Source: Balanoglossus misakiensis
Lineage: Eukaryota; Animalia; Hemichordata
Length of the DNA stretch: 64,000 nucleotides
Reading direction: 5' to 3'
NCBI GenBank assembly: GCA_040954595.2
Contig: CM082594.2
Span: forward strand, 4,263,319 to 4,327,318
Shown: piece by piece, positions 1-64,000 of the stretch
Layout: every line of letters begins with the position of its first letter
How positions within the stretch are numbered: position 1 is the first letter of the stretch
Notes under the pieces: generated by a model
Seen by the model: the letters and a program-made list of their open reading frames with translations, nothing else
What the model was told of the DNA's origin: nothing
The model's database searches: none
Position numbers and translations under genes: made by a program

Positions 1-135
1 GCCTGAATTGTTGAATTGCCAAGCCAACTGCGAAGGAACAAACAAGCAATCCGCTATGCCCCTTATCCAGATTAACTCAGAACTCCACAGCGTCAATCAC
101 TGTGTTCATCCATTGCATTTTCAGAGGTCTTTTTA

Positions 136-362
136 CTGTAAAACTGGTTATTTTCGCGATATCAAAAGAGGAAACTATTACGCGAGGATTAATTTCCACA
201 TTCTCGTATTTCAGTAACTGCATCATTATTTCCAAAAAACAATCTAATGTCACACATTGTTCTTTCGCGACTATATTTACGCGACTTTTTATTTTCGCAT
301 TTTGGGGGGCTCTTGCGTATTTCACAAACATTTATTGCTCGCGAAAATAACCCTTTTTTCAG
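136..362. mobile_element. MITE with ~24-bp terminal inverted repeats and TA flanks
   Basis: Left end TA|CTGTAAAACTGGTTATTTTCGCGA. Right end reverse-complemented is TA|CTGAAAAAAGGGTTATTTTCGCGA. Internal TTTCGCG subrepeats. A related copy starts at 63920. Confidence 0.8.
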
Positions 363-3300
363 TATAGCAACAACTACGAATGATTTCAAAATTTAGACGC
401 CACCCTCTACATTGAGTTTGGCCAAAGAAAACAGATGATAGCACACTTTGTGAAAAAGACATCACATCAATGTTGTTGAAGATGCATTTTATATTTGAGA
501 AAAAGATTACTCATGAAGATGGCGTTTCTTTCAAGGCTGTATCGTTGATCTTGAAATATACTAAACATTGGAATGTACACAACCCCATCCTGTCATCCTA
601 TATAGCAACATCCTAAACTGTATGAAACCCCAGTGTCATAAATCTCCATCCTACCACAATTATGTTTAAATGATCATCTCTGCTGTACAGACATATTCTG
701 ACCACAACTACAGAGAAAGAATGATTTCTCATAGCAATAACTCTGCTATCCCGCGCTCAGCGCATACATAGTTTATGCATGATAATTAAAGGGTAGACTA
801 CTAAGTTCTTCAATGAAGAAATTTCGTTTACCATGCACATGTTTTAATTACCCACGGTCCCTTACAGAGGTCAGGCAGAGTGTGATGATATCTGAAACTG
901 ACAAAATTATGATATGACTTTGACCTCCGACCTCCAATGAGGTCAACTGGATTGACTTTATATCATGAAAAGTCTTATCTAATTAACACTGATCAACTTC
1001 CAGAGTTACATAAAGCGATGGCTCTCTCACTAACTTGGCATCTCATAATACCATTAATACATAATTTTTTAAATACAGGTAACGAATAAAGGTAATTGTT
1101 GTCTTGACTCTCAAGTCTTGTACAGACACTTGCTCATGGCTGAGATGAGTGAGCAACTTATGTTGTATTCTACAATTCTTTACTTACAGATGAGCAACAA
1201 CTGGGGGAAAATGAGTAAAACTAGATTGAGCAAGGTTATTGCCATACACGATACAGCTCATATAATCTCAAACCATCACATTGTCCACCCGATCGCATTG
1301 TTTCAAAGCTGACCTATCTCAACCATGGAAGTCTGTGTTCGTTTCTCGTAACTGCGTTGTTATAACAGAGTTACCATAACGAGACTTGGCTCCTGTACAC
1401 ATTGACCGGCGAGTCTAAAATTCAACAGTTGACGATGATATCAGGTGGATTCACCGAAACATTGCACCCATTACACAAAAAGTATAAGACCCAAATTACC
1501 TGTCATGGGGAGCGGTCCTCGTACTATCCAAACACAGCCGCGCAGGAAATATTCATTCACATGGAGCGTGGAATCAAAAATATCATTTAAATTGTCTTGA
1601 TCAAATTGATTAATTCCACGATGACATCACTATCTATCTGACCTACTTAACACCAGCCAGATTTATCCTGGGAAAGACTCAATTCTGTTAAAATCAGTTA
1701 CATGTAGATTTTCAAATCACAGCGAGTCTTACGCCAGACTGTGACGGCCCCAGTCTTTGCGAGAACATAGAATCAGACCGGCCGCTGACTTGGCCATTAT
1801 TTTTTCTGTGTGAATTCAGCCGAGATTCTGCGATGGTTTGAGAGGTCATGGAGTTGTTGACAAGGTGTCCATGTTTGTCTTGTCTTCCAAGCGCTGAGAG
1901 TCGGCCCGGCATATTAATCAGGGCCCGTAACCCCAATCAGCATCTCGGCAAGCACAGACAATTGCTAAAGGGTTAGCTATTGGAGCTAATGATTGATCAA
2001 AACAATAGAGAGAGGGGCTCGGGGCCAGTCTTGGCAACTGCTGTGTGCCTCAAAAAATATCCAAGCTTTAATCAAGGATACCGGTCGGGATAATGTGACC
2101 AAGTCTCGCTCCAACTCCAGTTCACCAACATGGCATTGACTTACACATCTATAGTGCCAGGGCACTTGACGTGTGTCGTTTAATTGCTTGTCGTACAAGT
2201 GTTATTGCAGCACGGCAAATCCAGAGAACGATGACATCGTCAATCAAACTGGCTGCCGTGGTAACAATCAGTCATTTCGGTAGCTTTGTTTTTCATTTCA
2301 CACAGCAAGTTTCAGAAGAACAAGAAGTCGGAGATTTTGCCTGAATCACAATCCAGGATACCGAGACTCAAAAGTGTGTGGTAACCGTTACCTAAACACA
2401 CTAGACTGCATCTATAAGCAACTTTCATTCTACATTTTTTCGACAAAAAACATCCCTGTTTCCAGATGCATTATGGGATTCGTGCAGGAGTAAATCATGC
2501 TGTAACACGCAGAATCATGACTATCTTATCACAGATTATTGTGAATTGTATTCTGCGATACGATGTTCAAGTAGAAGCTGTCAGACAAGTTTAGGCTCCC
2601 GAAAATAAATGGTTTGTTCCTCATCGTCTTGTGCGTCAATCCACATCAGCCACAACAACCTGATACAAAATTAGGCATGTGTGATTGAAGAAATGCACAA
2701 GAGCAGTGTTGCAATATAAAACCTGCTGAAATACCACAGCATGTCAGCTTTTCCTCTGCATTCTTGTGGTGTTTTCATGTTGTTTGTGTGATCTTGTCAG
2801 CTCAAGAAAGAGGGGGACGGGGAGGAAGGGAGGGGGAGAGAGAAGGAGGGAGGGAGAGAGAAGTGCCATGTATATAAAGATGATCATGTCATGTATCTTT
2901 TCACTTGAGCACTTTTGGTCAAAAATTACCAACATCTTCAACATTACAATGTCAGATACTGTAGAATGTGGTAATACAATTATTGATCAATAATGTGAAT
3001 TTTAAACAGTCCTTTCAGGATGTAGCAAATTATATAGAGTCTGCAATATATCTTGAAAATATCAATCCGTTTGATACCAAGTGATGTATTCTGCTCCGGT
3101 GCAAGGCCACTCTTCTGTTGTACTTACAGGTATGGGTTAATTTCTAAATTATCACATGTACCTAGGGTGGGTTATCAGCGTTAGATCAAGGCACCATGAT
3201 TTATGGTGACTCCACACGCTATGTCTAGCCCAATCATTCCGATGGGGATCAGCGGACTGACAAGCCAAGCCATGTCGTACATGAGATCCGACGTACATCA

Positions 3301-5521
3301 AAAAATGTGTGAGATAAGGATTTCCATTTTTCAAGAGGACAAGCAGATACATGTACAATAATCGTGGTGTTTCCGTGCGAAATAAAGATATTCTTTCATT
3401 TGTCGAACTTGATTCATGAACCCCCTCCCTCGGTCTTTTACTTTAATTTGTAATCTCCCAAAAGGCTAACACTTACACACAGATTGCTTCTGGACAAAAT
3501 GATTGATGCTGATCAAACACAAAACTAAACTTTACTTTCGGTACAATAATGTATATTTACTAAAATCTAGGACAAGACCCTCCCCAAGTGCGCAAAGTGG
3601 AACTTCTTGAAATGGTGGAGTGATTCTTTCTGAATTCTTTCTTTACGACTTGACAATGGGATACCACTTGAAGTAAACCCTAATTCAAGTTCCGCGTTCC
3701 AATTATTCCAACCCTAAAGCTAGAAGAAACATATTCACATTCCTGTCAACTCTTTTTATTGAGTAAACTATGTATGAGTCTAAATCACTGTTTATGCTGA
3801 CAGTATGTCATATGTGCCTCTAACTCATGCCATTTAAATGCAATGTGTTTGGTAGTACCGGTACATTCGTACATTCCACATCGCACATTTCGTGATGTGC
3901 TCAAATTTCCAAGACTTTTCATGCAGTTTCTCCATCATGCTTTTCCACAGGAGTATTTGAAGTTAAAAATTGCCATTTTCCAAGAGTGGTTGTGCAGTTC
4001 TTTTGTTTAAAAAATATTCATAAAACTGGCATTTCCAGTACTTTCCAAGAGTACATTTTTCCAGGACTTTAGCATAATTAGAATCCCAGAACTTTTGACT
4101 TTTTAATAGTGCAGTTGGACTATAGGCTAGGAAACAGTGATGAAAGGGTTACAAAAGCCTGACACAATCTGCTGTCCCCATAAGAAGTTGACTACACTCT
4201 TATTTGGCAAGTATTTTTTTATGACAAAATAAATGTGTCAAACCACACTTTACAACACATGGTTTGTAAATCACCGCCTGCAAGATTACAGCAAATACAA
4301 TCGCATGCAGTATTATTGTGTTGCATTCCCTCACTGCAATAAATCATAAAATATGTGAAGAGTTTCAATACTATGGCAATACATCAACGGTATGGCTAAG
4401 TAGGTTATAGACCTGCTTGACAATTCTGTTGACAGTTTAGTGTACTCTAAAAAGTTACAAAAAGGATATGCCACCATCTTGTTAACATACATGTACTGGA
4501 TTGTTTTTGTTTTAAGTCATGTCAGTTTGTTATCTTGTTTGAATGATATTCGACTTATGGTTTTCCAGGTATTTAATAATAGTATTATGTCATCTGTCTA
4601 GTTTCAGGAAAAAAAACATTCTTAGACTAATAGTTTCAGCGACAGTTTCATGCAGTACTGAAGAATCTTGTCCAAATAAAAGGTTCAATACTGGAAAAAT
4701 TTCTTTGGGAGATCACCCTGTTTTGGAAATGCTGGGGGAGGGGGTGTCAGTGTGTTTTACATTGGAGGGTCACCCTGTTTTACTTATCCATGGGGTCAGC
4801 AACCTTTCAACACACATCAAAGCAAAGTAAAGCAATCCCTTCTCTCAGAAGAACCAGGTAAAGGGGTAAAACCAGGTAAGTCTTATACCCATTCCAAACC
4901 TGAGGTTAATACTATAATTGGGGACCAAATCTCCGCAATTGCTAAATGTTTTGACCAGAGTAATACCATGAATATTGGTGACATCATTTGTGGCAAACAG
5001 CAGATAGCCAGCATCTCTGATTATTCTGTCATTATTCATGATGGTGACATCATTTCTGACCAATGACAAATGGGCAGCACCTCTGAATTTTTCCGGACAA
5101 AATACTGGTTTTCCCGAGTCCCGAGAATTTCATGCGCCACATCAGTTAAACAGCAAGTTTTAACATGTTGTAATTAATGACTGATACCAGCTGAAGGCTG
5201 GAATTGCCCACAGGTGTTCTCAGTCACGTTTCTCTCATTCAGAATATTTCTTTTTTTTCCTCCTTATCAGTAACCCTGCCCAATCTGTGTATCTGTAACT
5301 TCACCAAATCTGGTGTATCTCTCTCAATCTTTGACTATCTGCCAGAGAATGGAATTATCTGTGTTATTCTGGCCAACACACACTGTGGGTGTGGTTCTAA
5401 GACAAGAAAAAACATCTCATCCATTTATTATTTGGACGTTGGTGAAAATATGAATTGATATATTGATAAATATATGAAGCATAATTTGACCTTTTTTGCC
5501 AACAAATAACTGATAGAGTAA

Positions 5522-5946
5522 TCAACCCATTCACCACAATGGTTTGGGCCAACTCCATAGTTTTCTGGACCAACTCCATTTTTCCCAGACCAATTTCATT
5601 GTTTTCTATGGTAGAGCTGGACCTCTAGAGAGGCAAACATGGTAGTGAAAAATGCAGCTTTTAATGAATGGGTTGGAATCGAACCTTCCCAGATACTATT
5701 GATGTTTTTCATAACAGTCACTGCTGTAGGCACAGTGATTGACAGCTGGCTTGTGAACCAGGCAGATAAGGTATTGATCTTGCTAATCTTCATGATTTTT
5801 GACAAAACAACGACGGGATCAAGTTTATTCTGACTGCCACCAGCAATTACGAACCCTTACAAACACCCCCATTTCCCCCAATAGAGGTCCAACTTTACAA
5901 TAGAAAACAATGTATTTGGACCAAACCATGGTAGTGAAAGGGTTAA
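5522..5946. mobile_element. Two inverted copies (~5522-5652 and ~5853-5946) of a short piggyBac-like MITE (TTAA-CCC...GGG-TTAA ends)
   Basis: 5522 TCAACCCATTCACCACAATGGTTTGG matches the reverse complement of 5921-5946 CCAAACCATGGTAGTGAAAGGGTTAA. The internal CATTGTTTTCTAT..GGACCTCTA is also shared in inverted orientation. A further end fragment (GTGATGAAAGGGTTA) lies near 4137. Confidence 0.55.
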
Positions 5947-6057
5947 CCCAGGACCACCTGGAAGACCATTGGGTTTCCATTTGTAGTTGTGCCACAGACC
6001 AATGACCACAGCTATTGTTGACAAATGAGCTGAAGTCTGGACTTGATTCAATTTATC

Positions 6058-6093
<36 letters not shown>
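6058..6093. repeat. (AAC)12 microsatellite
   Basis: Direct read. Confidence 0.95.
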
Positions 6094-6098
<5 letters not shown>

Positions 6099-6837
6099 CA
6101 ATGTTACATGTATAGCTGTCTTCTATTCTAATGACCATGTGCAATGTAGGGTGCCCTTTTTTCAGGTGGCCACCCAAGTGAAAATCTGTGATTGGCTAGA
6201 TCTTTTATGTGGCTATACTAGTATTTGGTGACCATACATCTTTTAACTGTGCCACTGTCAGCAATGATCATTGGTGGGAAAATGTACCTGATAACAGCTG
6301 TGATTTGATTTTGAGAAACGTATTGATTTTGAAAAATTGGGGCAATTGCATAGAACAATGTTTGGATCTACATGGTCTTGCTTTTATCTCACACAGCTAG
6401 GTTGTAATTCAAAGTGTTGTTGTGTTCAGATTTACAGGATCATAAAATGTGAATGGGAGGCTGTACTTTTTGAGATAAAGATATCACCCCACACCAGAGA
6501 TATAAGGCAACAATAAATAATTATAAAATAGCCATTGAATTCATAAGCCGGCCATATAATTATAGATAAAACAGAATAATAAATAATGATAAAATTGACA
6601 TTGAATTTATAGCTGGCTGTATAAAATAAATGCAATCTAGTTGAAACATTCAAGCGACGAGTAAATAAGACTTTTGCTTTTCACTTCCTTATTTCGTGTG
6701 GTGGAAAAATACTAGCATTCAGAAAATATAGGGAATTCCCTTTGAGATGAGGGATTGCTTGGCTCATACAATATTTAATGCAAAATCATAAGCCATTCAG
6801 CATGGATAGGTAGTGTGAGAGACCTCATCAGGGCATG

Positions 6838-7230
6838 AAGGAACAGTGTGACCCTGCAGGGAAAGGAAAGGGCAGAGTGACCCCAGTAAGGGACAGTGTG
6901 ACCTCACAGGGTCACTCAGCAAGGGACAGTGACCCAATGGGGACTGTAAGAGACAGAGTGAACCTACATGAGGGAAGGGGGTAGTGTTACCTGGTAGGAA
7001 AAGTACAGTGTGTGTTACCCCTTCAGTGCATGCCAGCTAGTAAAGGACATGAAACATATCCCAAGGAAACGGCAATTGGGTAAGACCCTATCTATGGGAA
7101 GAAAATATTGCCATGTGACCCCCTAGGACAGTAAGGTACAGTGTGACCCCCTGGAACAGTTAAAGGTACAGTGTGACCCCCCCCCCCCCCTCTCCCTTGG
7201 GACAGTACGGTACAGTGTGACCCCATGGAC
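6838..7230. repeat. Degenerate minisatellite, core AAGG(G/T)ACAGTGTGACCCC
   Basis: Repeated ACAGTGTGACC(C)-type units at irregular spacing, often ~20-35 bp. Confidence 0.75.
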
Positions 7231-10200
7231 ACAATAAGACAACAATCGTGCCCCTCTATTCTATTGCATGTAATACATTAAACCAGAAATATCAATGTTG
7301 TTATGCACTGTTGTGAATTTGAATACAATTGCCTGATCTATCATGACTCAACCTTGTCAAATTTGAAGCCTGCTAGCTGATAGTGTGCATACTTCAATAC
7401 ATGACTGGCAACACTCTTGCAATTTGTGCAATAATTGCTGACCTATACATTGGATTCGCGTGGTAATAAAATTATGAAGTGTTGACATTACACTGAGATA
7501 TGAAAACAATGTGGCATGGAATAGAAACACACACACACACACTCTCTCTCTCTCTAATCCCCCATTCTCTCTCTCTCCTCTTCCTTCTCTCTGCCACAAG
7601 TTTTTTTGCAATTATGAATTGGAGAATAATTCATATGAACACTTGATACCTCCACACTGTACTGAGTGATAAAACTGCACTTATAGTCGTAATAATACAG
7701 TAGTTATCGGAGTATTCACGATTTGGTTGAGTTATGATGATGTGCATCAGGTAGCAGGTAGGGCATGTGTAAAGGTGCGCGTATCTAGGTAGCCAGGCAC
7801 TTATTCAAACAAACAAACAAACAAATAAACAATGTAAACAGTATAAACAAACAATTTAAAAAACAACTGATTGAGTCCACTGTGAGCTGTCAAAGTTGTG
7901 AATTTTGAAGAAAAACTATTCACACAAAATTCTGTTCCCGTACCGACACCGTACTTGGCAAACTTCAGCATGGCAGACCCATGTCTTATTTATACATGAT
8001 GTCATCTCTACACCCAAGTCACCAAGTGCCGAGCTCATTTGTACTTGCTAATGGAGAATAGATTAACCCCTCTGACAAACTGAACGAGTGTGAACGTGCC
8101 TGAGAGCTTACCAAGTATGGTCTCAGGACCCACACTTCAGTCATTACAGATGCGTTCATCAAAGTTGAAAACAGTTCAACTGATCAACAACAATTCTACT
8201 CAAGTTTTGTTGCAATCAAATCAAACCTCCAACTTCATTGTTAATGAAGTTGTAGCTTTGAACTTCCAGCCAAGCAACCAACATTTCATCAAGCACATGC
8301 ATGGAACTCCTCCCCTGATGGCTGGTAGCAAGTAGTAGCTAGCTAAACTTCAGATTAATGGCTAAATCTGCCAATACTTTGAATAAGCGTATTAGCTCAA
8401 CTTTTTCTAAGTAACAATGGTTAGCCTAGGTGGTAGCCAGCCAAGACTAGTATTAGCAGTTAAAATAGCTATAGTTGATATAGTTGTGCCTTGCAGGGAA
8501 TTCATTACAAGATAGCTTGCAGTGAGCTAGCTACCAGTAGGTATAAAGAGCTAAAAGGAGCTACTAGCTGACACAGCAAGGCCTTGTGGGAACTGAAAAT
8601 TTATTCACAACAGATGAACTTCAAACAATGTTGCCAATGTCATATACCCATGCGACCACCTGTTACTAGTGTTAGTTTATTGCCCATGGATCTCTGTGGC
8701 TACAGGTGTAGTAAAATCTATGGAAGATTGAATGGTCCATACTGCAGCACTGGAGGTGTGTTATTGTACCCAGGTGAACTGATAGTGCATTGAGTTAGCA
8801 TAAAACAACATTCCCAGCAGTTTACCTACAGTAAATCTGTTGAAAGATTGGTACATACCATGTGATACCACGGTCAGTCACCGAGTGGGGTGGGAGGGAT
8901 GAGGATGAGGGTGAGGGGAGGGTAACAAACGTCAGCTTACCCATCCACTAAGGTTACCAGCACAGACGGAAAATCTCTGAGATGAGAGTAGATGATCCTT
9001 CAATATTTTGAAAGTGCCCACAGTGTCTTACAGGTCCCATTTTTCTCTGTACACAAGCATGTTTCAGGCCAGCATGACATTACAATACTGCATGTACTCA
9101 CTCCTACGTAACTATCAATGGCAATCAAAGAGATGACCTAATGTCAAACTTTACAGCACCTAGACAAAGTGGCCTATATTAAATAACTCTGCAATGTTGA
9201 TAAAAAACAAAACACTGTTTACTTTTAATAGTTATATGGCTGTTGCTTCTACTTTTAGTAAATGTTGGTTGATAAGAGAGTGGAGCTGGCACTAGTTTCT
9301 GTAAACAACTTTTGACTCTTTGGTTACAGAAATAAAACACTGTCTCAAGATTTGAAATTCTTCCCACCTTGACGGTAATAATTCTGGAATTTGAAGAGTA
9401 CTTTATTCAGTATATCTACAAATTACACATGAGCTCCATGACTTCAGAAAATTTCTGGCAAAATATTAGATTAGTGTATTATACTGCATGAATGTCCTGT
9501 ACTTAAAAAAAACATGTGAATTTATTTTTAAAAACCCCTGTTCTTAAAAGTTATTTACATCATTTTGTCAACTTTGTCACAAAACCGTGATATTTTTCAT
9601 TCCCGGCATCTGTTTTTGAATCAAGCCAACTTGCATACAACATGTAGTAATAGCGACACAGTTTTTCAATTGTGTCTTTTATAAATTTTATGATAGATGA
9701 CAGTGATACCGGGTACAAACGTGTACCATACTTTAGTCACCCAGCCGGTCCGGCACAATTTGCACTTATATTCAACATGTGAATGCCAACGCTATAATAC
9801 TGCTGACAGTTTAGACATGTAAGTTGCGTTCCGCATTAGTGACAGACATGTTACCTGTACATTTCAGGCTATATTTAACCATGTCGAAATAAACATGCTA
9901 CTGGCGCAGTTTTGAAGGGCTTACTTTAATTTCCAGCGATAACGCTGGCGATGCATGTTCGCCATATAAACGCACGGGCGTTCGCTGACACTATAACAAG
10001 GAAGGTGTCGAAATATAAGTCTATCAAACAACACCCACATTATATAGGCCTATCTAATTTTGACGAGTGTTGAAACTGATTGTAACACACTCCTCTATAA
10101 AACGTATAACGAAACTAAAACCAGCCAGCCCCGGGTAGGCGAGAATTTCGTGGCCAACGCACACGCAGGTTGATATTTTTTGAAACCACCCCATATCTGC

Positions 10201-10309
10201 ACACCAGCCGACCGACCGACCGACACATTTTGGCTGCAACGCTTCTCCGCGCAGAACGAGAATGCCAAACAAACATTGCGCAAAAACTGCTGTAGTGTGA
10301 AAACATTAC

Positions 10310-10328
10310 CTTCCATGTTCCCTGTCAT
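10310..10328 (-). CDS. Candidate first coding exon (MTGNME + phase-1 donor) of an unidentified gene extending left
   Basis: Minus strand ATGACAGGGAACATGGAAG|GTAATG. It lies just downstream of a housekeeping-type motif cluster and at the boundary of the CpG-poor 1-9.7 kb region. No downstream exon identified. Confidence 0.35.
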
Positions 10329-10339
10329 ATTTAAACTGC

Positions 10340-10385
10340 GCTACTGGTTGTAGTCCTAAAATTCAAAGGTCACTTCCAGTTCCTT
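10340..10385 (-). promoter_or_regulatory. Candidate promoter motifs: ETS-like GGAAGTG, nuclear-receptor DR1-like AATTCA-A-AGGTCA, ZNF143-like GGACTACAA
   Basis: Motifs read directly at 10346-10377. Function inferred. Confidence 0.35.
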
Positions 10386-10515
10386 GGACTTAGATCGCAC
10401 TTTCGGAGCAGCTCCTAACCAAGGGGAAATAAAAGAGCGACCATTGAAGACGAAATGCAAACAATAAGTTAACCATTTCTAGAAAAAAGGGGCGGTAATG
10501 TTTGAATTGGCTAAC

Positions 10516-10627
10516 CTGTAACTACATCGCCTGATGGAGAGTCGAGATTTCGATGCACGACCATAGTTGATGGTTTGCTGTCGTTGGCATTCACTTTCAG
10601 CATCGAAAAAGCTGTTTCATTGACCAT
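10516..10627 (-). CDS. Candidate alternative first coding exon (37 codons + phase-1 donor)
   Basis: GACATGG start context. Open frame MVNETAFSMLKVNANDSKPSTMVVHRNLDSPSGDVVT, then ACAG|GTTAG. Same phase as the 10310-10328 exon. Confidence 0.35.
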
Positions 10628-13600
10628 GTCAGGCAAGTTTTATACAATATTTCAGCAGATTCTTGAGCGAGATAGGTCGCGTGTGGTTGTCGTCTTCTCT
10701 TTGGTCATATGTTGAATTGAGGGCGCTATAACAATTAAATTTGTTAATCTCTGAAACATGCATGAAACTTCTCTCTCGGACTTCTATCCGATTTTCGAGT
10801 TACTACCATACTTAATTGCGTTTCTTTTCAAGTAATTCTTCTCTTTGATAATATTTAGAACGCCGTTTGATTTCATGATGACTAAATTTATGAATTTGTC
10901 GAGCCCAGCACAACTTTTCTTAGCTATATAAGCGCCCTCTGCAACTGTTTTGTATCATGATAACACGCCAGACTGAGATCAGGTTAGGAAAATACAGTAG
11001 ACAGCGATATGGTCGAAAAATTCATATTTCTGTATTATTAACAACATTAATTACATTAAAATTAACATTTCAAATAGATTTAGATGAGGTACTCGATAGT
11101 AACTTGCTGCAGATTGAAATGGCAATTGAAAGCATATCAGCTAATTTTTCCGAGTGTTCGCAATCATTTTGCTGATAATTGCCACTTGTCAGCGTTCAGT
11201 TTTTGATTTGAAGATTCGTGTAAGAGAAACTATGTTACCAAACGTATCCAAAAACAGGTCAAACTTGATACCAATGCAATCGAAGTCTGTCAAAACATCA
11301 AAAATGAGATGAGAAGGTAGTGCCGAAACTTGGAAATCTTTCGCACGATGGAAGGGGTTTGGTCGACCCGAAGCACACGCCCCCACCGGCGGAACGCTAA
11401 ATCTTGACCCTCCAGGCCTGCACGCACCACCGCGAGCAGGTGAAAGAAGCAGCACGTCATTGCCACAGAGGGCGACCTGTGGTGAAAAATCTAAAATACA
11501 TGAAGGAATATTAATTATTAAACTTTTAAAATTTATTATGCAATTAATATGCCTAGCCCTTTAAAATCTGCATTGTGTATTAAAATCGTGATGGCATTTT
11601 GAGAAAAAGGAAGTTAAATCTGGAATAGATGAGTGTCCGCTGTTTACAAACCTCACACGTCACTTTAGCAAGTCATGACATATATTTCATATATGAGAAA
11701 ATGATGTTTTAAATAAAAGGATATTTAAAAAAACATTAGCTTGCCTGGTTTTCATTTACTTTTGTCACACGATACATTTGCTTAATCATAATCATTTTGA
11801 AACTTGCGCCGTAACAATAGAGCTACGTACATCTATATGGTGATGAAATTGGAAAAAAACACAAGATAATTTTTCTAAATACGCTCGATTACGTTCTTTC
11901 TTAATACCATCCAAATAATCATGTTTATTTACAAAACATTGACATTTAAGAATCAAACTTTATAATTGTGCAAACACCGTGGTAGACGCTTCGGCGACTT
12001 CTCTTCCCGTCGCTATATATTTAGATGTCTGATTGACTAACATCAAGGGTCCATATGTAAAGTATTACAATTTGTTACCTTGGTGACAAGGCGGTTGTCA
12101 GGTGGGGGTGGGTATTTCGAAATCCTGGCTACTAATTAACGTGTGGGCCGGGGTTATCGCGGAATCCGGCCGCCTTTGCATTGTACACAAACCGTCTGTT
12201 TTGGCGGGCCTGCGGAGGGTTATACATTATCACAAACAGTAAATTCGAAAATTTGTTATCGCGTTACGTACATTTGTCCGGGTCGGAACGTCCGTGGCAA
12301 AGTCGTCAGTTTGGACGCACGTGTGTTGACAGTTGAGCCATTTATGTTGGCCGGGTCTTACATGTGATGTTTGTCTTTTTATTTGGGCACATTCTCGTCC
12401 TATACGACTAAATGAAAGACCACAATGAAGGCCACGGTTGAAGACAAATTACATCGTGAAAACTGTCAACGTTATTTGCCCATTCTACAACAAGTGAACA
12501 ACCAGAAATAAAGGCTCTGTTGTCCAATGGTTAAAATTCAAAGTATAAATGAGATAACTGAGAAATATTACAACTGTAGTTTTCTCTCATGGGACTATAT
12601 TGTAATAAAATCTAGTGGTCGTCTTATTATGCGACATTTTCCCCTGCAGAGAATACATTTTGCTCTGAAACTGTCTGCGCAGTGCAATTTCGACAGGATA
12701 TCCCGCCCCAACCACAGACGAAGAGAAAGCATTTTCTCTTTATGCAGCAAGATATGCTTGCCAGACATCTTATTCCTCTTCCGTTTTCAAAATAATTCCA
12801 CACGGGTTTGGATATAAAAAATGATGTAAAGACCAAAAGAATCTTTTCATTTTTGTACTAATCTGAAATTTTTAAGGCGTGCGCGCCCCACACAGTTTAT
12901 TGAACCGTGTTCGGCGAACCCAGAGCTGCATACCGATCGAACGTACCAATGTGGGTCGAATGATGGACAACCTCTGACCTCTCTCACCCGTGGCTTGAAA
13001 CAAACAGGTGTAGAATAATAAAAAATACTTCATAGACCACAGATAGTGTTTGTCTGTACAGAGGTAGCGTATTTTTAGCTGTCTGCAAATCCAAATATAA
13101 TCTTCAATGTATTAATGTCGCGTCGCGCCATTCTATTAATAACGTTCCCCCAACAATGTAAGTTTAGCTTGTTGTTACATAGATAAAAAAAACTAGAATT
13201 GGTATGAAGTTATCGTCACTTTTTGGTTAAAAGTTTTCGCTGAATCATGACTTTTGATAGTTAGTAGTATTTTGTAGCTTTGTCAAAGTAGAGCAGTCTG
13301 GTATTTTGACTACAAAGAGGTGAATTGAGTTAATTCGTGATAGTGACACAAATGCATTAAAAATCGGAGCAAATCATAGTTCATACCACGAATAGGATTC
13401 TTAACGTCTGGAGTTTTGGATATTTCTCGAACCTCTGTCAATAATAAGTCATGAAAATGCAAGTTTCCTCAGCTTGTATGTGTAGATACAGTGGTTCCAT
13501 ATTACAAACTTGCATTATGTTATGCATGTAACAGCCATGTTATGTCGGTGGCCTATTCGGAAGCTGAGCCTCCAAATAATGCACGTTGGCAGACTTTACC

Positions 13601-15591
13601 CATATAGTGTCTTCGACTGGTCCCAACACTTTCACCAAGACGCCCTCTACGGCTACTTTGGGTGAAACTCTACCATGCCCTGGTACGTGGGGCCGGCGGC
13701 GTAGACATGGTAACCTGGTTTTCATTTTTTCTTTCTGGCTATGAATCATATGTCTCTCTGAGGAAAAAAAGCTTGACATGTGGCGGACTTTGATCAAATT
13801 ATCGATTTAAATCGTCATTGTCAGTCTTGCCGAAATCTGTAATATGCTTATAAATCCCATATGACAAACCAACAGTGGATAAGGAAATTAACTGCACACT
13901 GTAAAAAAATGGTAAATTTGAAGGCTTACTTTTAAAAATGCACAAGCGGACACGCGTGTAAAAGACTGTCCGATGCCGGATAGTTGTAGCAGTGCGGGAA
14001 GGCAATCAAACACTACGACGGAATATTTGAGTTGAAGTTGATACCTTTTTTTATTTCACTTTTCTCGGCAAGAACACTCAGAGTCGTCAAAACTTCAGAG
14101 GTATCAAAAGTGAACGGTAGATTATAAGTTCAATCTATATATACACATACATTTTCTGCGGACAAAACGTGTCCAAAAACTGTGCGAAAATCGGAAATGT
14201 TCACAGGCGAACAGGAAATGTTCGACTTCCAAATTAAAGAAATACACACAAGCACCTTAGAAAAAAAGATGGAGCGCATATATTGACCAACGGACGGTCG
14301 CGCGAATGGATTGTCTTGTTATCACGACCCTATAGCTGTCCAATTGTTAGATAAAGCAAAGTTCACTCGGAGCCAATGGAATGGTAACAACCTGGATTCG
14401 TTCTTGAAAACTTTTTTTTTCACGTTACATTTCGAAAGTACGTAATTTTGTTACAAAAGTGAACATTACGATAAGAAGGTGCCGCTGGCTACATTACGTA
14501 GCGATGGCTTTCCAACGCAGAGAGATAACAAATCAGAAAGAAGAAAAAATAAAACTTGGCCGGGAGAAAGTTCCCGGATTTACAACCAGTCATGTTAGGC
14601 TACAAGATTGACGAGAGCTCCACGGGGGGAACTGAAGAATACAAGCAGTACTGATGAAAATTCTTTGTTTGCTAGCGGAACGCCTCCTGGTTCAAAAAAG
14701 TATTCGTATGTGCGGCAGCGTTATACTTGTGAACACCGGGGACGAACTCGCGGCACTATTAATAACATTCTCCTTATACAGAAATAACAGTTGCCCACCA
14801 GGGGATCTTGTGATCGTCCACAAGCGGCAGAAAAGTAAACAATAACAATAAACATACAATATATTAATTTAATAGACTGTGACAAAACTCAAATGATGTA
14901 AATATAAAGGGAACACAATTTTTCATGAAAGCTCTGAAAATGTAAATAATGACACCCAAAGTATACATTTCGCATACAGTGGACTGAATCTAGTGCGTGG
15001 TTTATACTATACGATGATGTCACAGAAATTATCTAGAAGTATAACTTTTTTTTAGAAATAAATAAATCGTTTTTATGCAAACTGAATTAATAGGTTTTAA
15101 ACTTATACCCTCTTCATGGCAGTCAATTATCTTCGAATGGTTATTCGAAATTTAAGTATTTGGTATACATGTGAAAGAATACCCAGACGCGTGGAGTAGG
15201 GACAATTTGTATAAATTTTGCATTTTTTTGTCGGTGACACGACAAGTCATGGAAAGTGTTTTTTTTTTCAGTCGTGGTTATATCAGACTGTATACCACGC
15301 ATGCACGTCGGCAGTGACGTCACAGGCATTTGATCAAAGCGCAGAAACGCCGGACACCAGGGCTGGATGACATGATTTCATTTAAATAAAATAAAAACTA
15401 TACTAAAGTCTGAACTTTGAATCTCACCGGTGTTCTCGACATTAAAGTGTTGCAACTGGAATGTAGAAGCATATCGGAATATTCCAAATCCGAATATTCC
15501 AACAGAAAGTTTTTCATCGGTTGAAATACAATATTATATTATTGTATATCATTCTTCTGGTAGAGTTTCTGTTTTTACATTGTCCGCCTGC

Positions 15592-16533
15592 TTACTGCAG
15601 AATACAGCTCTGCCGTTGTTTCCCCTGTTCAATGGCAAATTTGCCCCCTGCCTTGCGAATGATTTTGACGTCACCGGTGACCAGCAGCATCACGGAGTAA
15701 GGGTTGGTAGCGCTGTAGAAGTGGAGGTCGTACTCGTCGTAGAGCTCCCGGCCGCCGTAGACCAGGTGCTGCTCCTCGACATCGATGCCCTCGTTCTCGT
15801 AGATCTTGGCCTTGATCTCCCAGATGGTGGTGGTGGGGTTGACGGCGATCTGGTAGCTCCGCCGGCGGAGGGTCTTGATGATGATCGGGTACGAGCGGTA
15901 GGCCACGTAGATGACGGACGACGACATGATGCTGTAGTCGTACAGGGTCAGGCTGTCGTCCAGGATCTGTCCCATGTACACGAAGCAGAGCACGTCGACC
16001 GGGATGTGGACCTCCTTCTCGAAGAGCTGCTTCGTCTCCAGCACCGTGCTCAGGGGCTCCGCCTGGATCTCGGTGTCCTCCTCCTTCAGGGTGCGCAGCG
16101 TCACCGTCATCTTGCCGCACTTCTCGGCGCTGCGGTAGATGTGGATGACGGCCTCCTTCTCGATGTCGTAGTCGAGCAGCGTCTTGTCGTCCGACAGCCG
16201 CCGCCCGCGGTAGGTGAGCCGCTGGTGTTTGGGCTCGATGCCCGTGTGCTCCGTCACCATGGCTTTGAACACGTACACGTACGCATCTTCGCTGACTCGG
16301 ACGGTGAACTCTTCATCATACTGGGTTCTTATGGTGACCGGTATGACGATGTGGTGCGGCGGAGAGTGCCGACCCAAGTCGCTGCCGCTGTCAACATCGT
16401 CGTCATCGTCGCTCTTCCGGTCGGAGCCTTTCAGCACCCCGGGCGGCGGGACGATGAAGCCGTAACTTTCTTGTCTGAACATCCACCGCGGCCTCGTCGC
16501 ATAGCTGTCGTTGTTGTTCGAATCTCCTTCCAT
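15592..16533 (-). CDS. Tandem triple ubiquitin-like domain protein with C-terminal CaaX motif (313 aa, single coding exon)
   Basis: Three ubiquitin-fold repeats: GIEPKHQRLTYRGRRLSDDKTLLDYDIEKEAVIH, IPVDVLCFVYMGQILDDSLTLYDYSI, KAKIYENEGIDVEEQHLVYGGREL. Ends SCILQ*. Start chosen at GACAAAATGG (16533) because the ORF further upstream crosses a splice acceptor at 16658. Confidence 0.85.
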   Translation of the reverse strand: MEGDSNNNDSYATRPRWMFRQESYGFIVPPPGVLKGSDRKSDDDDDVDSGSDLGRHSPPHHIVIPVTIRTQYDEEFTVRVSEDAYVYVFKAMVTEHTGIEPKHQRLTYRGRRLSDDKTLLDYDIEKEAVIHIYRSAEKCGKMTVTLRTLKEEDTEIQAEPLSTVLETKQLFEKEVHIPVDVLCFVYMGQILDDSLTLYDYSIMSSSVIYVAYRSYPIIIKTLRRRSYQIAVNPTTTIWEIKAKIYENEGIDVEEQHLVYGGRELYDEYDLHFYSATNPYSVMLLVTGDVKIIRKAGGKFAIEQGKQRQSCILQ

Positions 16534-16987
16534 TTTGTCCGCCAGCTTGACAGTTGTCCTCGGCAGGTGAGAAGGGTTGATTCTCGGGAGCTGGCGATCT
16601 GTCACTTTGCGGTTAACGCGGGCGAAGCGGGGACTTTGGTCCTCAGCAGATGAGTACCTGCAAATGACATAAATCGAAAAAAGGGTTAATGAGTATATAA
16701 AAATGAGCAGCTGCGAATCCCAGGTCGGCAGACGTGAAGAACAGAGCGGTTTCAACTTCCCAAAGATTCCAGATTGTTCCCGATGAAATTCGCTTCTAAC
16801 TGTCCACTTACATCAAATCTGTTTCTTTTGGGACTAATTTCCGATTACATTAGTGGTTTGCTTCGATGCTGCAGTGAAAGTCCAAGCAGACAGGGTAAGT
16901 AAGTCGATTCGTACCACGCCAAATTTGGGACAGTGCATCAAAGATAACCCTTGCAGTATGCGACAATGTGCGCGTATCCAGGCCTAC

Positions 16988-17057
16988 CATAGGAGATGTT
17001 CGCACGCAGGGGTTACAGGTACTCACTGAATGGAGGACGAGTCGTTCGGTTATATAT
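16988..17057 (-). promoter_or_regulatory. TATA + Inr core promoter and short first exon of the tri-UBL gene
   Basis: Minus strand TATATAA (17056-17050) lies 29 nt upstream of the A of an Inr-like TCAGT (17027). Donor ATG|GTAGG at 16988/16987 and acceptor TTTGCAG|G at 16658/16657. Confidence 0.55.
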
Positions 17058-18790
17058 TAGCCTACACGAACCCAAAGTGATTGAAACCCAGTGGGGTCCG
17101 CCCACCCCTGTTTGTCAAATGAAAGAGCCCCCTGCTCCTCACGTGAGCAGCTCTTCAAAGTACACAGTGCAGTGCAGCCTCTGAACAAACACAGTGTATA
17201 CGTGTGAGATCCTCCACCTATGATGGGGGGTGTCCCTGACAACCTTGCTATTCGGAACGATGTTATCGACACATGGAGGGGAAAGAATCAAACAATGTTC
17301 ACCACTATTAATTTGGTTTCACCGCGTGGTTTTAAAGGTCCACGAGCTACTTCTTTTGACAATTTTTCACTAGTTTACTTTTAAATTAAAATGAGATGTA
17401 TTTACCGAGGGATGTGCGTGCAACTGTTTTCACAATCAACTGTGACATCAAAAGGTTGAACAAGATTAATTTATGGGTGTCCAGTCAAATATGGCCGCAT
17501 CCGCGCAAAGACATGACATTGTGTCCTCTCCACGGAACGCATATGACTGATTTACGAATACGATCGTACCAACAAATAGGCGCGTTACTGTCAGCAGAGC
17601 AGTAAACTCATCCCTGGTCGATTTTGATGACAACTTGAAAAACATGATAAAGGCCTGATAACAGTTTTGGCGGTAAATCCTTCACCAGATATCGATATCG
17701 CTTTGCAAACAAATTGTCAAATAATTTCGAATTATGACGCTTATCAATCAACGCTTACTTGTCATAAATTCAAAGTATGACGGACTGATGAGCAGATAAC
17801 CAAATAATACTGACTTTTGGCTTTTTATTATTATGTTGACCCTTTTCATGACCCTTGCACGACCTTACATCCTGCTATTTCCGGTGGAAATTCATCATTT
17901 TCCATGAAAGAAACGCGGCCAAGTTTCGTCCGAAAACAGGTAACGGTGGTAATTAAGCATAGAAGTTGACTACAGCGTTTTTGAAGAGTTTTTAAAACCA
18001 AAAAGATGGCTAATTATGGACATTTGCTCTTGAAGCAGGCGACTTGATATACATTTATTAAAATATCGACAGTCTTTAATGTTTTGTAGAGGGGGAGTCC
18101 CCCTGGATTGAGTTTAGTTGACTCAACTCGCTTAATATGTACTTGCGATGAAGACAAGTTTTTTAGCATCTGATGTCTGATCTTACTTTCACGTGTCCAT
18201 AGAAGAAAAAATAAAACGGCAAATTCCGTCATTTCAGGAGAATGTTCCAGAAATTTTATAGTTCAGGTTGTACGTACAGTAAAGCACGCACGACTCTCAG
18301 ACTTTGTTCCCAGGTAATGATGACAATGGCCTACAATGACTCATTTCCATCGGTCAGATTTCGGGCAAAGATCTGCGTAGATCATCAAAGTCAAATTTAG
18401 ACTGGCATTGTCTTTATCAGATTGTCGTGTTCCAATCACAACATGCAATTCACAATAATACCGGATGATGTTACTTGAAACGGTAAACTGGAAATTCTAC
18501 ATAAAAAGCAATGGAATGTAATAACCATGCGTACGCATAACCCTGGGTATTCCCCCTACCTCTGATCAACAATAATGACGTTGACTGCCTGTACGTGCTG
18601 TGTTCAATTTTGGTAAACCTAAATACTTGCTTCATCCTGCTTTGGGCATAAAAATACTGAATTGCAAGATGGAAATTTCAAATGGCGTTATTTATCCCGT
18701 CTTGAACTGTATTTAAATGTCCTGTGATGAAAGGCGCAAACGGTTTTCTAGGATTTCACAAAACAAAAGCCGACGATCCGGACGAGGAGC

Positions 18791-18968
18791 AGAGGAAATG
18801 TATTGCTTCTAAGAAGTTCACACCGCATTGACCTTGGAATCGGTAAAAAAAACAAGTGCATCACACGAGTGAAACACCGGTAAAACATGAAGAGGAAATT
18901 TATTGCTTCTAAGAATTGATGTTCACACCGCATTGACCTTGGAAGCGGGAGAAAAACACTTGCATCAC
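18791..18968. repeat. Tandem duplication, 100-bp period
   Basis: AGAGGAAAT.TATTGCTTCTAAGAA...GTTCACACCGCATTGACCTTGGAA...TGCATCACA occurs at 18791 and 18891. Confidence 0.85.
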
Positions 18969-21900
18969 AAACCACTATCACCGCACCATCATCATGCATC
19001 TTCATCAATACAATGCTTCGATCGATAAGATCGACCGATTAGTTAGTCAATTTCCTTCGCATCAATAGACGTGTTTGCGACATCACAAAATTGATCACTG
19101 GAAAATAGACAAGCGAAGCAGATAACTGCAAACGGTAAACAGACAACAACTCTTGATCACCGATTACCGTTATCTGGGCTCAGCAGATAATATTGGTTTA
19201 TGACCGATAGCGTTCAATTCCTCCAAGGTCAGTCCAAATTCTCCAGCATGCAACCAGGCAACTTACACTCGTCGACAACTTTTGCCTTGTCCGACGGTAA
19301 TTAATCAAGTTCAAACGACCGTCTTTCTGCAACCGGATTACTCATATCGCTATTAATAAATTCTGATTTATAGTACTTTGTTTTCAACACCTGCATGCCT
19401 TTCATACTCCTCCCAGAAACCGTTCCGACCTTGGCCCCATTTTTTCCACGTATTGTTCTGAGAGATCACGATATAGTCTCCAGATCTGTGACTAGTCAGC
19501 GAATAAAGGGAAAACAGTATATTTGACTGATACTTGAGAAGAACTTTTAGTCGAGTATCTACGATTTGACCCACTTTCACCAGAGGGCCTTTTGTACGTA
19601 CAAGCCAATCCGGCGTGTTCTGCAGGATGTACCCACGTGGACATCGCAAAACTTCTGAAGAACTACGTAGTCCTCCAAAACTTTTCTCTTGCTATAATGC
19701 GCCTCGAAAATCAGTCTTAAACCTTTTCTCATATTTTGCTCAAGACAACTTTAGAGTGTTTCCTCTTGAATTTGCGAATCAAACTTTGTGTCACCGCGCA
19801 AAATTTCGAATGACAGAGCAAAATTGTAAAGTTTCACATGATACCGACTGATCAAGAATGAAAGACAATACTTTTTCCAACTCAACTGCAGATTGTGGCA
19901 GTCGCAACCAGCAGCCCTTACAGCATTTGCACGTAATTGTCGCATCGGTTCCACGAATTTCAAGACAAAGACTTTTATGCTAATGTAAACATCTGGTCTT
20001 GGATTTGCAACAAAGGGTGGTGGTGTTAAATTTAAACTGGAATTTCATAGTTGACGTGTGTGTACTCTTTGTTTTCCACCAATAAAAAGCAATTTATAAT
20101 GTTGTCAATCACACTCGTTTCGGGAAAAAGGAAGCGTTAAAATATGTTTGCATTGGCCAATCCGGTCCAAACATACAAGATATAAAAGTCATGCTTTGCG
20201 CTGACTATATATCCAGGACAGACACCGAACGGTACACACTCCTTCGCCTGGCGATGACGAAATACAAACATGAACACAAGTCGTAAAATGACATTTCCAA
20301 AGTCGGAAATGAAACAAACACAGCCAAGGTTTTGACTTGGATCTGCTCTGTTGACGGATTCTCAATGATATTAGGTATATAAGCTAAACATTTACCAGTT
20401 TGCGCTGAGCTGACAGTGTACTTAGGTGAGTCGGTATTATGTCAGCGGCAAGACTTTGAAGTCTTGGTTTTCTGTCTGACGCCACATGCGCCACGGACAC
20501 TCCAAGCCTTCGCGCTCGCAAGCCCAAAACAAATATCGTAAATAGTTCAACCGTTCGCTAAAGTGTATTTATACACTGCCTCCCACAAATTACCGCTCGT
20601 TTGCGAGGTGCGAACCGCACAAACCTTGACTCCGAGACCTGTTAGCACGTGCGGTCCAAAAATAGGACACCGTTCTGTACAATAATACACGCACATGGTA
20701 ATAAACCGACAATATACCATCCACTCAAAGCCGAATTATATCTTACCTGCGATAAACCAAGTCGGAAGTTTTTCAAAATCACCACAGAGCGCATTCTACG
20801 TGGGCGACGACACACACCAGCCACGACCACAACCACTGTCGAGACTTTGGAGCTTGGGCGATGCGTCTTTGTTTAGTATTATCATGTATGTTGTGCCGTA
20901 AATACCTTTTTATGGACGCCCTAGTTCGAACCGGATTGGTGCACGCGCACTTATCGTAACCAATAAAATAAAAATAACCCAACCAAAAGAATGCAAACAG
21001 ATACATATTAATATTCATAAGTCATGGTCGCATTTCTTTCGTAGTGCATCTCTTTGGTATTAATAAAATCGGAATATTTTTGCGATATTTTTTAATCGAT
21101 AAGTTAAAGGTCCTTGTCCATTACAGGTGCAATATATTTCTTTTGTGTCAGTCACAGATGTTCTGTTGCAATGACAAGAAATCCCACCGAGCATTGCGGC
21201 CTCACTATTTGACCTTTATACACCCATTGATTCGGACCCATTCATTTGTTGTGTGTCCGCATGTCCGTGTGTCAAAGCAGATGACAGATGGAACGTTTCA
21301 TGCGTATTTGTGGTCAAAGTACTGATGATTTAACCAGGCAATGAATTCGACCACTTGTTATAAAAGTTATCATTCACCAGTGGAAGAAAACAAAGAATTC
21401 TTTTGATTTGTTTTTGATTTAAAAAAGCAACAGAGACGATGAAGAATTTCAGACATCAGTGACATTTTTTTTACAATAACCGGACGCTTAGTATTTGCAA
21501 TGAGGTACAAGGAAACACGTAAGAGTTTTTATGTCAGATTTATTCACTTGGCAACTAACGAACAGCAAAATATCACAGTTCAAGCACTTGATATTTAGGG
21601 GAGCTAAGAGTCAATAGCAAAAGAATTCAGAAAATGCGATGTGGTATTTCAATGAGAAATACGTGGAAACATTATAATGTCAGAAGTCAGACAAAAACTA
21701 GAAGCGGCAATTCTGACTTGAAGGAATATTTTAAAATTGTGTATGATAGTCAATACTACGAAAAAAAGTGCTTGTTCTCGACAGAGGTGTCTTGCCGACG
21801 GAAAAAATGATATCGGAAAGCGATTCTGTCTTTCAATCTATCAGGCCAAGTATGGACTCCAACAAATCTACCAAGACGATTTGATGAGAGAGGGATACAC

Positions 21901-22068
21901 GGGGCTAATTATATTATAATTCCGTCTGTAGCTAGAAACGAATTCTTTTGGTTGCATGGGTCTGGCATTTGTTATGAATGACGCCCTCTAGAGTTCATAA
22001 AGTGACGCTGTCGCCATGTGATGGCGCTCCATTGTTCTGTTTTTCCATGTGGCGTAACAACCATTGTG

Positions 22069-22134
22069 ATTGGATAACATTTTTAAAAGCCCGCATATGA
22101 TTGGCTGGAATCTTCGATACCCACCACATTCAAA
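22069..22134 (+). promoter_or_regulatory. G2/M-type promoter: two inverted CCAAT boxes plus a CHR-like element
   Basis: ATTGG at 22069 and 22100 (31-bp spacing). TTCAAA (reverse CHR, TTTGAA) at 22129-22134, ~105 bp before the UBE2C ATG. Confidence 0.55.
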
Positions 22135-22239
22135 ATACCGAAGTGAATGTTTAGAAACAGATTCACGTTGTGTGATCGCCGTTTCCTTCGCCACTCTAAG
22201 TCATTTACAGAAAGAAATACCTTAAAGTTTATTTTCATT

Positions 22240-24248
22240 ATGTCGTCACAAAATGTTGATCCTCTGCAATCAGCCACACGTCATAAGGCAGCCGGAGCGA
22301 CGGGACCAGAGAAGAAAGACGCACATTCTGTAAGCAAAAGGTAAGCGGTTGAGTTCTCCGAAATCTTTGAGTACAGCCACTGGCCACAGCTAGCAAACTT
22401 TAAATCATCTCAGGTCAATGACACGAACTTCAAAGAAACTTAATTTAAACCTGGGAAATCTTTTCGTCTTTTAAGACGTGTATAAGTTTGAGTAACCGGG
22501 CGAAGACACCGTTGACCTTCCCCGATTACTTGTTGTGGGACTGTCTTTGTTGGCCTCCCAAATCATTTCCGGTAGCGAAACGTACATTCTTGCCATTACA
22601 TGCGTTTCCTAGCAGGTTCAACAAATCGCAGGGATAGGTGACACCGTGTAGTGGTGAAGTATTCAATATGATGTGTTGGTTTTTAACACTTTATCAATGT
22701 GTCCTTAATTAAGTTATTGCATTCTGTCTCTTTTTGAACTTCTTCCATTTTAGGTTGCAACAAGAACTCATGAATCTGATGGTAAGTTGGTGATGTCACT
22801 GTTCACAATATCAAATGTACTCCAGTATCCATGGGGATGTGAAGAGTTACATTTTTCTCACAGCTTTATGCTTAGACTTTTACTTTATCAATGCCTGAAT
22901 TACATGCAAGTAGTGTGGAAGTACATGTACATTGTACATGTATTACTAAATCTGGTTAATGCTTTCTGGTTTACAGCACTTGAAATCAATGGCTAGGTTG
23001 AATACTATAGACACATATGCTGCATCAGTATTATAACACTTAAGGGCTGTGTAAATGCAAAATAAAGTACTTCACTACTCTATTTCGTTGGCAGTCGCAG
23101 GTTTCAGTCGCAGTTTCTGAATGTTGATTTTAATAGTGAAGTACTCGCTGTCTCTGGTTATTTTCAGATGGCAGGCAGTAAGGGTATATCTGCTTTTCCA
23201 GACGGGGACAACATATTCAAGTGGATTGGAACTATTCAAGGGGCAGAAGGCACAGTAAGTATATATGGCTTTGGCATTATCGCTGCCCCATCCCACATGA
23301 ATACACAGCTATATCTTTGTATGTAGAGTCTACACACGCAGATAGAGCTATGTGTATATAAGACTACCTTGTCTGTGAAGTAGCCTTGCTGATGATGGCC
23401 TAGACTTGAATCCGTCTCACATTTTCATGAATTTCAGGTGACCATGATCATTTGTATTTGACGTAAATCTCAAGACTAATTTATTATGTTTTCTGACATA
23501 AATTATTTCAGCATACATACTTTTTTTGAAAGCAAAACTTCCATACAAAAATTCACTAAAGCCTGCACCTCTTTTTTACCCCACAGGCGTATGAAGGCTT
23601 GCACTACAAACTGTCACTAGACTTTCCCAGCAATTACCCGTACTCGGCACCTGTGGTCAAATTTACAACACCTTGTTACCATCCCAACGTGGACCAGTAC
23701 GGAAACATTTGCCTGGACATTTTAAAAGAAAAATGGTCGGCGCTGTACGACGTGCGCACGATTTTACTCTCCATTCAAAGTCTTCTTGCAGGTAGGTTCG
23801 GAAGTAGTAACCTTGTCACTGAAAAGGTTATGACTTCCTTGTCAGCTGCTGTTCATTTTGAAAAAAGCAAAATCTTCACCAAAAAGGCATGACGTGGCTA
23901 TCCTTGCAAACTAAATGTTTGATAAAATTTCCACCAACTTAATGCAATCTGATAACATATGGGCCAAAATCTGAATTTCTGAACTGAAAATCAAGGACAG
24001 CTAACACACTTTTTCTACCCATGTCAAAGCCACACTGATATGAAAATTGGATAATAGCCAGACAACACATATCTGTGAGTACCCAACCCCCATCTCAGTA
24101 TTAACCATTGACATTTATTTTTCTCTCCTCAGAACCAAATAACGACAGTCCTCTGAACGTCAATGCAGCAGAACTTTGGGGAAACCAGACAGCGTACAAG
24201 AAATACCTCCATGAGAAATATGCCAAAGATGTTACGAAGAAAAATTGA
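22240..24248 (+). CDS. UBE2C: Ubiquitin-conjugating enzyme E2 C (178 aa; exons 22240-22340, 22754-22781, 23168-23254, 23587-23791, 24133-24248)
   Basis: Spliced protein MSSQNVDP...[34 protein letters not shown]...[50 protein letters not shown]. This matches the UBE2C N-terminal QNxDP motif, HPN and catalytic Cys. All introns GT-AG and in frame. AATAAA at 25228. Confidence 0.96.
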
Positions 24249-25671
24249 AGACAGCAAAACATATATACATATGGGATTGAGTGACCAATGACTACCCACT
24301 GACTGACTGACCAACTGATTTGACCTGACCACTGACCGACAGCAAAAACACACGGCGCAAGACCAGCTTATCAAACCGTGACACCATTTACTAACCTTTG
24401 ATCATAGAACGTGTTTATATCAGAATCATTTTGTAATCAGTTAGCCGAGTAAAAACACTATTTATTACCTATCTGCCATCTTTGTAATTTTCATTCCAGT
24501 GTAAATTTAAAAATTCATTTTTAATGGTCTTTGCTATAAGGAAAAAAACAGATATATAAAAAATGCTTCTTACGTTAATAATACATGTGGTATGGTTCAG
24601 ATTACATAGTTTAGATGTTATTTATTTGTTTCGGATGTGATCGTAGTTGGTGAGATGTGTCTCTAGAGGGCGCTATAGTCATGTAGCAACTTTGATGATG
24701 AATGTTTGTAAATACTCAGTCTGAGTGCCAAACAGATTAATGTGGATGTACTCGTATATTCTCTGTTCGATGACAGGTGGCATGTTTCTGTGTAATAGGG
24801 ACGTGTGTAGGCTGATTCAATTTCCTCTGTTCTACGCACTATATCAGTTGTGAAGTGAAACGACTTCTTGTGAATCTTCGAACATTTCGGTATTTAGAGT
24901 TTTACTTTCTGTATCTGTCTACTTTCCATTCTCTTCTGTTTTGTTAGGATTGGATGATTTCACACGATGTTTTAGACGATGTTTTAGACAGTATGTTTTC
25001 ATACTGGTATTAAAGGGACAAAGTCACTGCTTTTGACATTTTTTTGGTTATTTCAATTTTGTTGTGGTAAATTTGGTCTCAAGAGGAGCCTAAAATAGCC
25101 AAAATAATGTCACCAGTGAACTTTACTTTGTTCTGTCAACATGGTTCTTGGGAAAACATACTTTTTCAACATCTTTTTTTTATAATTGTTATCAATCATG
25201 TATTTGTGCACTTGTTTACCAGAAGTCAATAAAATTTCTTTATCATTTGATTTATCAGTTGTTTGTCTCAAGTGTCTGTGATGTGTGTGAGAAAGCCTGC
25301 AGATTTGATGTCAGAATGTCTGTCATTCATGTTAGTCTCTCTGTGAAGTTAGGATGCATGTGGATTTCAAATTTTTACTTGTAAAACCAGTAACTCAGAA
25401 AATGTGGTGGTGTGTCTCAAGATTGCATTGATTGATGCATATTACTGCCAATGTATGATAGCCTTCATATCAGCAACACTGTGCAAAGACAACAGAATAG
25501 AAAACAATGGATTTTGGCCAAAACACGAAAGGCATCAAAACAAGTTACATCTATGCAGTTTTTAATGAGTGAATGACGGAGTATATGGAAGTACGTGCAT
25601 TGCAGATGACATTTTAATGCAATGCAGTACATGTATTTCCGCTATGTGAAATTGCGTTGCCATGGCGAGTC

Positions 25672-28600
25672 TCAGCACCAGCCGGGAGTCCATATATTGT
25701 CTGTCTTGGTAGGATCGCTTCCACTATAGTCCCGTTCAGGCCAGAAAGGTGGCGGGGCGGCGTCTATGTATTCTTGCGCCCTGTCAAGTAGTTCCTGTAG
25801 CTTCTCAGGCATCGCCTCTGCCAGGTCGTTGACCTCACGCGGGTCTTCTGCTCACAATAAGAAATGAAAGAACATTTCATGACGATTCTTTATTCTGTGC
25901 TGGCATATGTTAGATTGTGCTTCAAAGGGTATTTCGTACAATATCGTCGTACAACCAAAGGTTGCATATATAATTTCCTATGGTAAAAATGGCTCGATAA
26001 AATATCTAGCATGGTGACATAGTGTTTTATTTTATATGTCATTTGATAAAGCTTGTTTTTGGCGTCTTTTCTGGACAATTTTAAGAAAATGACAATATCA
26101 GAACACTTTTTTTCTTCTCTCTGAATGATTTTATATACAACCAGGCACTGCATCTGGGTAGCCTGCGGCCCCACCTTAACCATTTCACCATCTTGGTTGG
26201 TCCAAATCCATAGTAAAATTGGACCTCTATACAGGGAAATGGGGATGAATAGGTTAAGCAGATAGCGGTACCTTTGCCACTTACCTGCAATGTTGAATAG
26301 GAGTGTCTGATTAATATTTATGGGACTGGAGACTTCAGGAATGTCGGGATCTTCAAGCTCTGGCGGCGGAACCCAAGTGTCTGCGAAGATATCAGTTGTA
26401 CATGAATATGTTATAGGTCTACCCCGAGCAACAGGTGTCTGTGACTGCTGATCGAATGAGGGCCGTTCAGTATTCGAAGGCACCTGTGCCCCGAGCTTGT
26501 GAGACTGACTATGGCCCAAAAGTTGACTGTAAAATATTTAAATAGGCCTATATCTTTTAGATAGAACTAAAAATGGCCGGCGAACTTGAAATAACACACA
26601 ATTAGCAATCGTGGACTATATATGGCTAGCAGAGGATACTATCATGATTAGAAACTTCAACAATCTTACCTAGAGGATTCACTTGATTTTCATTTCCTTG
26701 TATATGATACGACTCCCCAATCAACTTATAATCTCCGACTCTTGTGATCGAGGGAAAGAATGGACAGAAAAACGAGTCAAGAATAGGCCTACTTAAACGT
26801 GCCAGTGAGGGCTTAGACGGTATAACAAGATATTGTTCTGTTTATTTTAATAAATGAAGATTGGAACATATTTAGTTCAGTTTATATTTATAGATTTGCA
26901 TCAGAATTCATTTATACCTTATTGCATATGAAAACGTTTCTGGGTGAATGTCCATATGGTGCACCACCTCTGTTCTCGGCGAGGGCGCACCTTTGGACAG
27001 TGTCGCCCAGACATCCATCCCATCCAGGCCAGGGTCTATAAAATAACGTGACATGAAAAGCTCATTCGAGTCGTGAACTGAATAGAATTAAGTTCAAGCA
27101 ACAGAATAGGCAGCAATAGTTGCCAGTAAAACGCATGGTTTAGAATATATACCAACTTTCATTAGAGGTGGTATTGGGGGGTTTCTACATAAAACTCTTT
27201 GAATGACAGAAATGATATTCTCTAACCTGGTGTTCCACCAGCTAAGGTCAGTAAAGTTGGGAATAAGTCTGACACGTGAATTAACCTAATAACGAGAGAT
27301 TAGTCAATGATTAGTGACACATTAAGTTGACTGATAACTAGCAGGATAGATGATGTGATGTATGCGCGATGGATACGAAAATTACACTATTATTATCTTG
27401 TTGTTTGTGACACATCCCTATATCCATCTCAGTAGCCGGCCACGCGGTCTACCAACGAACCAGTTAATCAATTTGTTCCATTATAGAGGCGATGGATTGG
27501 AAGGGATTGCGTTTTGTACTGTCATGTCATCGACTTGAAAAGTTACTTTTTATTAAAAAATCTTACTCGTTATTGATGTACCCAGTCTTCTCTAACATTG
27601 CACCATGGACGAAGGCAACGGATCGTATACCTCCTTCAAAGGTTGTGGTACGTCCACCTCGAAATGGCCAATTTCTACCCTGCACTGACCTAGCACCGTG
27701 CTGATTGAAGAACGGATTAACGTAGATTTTACAGATAAACAACACCAATATCACCAACAACAATACTACTAGGCCTATATTATGACTAGTTCGTGCAACT
27801 TTTGGATAAAGAAAAACCTTAGCCAAATGTTTGTCCTGAATCATTCAGAAAGGTTTAGGCTAAAGCTTCGATTCACGTTGCTGGGGAGCATTCATTAAAG
27901 ATTTGATCATAAATAGCTTTACGGTAATCTTATTTTAGCCTACTGAAAGGATGGGTTAAAATCGACTAGGCCTGGAATTATGCAAATTACCACGGGCCGG
28001 TTGATCGGCTAAACTTTGCAACTTCCGTTTCAAGATGAAAATTTATTATTTTAAAAAAGATTTCCGCAATAACTGTGTAATAAAATATTTTGTTCAGTGG
28101 GGATCTTCTGCTCTCGCGAAAGGTCTTTTGAATGATGTCAAAGGTGAAGAGGTCACTCAGAACCAATATGGCGGACATAGCGTTTATATTTTGTCGTCTG
28201 CTGGGTTTTGCATCAATTTTTGTGTGACAGCGATGGCAGTGATCTCGAAGCTCCGCAAAGTTAGAAGGATGACGAGTTTGATCGAGAAGGTGAAAATATC
28301 GACCAAAACATTCCGAATTTTGGTCGCGATCCAGGACTTCCGTATATTCCCAAGACTCAAGAGAACCACCTTCGTGTATGGTAAGGTTTAAATTTAGATT
28401 ATTTGTACTTATTTGATACAGTTCCACATAAAATTGGCCTATGGTCTACCGTACACAGGCCTATGGGTGACAACATCAGCGCAAGAGTCTTCTTGTCTGG
28501 CTCTGTTTTGAATCCTTCGTACAAATACTTACATCGGTGAGGAATACGAACAGAGTGTCGTTCCACATTCCCTTACTTCGCAGTGCGTCTGTTAGGTTGC

Positions 28601-29548
28601 CGATGACGTCATCCAGCATTGATACCATAGCTGAATTTTTGGTTCGCCAGTCACAAGAGACAGACAGACATACAGAAAGAATGAATGTATAGATGAATGA
28701 ATGAATGAATGAATGAATGAATGAATGATTGAATGAATGAATGAATGAATGAATTTAAAGAAAGATTATGTGAGCGATTATCAACATTTCAGACTTCTTC
28801 AGCGTGAGCGCTGTGAGTTACTATGCAACAACCCTGATTTTCATCTTCAGTAGCGTTTGTTTTTTAGCATTGAAATTGGGTTAATGGAATATCGCATGAT
28901 TTTAACTCACCCCGTGTTGTACGTAGGTTCCTGTTATCAGTCAAATTGTATAAATCAAGGTAATGGTCTGGGACCTGGAAAATATCCTAAATGTTAGTTT
29001 TGAGAAAGGGCAGAAAGCACTCGTTTTCTCATACTGTGTTATTCCGATACCAACATACTGACAAGACGTGTATACATGTTCCTCGATCTTTCCACTATGG
29101 AGATCTTTCGCCCTACGAAGTTGCTTACCTGGTACGGCGTGTGTGGTAATATGGATGGGTAATATAAAAACAGCGGTGTGTCTGGATTGTGACGTTCTAC
29201 AATACTAACCAATCGTTCGGAGAACAGCTCCTGCCAATGGAATTTACAGAGACATATATTATACAAAAGAGATGTTGTGTCCATGAGGTTGTAGCTTATC
29301 TTTTATCAGGATAGCGAAAGGCAATTTTCCATAAGTGTAGAAGTTAAATTTTACGTTTAAGTTCATGCTCGCTTTAGCAATTCAATATAGACACACAGAT
29401 GATATACAGCCTGCCGAAATGCCTGTACGTACCGATGCGTGTTTACCGGTTTCGTGTAACACGGCTCCAGTGTTGTCTCTGAACGCGTTGAATGGCATAT
29501 CGTATGGAGTGCCTGGACCCTCATCTATTGAAAATATTGTAGTCATTA

Positions 29549-29630
<82 letters not shown>

Positions 29631-31543
29631 CCATCATTTTATCTGTGCGGCTGACATGAAAGAGAAATTCTCACCGCCCTCCTTGCTGTGGTCGTAGTAA
29701 TCCATCCCTTCATATAATGTACCATAGAACGAGTCAAATCCTCGAAAGTATGGCGTCACATCCCAACGACAAGATCCCAGGTGCCACCTATGAGACAGAT
29801 AGTTTGCGAGACATTTGCGGGGAGCGGGTACAGTGGATTGGAGAAATAGGTACTGGCAAGTTTATGTATGAGAATTCCGTGTGGCATCCGCAAGCTTTAA
29901 GTATGCTCGTCGTCAGGACCACTAAAGCCGTTTAGCCGTGTGGCATGTTTTGGAAAACGGTTCGGTTAACTATTTTGAAGTACTAACTTTCCAATCATAT
30001 GAGCTGCATATCCCAACGGTTTCAACGCCTCTGCCAGGGTAGTGTAGTTCCTTCGCAGATAATGGGGTCGTCGATCCCCTATGGTCTGACGCTGCAGGAA
30101 ATATTCAAAATAATGTATTTCTTTATAATATTATGCCCTTATAGTGATTTTCGTCAACTAAGGTATCTGTATGCAAAATTGAATCTTCGGTCCTTCTATA
30201 GGGTGTCGTTAACTTGTCTAGGGTACAGAGCATTTCACATGCAAACACCAGCTCACAAAATGCAAAAAAAAAGTTGTTGGAAATGATTATATTCCATACA
30301 TGCATATTCTAATTACTTACACCCAAACCCGTTCGGAATGGATAATAGCCAGTCATGAGGGACACTCGAGATCTGTGAAAACGTGTATAGTAAATAAGAT
30401 GTGATTTCAAATAATATGACATGAAACAAAAATTATAATTATTATATCATGTATACGCTGTCAATAGAACTGCCTGCATCGAATCGTCAAGGTTCTTGTG
30501 TTGTCAAATCTCGATCTTGCATTACAATCAAATTTAGCTAGTCACGCATGGGTCAGCACAATATGAACTTTCCACTACGATTTTCACTCTTTCTCTCTCT
30601 ACATTCATCGCATGCTTATTTTTAGTAAGGGTGAATCAAAGCCTCTCGGGTTTGAATACATGTACTTACGGAGTGCACAGCGGTTGCACGTAGGATTGGT
30701 TCAGAATGACGCCCCCTCTGGCGAGATAATCCAGATTGGGTGTTTTCATTACAGGATTGTTGTATGAAATGTCTGACCAACCTGCAGAATTTAAGACGTG
30801 CCAGTTAGCACTTTACTTCGTATTTCCAAGAAAATTCTCTGTGGCACTGGTCGACCTATGGGAGGTACGGTTGCAGGCAAGTGTGGACCTTTCCATGTAC
30901 ATTGTACTTACCAAAGGTACAGGCCATAACCAGCACAATGTGGGGTTGCTTTACTTCTTCTAGGCGAAAAAGAAAACGAATAAGATAATGAATAAGTTAA
31001 AGTTAATACAGAGACCAAGTGTAATATACAATGTACTAGTATGCGACTATTACCAATGAAATGATTGTAGTTATAAGAGTTTCTGTAGTTGGTGACTCAT
31101 AAAATTGTCTACGAATTCGCGTAAAGATGTCGCCCAATCAACGTCATGCCCAACTTTCTACACTCTGGCCACTGTCTGGCGCAAACATTCTGAAGTTGAT
31201 CAGGTCAGTGGGCCGAAGGGCGCCCGGCTACGTCAAATACAGTATGAAAGCAATGAAAATCCTGAGATAAATAAATAAATCCCGAGAATTGTCTCAAATA
31301 ACACAACATAGATTCCTTCAATAATATTAAAACGCGTTTCATCAGTATTGGTGAGATGATTTCGAACTCACCCAGGCAACAGTTTCCATCCTCAGTAGGT
31401 TCCACCTCCAGATCTTCCGGTTCCGACGTGGAAGAAGAAGAAGAAGTCAGCCCCACGCTCAGTAGGACGGCTGCGACCACGGCAACCGCGCCAAACAAGA
31501 TGGCCACCAATATAAGTTTACGTGTCTTGCTGGAGGTTGCCAT
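25672..31543 (-). CDS. Arylsulfatase B/I/J-like sulfatase, 16 exons, 536 aa, N-terminal signal anchor
   Basis: Exons 31543-31372, 30959-30912, 30781-30670, 30372-30321, 30091-29988, 29787-29675, 29524-29433, 29230-29129, 28974-28911, 28630-28533, 27700-27567, 27285-27227, 27035-26918, 26740-26670, 26380-26285, 25847-25672. Motifs QPHIV, KTPNLD, YVQPLCTPSRVSLMTG, GKWHLG, RGFDSF, PLFLY..PHTPYQ, NWPFRG, EGGIR, LDGMDVW, DPREVNDLA, WTPGWC*. All phases consistent. Confidence 0.92.
28693..28753. repeat. (GAAT)n microsatellite in sulfatase intron
   Basis: Direct read. Confidence 0.9.
29551..29637. repeat. (CAT)n microsatellite in sulfatase intron
   Basis: Direct read. It explains the poly-His ORF in the track. 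Confidence 0.95.
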
Positions 31544-34500
31544 ATTCGGTAGAACTCGAAGACCTGGAAGCTTTTGGTTTATATCTCGCCCTATTCACCT
31601 GTAAATTAGGATCGGGGTAAAGAACGTTGGAGGGATCTCTTCCCTGGCCGATTACCAGGCTCCGAGAACAGAAACCACCCAAGATCTAGGACACTGTTTT
31701 GAGAACACTACCTGTAGCGATTCGCACTTGCTATCCGCCACCTCCTTAGAGCCCATCTGTCATATGCGACGGAAGACGCAGTCAGCTGCAAAACACTCCA
31801 CTTTGTCAACGGTGAACAAATACGAAAAATGAGCCCGAAAAAGTTTTCGTTTCGCGCAGGTACAATTTCCGAGTTAACTGAAATCGCACACATGTCATCG
31901 ACTTAGACATTCGGCATTGTTTTATCAGGAAAGCAAGTTACCCACTCTACCATTCAATATGAGAAAATATAGACTAAGTGTTGAAGAGACGTCTGAAGTT
32001 TGCAAAGTGGTTTCATTAAACCTGTCCTGTTATGACAATTTGGGGATGGGCAAACATAGAATTGTTTTGCTATGGCCGTTTAAAATATGATATGTCACAA
32101 TGCAGTTGAAACGTCTTATGACGTTGTGTACACACCAGAGTTTAGTTCTCTCATTCAGTGCCCGATTCTTTCGTACCATGAGTGACAATAAATTTCAGTC
32201 AGGGTGTTGACCACCATTTATCACGAATGGTTGTACAAATATACGTGTGCGTGGTGCCAGCAATATATATTGAATTTGCGGAGTAGTCCTTGGGCTAGTG
32301 GCCACACTCCATGCACATGGCTAGATCAAGTTTACCCTGTGACCAGAAAGCCTTGGTTGCACTCACGACACGAAAGCTTGTCAGTGACGTGTGTTCACCC
32401 GGTGGATGCGGTGTATGGACATTTGGATTTAAGTATTTTCACGTCAAGTCACCTTGTGGACTGAAAATCTCAGTCCTGTGCGAATATTTACTTGTACGTT
32501 TCATAGCCAGTTGATACTCGCCCTCCGGTAAGAACTTTACGCGATATACTTTTCTTTTGAACGTAAAATAATAAAACAATATGCGAAAAATTCCGTACCA
32601 TGGGGCTTTAAATACTATAACACACACACATGATGAACGCTGAATACAAATCACCAGTTTGTCACAGTAAATATCACAGACTGCTTCGTGCCAATTTTGC
32701 ACCACCACAATTATGCAAACTGGTTGCATGATCAGTGATCGACCTCATGTGATCATAGATTATCCGCAGCTGAGGTCACTGAGGTAACGGGAAGCTCGCT
32801 CGTATCTGTCAGATGATAACTTGGTGTCAGCCGAGGACGAACCTGCGCCAGGGCGATTTGCAGTGGGATGTAAAGACAGGCATTTGTCTGGTATACGTAC
32901 ATTGTCTTGTTTTGTTTACATAAATTGTCTTGTCTTGTATTGTATCAGCGGATTTGTACCACTACGATCTGTGGCTTGGAAATGAGACATCGTTCAATGG
33001 AGATGACACACATACAACCCATTATGGCTGTGTGGTATATGACGTCACGACAGAAAATCTCCACCAACTGTTCCCTGTATAAACAGACGGTCGTGCTATT
33101 GTCGATTGTTGAAAAAACCATATACGTTGTTTGGCGAGTCATTGTGCATAATTTCGTGTTATTTACCCATTCTCCATTTTTTCCACTTAGCGACGAGCGT
33201 GGTGTCCACTAAACAACGCCCAGAGGTGACTTCAAAGTCGCCATGGTTTAAATTTCTGGCCCTGTGTGACGTCACGGTCAAAAGGTGCGTATATGTGGCT
33301 TACCACCACTTTCCATATCAATGCACAGGAAAGCCGATCTGATGGAGAGGGTTTAATTCTTATATATAACCAGCTCACGTACATGCATACCTTCTACATG
33401 ACGGAACCAGTAACGAGCTACTCAAATAGAACTCCTTTTAACAATTCACCTGTATTTATGTCATCAGTTTCCTTGACTTAATCTTTCTTTTTCTTCTCGA
33501 GATTGACACATCTCATTTGATCTGACATCTGTTTGAAATCGCTTCCCCTTCGTAGTTCAAGGTTGTATAATCACCGTTATAAGGAAGTTGTTTCTGTCAG
33601 TTGACATTACTGTCCGAATCTTGGACTTCTGTGTACCTTGGTCACGGGGTCACGTGCCTGAGTATTACACAAAACAATAACAGTATCATAACGAGTTCAC
33701 AAACGCTTTTTCAGTTCTGCAACTCATGAACTGCATCAGGTGGTTTTATGAACATGTGTATCTGATCATGTGCTCCTACGCACAATTATACGCATAAAAC
33801 AGCGAAATTAAATTCCATGCGCAAGGAAAGGTACCCCCAGTTCATTCAGGACACATGGACTTGTCTACTGTGGAAGCACTTCGTCGTAGGAAGCCTTGCT
33901 CCCCCGGGGGACTGCACCCCCGGAGGTGTATTCTGATAGGTTTTGGGTAAATTCATACGAAACCATTGATTGTCAGTGATGACCCGCTTCCAAAACAAAA
34001 TCAGGTATCATGACTAGTCTTCCAGCCAACTCGACATCTCGCTTGGAAAGTAGATCCGATCAAGCCGCGTCGTTTCTCACCACTGTACTATGCCGCCTTC
34101 CCCCATGCTCTAATACTCCGGTTACACAAGTACTACACGACTCGTAACTTTAAGAGGGTAACTCAATAACTACTTTCCCTTGTGTGGTTAATTAATCATT
34201 CGGGTGACCCCTGCCTGACCTCGCTTTCCAGCACCGTCGTTGGGGCATGAGTCCTTTTGATATCCTACCCGGCACGCCACACGGCCATGACATTGACATT
34301 GTAGTTGTACATGTATATACCGAATTTCTTCCAAAGCAAAAATCTCGTTTCTCGTTTAAAACAGTAGATTAGATGAGGCACTCTAACAAAAATACACATG
34401 ATATACTAGTATACCCGAACGTATACTCATGTGCTACGAAAGTAGGTGATTAGATTTTTAAGTACAAATTGCACCAGGTGAAGGTGTATTGACTTTTAAC

Positions 34501-35241
34501 CCTGGCCTCAACTGCGGCACGTGTTCCATACAGAACCATATTTGACAAGTGTACAGTTACAATAATAATAGAAAAGTCACTCACGTAGTACAGTCGCCCC
34601 CTCACTTTAATTCTAATACATTTATCCTTGTTACAATACAGGAACGTACTTTTATTGAAGTCAACTGTGTGTAGTTGGATACCTATTATGTTTGAAGACT
34701 CTTGAGGAACGCGTTTGAGGCGAAATCCGCGTGACCAGACGCACTCGTCGAAAGATGCTCAAAGGTGATCGGTTATAAATGCAGACGACGTACCAGCATT
34801 TTTTCTTCTAAATTTCGTGCCCGCAGGCGCACAACACACGTACCCGACTGTGACAGGGCAGCCCGATTGGCCAATACAGACAAGTGTACGAGTCGTGTTG
34901 ACTCGCGATCAAGTGCATTACATACAAGCTGTAACTGATAACGCGACGTGGTAACGTGGACGCCACTCGTACGGAATATTTCAAGGCGACTGGAATTCAT
35001 TTTTGACCAAAAAAAATTCAGACTTCGTACCGTGCCGCCGTCGACGTCGCCCTAAAGTTGTCAATCAAAAAATCACTAGGCGTTACCTATACCAGTATAG
35101 GTCTGACGAGAACCGGACGTAAAAAAAACCCCAGACTTCTGCTTCAGTTACTTGGTTGGCTCACAGGAGAAGTGACAGTATACGCGCATTCCTCGCAGTC
35201 GAAGAAACAAGGCACCGGGACCACTTCGAAGAAAAACCACA

Positions 35242-38200
35242 ATGGCTCCCTTGAAGACTTCGTATCTTGTGTTCACCGTTCTGTTGCTTCACGCTTACGG
35301 AACCCTGTCGGCCTTTGACTGCGAGACAGGACTGCCCGACCAAGTAGGGACCGAACTTCTCGGCACCCCGCCGTTCTCACTGACGCTGAACTTGGACGAG
35401 TACAGCCCGGGCACCGAGATTCAAGGTAACGTTAAAATACTTCCCTTGTTCTTTTTCCCCTGAGCTTTAAATACCGTATTTTTCAAAAAAGGAGGGAAAA
35501 GTTAGACGTTCATTTAATCCTTGTTGACTGTTGAAAGTGTTCTCTCACGATTTTCACTACCCGCATAATAACGACATCTTGTTACGGATGGACAGTTGAA
35601 AAATATTAATTTTACTAATTGTCAGAAATATGCCGTATTTCATGCCGTACGCTCAACCAAGGCTTGCAGGCTAATTTAAAAAAATAATTATACCCATATA
35701 ATAATACAGGGAAACTACAAACTCTACCCAAACCCCTTGTAGCCGTGTCCGCGATAGCACTCGACTATAATGGACATTAAAATATTCATGATTCCTCTTA
35801 ACCACCTGTTAAATTGTGATCGCGTGATTTGGGAACCGTCATGAGGAAATATGAACCCGGGCACAATTTCGGACTGGCCGTTCCACAGCGCCGAGCACGG
35901 CATATGATATGTCAAGGTCCATCACGTACACCTGCTTGGGTAACGACAATCGCCTGCAGTTGTAAGCATATAGTTTCGAGTGTTTCGACAGAGAGATATG
36001 CGTGTTAGGGCTTCAAGCTATGGCAGGTAGTTGTTAGTAATGGAAATATTTAGACAACAATAGGGGGCTTTATTAGTCTGCCGGCTTCTGTTGTGTATCT
36101 ATAAACCCTTAATATTATACCTGGTCCCCTTACCTATATTAAGGGCCCATTTAACCAAATGCAATCAGTGATTCACGGAACGCGCTATTTTTGTAATTTC
36201 AAGCTGTTTTCCGTTTTTTTTTAATTCTCCTCCGTCGATTCTGTGTCATTTAATTAGCATCTGAGGCATTGCAGTTGCTTCCTTGTTGAAACTTCAACAG
36301 GTGGTAACATTTTGGATTACTTGGGGGGGGGGGGCGACTGTTGAACTGAGTGTAGTACGACACTGTGTTGTGAACTCAAGGCAGCGCGGGCGCGACTGCA
36401 CGCGTCGCCAACCGCGCTGAGGGATCGACGCGAGATGGTCGACAGCTGTGAAGAAGCAGAAAATAATAAAACCATCACATATATACAAGAGAGTAGAGCA
36501 ACAAAAGGAGGAGGTGGTGGAGGCGGGGGGAGGGGGTTGAGAGGAACCACTTAAATTAAGGAACTTCATTTTATTTTTCACGATTCCTGAGGGGATTTGA
36601 CATTCTGTTTCACTTCTGTTCATTACTGGAATCGGGATTAAAATACTTCTCAGCACTTCTTCGGTGCCTGATGTCAGACCAGCGATTAGCATCTGCCAGG
36701 GGAAACAATGCATTATTTGTTAAGTCAATTGCAACATTCGGCGTAATGACATTTCAGGTATTTTCGGTATGTTTGCTCAAAGTCGTCATTTTTAAACCGG
36801 TTCGCAACGCATGCCCAAGTAGTTGAGCTGTTCAATGAAAACTTACCACCGATACCGGCGACCTTTGACCGCAAAGTCACCCCAGTGGGTGGGGCAGCTA
36901 CCAAAATTACTCACCGGCATGTGATATACTAATATTAGGGTGCACAAATCGATAACTCAGTTCTCTTACTAATTTCCGTCATTTGTAAGGCGTTGTTTTA
37001 AAAGTTTGCGTGATCTGCACCGTAGAAGATTACATGACCGCTTTGGGCCGGGGTCAGTTGGGTACTTGCGATATCCCCATGGAAACTCGATCTGAATGTT
37101 GCCGTGACGACACGGCGCAAGTGTTCTCCTTTTTAAACTGAATTGTTTGTTTTTTTCGAAACACTGATATCTTAACGGTTGTCATGGAGGCAGATATGGT
37201 CAAATATAACCTCTGTTGTGTTTTCAAAACAAAGCAATTCTCCTACTTACTCCCGTACTGCAGTTAAACACCGGAAATTATTGAAGTTTGAACTCATGAA
37301 GGGAGTGTCGCGTTGCTGAATGATTTTCCTCAAGTTTGTGGTCAGGACAGATTTGCAAAAAAACGCCCGAGTGTCTGCTGATTTACGTGTCAAGCAGCAA
37401 CTGCCAAAAACTAGGTTGACATTCCCGAATAGTCACTGCCCAAAGAAATTATAAATTGTCGACCAACGCAAACCACTGTCTGGTGATTCAGGATTTCAAA
37501 TATATATTATCTCGCAACGACACAGGAGGAAAATATTTAGCGGGCGTTTACAATGCAACTAAACCGATTCCCGGGTGGGACTCTGAACCACAAACCAAAT
37601 AAAAAAAAATCCCAATTGAGCTTAATATGCCCTAGACCATTTCGTGCTAACTTATTACAGAGAAAGAGTATGCAATTTTTGGTAATAATTTGCCAGACGT
37701 GTATGACCTAGATCTGTAACTTCGACAGTCTACTCGTATACTTTGGAATTTTGATCGATCCAATTTTCATTCGTTACGTGATTTAGTGTCGTGCGCATAC
37801 ATTGCCTTGACAAACCAGTTCCCACTCTAAAAAAACAGACCGTGAGATCCTATGATTTTTGTTCCGCAAAGTATAACTAAACATTCAAGAAGTTCAATAT
37901 TGTCGTTCATGTACAAACACTACACATGGAGGTGTCGTGTCGGACCACCATGAGTTATAAATTAGAAGTTATGGACAATAAATTATGACATTAACATGAA
38001 TCGGGGTCAACGAATCGCGAAAGACTATTTCTTCATTGCAATTTACAGTATGCAATGGGAGAATTTCAGAGACATTGTCGAAAATCGTGTTGATTCGATA
38101 AAACAACGCGACTACATGTACTAGAATATGAGAGGTAAATGTGCGATAGGTCGGGCGCCTGTTTTAGATTCATTTCCCTCAAGAAAATATGAAACTGTAT

Positions 38201-41200
38201 ATTAAAATGAAGACAGTAGAAAAAGACGTTGTCTATGGTTTAAAAGGGATAGCTTGAAATATAGAAAAACGCCGAGGTGTATTAATGTCAGGGTTAACTG
38301 AGCTAGGGAGCTTTCATTGCCGAGGCGGAGTGGGCCAAAAGGATTTGGGTGTATCACCCTTATGCGATCCCTCGCCCCCTCGTTATCATTGAAAACTCCC
38401 TTATTTTAGAAGGGCTGTGAAAACGGAAGGCTCAATTCTCTCAAGAGTATTTGGAAACATTAATTTCAACAGGGACAACTGTGTATTTAGTTAGGAAGCT
38501 TCTGCTTTCGACCCCAACAGCTGGTGCGTAGAGATTAAACAACGTGATCCTCGTGAAGCAAGCTGCTCGTGGAGCTCGGAGTAATATTCACAGGAACATT
38601 AGTGGTGTATAAGTGGTTTGATCTCCAAGGCGACCTTTATGTCACTGCGCGCCTGCTTGGTTCCGCACGCGCATTACGAATCTACAGATGGGTAAATCCA
38701 CGTATGCAAATAATGCAGTGATGTGCACGCATCCCAAACCCTGCCAACATTATTGTGTTGGTCAAGTTTAATAGTCGTACTCTGACTCTGGCAACCCAGC
38801 AATCTCGACGGTAGCAGTGGTGGATTTCAACATTGCGCGTTTCGAGATTTTCCCTCGTGAGACGTTTTAAACCGATACGTCACCAAGGGCTGGTTGCTAT
38901 GTGAACACTGATCCAGCTTTTCCCACTCGCAAGTTTCCACATTGGAAAAGCCCTGGGCATTTCTGAAGGTGGTTTTTCTTCCCTTCCCTCACGAGCAAAT
39001 AGCAGACCATTTGTCCACAGTAAGTTTCTGCTTGCGAGGAGCAAACTTTAATAAATGGGCCATTTCAGCTATGAGTGCTGAGTCGACATATTCATCATGC
39101 ATCTAAAATATACTCGACTCGCGACCCTGTAGTAAAATTCATCTTGACCTTAATAGACGTACATCACGTGTGTTTAACAATGGGTCCCCATTGATCCACA
39201 AAGCAAATACGATGTTTCATTATCACAAACTGAAATCGCCGCCACGTTCAATTTCATTGCAGCAACATCGGCATTTCGCGCTGAATTCCCAGCTACTTAA
39301 ACAATGAATGTTACAGTTCTCCGACGTGGAGAAGAATCTTCATTTTGTTGACTCGGCCAGATCCTTCAGTTACTCTGGGTTTAGCTAAACACAAGCTGAT
39401 AGCATTAAACTGAGTTATATGATAAACCAATTAACGTGATATAGATATCAAGTCTACATTAGCTTTTCCTGCCAACCTCTAAACACAGACTAATTCTACC
39501 ATCTGTAGACTGACCCATCCCCGTGAACCAAGAGCGTGTAGTCGGACAGGTAGACTGTACCAGGTCTATCTGGTCACACCAAACTCATACAGACACCTAT
39601 ACAATAGTAGCGACAGTTGCCACGGAAAGCTGAGATCTAACCAATCACAAATTTTCAGTGAGTGACCACAGTATATAGACACTCATTTTTCGACCAAATA
39701 TGGACAATGCATGTATGTGATTGTATCTTATTGGCAGTTTTGGTACACTGTTGAAAAGTCTGCCAAACACTGAAGGTTTTACAGGGGAGACGGTCAGTAT
39801 GATCCGTGTGACCCAGTTCTGAGTTCAGAGCTGCCCTAATTGGCCTGTCACTAGGGACGCTAGTTTAAATACCAGTTTGTGATAAAATGCGGGCATTACG
39901 TTGTAAATTAAACTGATAGCAAATTCTCACGGCCGATGAATTGTGTGCCATCAATGATTACACAGCCCTGAAACATTCGATCGTGTATAGCTTCATTTTT
40001 GCAGAAGTGGATGGTATACCTGTTGCTATGCTGGCTGATGTGTTGTTACGTAGAAAATGCCTTCAGTCACACGTTTGTATATTTCACACTACTAATCTGA
40101 GGCCAAGGGATGGTAAAACGAATACTTGATGAGTATCGGATAAATCATATTAACACCCCTCCTCACGGGCCAGTTCATTTCGGCAATATTTGGGAAGTTT
40201 TAACACATGGATTAATTTTTCTATGGGGCCAAATGTCAGACAGCCTGCAGTGTTGTCGCTAATGGTGTTTCTATCCACGTGGCATGGCCAAAAGCGCCGG
40301 TGGCCAATCTCAACAGTAGCCCCCAACAATAGACTAGGGCTATATTAAATTCTCAAATATTAACATAAATATTTATACTGTCACTATTTTGCGTGAATTT
40401 GTGATTATTATACTATGAATATACGAAAAATTAAGTGTAATACTAACGCCAATTTTCATTTTTATAGACGAGACACGTTCTTGATAAGTTTGGATGTTCC
40501 TCTTCTACAATCCATCAAACAAATGGTGCAATTGCAGAGTTGTACAATTCGACGGCACTAGTCGTGCCAATAAAACCTGAACTCTACAGGTCATCACATG
40601 ACCCTGTAGCCAATAATGTCATTGTCTAATGATAATTTCTCCCACAAATCTTTCACTATCACGGATACTTTTATGACGGTTCGCCGTCACCTTTCTTCTG
40701 TACACATCGTACTAACCAAGTTATGCTGGTCGAGTTGCCAGAGTGCAACTTTATCCTGGCACCCGTCCAATTGAATCTTTGAATTCAAACACTTCAACGC
40801 GAAACAGCGGGCATTAAATGCCTAAATGACAGAATTAGGCTTAGGCTGGGGCCATATGATAAATCCGCCGACACACACTTCACCGGACTGCCTCGTCTCG
40901 GGCTCCACTGAAACACGTCAACCGTGGCATTTGTTTTTTTTACACGGTCCACGTTACACGTACGTGGAATTCACTGTGTTACGGTCAAGGCCCTGTGACA
41001 TCCCAAGTTCACGGGAGTTCCTTGCATATACGAAATGTATATGATGTCCCGAAAAACCGAAAGAGACAATTCAAAGCGCATGCAAAATGTGTGCAGAAAT
41101 TCTTTCGTGATGACGAGAAGTTTGTCATGTCTCGTCGAACGGTTTTCAGTGGATGTACTGGTATTGTAATGGATGAGTGAGTGAATGAATGGATGAAAGC

Positions 41201-44200
41201 ATGAACGAATGAATGAATGAATGAACGAACGAACAAACGAATGAATGAATGAACGAATGAATGAATGAACGAATGAATGAATGAATGAATGAATGAATGA
41301 ATGAATGAATGAATGAATGAATGAATGAATGAATGAATGAATGAATGAATGAATGAATATCCCTTTCCAGTATAAACTACTGAGGCGACGATATGAGTTT
41401 ACTATGGGTTTGTATTAAAGGCACATAAGCTGTAACTTTTGGGATAATTTTCATTATTTTTGTTTCACACTGAACTACCATTAGTCCATGCAGATGAAGG
41501 CAGTGAACTATACACAAGCATTATAAACCCTAAATATGAGTGCATATGCAAGTTTTAACCAGATAAATAATAAAGCTTTGCCGCAAGCGATTATGGCCGC
41601 CACCGTGGGAAAATGAAAGAAACAATGAAAATGTCGTAAACAAAACATGATCTCATCCACTTGAGCTCATGGAAGTAAATGTACACCACTGAGACATCAG
41701 ATTTTCATTTTTCATTGCAATATTGCACTTTTTTAAAAATTTCAGGAATTTTCGTTTTTCTTTAATTTTTGGCCAATTTGTCATAAATAAGTGTTGAGCT
41801 TGATATATTATCATGAAATAGCATTTAATACATATAATTAAAAGCATATATGAGATTATTTAAAACATTGATTTTTTATCCAGTTGCAGCTTACGTGCCT
41901 TTAAGGCCAATGGAATAGTATAGTAACGGTCGAAGATTAATGTGAACAGAGATTGTTAACTGAAACATAAGTAGTTCAATGTCTGGGTGGGAAACTTTAA
42001 TTGACCGTGACCCGCCATTTATGAGTACTGTATATACACAGTTCACTGTATGTACTATTTGTATGGTTGCGATCTTTCAGACCGTTTCTATATACGAACT
42101 GGTGCACCGTACTTTTGGGGTAACCGATCAGAACGCCTCACTTAGAAACCTCCAAGACGATAATCACATATGCGCCCGAGTTTCTGACACGAACGCGAAT
42201 AATTTAGTGGTGCACTTGAATTGCACAGCAAATCATCTCTGTTGGCGCGTCTAGCTAAACTTGACCCTTTTTAATAATGAAAGCGATAATTTAAAGGCGA
42301 TAATATCCTGTCGGCGAAGCCCGTAAAACTTGTTTCCAGATATGCCAACCACTTGACACAAGGCACGGCGGACACCTTGGAATGCAAACGTGTGCGGCAC
42401 ACCTTGGGTGGGTCAGATTAATCCGCTGTCCAACCTTGCCAGGGAGATTTTATTTGCAGATAAGAAACCGCTGATTAGGATCGGAATTTTCAGACACTAA
42501 ATCAAATTTACCTGCTTGCGTTTTTGTCATTTCGTCCATGGTTGGTTGGGGGGAAATGAAAGTACATCGACAAGTGACCCTAACGAAGTAGCTCTCTACG
42601 CTGCTCTCCAGCGATCAACATGTTTCCGTTAAATGAATCAGTTAAGACATAAAAAACAATAGTGATATGTAAACACTACACCTGTGACTAACGTTCAGTA
42701 TTTGTCAAATTTTATCAATTGGATCAAAATTTTCGGATTACGTCCAAATGGTGACTAATCAAGGCATTGCCGAAATGTTGACTCAACATATTGCCGACAC
42801 CCAGCGGCTGTGATCACAAACCTGAGACGCCCATGCATGCCCCTCCTAAAAAATCCCAATAATTTCGTCAACACTGCCAAAAACAACAGAACGCATTGTT
42901 GTCGATGTTACATATACAGCTGTATTCGCATACTTGTCTGATGTGTGAAACATTTCAAGTGCATACATAGTGCGGTATTCAAAGTTTCGGGGTCATGACC
43001 CCGTAACAGGTTGGCATGTGAACGGCATCGTTTGTGTTCAAACTGTGCAAGGATTATACAACCACAGGACTGGGATATAACATATAGTGACCAGTCAGTA
43101 CAGTGAATGAGCAGTATACTGGCGTTCAAGCATAAGTGACAATCTTGAGCATTATATAATTCATATTTTCTGTCTACCGTAACTCCACAGGTGTTGTGAT
43201 ACGTTTAGTCCTGGCCGATAGAGCTGAAAAATCAAGCTTCATTACTTAGCCAATATATGTTTTCCCATTTAAATAATTATTGAACCTGTGGTCTGTTTGG
43301 CGCGATCGATATCGACGTCGTGATCCTTTGTTTATTTATCGGGACCAAAGGAATTCCCCCGGTATCTGCATCTTGTGTGTACCGTTGATAACCCAGTGTC
43401 CATTGTTCAAGAGTTGGACTTAACTGATATGTATCATTTATTTTACACGTCACATCAGTGGAAATATATCCATCGCTGACCTAACCTCATTCTTCCGGTA
43501 TCCGCGTTTACTCCTGGTTATCTGATTATGTAGGTCAAAGAAAATGCGAACAATGTCTAACAACAGATAATAATTGTTTGGGTAATGTTTTCCCCCAAAC
43601 AAAGACATTATGTGGTTGTGACCCGGGATACTTCCGTGTTCAGATGATTATTTGATACATTGCCCTTTCGTATCGATTGAAATCCGACAATTGTTCAATT
43701 CTTCTCCTATCGCAGAATTTGCCATCAATTTCTTAGCAGATTGCAGATTGCCATGTATATCACACTAACAGCCTGAGTGTCTACGCTTGACTCACATCTG
43801 ACCTTTCGAAAACCCTTTGAAATTCTTATTTCAGTGACTTTGTCATCGACTGATCAGTCTACCTTTGAGGGATACTTCATTCAGGCCGAAACCTTGGATT
43901 TCCAACCGATTAGTGTGACGGGTTTCAGAGAAAATGTCGGCACAACGCAACTCTACAAGTGCAGAGACCAGGAGAACTCTGGTATTGCGTCTGCAGACTC
44001 GGAAACCCCACAGGGACTTAGCAGCGTCGTTGTGACATGGGTAGCGCCTCAGACCGAGGAAATCATTCATTTTGTGTAAGTGTACCATTTTTTTCAGTAA
44101 CTAACGTCCACAAGGTTTCCTGTCATCCTGTGGCAGTGCACAATTATTTGGGAAGGGGGTGTGCCAGATGAAGTAGAGCTTGGTTGACATTGCAATGTGA

Positions 44201-47200
44201 TCCTGCCCAGATGGTCTAACATCAGAGGTGTACGCCACCTGTCCTCCGTTATTGAAATGCTACACCATTTTACTCGACCCATATCTAACATGCATATGCA
44301 CCAGGCCAAAATGCATTCCTACGCACAAATCCTTAAATCAGCACTCAATTCATGGTCAAAAAGATATTAAAAATTGTATCCTGTGAGGACTGCTTGAAGA
44401 TAGCATACCAACATCTATTGTGTTCGAATCACCAACTCCCGACTTTCCTTCCATTGATGTTTCCCAAAACACAATATTAACCGTGAAAATGCGTTATCAA
44501 CACATATTTGTATGATGGGTAATTTTCAAAATTGTACTTTATAGGGCAAACTTTCATGCATGTTTGCAAAACGTAGCCAGTAAAATGGCCCAAAACACTA
44601 CCGTATTAATATCTAGTGGGCCATCATATATGGAGACATAATTTAGTAAAATTTCGGTCAGTGGAAGTACTTAAAATAAGAACACATTTCCTCTCTCCAT
44701 CTCCGCAGTGCCACAGTGGTAAAGACCTGGGACCCACTTGAATATTGGACTGACATCCAGTCGGTTGTCATCATTCCATATCTGGACGTGGATGTGTTTG
44801 GACTGGATGCGGTGAACACCACCGATGGAAATGTTACACCACGTGTGTCGACCACGGACAAAACATCCCCTGGCACTGAGGTATATACTACCGTGTCGTC
44901 GTCATCAGGCAGGCCAGCAACAGAAGAAACAGACGTCAGAAGAGCATCAACAATGAAGATGTCAACAACAGTCAAACCAACAACAGAAGTACCAACCACC
45001 GTTGTCTTAACAACTGAAGAAGTAACCACCACCGTCACAACGACAGCAGAACCAACCATCAGCATCACAACAACAGAAGCACCAACCACGACATTTGAAC
45101 CAACAACCACTGTCACGACACCAGGAGCACCAGTTATAACCACTATCACGACAGCAGAACCAACCACAACCGTCACAACGACAGAAGAACAACCAACCAC
45201 TGTCTTAACATCAGAAGAACCAACCACTGCTGACATAACAACAGCAGAACCAACCACAACCGTCACAACGACAGAAGTACCAACCACCACTGTCTCCACA
45301 TCTGAAGAACCACCAACAACTGTTGTACCAACAACCACTGTCACGACACCAGGAGCACCAGTTATAACCACTATCACGACAGCAGAACCAACCACAACCG
45401 TCACAACGACAGAAGAACAACCAACCACTGTCTTAACATCAGAAGAACCAACCACTGCTGACATAACAACAGCAGAACCAACCACAACCGTCACAACGAC
45501 AGAAGTACCAACCACCACTGTCTCCACATCTGAAGAACCACCAACAACTGTTGTACCAACAACCACTGTCACGACACCAGGAGCACCAGTTATAACCACT
45601 GTCACGACAGCAGAACCAACCACAACAGTCACATCGACAGAAGTACCAACCACCACTGTCTCCACATCTGAAGAACCACCAACAACTGTTGTACCAACAA
45701 CCACTGTCACGACACCAGGAGCACCAGTTATAACCACTGTCACGACAGCAGAACCAACCACAACAGTCACATCGACAGAAGTACCAACCACCACTGTCTC
45801 CACATCTGAAGAACCCCTAACAACTGTTGTACCAACAACCACTGTCACTACACCAGGAGCACCAGTTATAACCACTGTCACGACAACAGAACCAACCACA
45901 ACCGTCACAACGACAGAAGTACCAACCACCACTGTCTCCACATCTGAAGAACCACTAACAACTGTTGTACCAACAACCACTGTCACGACACCAGGAGCAC
46001 CAGTTATAACCACTGTCACGACAACAGAACCAACCACAACCGTCACAACGACAGAAGTACCAACCACCACTGTCTCCACATCTGAAGAACCACCAACCCT
46101 TGTACCAACAACCACTGTCACGACACCAGGAGCACCAGTTATGACCACTGTCACGACAACAGAACCAACCACAACCGTCACAACAACAGAAGTACCAACC
46201 ACCACTGTCTCCACATCTGAAGAACCACCAACCCTTGTACCAACAACCACTGTCACGACACCAGGAGCACCAGTTATGACCACTGTCACGACAACAGAAC
46301 CAACCACAACCGTCACAACGACAGAAGTACCAACCACCACTGTCTCCACATCTGAAGAACCACCAACAACTGATGTACTAACAACCACTGTCACTACACC
46401 TGGAGCACCAGCTATCACCACTGTCACAACACCATCAGCAGTATCTACGTCCACCGTCACAACCAGACAAACGACATCAGAGGGACCAACCACAGCTCAG
46501 ACCACAGCAAGACAAATTACAACAAGGCTATCTACAACTCTTCTTCCCAGTGAGTATAAATTCTTCCATTCATTGTCATTTCACCCGTTATATGCAGCAC
46601 AAACGATCAATCGATCTTTCTTATCTTTTTACAGCAATACCGACTGCGGTCGCATTGCAATTTAAATTGGCCCAATATGCATGGCACGAAGATTATGAGA
46701 ACCCAACGAGTGAACGATATTTGGCGCTGGAACGGGATGTCAAGACTGACGTAAGAGCGCATCTTATTCTCCAGACTACATGGTCTTGGGTCAAAACAAA
46801 TAACCCTAATCTTTCCCTCTGGTATTTTTTGACAACCACTTTCTTTGTAAATGACACATTTACTGTTGGATTTTGCGTGTGGACTTTATAAAGACATAAT
46901 TTATGAATTAATGTGTATGATAAAAATGTGCGCAATTTCAAATTTCAGTTAGACAACTTGTACAAAGATGAACCAAATTATGATAGGACTGAAGTTCTGC
47001 GATTCATGTAAGTTTTGAGCAATTTATCATATCACTTTATGTTCTGAATGTTATTGTATCCGTATAATGGTTAGTAACCCCTGCAAAACTATTTACAACT
47101 ACATTCAAGCAGGAGATGGCTCTATTAAGTCTCAGTTGCAGCATTCAAGTTCAACAGACAAATCGTCAACCAACAAATACATGTAAATGCATACAATGCT

Positions 47201-50200
47201 GAACTTATTAACCAAACACATATAATGGTGTTTGGACCCAATAAATACTATTAAGATTATCAGTGAATTCGAAAAGATTGAGTCAACCCTACCCCTCATT
47301 TATAACATCATGAAAGTTACATCACAGATAGTTACTAAGTTTATTTCAAAATTCGCACTCACAGATCAAATTTTATTTGGACCTTATAAACACCTTGTAT
47401 GTTTTGATTTGCAGTCAGGGAAGCGTCATCCCAGAAGTACAGGTTGTATATACTGAAGACTTGTCTGAATCGGAGCGAAGTCAGTCAGTCGCTTTGTTCT
47501 ATGATTATACAGAAGCCGGCAATACTGTTGCTAATTCTACAGTTGAAGATGTCAAGACACAAAATCAAGATGGTATTGTATTGTATTGTATTGTGTTGTG
47601 TTGTGTTGTGTTGTGTTGTGTTGTGTTGTGTTGTGTTGTGTTGTGTTGTGTTGTGTTGTGTTGTGTTGTATTGTATTGTATTGTATTGTATTGTATTGTA
47701 TTGTATTGTATTGTAGTGTATTGTATTGTATTGTATTGTATTGTATTGTTTTAGATTGTATTGTTTTAGATTGTAATGATATTGCTACATACTTTGCCAA
47801 CATACTTACAACTAGTCCCTGTGGAGTGACTGTGATAAAACAGATGGTGAAAGTCACATGACGATTTTTCAGAACTACAGTCGAACTTGTCAAGAGACTT
47901 TCCTAAACTGGTATTTATGAGCAGGGGACCTATATATACACAGGTCAATTTATGTACGTGTAAAATGCACAGGCACTGTAACAAAGTGGCCAGTGTAATA
48001 TCACCATTCTCATCAGAAGAATCCTTTCACTTGCAGGACAATTCGAGCTGGTCGACGCCTGTGTCCTCCTGCCCTGCCCACCTGGTATGAACTGTCAGGT
48101 TGACGGTGACATCTGCGTGTCCACGTGCGCAAACAATCCAGATTACTGCCTCAATAATGCCACATGCGTGGACCATAATGACGGTCTGATCACATGCGAG
48201 TGAGTAGGAATACGATATAAAGAAAATAGGATATGATAAATTTCATGACGTGGTTTGAGTATTGCTTTTGATTCGAAGACATACTGATTATATTGTGGGG
48301 TACATTAATTGAACGGAAAATGAAGCCATGTTGAACTCGCTAACTTCCCAAGAAATGTTAATTGATGTCAACTTCTCTTTATTTCCTAGTTGTACAAGTT
48401 CTTACGAAGGAGATCGTTGTGAAATACAGAAAGAGGAAAGCACAGGTAAGTTCCTTTCCATAGAGAAAAACAGAAATGTCTCAGTGAGGCTCTTCTGATA
48501 TTATACTGTAGAGATCTTTGGGAATTGGCAGGTTTACCCTGGTAGGCATCTTACATATTCCCATATAGGAGACAACAGATCGATCTAAATTTGGTAAAGT
48601 TTAGCGGAATGATCTCAGAATATATTTTGCTAAACATTATCTTGAAATAACTAATTTGAACTTCTTTTTTTTGCGATGGAAGGTTCAGACAGTACGCAAT
48701 GGGTTGGTATCATGGCTGGAATAGCTATTGGATTAATCGTGATAATCGGCGTCGGCTACCTCATTTACATCACTTGTCGTAGAAATACAAAGGCAATGTA
48801 CAGGTGAGTTCGCAATATCCAAAGATTATGCTAGGCTAGGGAGTCTATATGCAAATAACCTTTTTATATTCAAATGAACCAAGCTCCTTTCAGCCAATGA
48901 TTATATTTTGGCCATCTCTGACAGCCCTCTAACTTTCTTGGTTTTTGAAAAAGGATTAATTTATCCAAACCTTACTGCATTTGGAGTATGGTTTACATCC
49001 AAAACAATGTCTTAAAAACGTAAAGCCAAAAACGGTAACGAGATATTAAGAAAAAAGTGATTGTAGTAGAATGATAGTGAGACACACATTACATGCTACA
49101 TATTCTATGGTCAAAATGTATAATCTGGCAATGAGTCCATGCCCCCTAGTTCACTTTATATTGTGTGGATTATAGTATCTTCCATATCTCATTGACATTG
49201 CACTTTTCATTATACTCCTAAGCATGCTATAAAGTAATGTGAAGAGTTATATACACTTTTGTCATCCAAATTTCTCATGTAATGATATGAAGGGGCACAA
49301 TATCGACACAGCAACTTTTTATTTGAATAGTCAGAAAAATCTGGATCATAATTTTCTGATCCAGAAACGACGTTTACATACAAAGAAATATTACAAAATA
49401 TTATCTCTTCTTATCAGTCGTAAAGAGAAATGTGGATGAAAATAGTTGTAGTATGAATCTCCTAAGTCTAGTTTCTAGCTGTATTTTGTCCGCTTGGCTG
49501 ACAAAATACGGTTAGATACTAGTCTAAGATTAGAATCCCCTATATAGTGTAGTGAACTAGATGTAGAATGTTGCATTCATTGTGGTTGCGGCTCCATAGT
49601 ATAGTAGACCCAGTGATGCATATATGTTTTGGACCCTGTTTATAAGCCGAGTGCACTGTTTAATTAATTAGTATATTAATTAATTAGTATATAAGATTTT
49701 AACATTCTTTCATACCCTTAGCATACAGAGGCATGCACGAATTTTAGTCCCTTTAGGCAAAAGCAGATAATTTTAATTTTCACCTCACCCAATTACTGCT
49801 TATTTATCACATGTATAAATTCACCACGCTTTTAGAGAGAAAAACAACAACTTTTTTGTCCTTGAAGTTTTTCAGCAACTAGCACATTCAATATTGTTCA
49901 GATTTGAGTGTCTGATTTGAGTTCTTCAACAGTGCAGCAAAAACGGTTCTAGGATAGTTTCCCTCCGGACATATAATACTCGCCATACACTTACCCCAAC
50001 TCTATCCCTATAGACATATTTGGTAGGTGGGGGTAATTCATGGTCGATTACATGTCCAAGGGTAAAAAGCAATGAACATATATCAGTGATATGCTGAACA
50101 TTTGAAAGAACTTTAATTGAACACATTTATAGAATGATCGATATCTGAATATTCATATGACATAAAATAAGCACCATCACATTTAAACAAAATACAAAAA

Positions 50201-52628
50201 TGACTGAACTATAAATCCCTAAGCAGGGTCTGAATATGATTTTGTATTTGGCGTTCCAACCTTTGACGTTTTGCATATGCATATTTTTGGTGCCTTTTTT
50301 TTGCTCCCACACAGCTTTAGAGAATCCGGCATGGGGTGAGTGGACAGACTCAGACAATGTGTTAGCCACATTTCAAGAGAAGGGATCCAAGATAAGGTCA
50401 AAGGTTAACACCCAGACAAAACACCTCATGAAATCTAGCAACTTGATTGTTAATGATTCTAACGCTAGAGTGGTGGGTTTCTCAAAATACAGCAAAGTAC
50501 CTTAAAACATAAGATTAATTCACGTCATCAAAACTACTGTAAATTTTAGGCCAGTATGTTTGCAACTACATGTCTCAAAGTGATGAAATTGATATTTTCT
50601 GGGTAATTTTGGTCTTACTTGTATCCCTTACTGTTGTTATAGGATTTAGAACGGCAAAGACAAGATCCAAGGATTGTGCATAGCAATTAAAAAGCAATTA
50701 AAGTTTCACCATCACCTGTGTCATCACTGAAAATCATGTGATCCGAGGGTCTTTTTCAAGAGGAAATAATTCATTTTTTTTTTTACAAATCCTTGGATTC
50801 TGTCGAAAGAGCATGCTGTTTTTTGGGTGCATGTTTTTACTTACATCCCTCCAATCTATAGCCCTTCCCTCTGCTCACTTGCGTCACAACAAGGCATACA
50901 CATTACCATTCTGACTTTATAGACACAGTAGTGATAGACATTCTGATGAAACGGATTTAACACAAAACCTAGAGTATATTGCTCCATTAACACTTCCTAA
51001 TGTACCTCACACAATACACTGTGTTGAAATACTCTTCTTACAATGTACTTTATGTGCAAGATCTCCTGATAAATTTGGAAACCAATCTACTTCACTAACA
51101 ATATAATAGAAATACTAATTAGTGTTAGATCTATGAATAATTAATATCTTTTAGTAATATACTAATTAAAGGCCCCTTCCAAATCTTTAGTTATCGACTA
51201 CACAACCTACTTAGAGTAGTAATGGTTAGTTTATGTACTAATTCAATGCATGAACTAATGCAACTAGTGTTACCATGGTTACAAATCACTTTATTGATTT
51301 GTATTGTATACCATTGCACGCAACAAAATGAAACCGTAGATGATGGACAAATGACAGTCAGTACTGGAATTCATGATCAGATGTCTGTATTCAAGATGGA
51401 ATGTTGGATGAATAATTCACTTGTTTCACATAATTGTGTGCTTATAAAGAATGTCTGCAAAAATTCATGAAAAGTTATTGCTTTGTAACGATTGCTTCAT
51501 CACAGTAGACGGATGCTAGACACATGCAAAGTAAAACTTTAATTGGGAAGATACATATCCCACATGATGGATTTTTATAGTCCTATTTCCACTTTAAAAT
51601 TTGTAATTATTGTCAGTTTCCATACAGTAATACAGTGCTTCATTGAATGGCATCGAATTCATCTCTCTTCTCGCATCGCACTATGTGCCTGTGGTGTGGA
51701 CAGTATACACAGCCACCATTATTTTGGGGTCTCACTCTCACCCAAAACATTTCATTTGCATGTTGAATTTGGCAGTGCTATACAACATATGGTACACGCA
51801 CAGGACCACGCAGGATTTTCGTCAAGCCTGGTTTTTGTTTGTGTTTGTTTGCTGTGTTTGGCATTTTTTGTTTAGGTTGAACAGCTTTCTGCCACTAGAA
51901 GTGTGTGCTGAAAATCATAGAACCAGTTTTTCCTGTAAATGTAGATTTAGAGTGTGTGTTTCTGTGCAACTGAAGATGGCTTCCAAAGTTCCATTTTAGA
52001 AATGGTACACAAATACAGAGAAAAGAACCTTGTTTATACTCAGTAATGTGAAATCAGAATTTAAAATGAAATACTTTCAGAAAGGAAATTTAGTATTTTA
52101 AATAGTGTGGAGTATATATAGATGTGAGTTGTTATGTTAATTTAAACGTTTGGTGTTTGCAGGTATGACACGTCAACAACCGCCTGGTCTGAGGGCCGCA
52201 CGGTTTATGACAATGTCACCTACGAGGCGGAGACGGAGACTGTAGCAATGGAGGACGTGGTGAACGGTGACCCGCAGCCATTCCTCTTGGAGTCGAACCA
52301 GCCGACTGAGGACCCCACGCTAGATGACGGCCTCGAGATAATGGCGACTTTCAAGGGCGAGAGCGACGCCGTCCCAAAACCGGACGAGAAGGAGGAACTC
52401 GAGAAGGATGCAGACACAGACAGCGACGGAGAGGTCAAGCTGCTTATCGAAGATGACGAGGCGAAAGACCCGCACACGTCCGACAAAGCGGACAGCGCCA
52501 TCGATGGCAGCGACAGCGGACACGAGAACGGTCCAGAACACAGCGATGGTTCCGTGACAGTCGACGTCAGCAACGAAGACCCGAATGAGAGTATTACACT
52601 GAGTACTTTCAAACCAGCTGGCGAATAA
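35242..52628 (+). CDS. Type I transmembrane mucin: signal peptide, Reeler domain, Thr-rich tandem repeats, SEA, EGF-like, TM, acidic cytoplasmic tail (~1,134 aa, 10 exons)
   Basis: Exons 35242-35425, 43835-44075, 44709-46549, 46635-46750, 46949-47007, 47415-47572, 48037-48199, 48390-48445, 48683(or 48689)-48803, 52163-52628, all phase-compatible. Reeler motifs: YSPGTEIQVTL, FEGYFIQA, VTWVAP, FVATVV..YW. SEA: WHEDYENPTSERY, LRFIQGSVIP. EGF: CLNNATC..CDCTSSYEGDRCE. TM: WVGIMAGIAIGLIVIIGVGYLIYITC-RR. Confidence 0.85.
41200..41358. repeat. (GAAT/GAAC)n microsatellite
   Basis: Direct read. Confidence 0.95.
41419..41900. mobile_element. Non-autonomous DNA transposon with TTAA target duplication and AGG...CCT ends (Kolobok-like), 482 bp
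   Basis: TTAA|AGGCACATAAGCTGTAACT ... AGTTGCAGCTTACGTGCCT|TTAA, a 19-bp TIR with 2 mismatches. Similar lone left ends occur at ~17332 and ~25010. Confidence 0.8.
44970..46430 (+). repeat. Coding mucin (PTS) tandem repeat array
   Basis: PGAP anchors at 45121, 45349, 45577, 45715, 45853, 45991, 46126, 46261, 46399 (spacings 228,228,138,138,138,135,135,138), built from ~30-bp TTTVTTxExP subunits. Confidence 0.95.
47573..47770. repeat. (TTGTG/TTGTA)n pentanucleotide microsatellite beginning at a splice donor
   Basis: Direct read. Confidence 0.95.
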
Positions 52629-55422
52629 ATTCATTATCAACAGTGAATTTTTAAGTGGGTATTTTTCTATGTGCATGTATGAATTCACAAGATGTATAAA
52701 ATTTGTTATGGTGTATATTTATTGTGCGGATTTAATATGAATTATGCAGAAAGTGATTGGTCATGAAAAAAGAATAAAAGTGTTTGATAATATTTTTGTG
52801 AGCAATGGTGAACGTTGCAGTTTTAGGTTTTTTAAATTGAGACTGACATAAATTGTATAGGAGAGAAGTTTCTGGAATCTTTGCTGAATGAAAGCCTTGA
52901 CGTCTGCCAATAATGTGCCAAAGAGTGTTTCCATCGTTCAACTCTCCTTTGGTGAAGTATTATGTGAAAGGGCTGGATATTATTTCTGGCAAAGTTCCAG
53001 TACATATTCTTGTACATAGATGAGATAAGAAATTTTATGAGTGCGTACCTGCATTATTCAGCTTTTTAAATGGTTTCAACGTTTTCAACTATTAATGGTA
53101 ACGGTAACACAGTTGACTTTTCTTATACATTTTATGTAGTGGACACTTGGTGGAATTTAGGGACACATTGTCAAATTTGTTTTGGGTCAGTTACAGAATG
53201 TTATATTCTCTTAGTTCAGTAACTTATAGTATCATTTTGTCTGTATATATGTTGGAAGTGTACGATATCAAATATCATGCAATATGTGGATGTGTGCTAT
53301 ATTCAACAAAGCCTTTAAAATTAAATTTGTGTGCTGCAAATATGTGAACCTGCAACTCACCCCCACATCTTTGTTTAGGTCCATAGTTTTTAATTGCATG
53401 GCCAGATCCATTGGCAGTGCTTAGGGGTGTAAGGGCTATACTTTAAGTGACGCAGGAAAGTTACATGACCTTTCCTTATCCAAGAGTTTGTACTTAAATT
53501 CATTTTATTATTTTAAAAGTATTTTTTTTTTTCATTTTACGCTATCTGAATTGAATGTTCAGGTACACTGTAGTAGTTTTGGTGGCTGTTTTATTATGAA
53601 ATATGTTACATATTGAAAGATTTCCAACCTCATAAATGCCAGTCCTTCATGATAACTACAGCACGTAAAATAATTATTCTCTTGAAAAAAACATGATATA
53701 CAATTTTGATCTTTGACTTCAGTGGTAAACTGGCTTTTAGAGTCCGATCAAATTTTGGCCTTTTTTCATCAAGATTAAAAACAAAAATTTTTACAGAATA
53801 AAAGTGATGGTAAACTTATAGTTAGGTTGTTTCCAATTCTCACAAAGCCTACATCGAAATCGCAATATTTCAGACAAAAACACCATTAATAGAGTAAAGT
53901 AGCTAGGTCAGTATTGACAAATAGAAGAGTGTATGTTATTTATTTACTCCAACCCATCAAACGAGGCTGATTTATGTGATCAGATCAACAAAGGGTTTGT
54001 ATCAGTGAGACTCAGTCAGTACAGTGTCTGTATTTGACCTTTGCAGAGACAAGAATATCACAGCTATGACACCACTAATATTCAGGATGGCACTATTAAT
54101 ATCTGTGGCTGGTCCACAGCAAACTCTTTTGCCTGAATAAAAAAGTCATCACATGTACACGAGATATACTTTTCGAAATCACCATTGTGTCTTATAACCC
54201 TTCTTTCTACAGACACGCTTTGGACAAATCTACAAAGGTCAAAGACCACAAAATAGCCAGAAATCAAAATGTTCTTAAGACCTTTCACCAATATTAGTTG
54301 CCACTTCAGGTTAGATGGTTATTATTTTTTATTTAAAAAAAATAAGATAGCAACCCATTTTCCTTTCGTTTTGGCAAACTATACTTAACATTGTCAATGT
54401 CTTGAAGATATGACACCTTTTCATGTGTCTTCACGTATAGTACTTAGATTTTACAGAAACATTTTATCCATTCTTTCAGTGTATCTTGTATTTCAGAATC
54501 AAATTATGGAATGGAAATTAGAAGACTTTTTACTAGAAACAGATTTTTTATTGTTCAGTCACATGAATACAGAATTTACATTTTGTGATTTTTTAAAATA
54601 ATTTCTGAACAGGGAAAAACTGCTATCTCTATGTATGACCCAGAAATTATTCTCCTGTAGCAGTTTTCAAGCATTTTCCCTTTAGTGTTCACATTAAGAT
54701 ATCTTTACTGTTACTCTCAATGCCTCTTCCTTATAACCTGGGTCTTGGAAATGGAGTTGGCAATTTCTATATCTCATTCCATTTTTTTTCTGTAAATGTG
54801 CATATCTTTCAACTGAGAATAATTTTGGTTATATATTTAATAAATATCATGGTCTTCCAAAATACTGTCATTTGTTGGGGTTTTGGATTGCTATGGATAT
54901 CAGATTTCCGAAATCTGTCTATGTTATTCCCCATGATAATGACAATAAAATTGTCTTGAGAAAAGTAGCGTAAGGAAGACAGTAGCACAATTTCACTAGC
55001 ACCCAAGAAACTTGGAGTTGGTCATCCCTCAAGTATTTGTTGTAAAACAGAATCTCAAGCATACATGTAGCATTAGCACATACCGGTATAAAGGAAACAA
55101 TTTCTTTTGTTTTGGGAAGAATTTTTAAAGCCGTGAATTTATTACTTATTTAAAAACTACTACATTTCAAAATAAGTCTCAGATTGTACATTTAACATTC
55201 CAAAGAAATTCTCAAATTGATTCAGAGCTATCGAAAAAAAATTCTTTCTTGTTTGAGGGCACACCGATCAACATACAAGGTAGTAATACCATAAGCACCT
55301 ATGAAAAAGCATGTTTGATTTTGATGTTAGACTGACAGACTCGTCCCAATGAAAATGCCAGGATGTAAAGGTCATACAGGGGTCATGGAAATATCTCTGG
55401 AGTCACTGTCTCACTCTTTACC

Positions 55423-58400
55423 TCATTCTTGTGTGGATGGAAATATCTTATTGTGAAGGTAGGTCTTCAACTCTGCCATTGTTTCCAGTTTATCAAGTTC
55501 AAAATGATTCACCTGAAACAGAAGCAAACTTGAACTTAAATCAATCTGTTTTGTGTCAGGTGGTTGAGGCACCACTTTCAAAGCAAAGCGATTATTCTTG
55601 TTACAATGCATAGAGACATATAAGTTAGTTTCGTTTGATATTCCCTGGGCTTCTGGACAATTTAACAAAGTAACAGAGGTCAATGATCCAGTAGCGCAGC
55701 TTTATGATATTCAATAATCTCTTCTATGCTTTTAACCCTTCCCTTTTTAACCTGGCTTGAAAACAAACAACTGACAAATGATATCAGGGTGTCAGGCCAG
55801 GACAGGGTACAGAAGGTCAAACGGAGAGCTAATTATGGAACTTTATGATGCTGTAAAATTGTATCTACAGATTGGCTTGATTGATCCACCTTTTTCTTGT
55901 TCCCATTTTTCTAGTTCTTGGTGGTGTGACAACACTGCAAGAATGATGGGTCATGGTGGTAATATCACGTGCAGTGCCCGCTACCCCCCAAAAAACAAAT
56001 GGTTTCTCCTTTCCAGACTACTGTGGCAGTATACACTTACTTGAATGACGCCATATCCCATTTTATGCAGGTGTCTGTTTTGCATATCTTGTCTCGACAG
56101 GAGAATTTCACTATTACTGCAGAAAAACATCTTGTCTTGCACAAGTAGGACAACTCTGCAAGTGAAAGTGAAACAAGACGAGAGTTACATCTAAAATCTT
56201 TAAGCCAGAATCCACCAAATGTCATTCAAAATTATCACTAAAACTAATCTAACACAACATTATAAACAAGTCTATTGTACTAAAATGTAATCTACGTATA
56301 GATGAGTGAAGTTTATTCTGGCTCTCCTTCTAATAGTTGAGTACGTGTGAACTTGTAAAACGTCATGACCTAAAGGACATTGAGAAAACACTACAGAATT
56401 CGACATTCTTCATTCCCCTACCTTCTGAATTTGCTATTCTGTGGTGACTGTAGTAAAATATCATCTCTCTGTGAGGTAGACTTTGACATAAATTCCAGTC
56501 CGACATCTGACCCTGTGCTGGTCAATTCCTCGGGCACATCTTTGGAGGAGTCATGTGTCTTTTCACTTGAGTCCACCTCGGCACTTCCATGGTGGGCAAG
56601 TGGGGACATTTGCAAGCCAGGAAGTTCCATTGTCAAGTTACTCCTCCCATACGTGCTGTAGAACGCTTCATTTCCAATCAGAGCTCGGGCGTCAGAATCA
56701 TCATCGCTGTCCCGAGAATCATACACAGGATTTTTAGAGAAAACCTCATTTCTGATATCAGAGTCAGATTTCACATCCCTGTCAAGTTTTTCGTCCGCCA
56801 AGTTCTGTTCATCTTCAGTCACTTGATGTAATAAACTGTGAGAAGTCCACTGTCTGTCATTTTCAAACTGTGGTATGGCTGCCTCTCTCTGATTGGCTGC
56901 ATGACCTGATGACATCACGCTGTTCGCTGACGTGTGATTGGCTCTTTCTCCTTGTGACATCACACTCTTAGGAGTTACATTCTCACTCTGTTCCCGCTGT
57001 GCCTCATCAAGCCCACTGACATGATCATCTACTTGCAGGAAGTTGCCATTGCTATCAATATGTAGTTCAAAATCTAAAATAAAGTAATATAGCGAGTCAA
57101 TGATCATTTTTACGGTCCCCACATGCCACCCCTAATCCTGGTATGTAGCATTCAAAAAAACACATTTGACTGTAAGAAAAATGCAGTTTTGCTTGAAAGC
57201 AACCTATTTCTCATTGTCACCAATCAGTATTCAGGAAGAGAGTGACATCACTTGATTTAAATACAGAGACCTATAGGCCAATAATAATCATCCTGTACAA
57301 GACCAATCAGCAACCAGGATGTGTATGACATCATACCTCAGCGGCCAATAAAAATCACCCTGCCTGTGAACACTTACCAGCAGCGCAACCTGGTGCAAGG
57401 ACAGGTTGGTACAAATAGTACCGCTCGCCACCAGTCATTTCCTGAATTGCCGTCTTGACGTGATTCAGATAGGGGTTGTTACGCTGGTGGTAGGCTTGGT
57501 CAGTGTTGTAGAATGCAGACACCTGGACGACAAGATTAAGCGACATATTGAGTTAGCAAGATGTTTTAAACAGGATTGTTCTGAGACCATAATTCCACTG
57601 GACACCGTGAGTCACACCAACTCTGTCTGGACCCCCAAACTTCTTACCTACAGCAATTACAGTTGGGGTCAAGGACATTCGATGTCATGCAACGTTGGGT
57701 TTAACTTGATGAATAGTCTCTTGGAAGGAATTTGATATCACTATACCACACGTTATGACATGATTTGCTTGGAACATTGAATAAAAGCTCACCTTGATGT
57801 CCTGTGGTAATCGTGGTCCATTGTATGCTGGGCATTCCAACTCGACAGCTTGATCAATCATGCTCAACTTCACTTTAATGTCTTCGAATTGATTGGGACC
57901 ATCTGTGTATCAATGCAAAATATAATTTCATTCTCTCACAGTGAATTACAGTTTTTTAATAATTTATTTAATAACATTAATTAGAAATTGCTTAATTAGT
58001 ATGTGCACAAGTAACAGATACACGTAGTACAGATTTCAAAGTACATTTACTGTATATCTAGGTTTCATTCATAATGCTATACCTTTCTGTATTGTGCAAT
58101 ATGAGTACCCCAGTAAAGCTAACTCCTTCACATTTGTGTGAACCTATGTACTAAGCAACTGAAGTGCAACAGCCTTACTTATCCAGGGATATCTTCGAAA
58201 ATTAGAGCTTAAATGCAGAAGAATCTGGTTTCTTTTCATTGTAACTTACCAAATATACTGTCTACAAATTCATGAGTAAACATCTTCTCCAAAACAGACA
58301 CGGGAAAACACTTCATCTGGACCAATGACATCATCACATTGACTGTGGCCAGTGGGGACTCTTTGTATTCCTTCAGAAGAATCTTAAGAAAGACAAAGGG

Positions 58401-59952
58401 AAATGGAAATATCGGCATTGTATAATAGTGCTGAAAACTTGCAGCAATTTCATGAAACTTGTGCGCATCATAGCCACATGTATGAATTTAGCCACAAAGA
58501 CTATGGATATGGAGATTAGCCAATCACAGCTTTCACAGTGTTGCTGTATGATCATGAGACATTTAGCCTCACCCACCTTCAACCATTAATGGGCATATGT
58601 CATTTCAATGTGGTAAAGATGAAAAATATACAATAAACCATTCAGATTTACACAGTAGGGGTAAAATTGTTTTATATAGGATTTCATTTCAGGCAAATCA
58701 CTTTCTTTTCTGAGCCATGAAATTTTTAATATACCTCCTCCATCTTACTGAAGAGTTGCTCGTAATTTTCTGGCAGATAGTTGAGCTTGCCGACCGGTAG
58801 CATCAGCCTTTGCACGTCGTCAAGACCGAGGTAGTTTCCGTACTGGACAAGGTACTTTGACAATGCCTCCAGAAGCGACACACTCCTGACCGCATGGTGG
58901 GAGATATACTTGGCCAGGAGAATGAACACGTTCTGCGGTATGCTGTCGAAATGCTGGGGGAGATCGACGGCGAGGGACTGAAGGAAGCGGTCGTGTCGGA
59001 AGTAGAAGAACGCGCGGTTGTCGAGGAGAAGCTCCACGAGCTCCGGGTTGCACTTCTGCCATCTGACTGCGAAGGCCGCCAAATCGCCGATTTTCAGAAT
59101 GTCCATCCTCATGGGCGATCTGTTGAGTCCCAGGAAGACCGTGATCACGTCTGTCAAGTGTTGGCCGACGACGTAGAACCTGGTGTCCTGGTCGGTCTCC
59201 TCGGAGACGCTGGTCTCTACGTGAGGAGTGTACTCGTCTCTGTAATAACTCAAGAGTGGCACTAGAGTCCTGTGGCTTGTCACTACATCCAGCTGCCCCG
59301 CGATCTGTTTCGCACACGCCTTGCGCAGGGGCGTTTCTGTGGCCTGCATTATGTTGAGATACTCCAAGAGTTTGGAGAGGTCGATCAGGCTGAAGGACTC
59401 CAGTCGCCTCTCGCACTCCGAGGCGACGGCGACAAACAGCACGTGGTCGTGCGGCAGCCGCAGGGTCATCATCGACTGCAGCGTCTGCACCAAGTTGCGG
59501 TTGTTCAGCTCCGAGCAGTGCAGCGCCAGGTGCGTGCACATGGGCTCGAACGCCGCCCAGTCTGTGAAGTCGGCAGGTTGGCCCTTTCTCTTACACAGCT
59601 CGATGGCGTACGAGATCGCGATGGCGACGTGGTGCGGGTACACTTTGGCGGGGTTCTGAGTGATCAGCTGGAACACGTTCTCGACGGTTGGGGAGTTCAC
59701 GATGATCTTGAGCAGAGTGTCCTTCGGTCTGCTGCGGTAACTTCGGAAACTGCTGCACCCAGTCGATTGCTCACGAAGGATGGACTGCCAAGATCCACAG
59801 TGATGTCGATTCTTCCAAGCCCATGAACTTGAGGTTCTCACTGCCACAGACTGTAGACATAACGTCTGTGCTTGAAATTGAGATGCCGATAGGATGCAAA
59901 ACGAACCTCTCTTGGCTGGCTGTAACAGCCTTCTAGCGATGTGCATCAGCAT
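55423..59952 (-). CDS. FASTK: FAST kinase family mitochondrial RNA-binding protein, FASTK orthologue (820 aa, 7 coding exons)
   Basis: Exons 59952-58735, 58382-58250, 57902-57793, 57522-57378, 57073-56422, 56155-56041, 55512-55423. Arg-rich N-terminal presequence. Motifs QNPAKVYPHH, PVGKLNYLP, PLATVNVMMSLVQMKCFP, DQAVELECPAYNGPRLP, and RAP domain RVVLL..FC..RHLHKMGY..ELKTYL. From memory these match human FASTK (QNPSKVRAHH, PLATVNILMSLCQL, DTAVELELPGYRGPRLP) better than FASTKD1-5. Confidence 0.85.
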
Positions 59953-60545
59953 CCTTTCACTTCTTCATCAGATTTATCTAAAGACAGATACAAGCAATTT
60001 TTTTTTGTCAATTTATCCCATGCATTTTATGCTTGTTATGCCAAACTGAAATATTTGTGCTTCATTTACTCAAGAAAAATAAGTTTACCTATAATTTGTA
60101 AACTTCACTTCTGAGCATATATTATATACATGTAGGTCATGCAATGAAAATCAAAACACATCTGCTGAACAACAGTCCCTCCATCATGGATTGCAAGAGA
60201 TACTCTGGATAGTCATAAACTACACTTATATGTGTATTGTGTTGGTGTGCTTATAAATCTATATAACTAAAGAATTATTATAAATAAATCACAGAAATAT
60301 CAGATGTTTCTCTTTGTTGCACACAGTAGGTTGAGTACATTTACATTCATAGGTTGGTTACATTTTGCTAAATTTACACCTAGACCTTGGAAAGGAAATA
60401 CATTGGCATTGATTATCTAGGAATGTATTAGGAAACACACACATGGCACAGTCGCGCAAACCGTCGCCTAGCGACGATTTGCGCGTCTGTAGGAGACACG
60501 GTCACTCCATGAACGTCCTAGAGCTTTCCTCCGTCTGGACAATAC

Positions 60546-60700
60546 CTGTTAAATGTTATCCATCCACAAGCGATCCTTCATTCCATTCCACATGTTTCAG
60601 TTCAGATGTAACCATGCCTGGCAATCTGCAGCAGCCGACCAGGTCAAAGGTGAATATAGAGCGCCCCCAACATGGGTCAAGTAAGGTCAAAGCAAAATGG
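60546..60700. promoter_or_regulatory. Compact bidirectional promoter shared by FASTK (-) and IGBP1 (+)
   Basis: Likely FASTK non-coding exon-1 donor AACAG|GTATT at 60546/60545, with acceptor near 59978. IGBP1 ATG at 60697. Contains DR1 AGGTCA-A-AGGTGA (60641-60653), DR4 GGGTCA-AGTA-AGGTCA (60674-60689) and YY1-like AAAATGGCG. Confidence 0.6.
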
Positions 60701-63700
60701 CGACTGCGGAACCTCAGGTACCCAAACTTTCCGATATTTTTGACCGAGCTTGGAAAATTCAGTTGGATTTGGAGTCGAGTGATGAACCGTCAAATAGCGA
60801 TGCATATCAGGTATGTGCTTGTAAAGTTATGAAGGAATATTCGTTAAAGAATATCCGACAGACGACCAAATGTGTGTGTCACTGTATGCATGTGATGCGA
60901 CGCGTCTCGACGTGTACCGTTATATTATAATAGCCAAGTTCAGAGATGCGTCAAAGGTGCGAGAAACATAATAGGGTGAGCGTTAATTGTCTGGAGCATC
61001 TACATTTGCATGCACATCTGTTCCAAGAGTGCTGAGCGTAACTGACCAATCACAAAGTGTTGTGGTCTTCCTTTGTCTAAGGTGCGGAAGTGATTGACCA
61101 ATCAGAATTGTCGGGGTCTAATTAGCCAAACAGTGACGATTGCTCGATTGTTTGTCTGCACTGCAAATTCTAATTTTAGCTGAGCCGCAGAAACTCAAAA
61201 CAATAACCGTTATATGCAAATTTTGACCCTTGGCTAGGATCTTCTCACCAGAACCAAATAAGGGTCAAACCCCATTCAATTTGGGTCTTTACAGTGATTT
61301 GTATTGTGTGTATGATGCAAGTAAATAAATGCTAGATATCACAAGGAATGGCCTGTCTCTTCCTTTGGAATGGTGTCTTTACCTTTGATATGAACGCTTT
61401 GCTTTTTAGTAATTGTGATTAAGAATTTTTTATTGTAATTGAAAATTGCAGCTCAAGGTAAAGGAGGCGATTGGTCTGTTTGAGCAATGTACTGAAATGG
61501 TGAACCAACTGAGTTTATTCAGTGATAATGAAGAAGTAGAAGAAATATCCACATCGTCACTTAAGTAAGTAGGAGTGTGTTAGCATGAGCAACATGATTT
61601 CAAATTTGGTTATCCTGTCGTACAACACATTGTCCACAATCTCTTTTTCTTTCTCAATTTGTGACACAGGTGTCCAGATTCCTGTCCAACAGAAATTACA
61701 TTAAAAATATTCTTTTCTCAGGTATTTATTACTGCCAGCCTTCTTGGGTGATTTGAGTTTGAAAATAACAGGAGGAGCTGTCACTCGGTTAAAACAAGTA
61801 CAGAAAGCGAAGATTTATTATCAAGATTTCCTGAAGAGATGTAAATCGTATGGCCTTACCGATGAGGTAGGTGGTGATTGATTCCAAGCAGAGAAATTGT
61901 GATTCATTTAAGTAATAGCACTGGTGATAGAAATGATGCAGTATTTTATATTTTATATGTATCAATCAGCTTCAGGTATGATAATTCTACCACTAACTGA
62001 GTCTGTATGCGAATAAATTTTTATACATGTACTATATCTAGTATATATATGGATACTGATTATACTGTTCACATGCAGGAACTACCTAATGAGAGTCCCA
62101 GCACTGACCAAGCTGCCCCTGCCGGAAGACCCAATCTGATGGCAATGCAGGCAAACAGAGAGACAAAAATAAAGAGATTTAAAGAGAAGAAGCAGTTGGA
62201 GGAAAAACTCAGGGCTCTCGGTCATCCGTCAGAAATAAACACCAAAGATGAAGATGTACAGGTTTGTCGTGATAGGTTACTACACAATTTTTAAGAGACA
62301 GACTTGTACAGTGTTTGACATGTTCAGTGTTCGAGTTGACAAGGATTGGCAAATCTTGAACAGTTGTGCATAGGACTGTCAATCGCCTGCTATCCTGCTA
62401 TACTGATTACCACCAGCCAATCAGATCTCTCATAACACAGTATACTTCAAGCATACATGTAATATGTTGTACTTTGATAATTTTACGGTTTCACTGATTG
62501 GATATTGGTTTGGATGAAAAAATGTAACATGTCTATTGTTGCCACCTTTATCATAATGCAGAGAGTATTCTTCATCACGCTTGTCAAAAAGTGGTCCAGT
62601 GAAATCGTAGATGACTATGCAAGCCTGTTGCAAGAAATAGAAATCTTAGGACACATGCAACATGTTAAAGATCAAGAGAAAACCAAGGGTCAGGATAGAC
62701 GGCAACAACAGCCTCCTCAAAACCATCCACCAAGACAGGTAAGTGTGGTTATATTACAGTGATGGGGGAATTTAGTCAAAGTTTTCGATGACTTCGGGGA
62801 ATAAAAAGTTTCGCTGAATATGTTGACAGAGAAAATAAAGCATCAGTTTGTACAAACGTAAAACTTCTTTGATGCATGAGCACAGACAAGCACGCACGCA
62901 CACACGCATGCACACACACACACTCACACACACACACACTTACAAAGGGATGTAATTATGATGTTCTGTTACTGAAGGACATTCCCCACTATTTTGCAGC
63001 CCCTGAAACCATTTATTCTCACAAGAGATGACATACAGGCCAAGGTGTTTGGTGCAGGCTATCCGAGCCTACCAACAATGACACTGGAGGAATACTACGA
63101 AAAAGAAATCAGGGAGGGTAAAATTCTGCCATCATCGTAAGTAATTTCTGAAACAGTGGTGTCTGTGACTGTTTCCCTTTATTTTTGAAAGATATTTCAG
63201 CTTAATTTATAATCTATCATAACTAGTGTTGGTCATTTCTTGCTTTTACACCCAAACAGTTTTTTCATTCCTTTTTATGACACTATTAAATTTTTTTCTA
63301 TCACTGCCCCCAAATTACATCTTTAAAGAAATACATCAGTTATGACATGTCAACGTAAACTGACCCCGCGAAGTACCTTCATACTAACTACAGCCATTGG
63401 CAACTTCAAATAACAACTGCTGTATAAACAGTGCCCCCATCACTACCCACCAGAACAGGCTGTTTAGTTTACATCACAGCTCTCCAAAGTTTATTGATGA
63501 ATGAATACAGGAGGGTCTATTATTGCAAAGGGGCAGAGAACATAAAGTGTTTGGGCAACGCATTTAGACAATGAGTTGAAGGCAAACAGGTGTCCTATGT
63601 CGTCCTGTGTCCGTGTGTGTGTAACTGTGTATGTATGTATGTGTGTGTATGTATGTATGTGTGTGTGTGTGTGTGTGTATGACACCAATAAAGTCACAGG

Positions 63701-63870
63701 ATCTCACCCTTTTCTCTTCAATAAATCTCCCTCTGACAATTCCAGGAACCAAGGTCAGGTCAGTGAACGAGAGGCTGCTGAGCAAAGAGAAATCAAGAAA
63801 GAGAAAGAAATGGAAGGAGACGACAAGGAGGCCTTGAAGAAAGCGAGAGAAATGGACGACTGGAAGGACG
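60697..63870 (+). CDS. IGBP1: Immunoglobulin-binding protein 1 / alpha4 / TAP42 (PP2A-family regulator), 3' end beyond window
   Basis: Exons 60697-60810, 61452-61564, 61722-61866, 62079-62261, 62562-62738, 63000-63136, 63746-63870. Motifs [78 protein letters not shown]. Confidence 0.95.
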
Positions 63871-63919
63871 GTGAGTTTTCAAATTTTATGTAAATTATGT
63901 TAATTAGTATTACAAAGTA

Positions 63920-64000
63920 CTGTAAAACACTTTATTTTCGTGAGTTGATATTTTCGCGATATCAAGGAGACCACTGTTTCGCGAGTATTAATTTTCGCGT
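63920..64000. mobile_element. Left part of a MITE of the same family as 136-362
   Basis: TA|CTGTAAAACACTTTATTTTCGTG... and shared ATTTTCGCGATATCAA. Truncated by the window end. Confidence 0.7.

What the first reader, a model, noticed from the sequence alone, without database searches (positions are those of the whole stretch)
15592..16533. Tri-ubiquitin-like protein with a C-terminal CaaX motif: possible membrane-anchored polyubiquitin mimic
Seen: three head-to-tail ubiquitin folds, mutually divergent, with no LRGG sites between them, preceded by an acidic/Ser-rich leader and ending K-Q-R-Q-S-C-I-L-Q-stop. Established: CaaX with X=Q is a farnesyltransferase-type signal. The prenylated ubiquitin-fold proteins I know (UBL3/MUB) have one UBL, and the multi-UBL modifiers ISG15 and FAT10 end in diGly. 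Inference: a non-cleavable, lipid-anchored linear-chain mimic could recruit or decoy ubiquitin-binding proteins, DUBs or E2s at membranes. I do not recognise this architecture as a named family.
Basis: partly seen in the sequence, partly recalled or inferred. Interest (0 to 1): 0.8.

Follow-up and report, generated by a model that had tools for sequence, protein, structure and literature searches.

The report
Lipid-tailed triple ubiquitin-fold protein
This intact gene, likely from an acorn worm, encodes three diverged ubiquitin-like domains with no cleavage sites followed by a conserved lipid-anchor signal, so the protein is likely a membrane-tethered adaptor for ubiquitin-system proteins rather than a faithful copy of a ubiquitin chain.

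Summary
The minus-strand ORF 16533..15592 encodes 313 aa: a disordered leader, three Pfam ubiquitin domains (each 28-32% identical to ubiquitin, 26% to each other), no LRGG, and the end CILQ-stop. Orthologues in Ptychodera flava (CTLQ) and Glandiceps talaboti (CVLQ), and a 34-38% identical paralogue (CTVI), all keep the CaaX while the residues before it drift, so the box is likely under selection. It is not a UBL3/MUB member: three domains, no MUB Pfam hit, no second cysteine, no lap-bar motif. The 'linear-chain mimic' reading is weakened: linkers are 8 and 3 residues instead of 6, domain 1 has lost its Ile44 patch, and no domain of the three orthologues keeps Phe4. Two unnamed 7- and 10-domain proteins also end in CaaX, so the design may be wider. 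No RNA or partner evidence. Not found in five literature searches, nor noted earlier by this scan on other DNA. A new variant of a known kind.

The parts
15592..16533 (-). 313-aa ORF, three ubiquitin-like domains plus CaaX, in one exon
   Evidence: ATG has A at -3 and G at +4; both orthologue models start at the equivalent position
16444..16485 (-). Invariant leader motif W-x-FRQESYGFIVPP (residues 17-30) in a predicted disordered leader; candidate partner-docking or phospho-regulated motif
   Evidence: 13 of 14 positions identical in the three orthologues, absent from the paralogue; pLDDT under 50; no PDB sequence match
16126..16347 (-). Ubiquitin-like domain 1 (residues 63-136); Ile44 and Phe4 patches lost
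   Evidence: PF00240 69.2 bits; F4T, L8Q, I44T, L71R in all three orthologues
15892..16110 (-). Ubiquitin-like domain 2 (residues 142-214); hydrophobic Ile44-type patch kept; joined to domain 3 by 3 residues
   Evidence: PF00240 50.6 bits; L8, V44, I49, Y68
15670..15891 (-). Ubiquitin-like domain 3 (residues 215-288); most conserved, Ile44-type patch kept, basic RRR loop, added aromatic face
   Evidence: PF00240 51.6 bits; 61/74 and 62/74 identical in orthologues; W24, Y31, Y/F51, F58, Y64 in ubiquitin numbering
15607..15669 (-). Basic tail with a predicted beta-hairpin; candidate second membrane signal; no second cysteine
   Evidence: net charge +5, +3, +4, +2 in the four members and no Cys in the 20 residues before the box; strands 289-293 and 299-303 at pLDDT 60-86
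15592..15606 (-). CaaX box CILQ and TAA stop
   Evidence: CTLQ, CVLQ, CTVI in relatives
16658..16811 (-). Candidate 154-nt 5' intron (GTAAGT...TTTGCAG); splicing would join AT|G into an in-frame start and give a 355-aa form
   Evidence: only donor above 3 bits in the upstream region (approximate matrix recalled); splice model; inferred only
17025..17056 (-). Candidate core promoter (TATATAA with TCAGT initiator-like element about 29 nt downstream)
   Evidence: 2 matches in the window against 0.84 expected, 19 of 100 shuffles reach 2; not significant by itself

Best explanation
The gene encodes three diverged ubiquitin-like domains without cleavage or conjugation sites and a conserved CaaX box, and the protein is likely farnesylated and held on the cytosolic face of membranes, where domains 2 and 3 would bind ubiquitin-system proteins (E2 enzymes or Ile44-patch readers) much as single-domain MUB/UBL3 does. 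Shown: the ORF, the three domains, no LRGG or terminal diGly, conserved CaaX, surface substitutions. Predicted: beta-grasp folds. Inferred from established rules: farnesylation (X=Gln), help from the basic tail and the RRR loop of domain 3. Inferred only: that domains 2-3 bind ubiquitin readers or E2s, that the added hydrophobic faces pack the domains or bind one dedicated partner, and that the invariant leader motif recruits a second partner.
For: CaaX kept in 4 of 4 members while flanking residues drift. X=Gln is an FTase rule; CILQ/CTLQ/CVLQ score Ydj1_HM 5.60/5.34/5.42 (cut-off 3) and Ras_HM 18.8/18.9/17.8 in the yeast screen. Basic tail and +4 loop on the membrane-proximal domain in the three orthologues; a single prenyl group often needs a polybasic second signal. 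Domains 2 and 3 keep hydrophobic residues at positions 8, 44 and 70 in the orthologues and domain 3 is the most conserved. Precedent: MUB tethers E2s to the membrane and blocks their charging (PMC4996978; PMC10511055). The cassette predates the gene duplication: the paralogue's domains group one by one with the orthologues' (supports 88/98/99; 94/100/98, quick trees).
Against: No partner, localisation or expression data. The MUB lap-bar motif (K/R)xPFG with a 3-residue expansion is absent; domain 3 has only a 1-residue insertion with [NRK]PY. His68 and Arg42 are changed in domains 2-3 of the orthologues and Ile44 is Val, so canonical readers may not bind. The paralogue's domain 3 has Q8/A44 and a weaker basic loop (+1). 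The yeast screen passes most CXXX sequences, so a pass is weak evidence. Many new conserved hydrophobic surface residues fit a dedicated partner equally well.
Confidence: 0.45

Rival explanations
1. A prenylated scaffold that has left the ubiquitin system: the three folds pack into a compact unit or self-assemble on the membrane and bind dedicated, lineage-specific partners through new hydrophobic faces and the leader motif.
For: 6, 8 and 7 positions in domains 1, 2 and 3 are hydrophobic in all three orthologues where other ubiquitin-like domains are polar; the 3-residue domain 2-3 junction is conserved in all four members; domain 1 has lost its Ile44 patch; the leader motif is invariant.
Against: Hydrophobic residues at 8/44/70 are kept in domains 2-3 of the orthologues.
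Confidence: 0.28
2. A faithful, non-cleavable mimic of Met1-linked tri-ubiquitin that decoys or recruits linear-chain readers (UBAN proteins, OTULIN, HOIL-1) at membranes.
For: Head-to-tail domains; best sequence and Foldseek matches are linear ubiquitin chains; mammalian OASL's non-conjugatable tandem domains are thought to mimic poly-ubiquitin (PMC8764230); two of four kB-consensus sites in the window lie within 1.1 kb upstream of the candidate promoter (post hoc); domain 2 as distal (L8, V44, R72) and domain 3 as proximal (I4) keep part of the needed surface.
Against: Linkers 8 and 3 instead of 6; Phe4 kept in 1 of 12 domains (paralogue domain 3), Arg74 in 0 of 12, domain 1 without Ile44 patch. 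The model superposes on linear tri/tetra-ubiquitin at 13.5-18.6 A rmsd, although linear chains are flexible, pTM is only 0.66, and one Fab-bound di-ubiquitin (3u30) fits at 3.8 A.
Confidence: 0.12
3. A UBL3-type covalent tag that is attached to cargo through a tail cysteine and sorts it into small extracellular vesicles.
For: Ubiquitin fold plus CaaX is the UBL3 layout (PMC10511055).
Against: UBL3 orthologues carry a second cysteine just upstream of the CaaX, and it is the main modifying residue; 0 of 4 members have a cysteine in the 20 residues before the box.
Confidence: 0.05
4. The CaaX is incidental or spliced away and the protein is a soluble, degenerate polyubiquitin derivative.
For: A donor-like GTAAGC overlaps the stop codon; databases name the orthologues 'polyubiquitin-B-like'.
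Against: That donor scores 0.9 bits, reached by 6.7% of 4,254 GT sites; one strong acceptor in the next 6 kb, not GC-rich and closing after 3 residues; three database models end in CaaX-stop; 64-73% identity between species with domain-specific conservation.
Confidence: 0.06

Closest known systems
UBL3/MUB (membrane-anchored ubiquitin-fold protein; PMC10511055 sections 6, 7, 10; PMC4996978 passages)
   Same: Ubiquitin fold, no terminal diGly, C-terminal CaaX, hydrophobic Ile44-type patch (domains 2-3 here).
   Different: Three domains derived from ubiquitin proper instead of one; no PF13881 hit above cut-off; no second cysteine; no (K/R)xPFG lap-bar loop; X=Gln (farnesyl) instead of Leu in human UBL3; added leader motif.
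OASL tandem ubiquitin-like domains (PMC8764230 abstract and passages)
   Same: Tandem domains with a short hinge, more compact than linear di-ubiquitin; the mammalian form lacks LRLRGG and is thought to act as a non-covalent poly-ubiquitin stand-in.
   Different: No OAS domain here; three domains; CaaX anchor.
ISG15 and FAT10 (fold matches; diGly of FAT10 recalled)
   Same: Diverged tandem ubiquitin-like domains in one uncleaved chain.
   Different: They have two domains and are conjugated through a C-terminal diGly; this protein has three and ends in CaaX.
Polyubiquitin precursors (UBB/UBC type; the database label of the orthologues)
   Same: Head-to-tail repeats in one exon; closest sequence matches in the PDB; likely evolutionary source (inference).
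   Different: Repeats only about 30% identical to ubiquitin and 26% to each other; no LRGG processing sites; linkers 8 and 3 residues.

Membership tests
UBL3/MUB | C-terminal CaaX box | tested here: met
   4 of 4 members
UBL3/MUB | Single small ubiquitin-fold domain of the MUB sequence family | tested here: not met
   Three PF00240 domains; PF13881 (recalled as the MUB model) 13.3 bits against cut-off 23, not listed for the single domains
UBL3/MUB | Second cysteine upstream of the CaaX | tested here: not met
   0 Cys in the 20 residues before the box in 4 of 4; feature
UBL3/MUB | Lap-bar loop (K/R)xPFG, expanded by 3 residues in animals | tested here: not met
   No expansion in domains 1-2; 1-residue insertion with [NRK]PY in domain 3; feature
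UBL3/MUB | Prenylation, membrane location and E2 binding | not testable with these tools
   Only sequence rules and a yeast screen score
Polyubiquitin precursor | Near-identical ubiquitin repeats separated by LRGG | tested here: not met
   28-32% identity, no LRGG
ISG15/FAT10 modifiers | Tandem diverged ubiquitin-like domains | tested here: met
   (three, not two)
ISG15/FAT10 modifiers | C-terminal diGly for conjugation | tested here: not met
   Ends in CaaX; no GG at any domain end in 4 of 4
OASL | OAS domain before the tandem ubiquitin-like domains | tested here: not met
   No such Pfam hit in the ORF or the three database models
Met1-chain mimic (functional class) | Distal Ile44 patch and Leu73/Arg74, proximal Phe4 patch and Glu16, 6-residue linker | tested here: not met
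   reader contacts; partly kept only for the domain 2-3 pair
Met1-chain mimic (functional class) | Inter-domain geometry of linear chains | tested here: inconclusive
   rmsd 13.5-18.6 A to tri/tetra-ubiquitin but 3.8 A to one di-ubiquitin; pTM 0.66

The most novel reading that the evidence does not exclude
Polyubiquitin genes have given rise to an unnamed class of prenylated, uncleavable multi-ubiquitin-domain proteins (3 domains in acorn worms, 7 and 10 in two unnamed records) that act as multivalent membrane platforms or decoys for ubiquitin readers and E2s, possibly NF-kB-inducible: a membrane-bound counterpart of ISG15/OASL in invertebrates.
Probability: 0.2. Interest if true: 0.75.

Novelty: new variant of a known kind. 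Interest (0 to 1): 0.47.

Why it matters
A 2022 review calls the CaaX of UBL3 unique among ubiquitin-like proteins. This family is a second, separately built ubiquitin-fold plus CaaX design, with three domains and likely a farnesyl anchor, kept across two acorn-worm genera and one old duplication. It shows that polyubiquitin-derived genes filed as 'polyubiquitin-B-like' can be constrained proteins with their own function, and it gives a simple test of whether a lipid-anchored multi-domain ubiquitin stand-in can localise or damp ubiquitin signalling. Its weight is limited by the narrow known range and the lack of any partner.

Tried and rejected
No whole genome is held for the window, so paralogues and synteny could not be searched beyond it; within the window tblastn found no second copy (best other hits E 0.03-0.1; the 43311-43433 hit did not look like a coding ubiquitin domain). 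No RNA holder listed. First AlphaFold run on 3 sequences failed (pLDDT 35.2). Homodimer prediction for residues 14-313: no answer, score 0.00, neither support nor evidence against. Three word-index searches gave only the three acorn-worm relatives plus generic multi-ubiquitin proteins; lengths outside 151-548 were not searched there. The full-library profile search lists 150 of 433 hits at E up to 1e-30 and is swamped by many-repeat proteins, so distant three-domain relatives under 196 bits would be hidden. No relative in viral or metagenome contigs. ESM Atlas gave only generic ubiquitin-like clusters. 0 of 64 flanking frames (chosen from 317 listed) hit Pfam, so neighbours give no functional hint. 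Loss of Lys48 in 12 of 12 family domains was not used: it is kept in only 465 of 1,079 other diverged domains. Separate origin of the CaaX in P0141/P0148 could not be shown: a clade with domain 3 is not rejected (p-AU 0.54); the careful tree did not finish. The leader motif has no PDB sequence match; LIR-like and basophilic-kinase readings of it are recalled resemblances only. kB sites: 7 matches (4 places) against 2.9 expected, 5 of 100 shuffles reach 7, inflated by palindromes; kept as a lead only.

Full report
Observation. The minus strand 16533..15592 is an intact 313-codon ORF ending KQRQSCILQ-stop. Pfam finds three ubiquitin domains, each passing the cut-off alone (69.2, 50.6, 51.6 bits). 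They are 26% identical to each other and 28-32% to a ubiquitin taken from a fetched polyubiquitin record. There is no LRGG. GC3 is 0.93 over the domains in a window of about 0.40 GC. AlphaFold2 failed on 3 sequences but with 23 rows (4 family, 19 other multi-ubiquitin proteins) gave three confident beta-grasp domains, a disordered leader and a tail hairpin (pLDDT 80.8, pTM 0.66).

Relatives. Word-index searches found orthologues in Ptychodera flava (P0003, 71%) and Glandiceps talaboti (P0004, 64%) and a G. talaboti paralogue (P0006, 38% local, 34% aligned), which makes an acorn worm the likely source of the window; earlier scan notes on this genome say the same. They end CTLQ, CVLQ and CTVI. 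The 21 residues before the box are 16/21, 10/21 and 2/21 identical, and Cys makes up 2.5% of the other last-30 positions in the fetched set, so the cysteine at -4 is likely selected. Quick trees group the paralogue's domains one by one with the orthologues', so the three-domain cassette predates the duplication. No other member was found, but one search shows only 150 of 433 strong hits, so the range is a lower bound.

Gene structure. The ATG at 16533 has a good context and both orthologue models start there. Upstream, an acceptor ends at 16658 and the only donor above 3 bits is at 16811 (matrix recalled and approximate); splicing them would join AT|G into an in-frame start and add 42 residues. 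A TATA/initiator-like pair lies at 17056/17029, not significant alone. A donor-like GTAAGC overlaps the stop codon but is weak (0.9 bits; 6.7% of GT sites score as high) and has no convincing downstream exon within 6 kb. None of this was tested with RNA.

Prenylation. X=Gln or Ser directs farnesylation and Ile or Leu geranylgeranylation, and one prenyl group often needs a polybasic or palmitoyl second signal (PMC9141697 and PMC13524398, passages). In the yeast FTase screen PMC10320760 (passages, section 20 and supplement rows) CILQ, CTLQ, CVLQ and CTVI score 5.60, 5.34, 5.42 and 4.09 against a cut-off of 3, and Gln at X is a positive pattern; the same paper says FTase accepts most CXXX sequences, so this is permissive, not proof. 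No member has a second cysteine; the tail is basic (+2 to +5) and the first loop of domain 3 is +4 in the orthologues, +1 in the paralogue. In ubiquitin that loop lies beside the C-terminal tail (recalled), so it would face the membrane (inference).

Surfaces. In ubiquitin numbering, domain 1 has F4T, L8Q, I44T, V70Y, L71R; domain 2 keeps L8, V44, A/V70, R72 and gains I49, Y68; domain 3 keeps L8, V44, V70 and is the most conserved (61/74, 62/74). Linkers between position 70 and the next position 1 are 8 and 3 residues against 6 in a Met1 chain (read from the alignment). Met1 readers use the distal Ile44 patch and Leu73/Arg74 and the proximal Phe4 patch and Glu16 (PMC5135002, passages); Phe4 is kept in 1 of 12 family domains, Arg74 in 0 of 12. 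The model fits linear tri- and tetra-ubiquitin at 13.5-18.6 A and one Fab-bound di-ubiquitin at 3.8 A, which is inconclusive at pTM 0.66. Six to eight positions per domain are hydrophobic in all three orthologues where other ubiquitin-like domains are polar. The leader holds W-x-FRQESYGFIVPP, identical at 13 of 14 positions in the orthologues, while its acidic stretch is not conserved.

Mechanism. Most likely (0.45) the protein is farnesylated, sits on the cytosolic face of membranes, cannot be cut into units or conjugated, and uses domains 2-3 to hold ubiquitin readers or E2s there, as MUB does with one domain (PMC4996978, passages; PMC10511055, abstract and sections 6, 7, 10). The lap-bar motif that makes MUB an inhibitor is absent, so tethering is more likely than MUB-type inhibition. 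A dedicated scaffold outside the ubiquitin system is the main rival (0.28); a faithful linear-chain mimic (0.12), a UBL3-type covalent tag (0.05) and an incidental CaaX (0.06) are less likely. No partner is shown.

Wider pattern. Of 151 non-family proteins fetched, 6 have Cys at -4 and 2 a strict CaaX: P0141 (10 domains, CVIS, same end in its 5 cluster members) and P0148 (7 domains, 3 LRGG, CIVS), 12-13 residues after the last domain. Among the 109 with at most 3 LRGG, 0.34 are expected (p near 0.05 by my own arithmetic). Both are unnamed records. Their last domains rank 118 and 742 of 1,078 against the domain 3 profile, but P0141's last domain is the only one of 1,079 with the family's hydrophobic-x-GD end (a signature chosen after the fact), and a shared origin is not rejected. 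Shared descent or convergence is open.

Comparison and novelty. It works like UBL3/MUB in layout but fails three of the four sequence features tested; it is not a polyubiquitin precursor, ISG15/FAT10 or OASL (PMC8764230, abstract and passages). Searches of the held library for tandem ubiquitin-like domains with CaaX (0 papers; none of the 30 listed of 1,948 holds a multi-domain term), for invertebrate or hemichordate polyubiquitin-like proteins and for degenerate repeats listed nothing that describes this family; I saw listings only, and subscription journals and preprint supplements are not covered. Verdict: real, conserved, apparently undescribed variant of the prenylated ubiquitin-fold theme, with a narrow known range and an inferred mechanism; interest 0.47.

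Noticed in passing
window 17227-17236 and 18092-18103: Two of the window's four kB-consensus places lie about 0.2 and 1.1 kb upstream of the candidate start site; 7 matches against 2.9 expected window-wide. Post hoc lead for immune induction.
   Followed up: partly
window 16990, 16938, 16850 (-): Three upstream ATGs in the candidate first exon would give short upstream ORFs of 46, 34 and 1 residues.
   Followed up: no
window 43777-44079 (+) and 44953-46665 (+): A Reeler-domain exon (PF02014, 30.8 bits) followed by a long Thr/Pro-rich mucin-like repeat frame.
   Followed up: partly
window 56418-59952 (-): Exons with weak, below-cut-off FAST_1 and FAST_2 hits, likely a FAST kinase-domain gene.
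   Followed up: partly
window 15421-16653 (+): A 410-codon open frame antisense to the gene, no Pfam hit; likely a by-product of high GC3.
   Followed up: partly
P0148 (unnamed record): Three near-canonical ubiquitin units with LRGG followed by four diverged units and CIVS: looks like an intermediate between a polyubiquitin precursor and an uncleavable prenylated form.
   Followed up: partly
window 15607-15669 (-): The tail hairpin loosely resembles the first two strands of a further ubiquitin unit, which would fit truncation of a longer repeat gene; by eye only.
   Followed up: no
window 29365-29697 (+): A frame with a long His run, likely a trinucleotide repeat rather than a gene.
   Followed up: no
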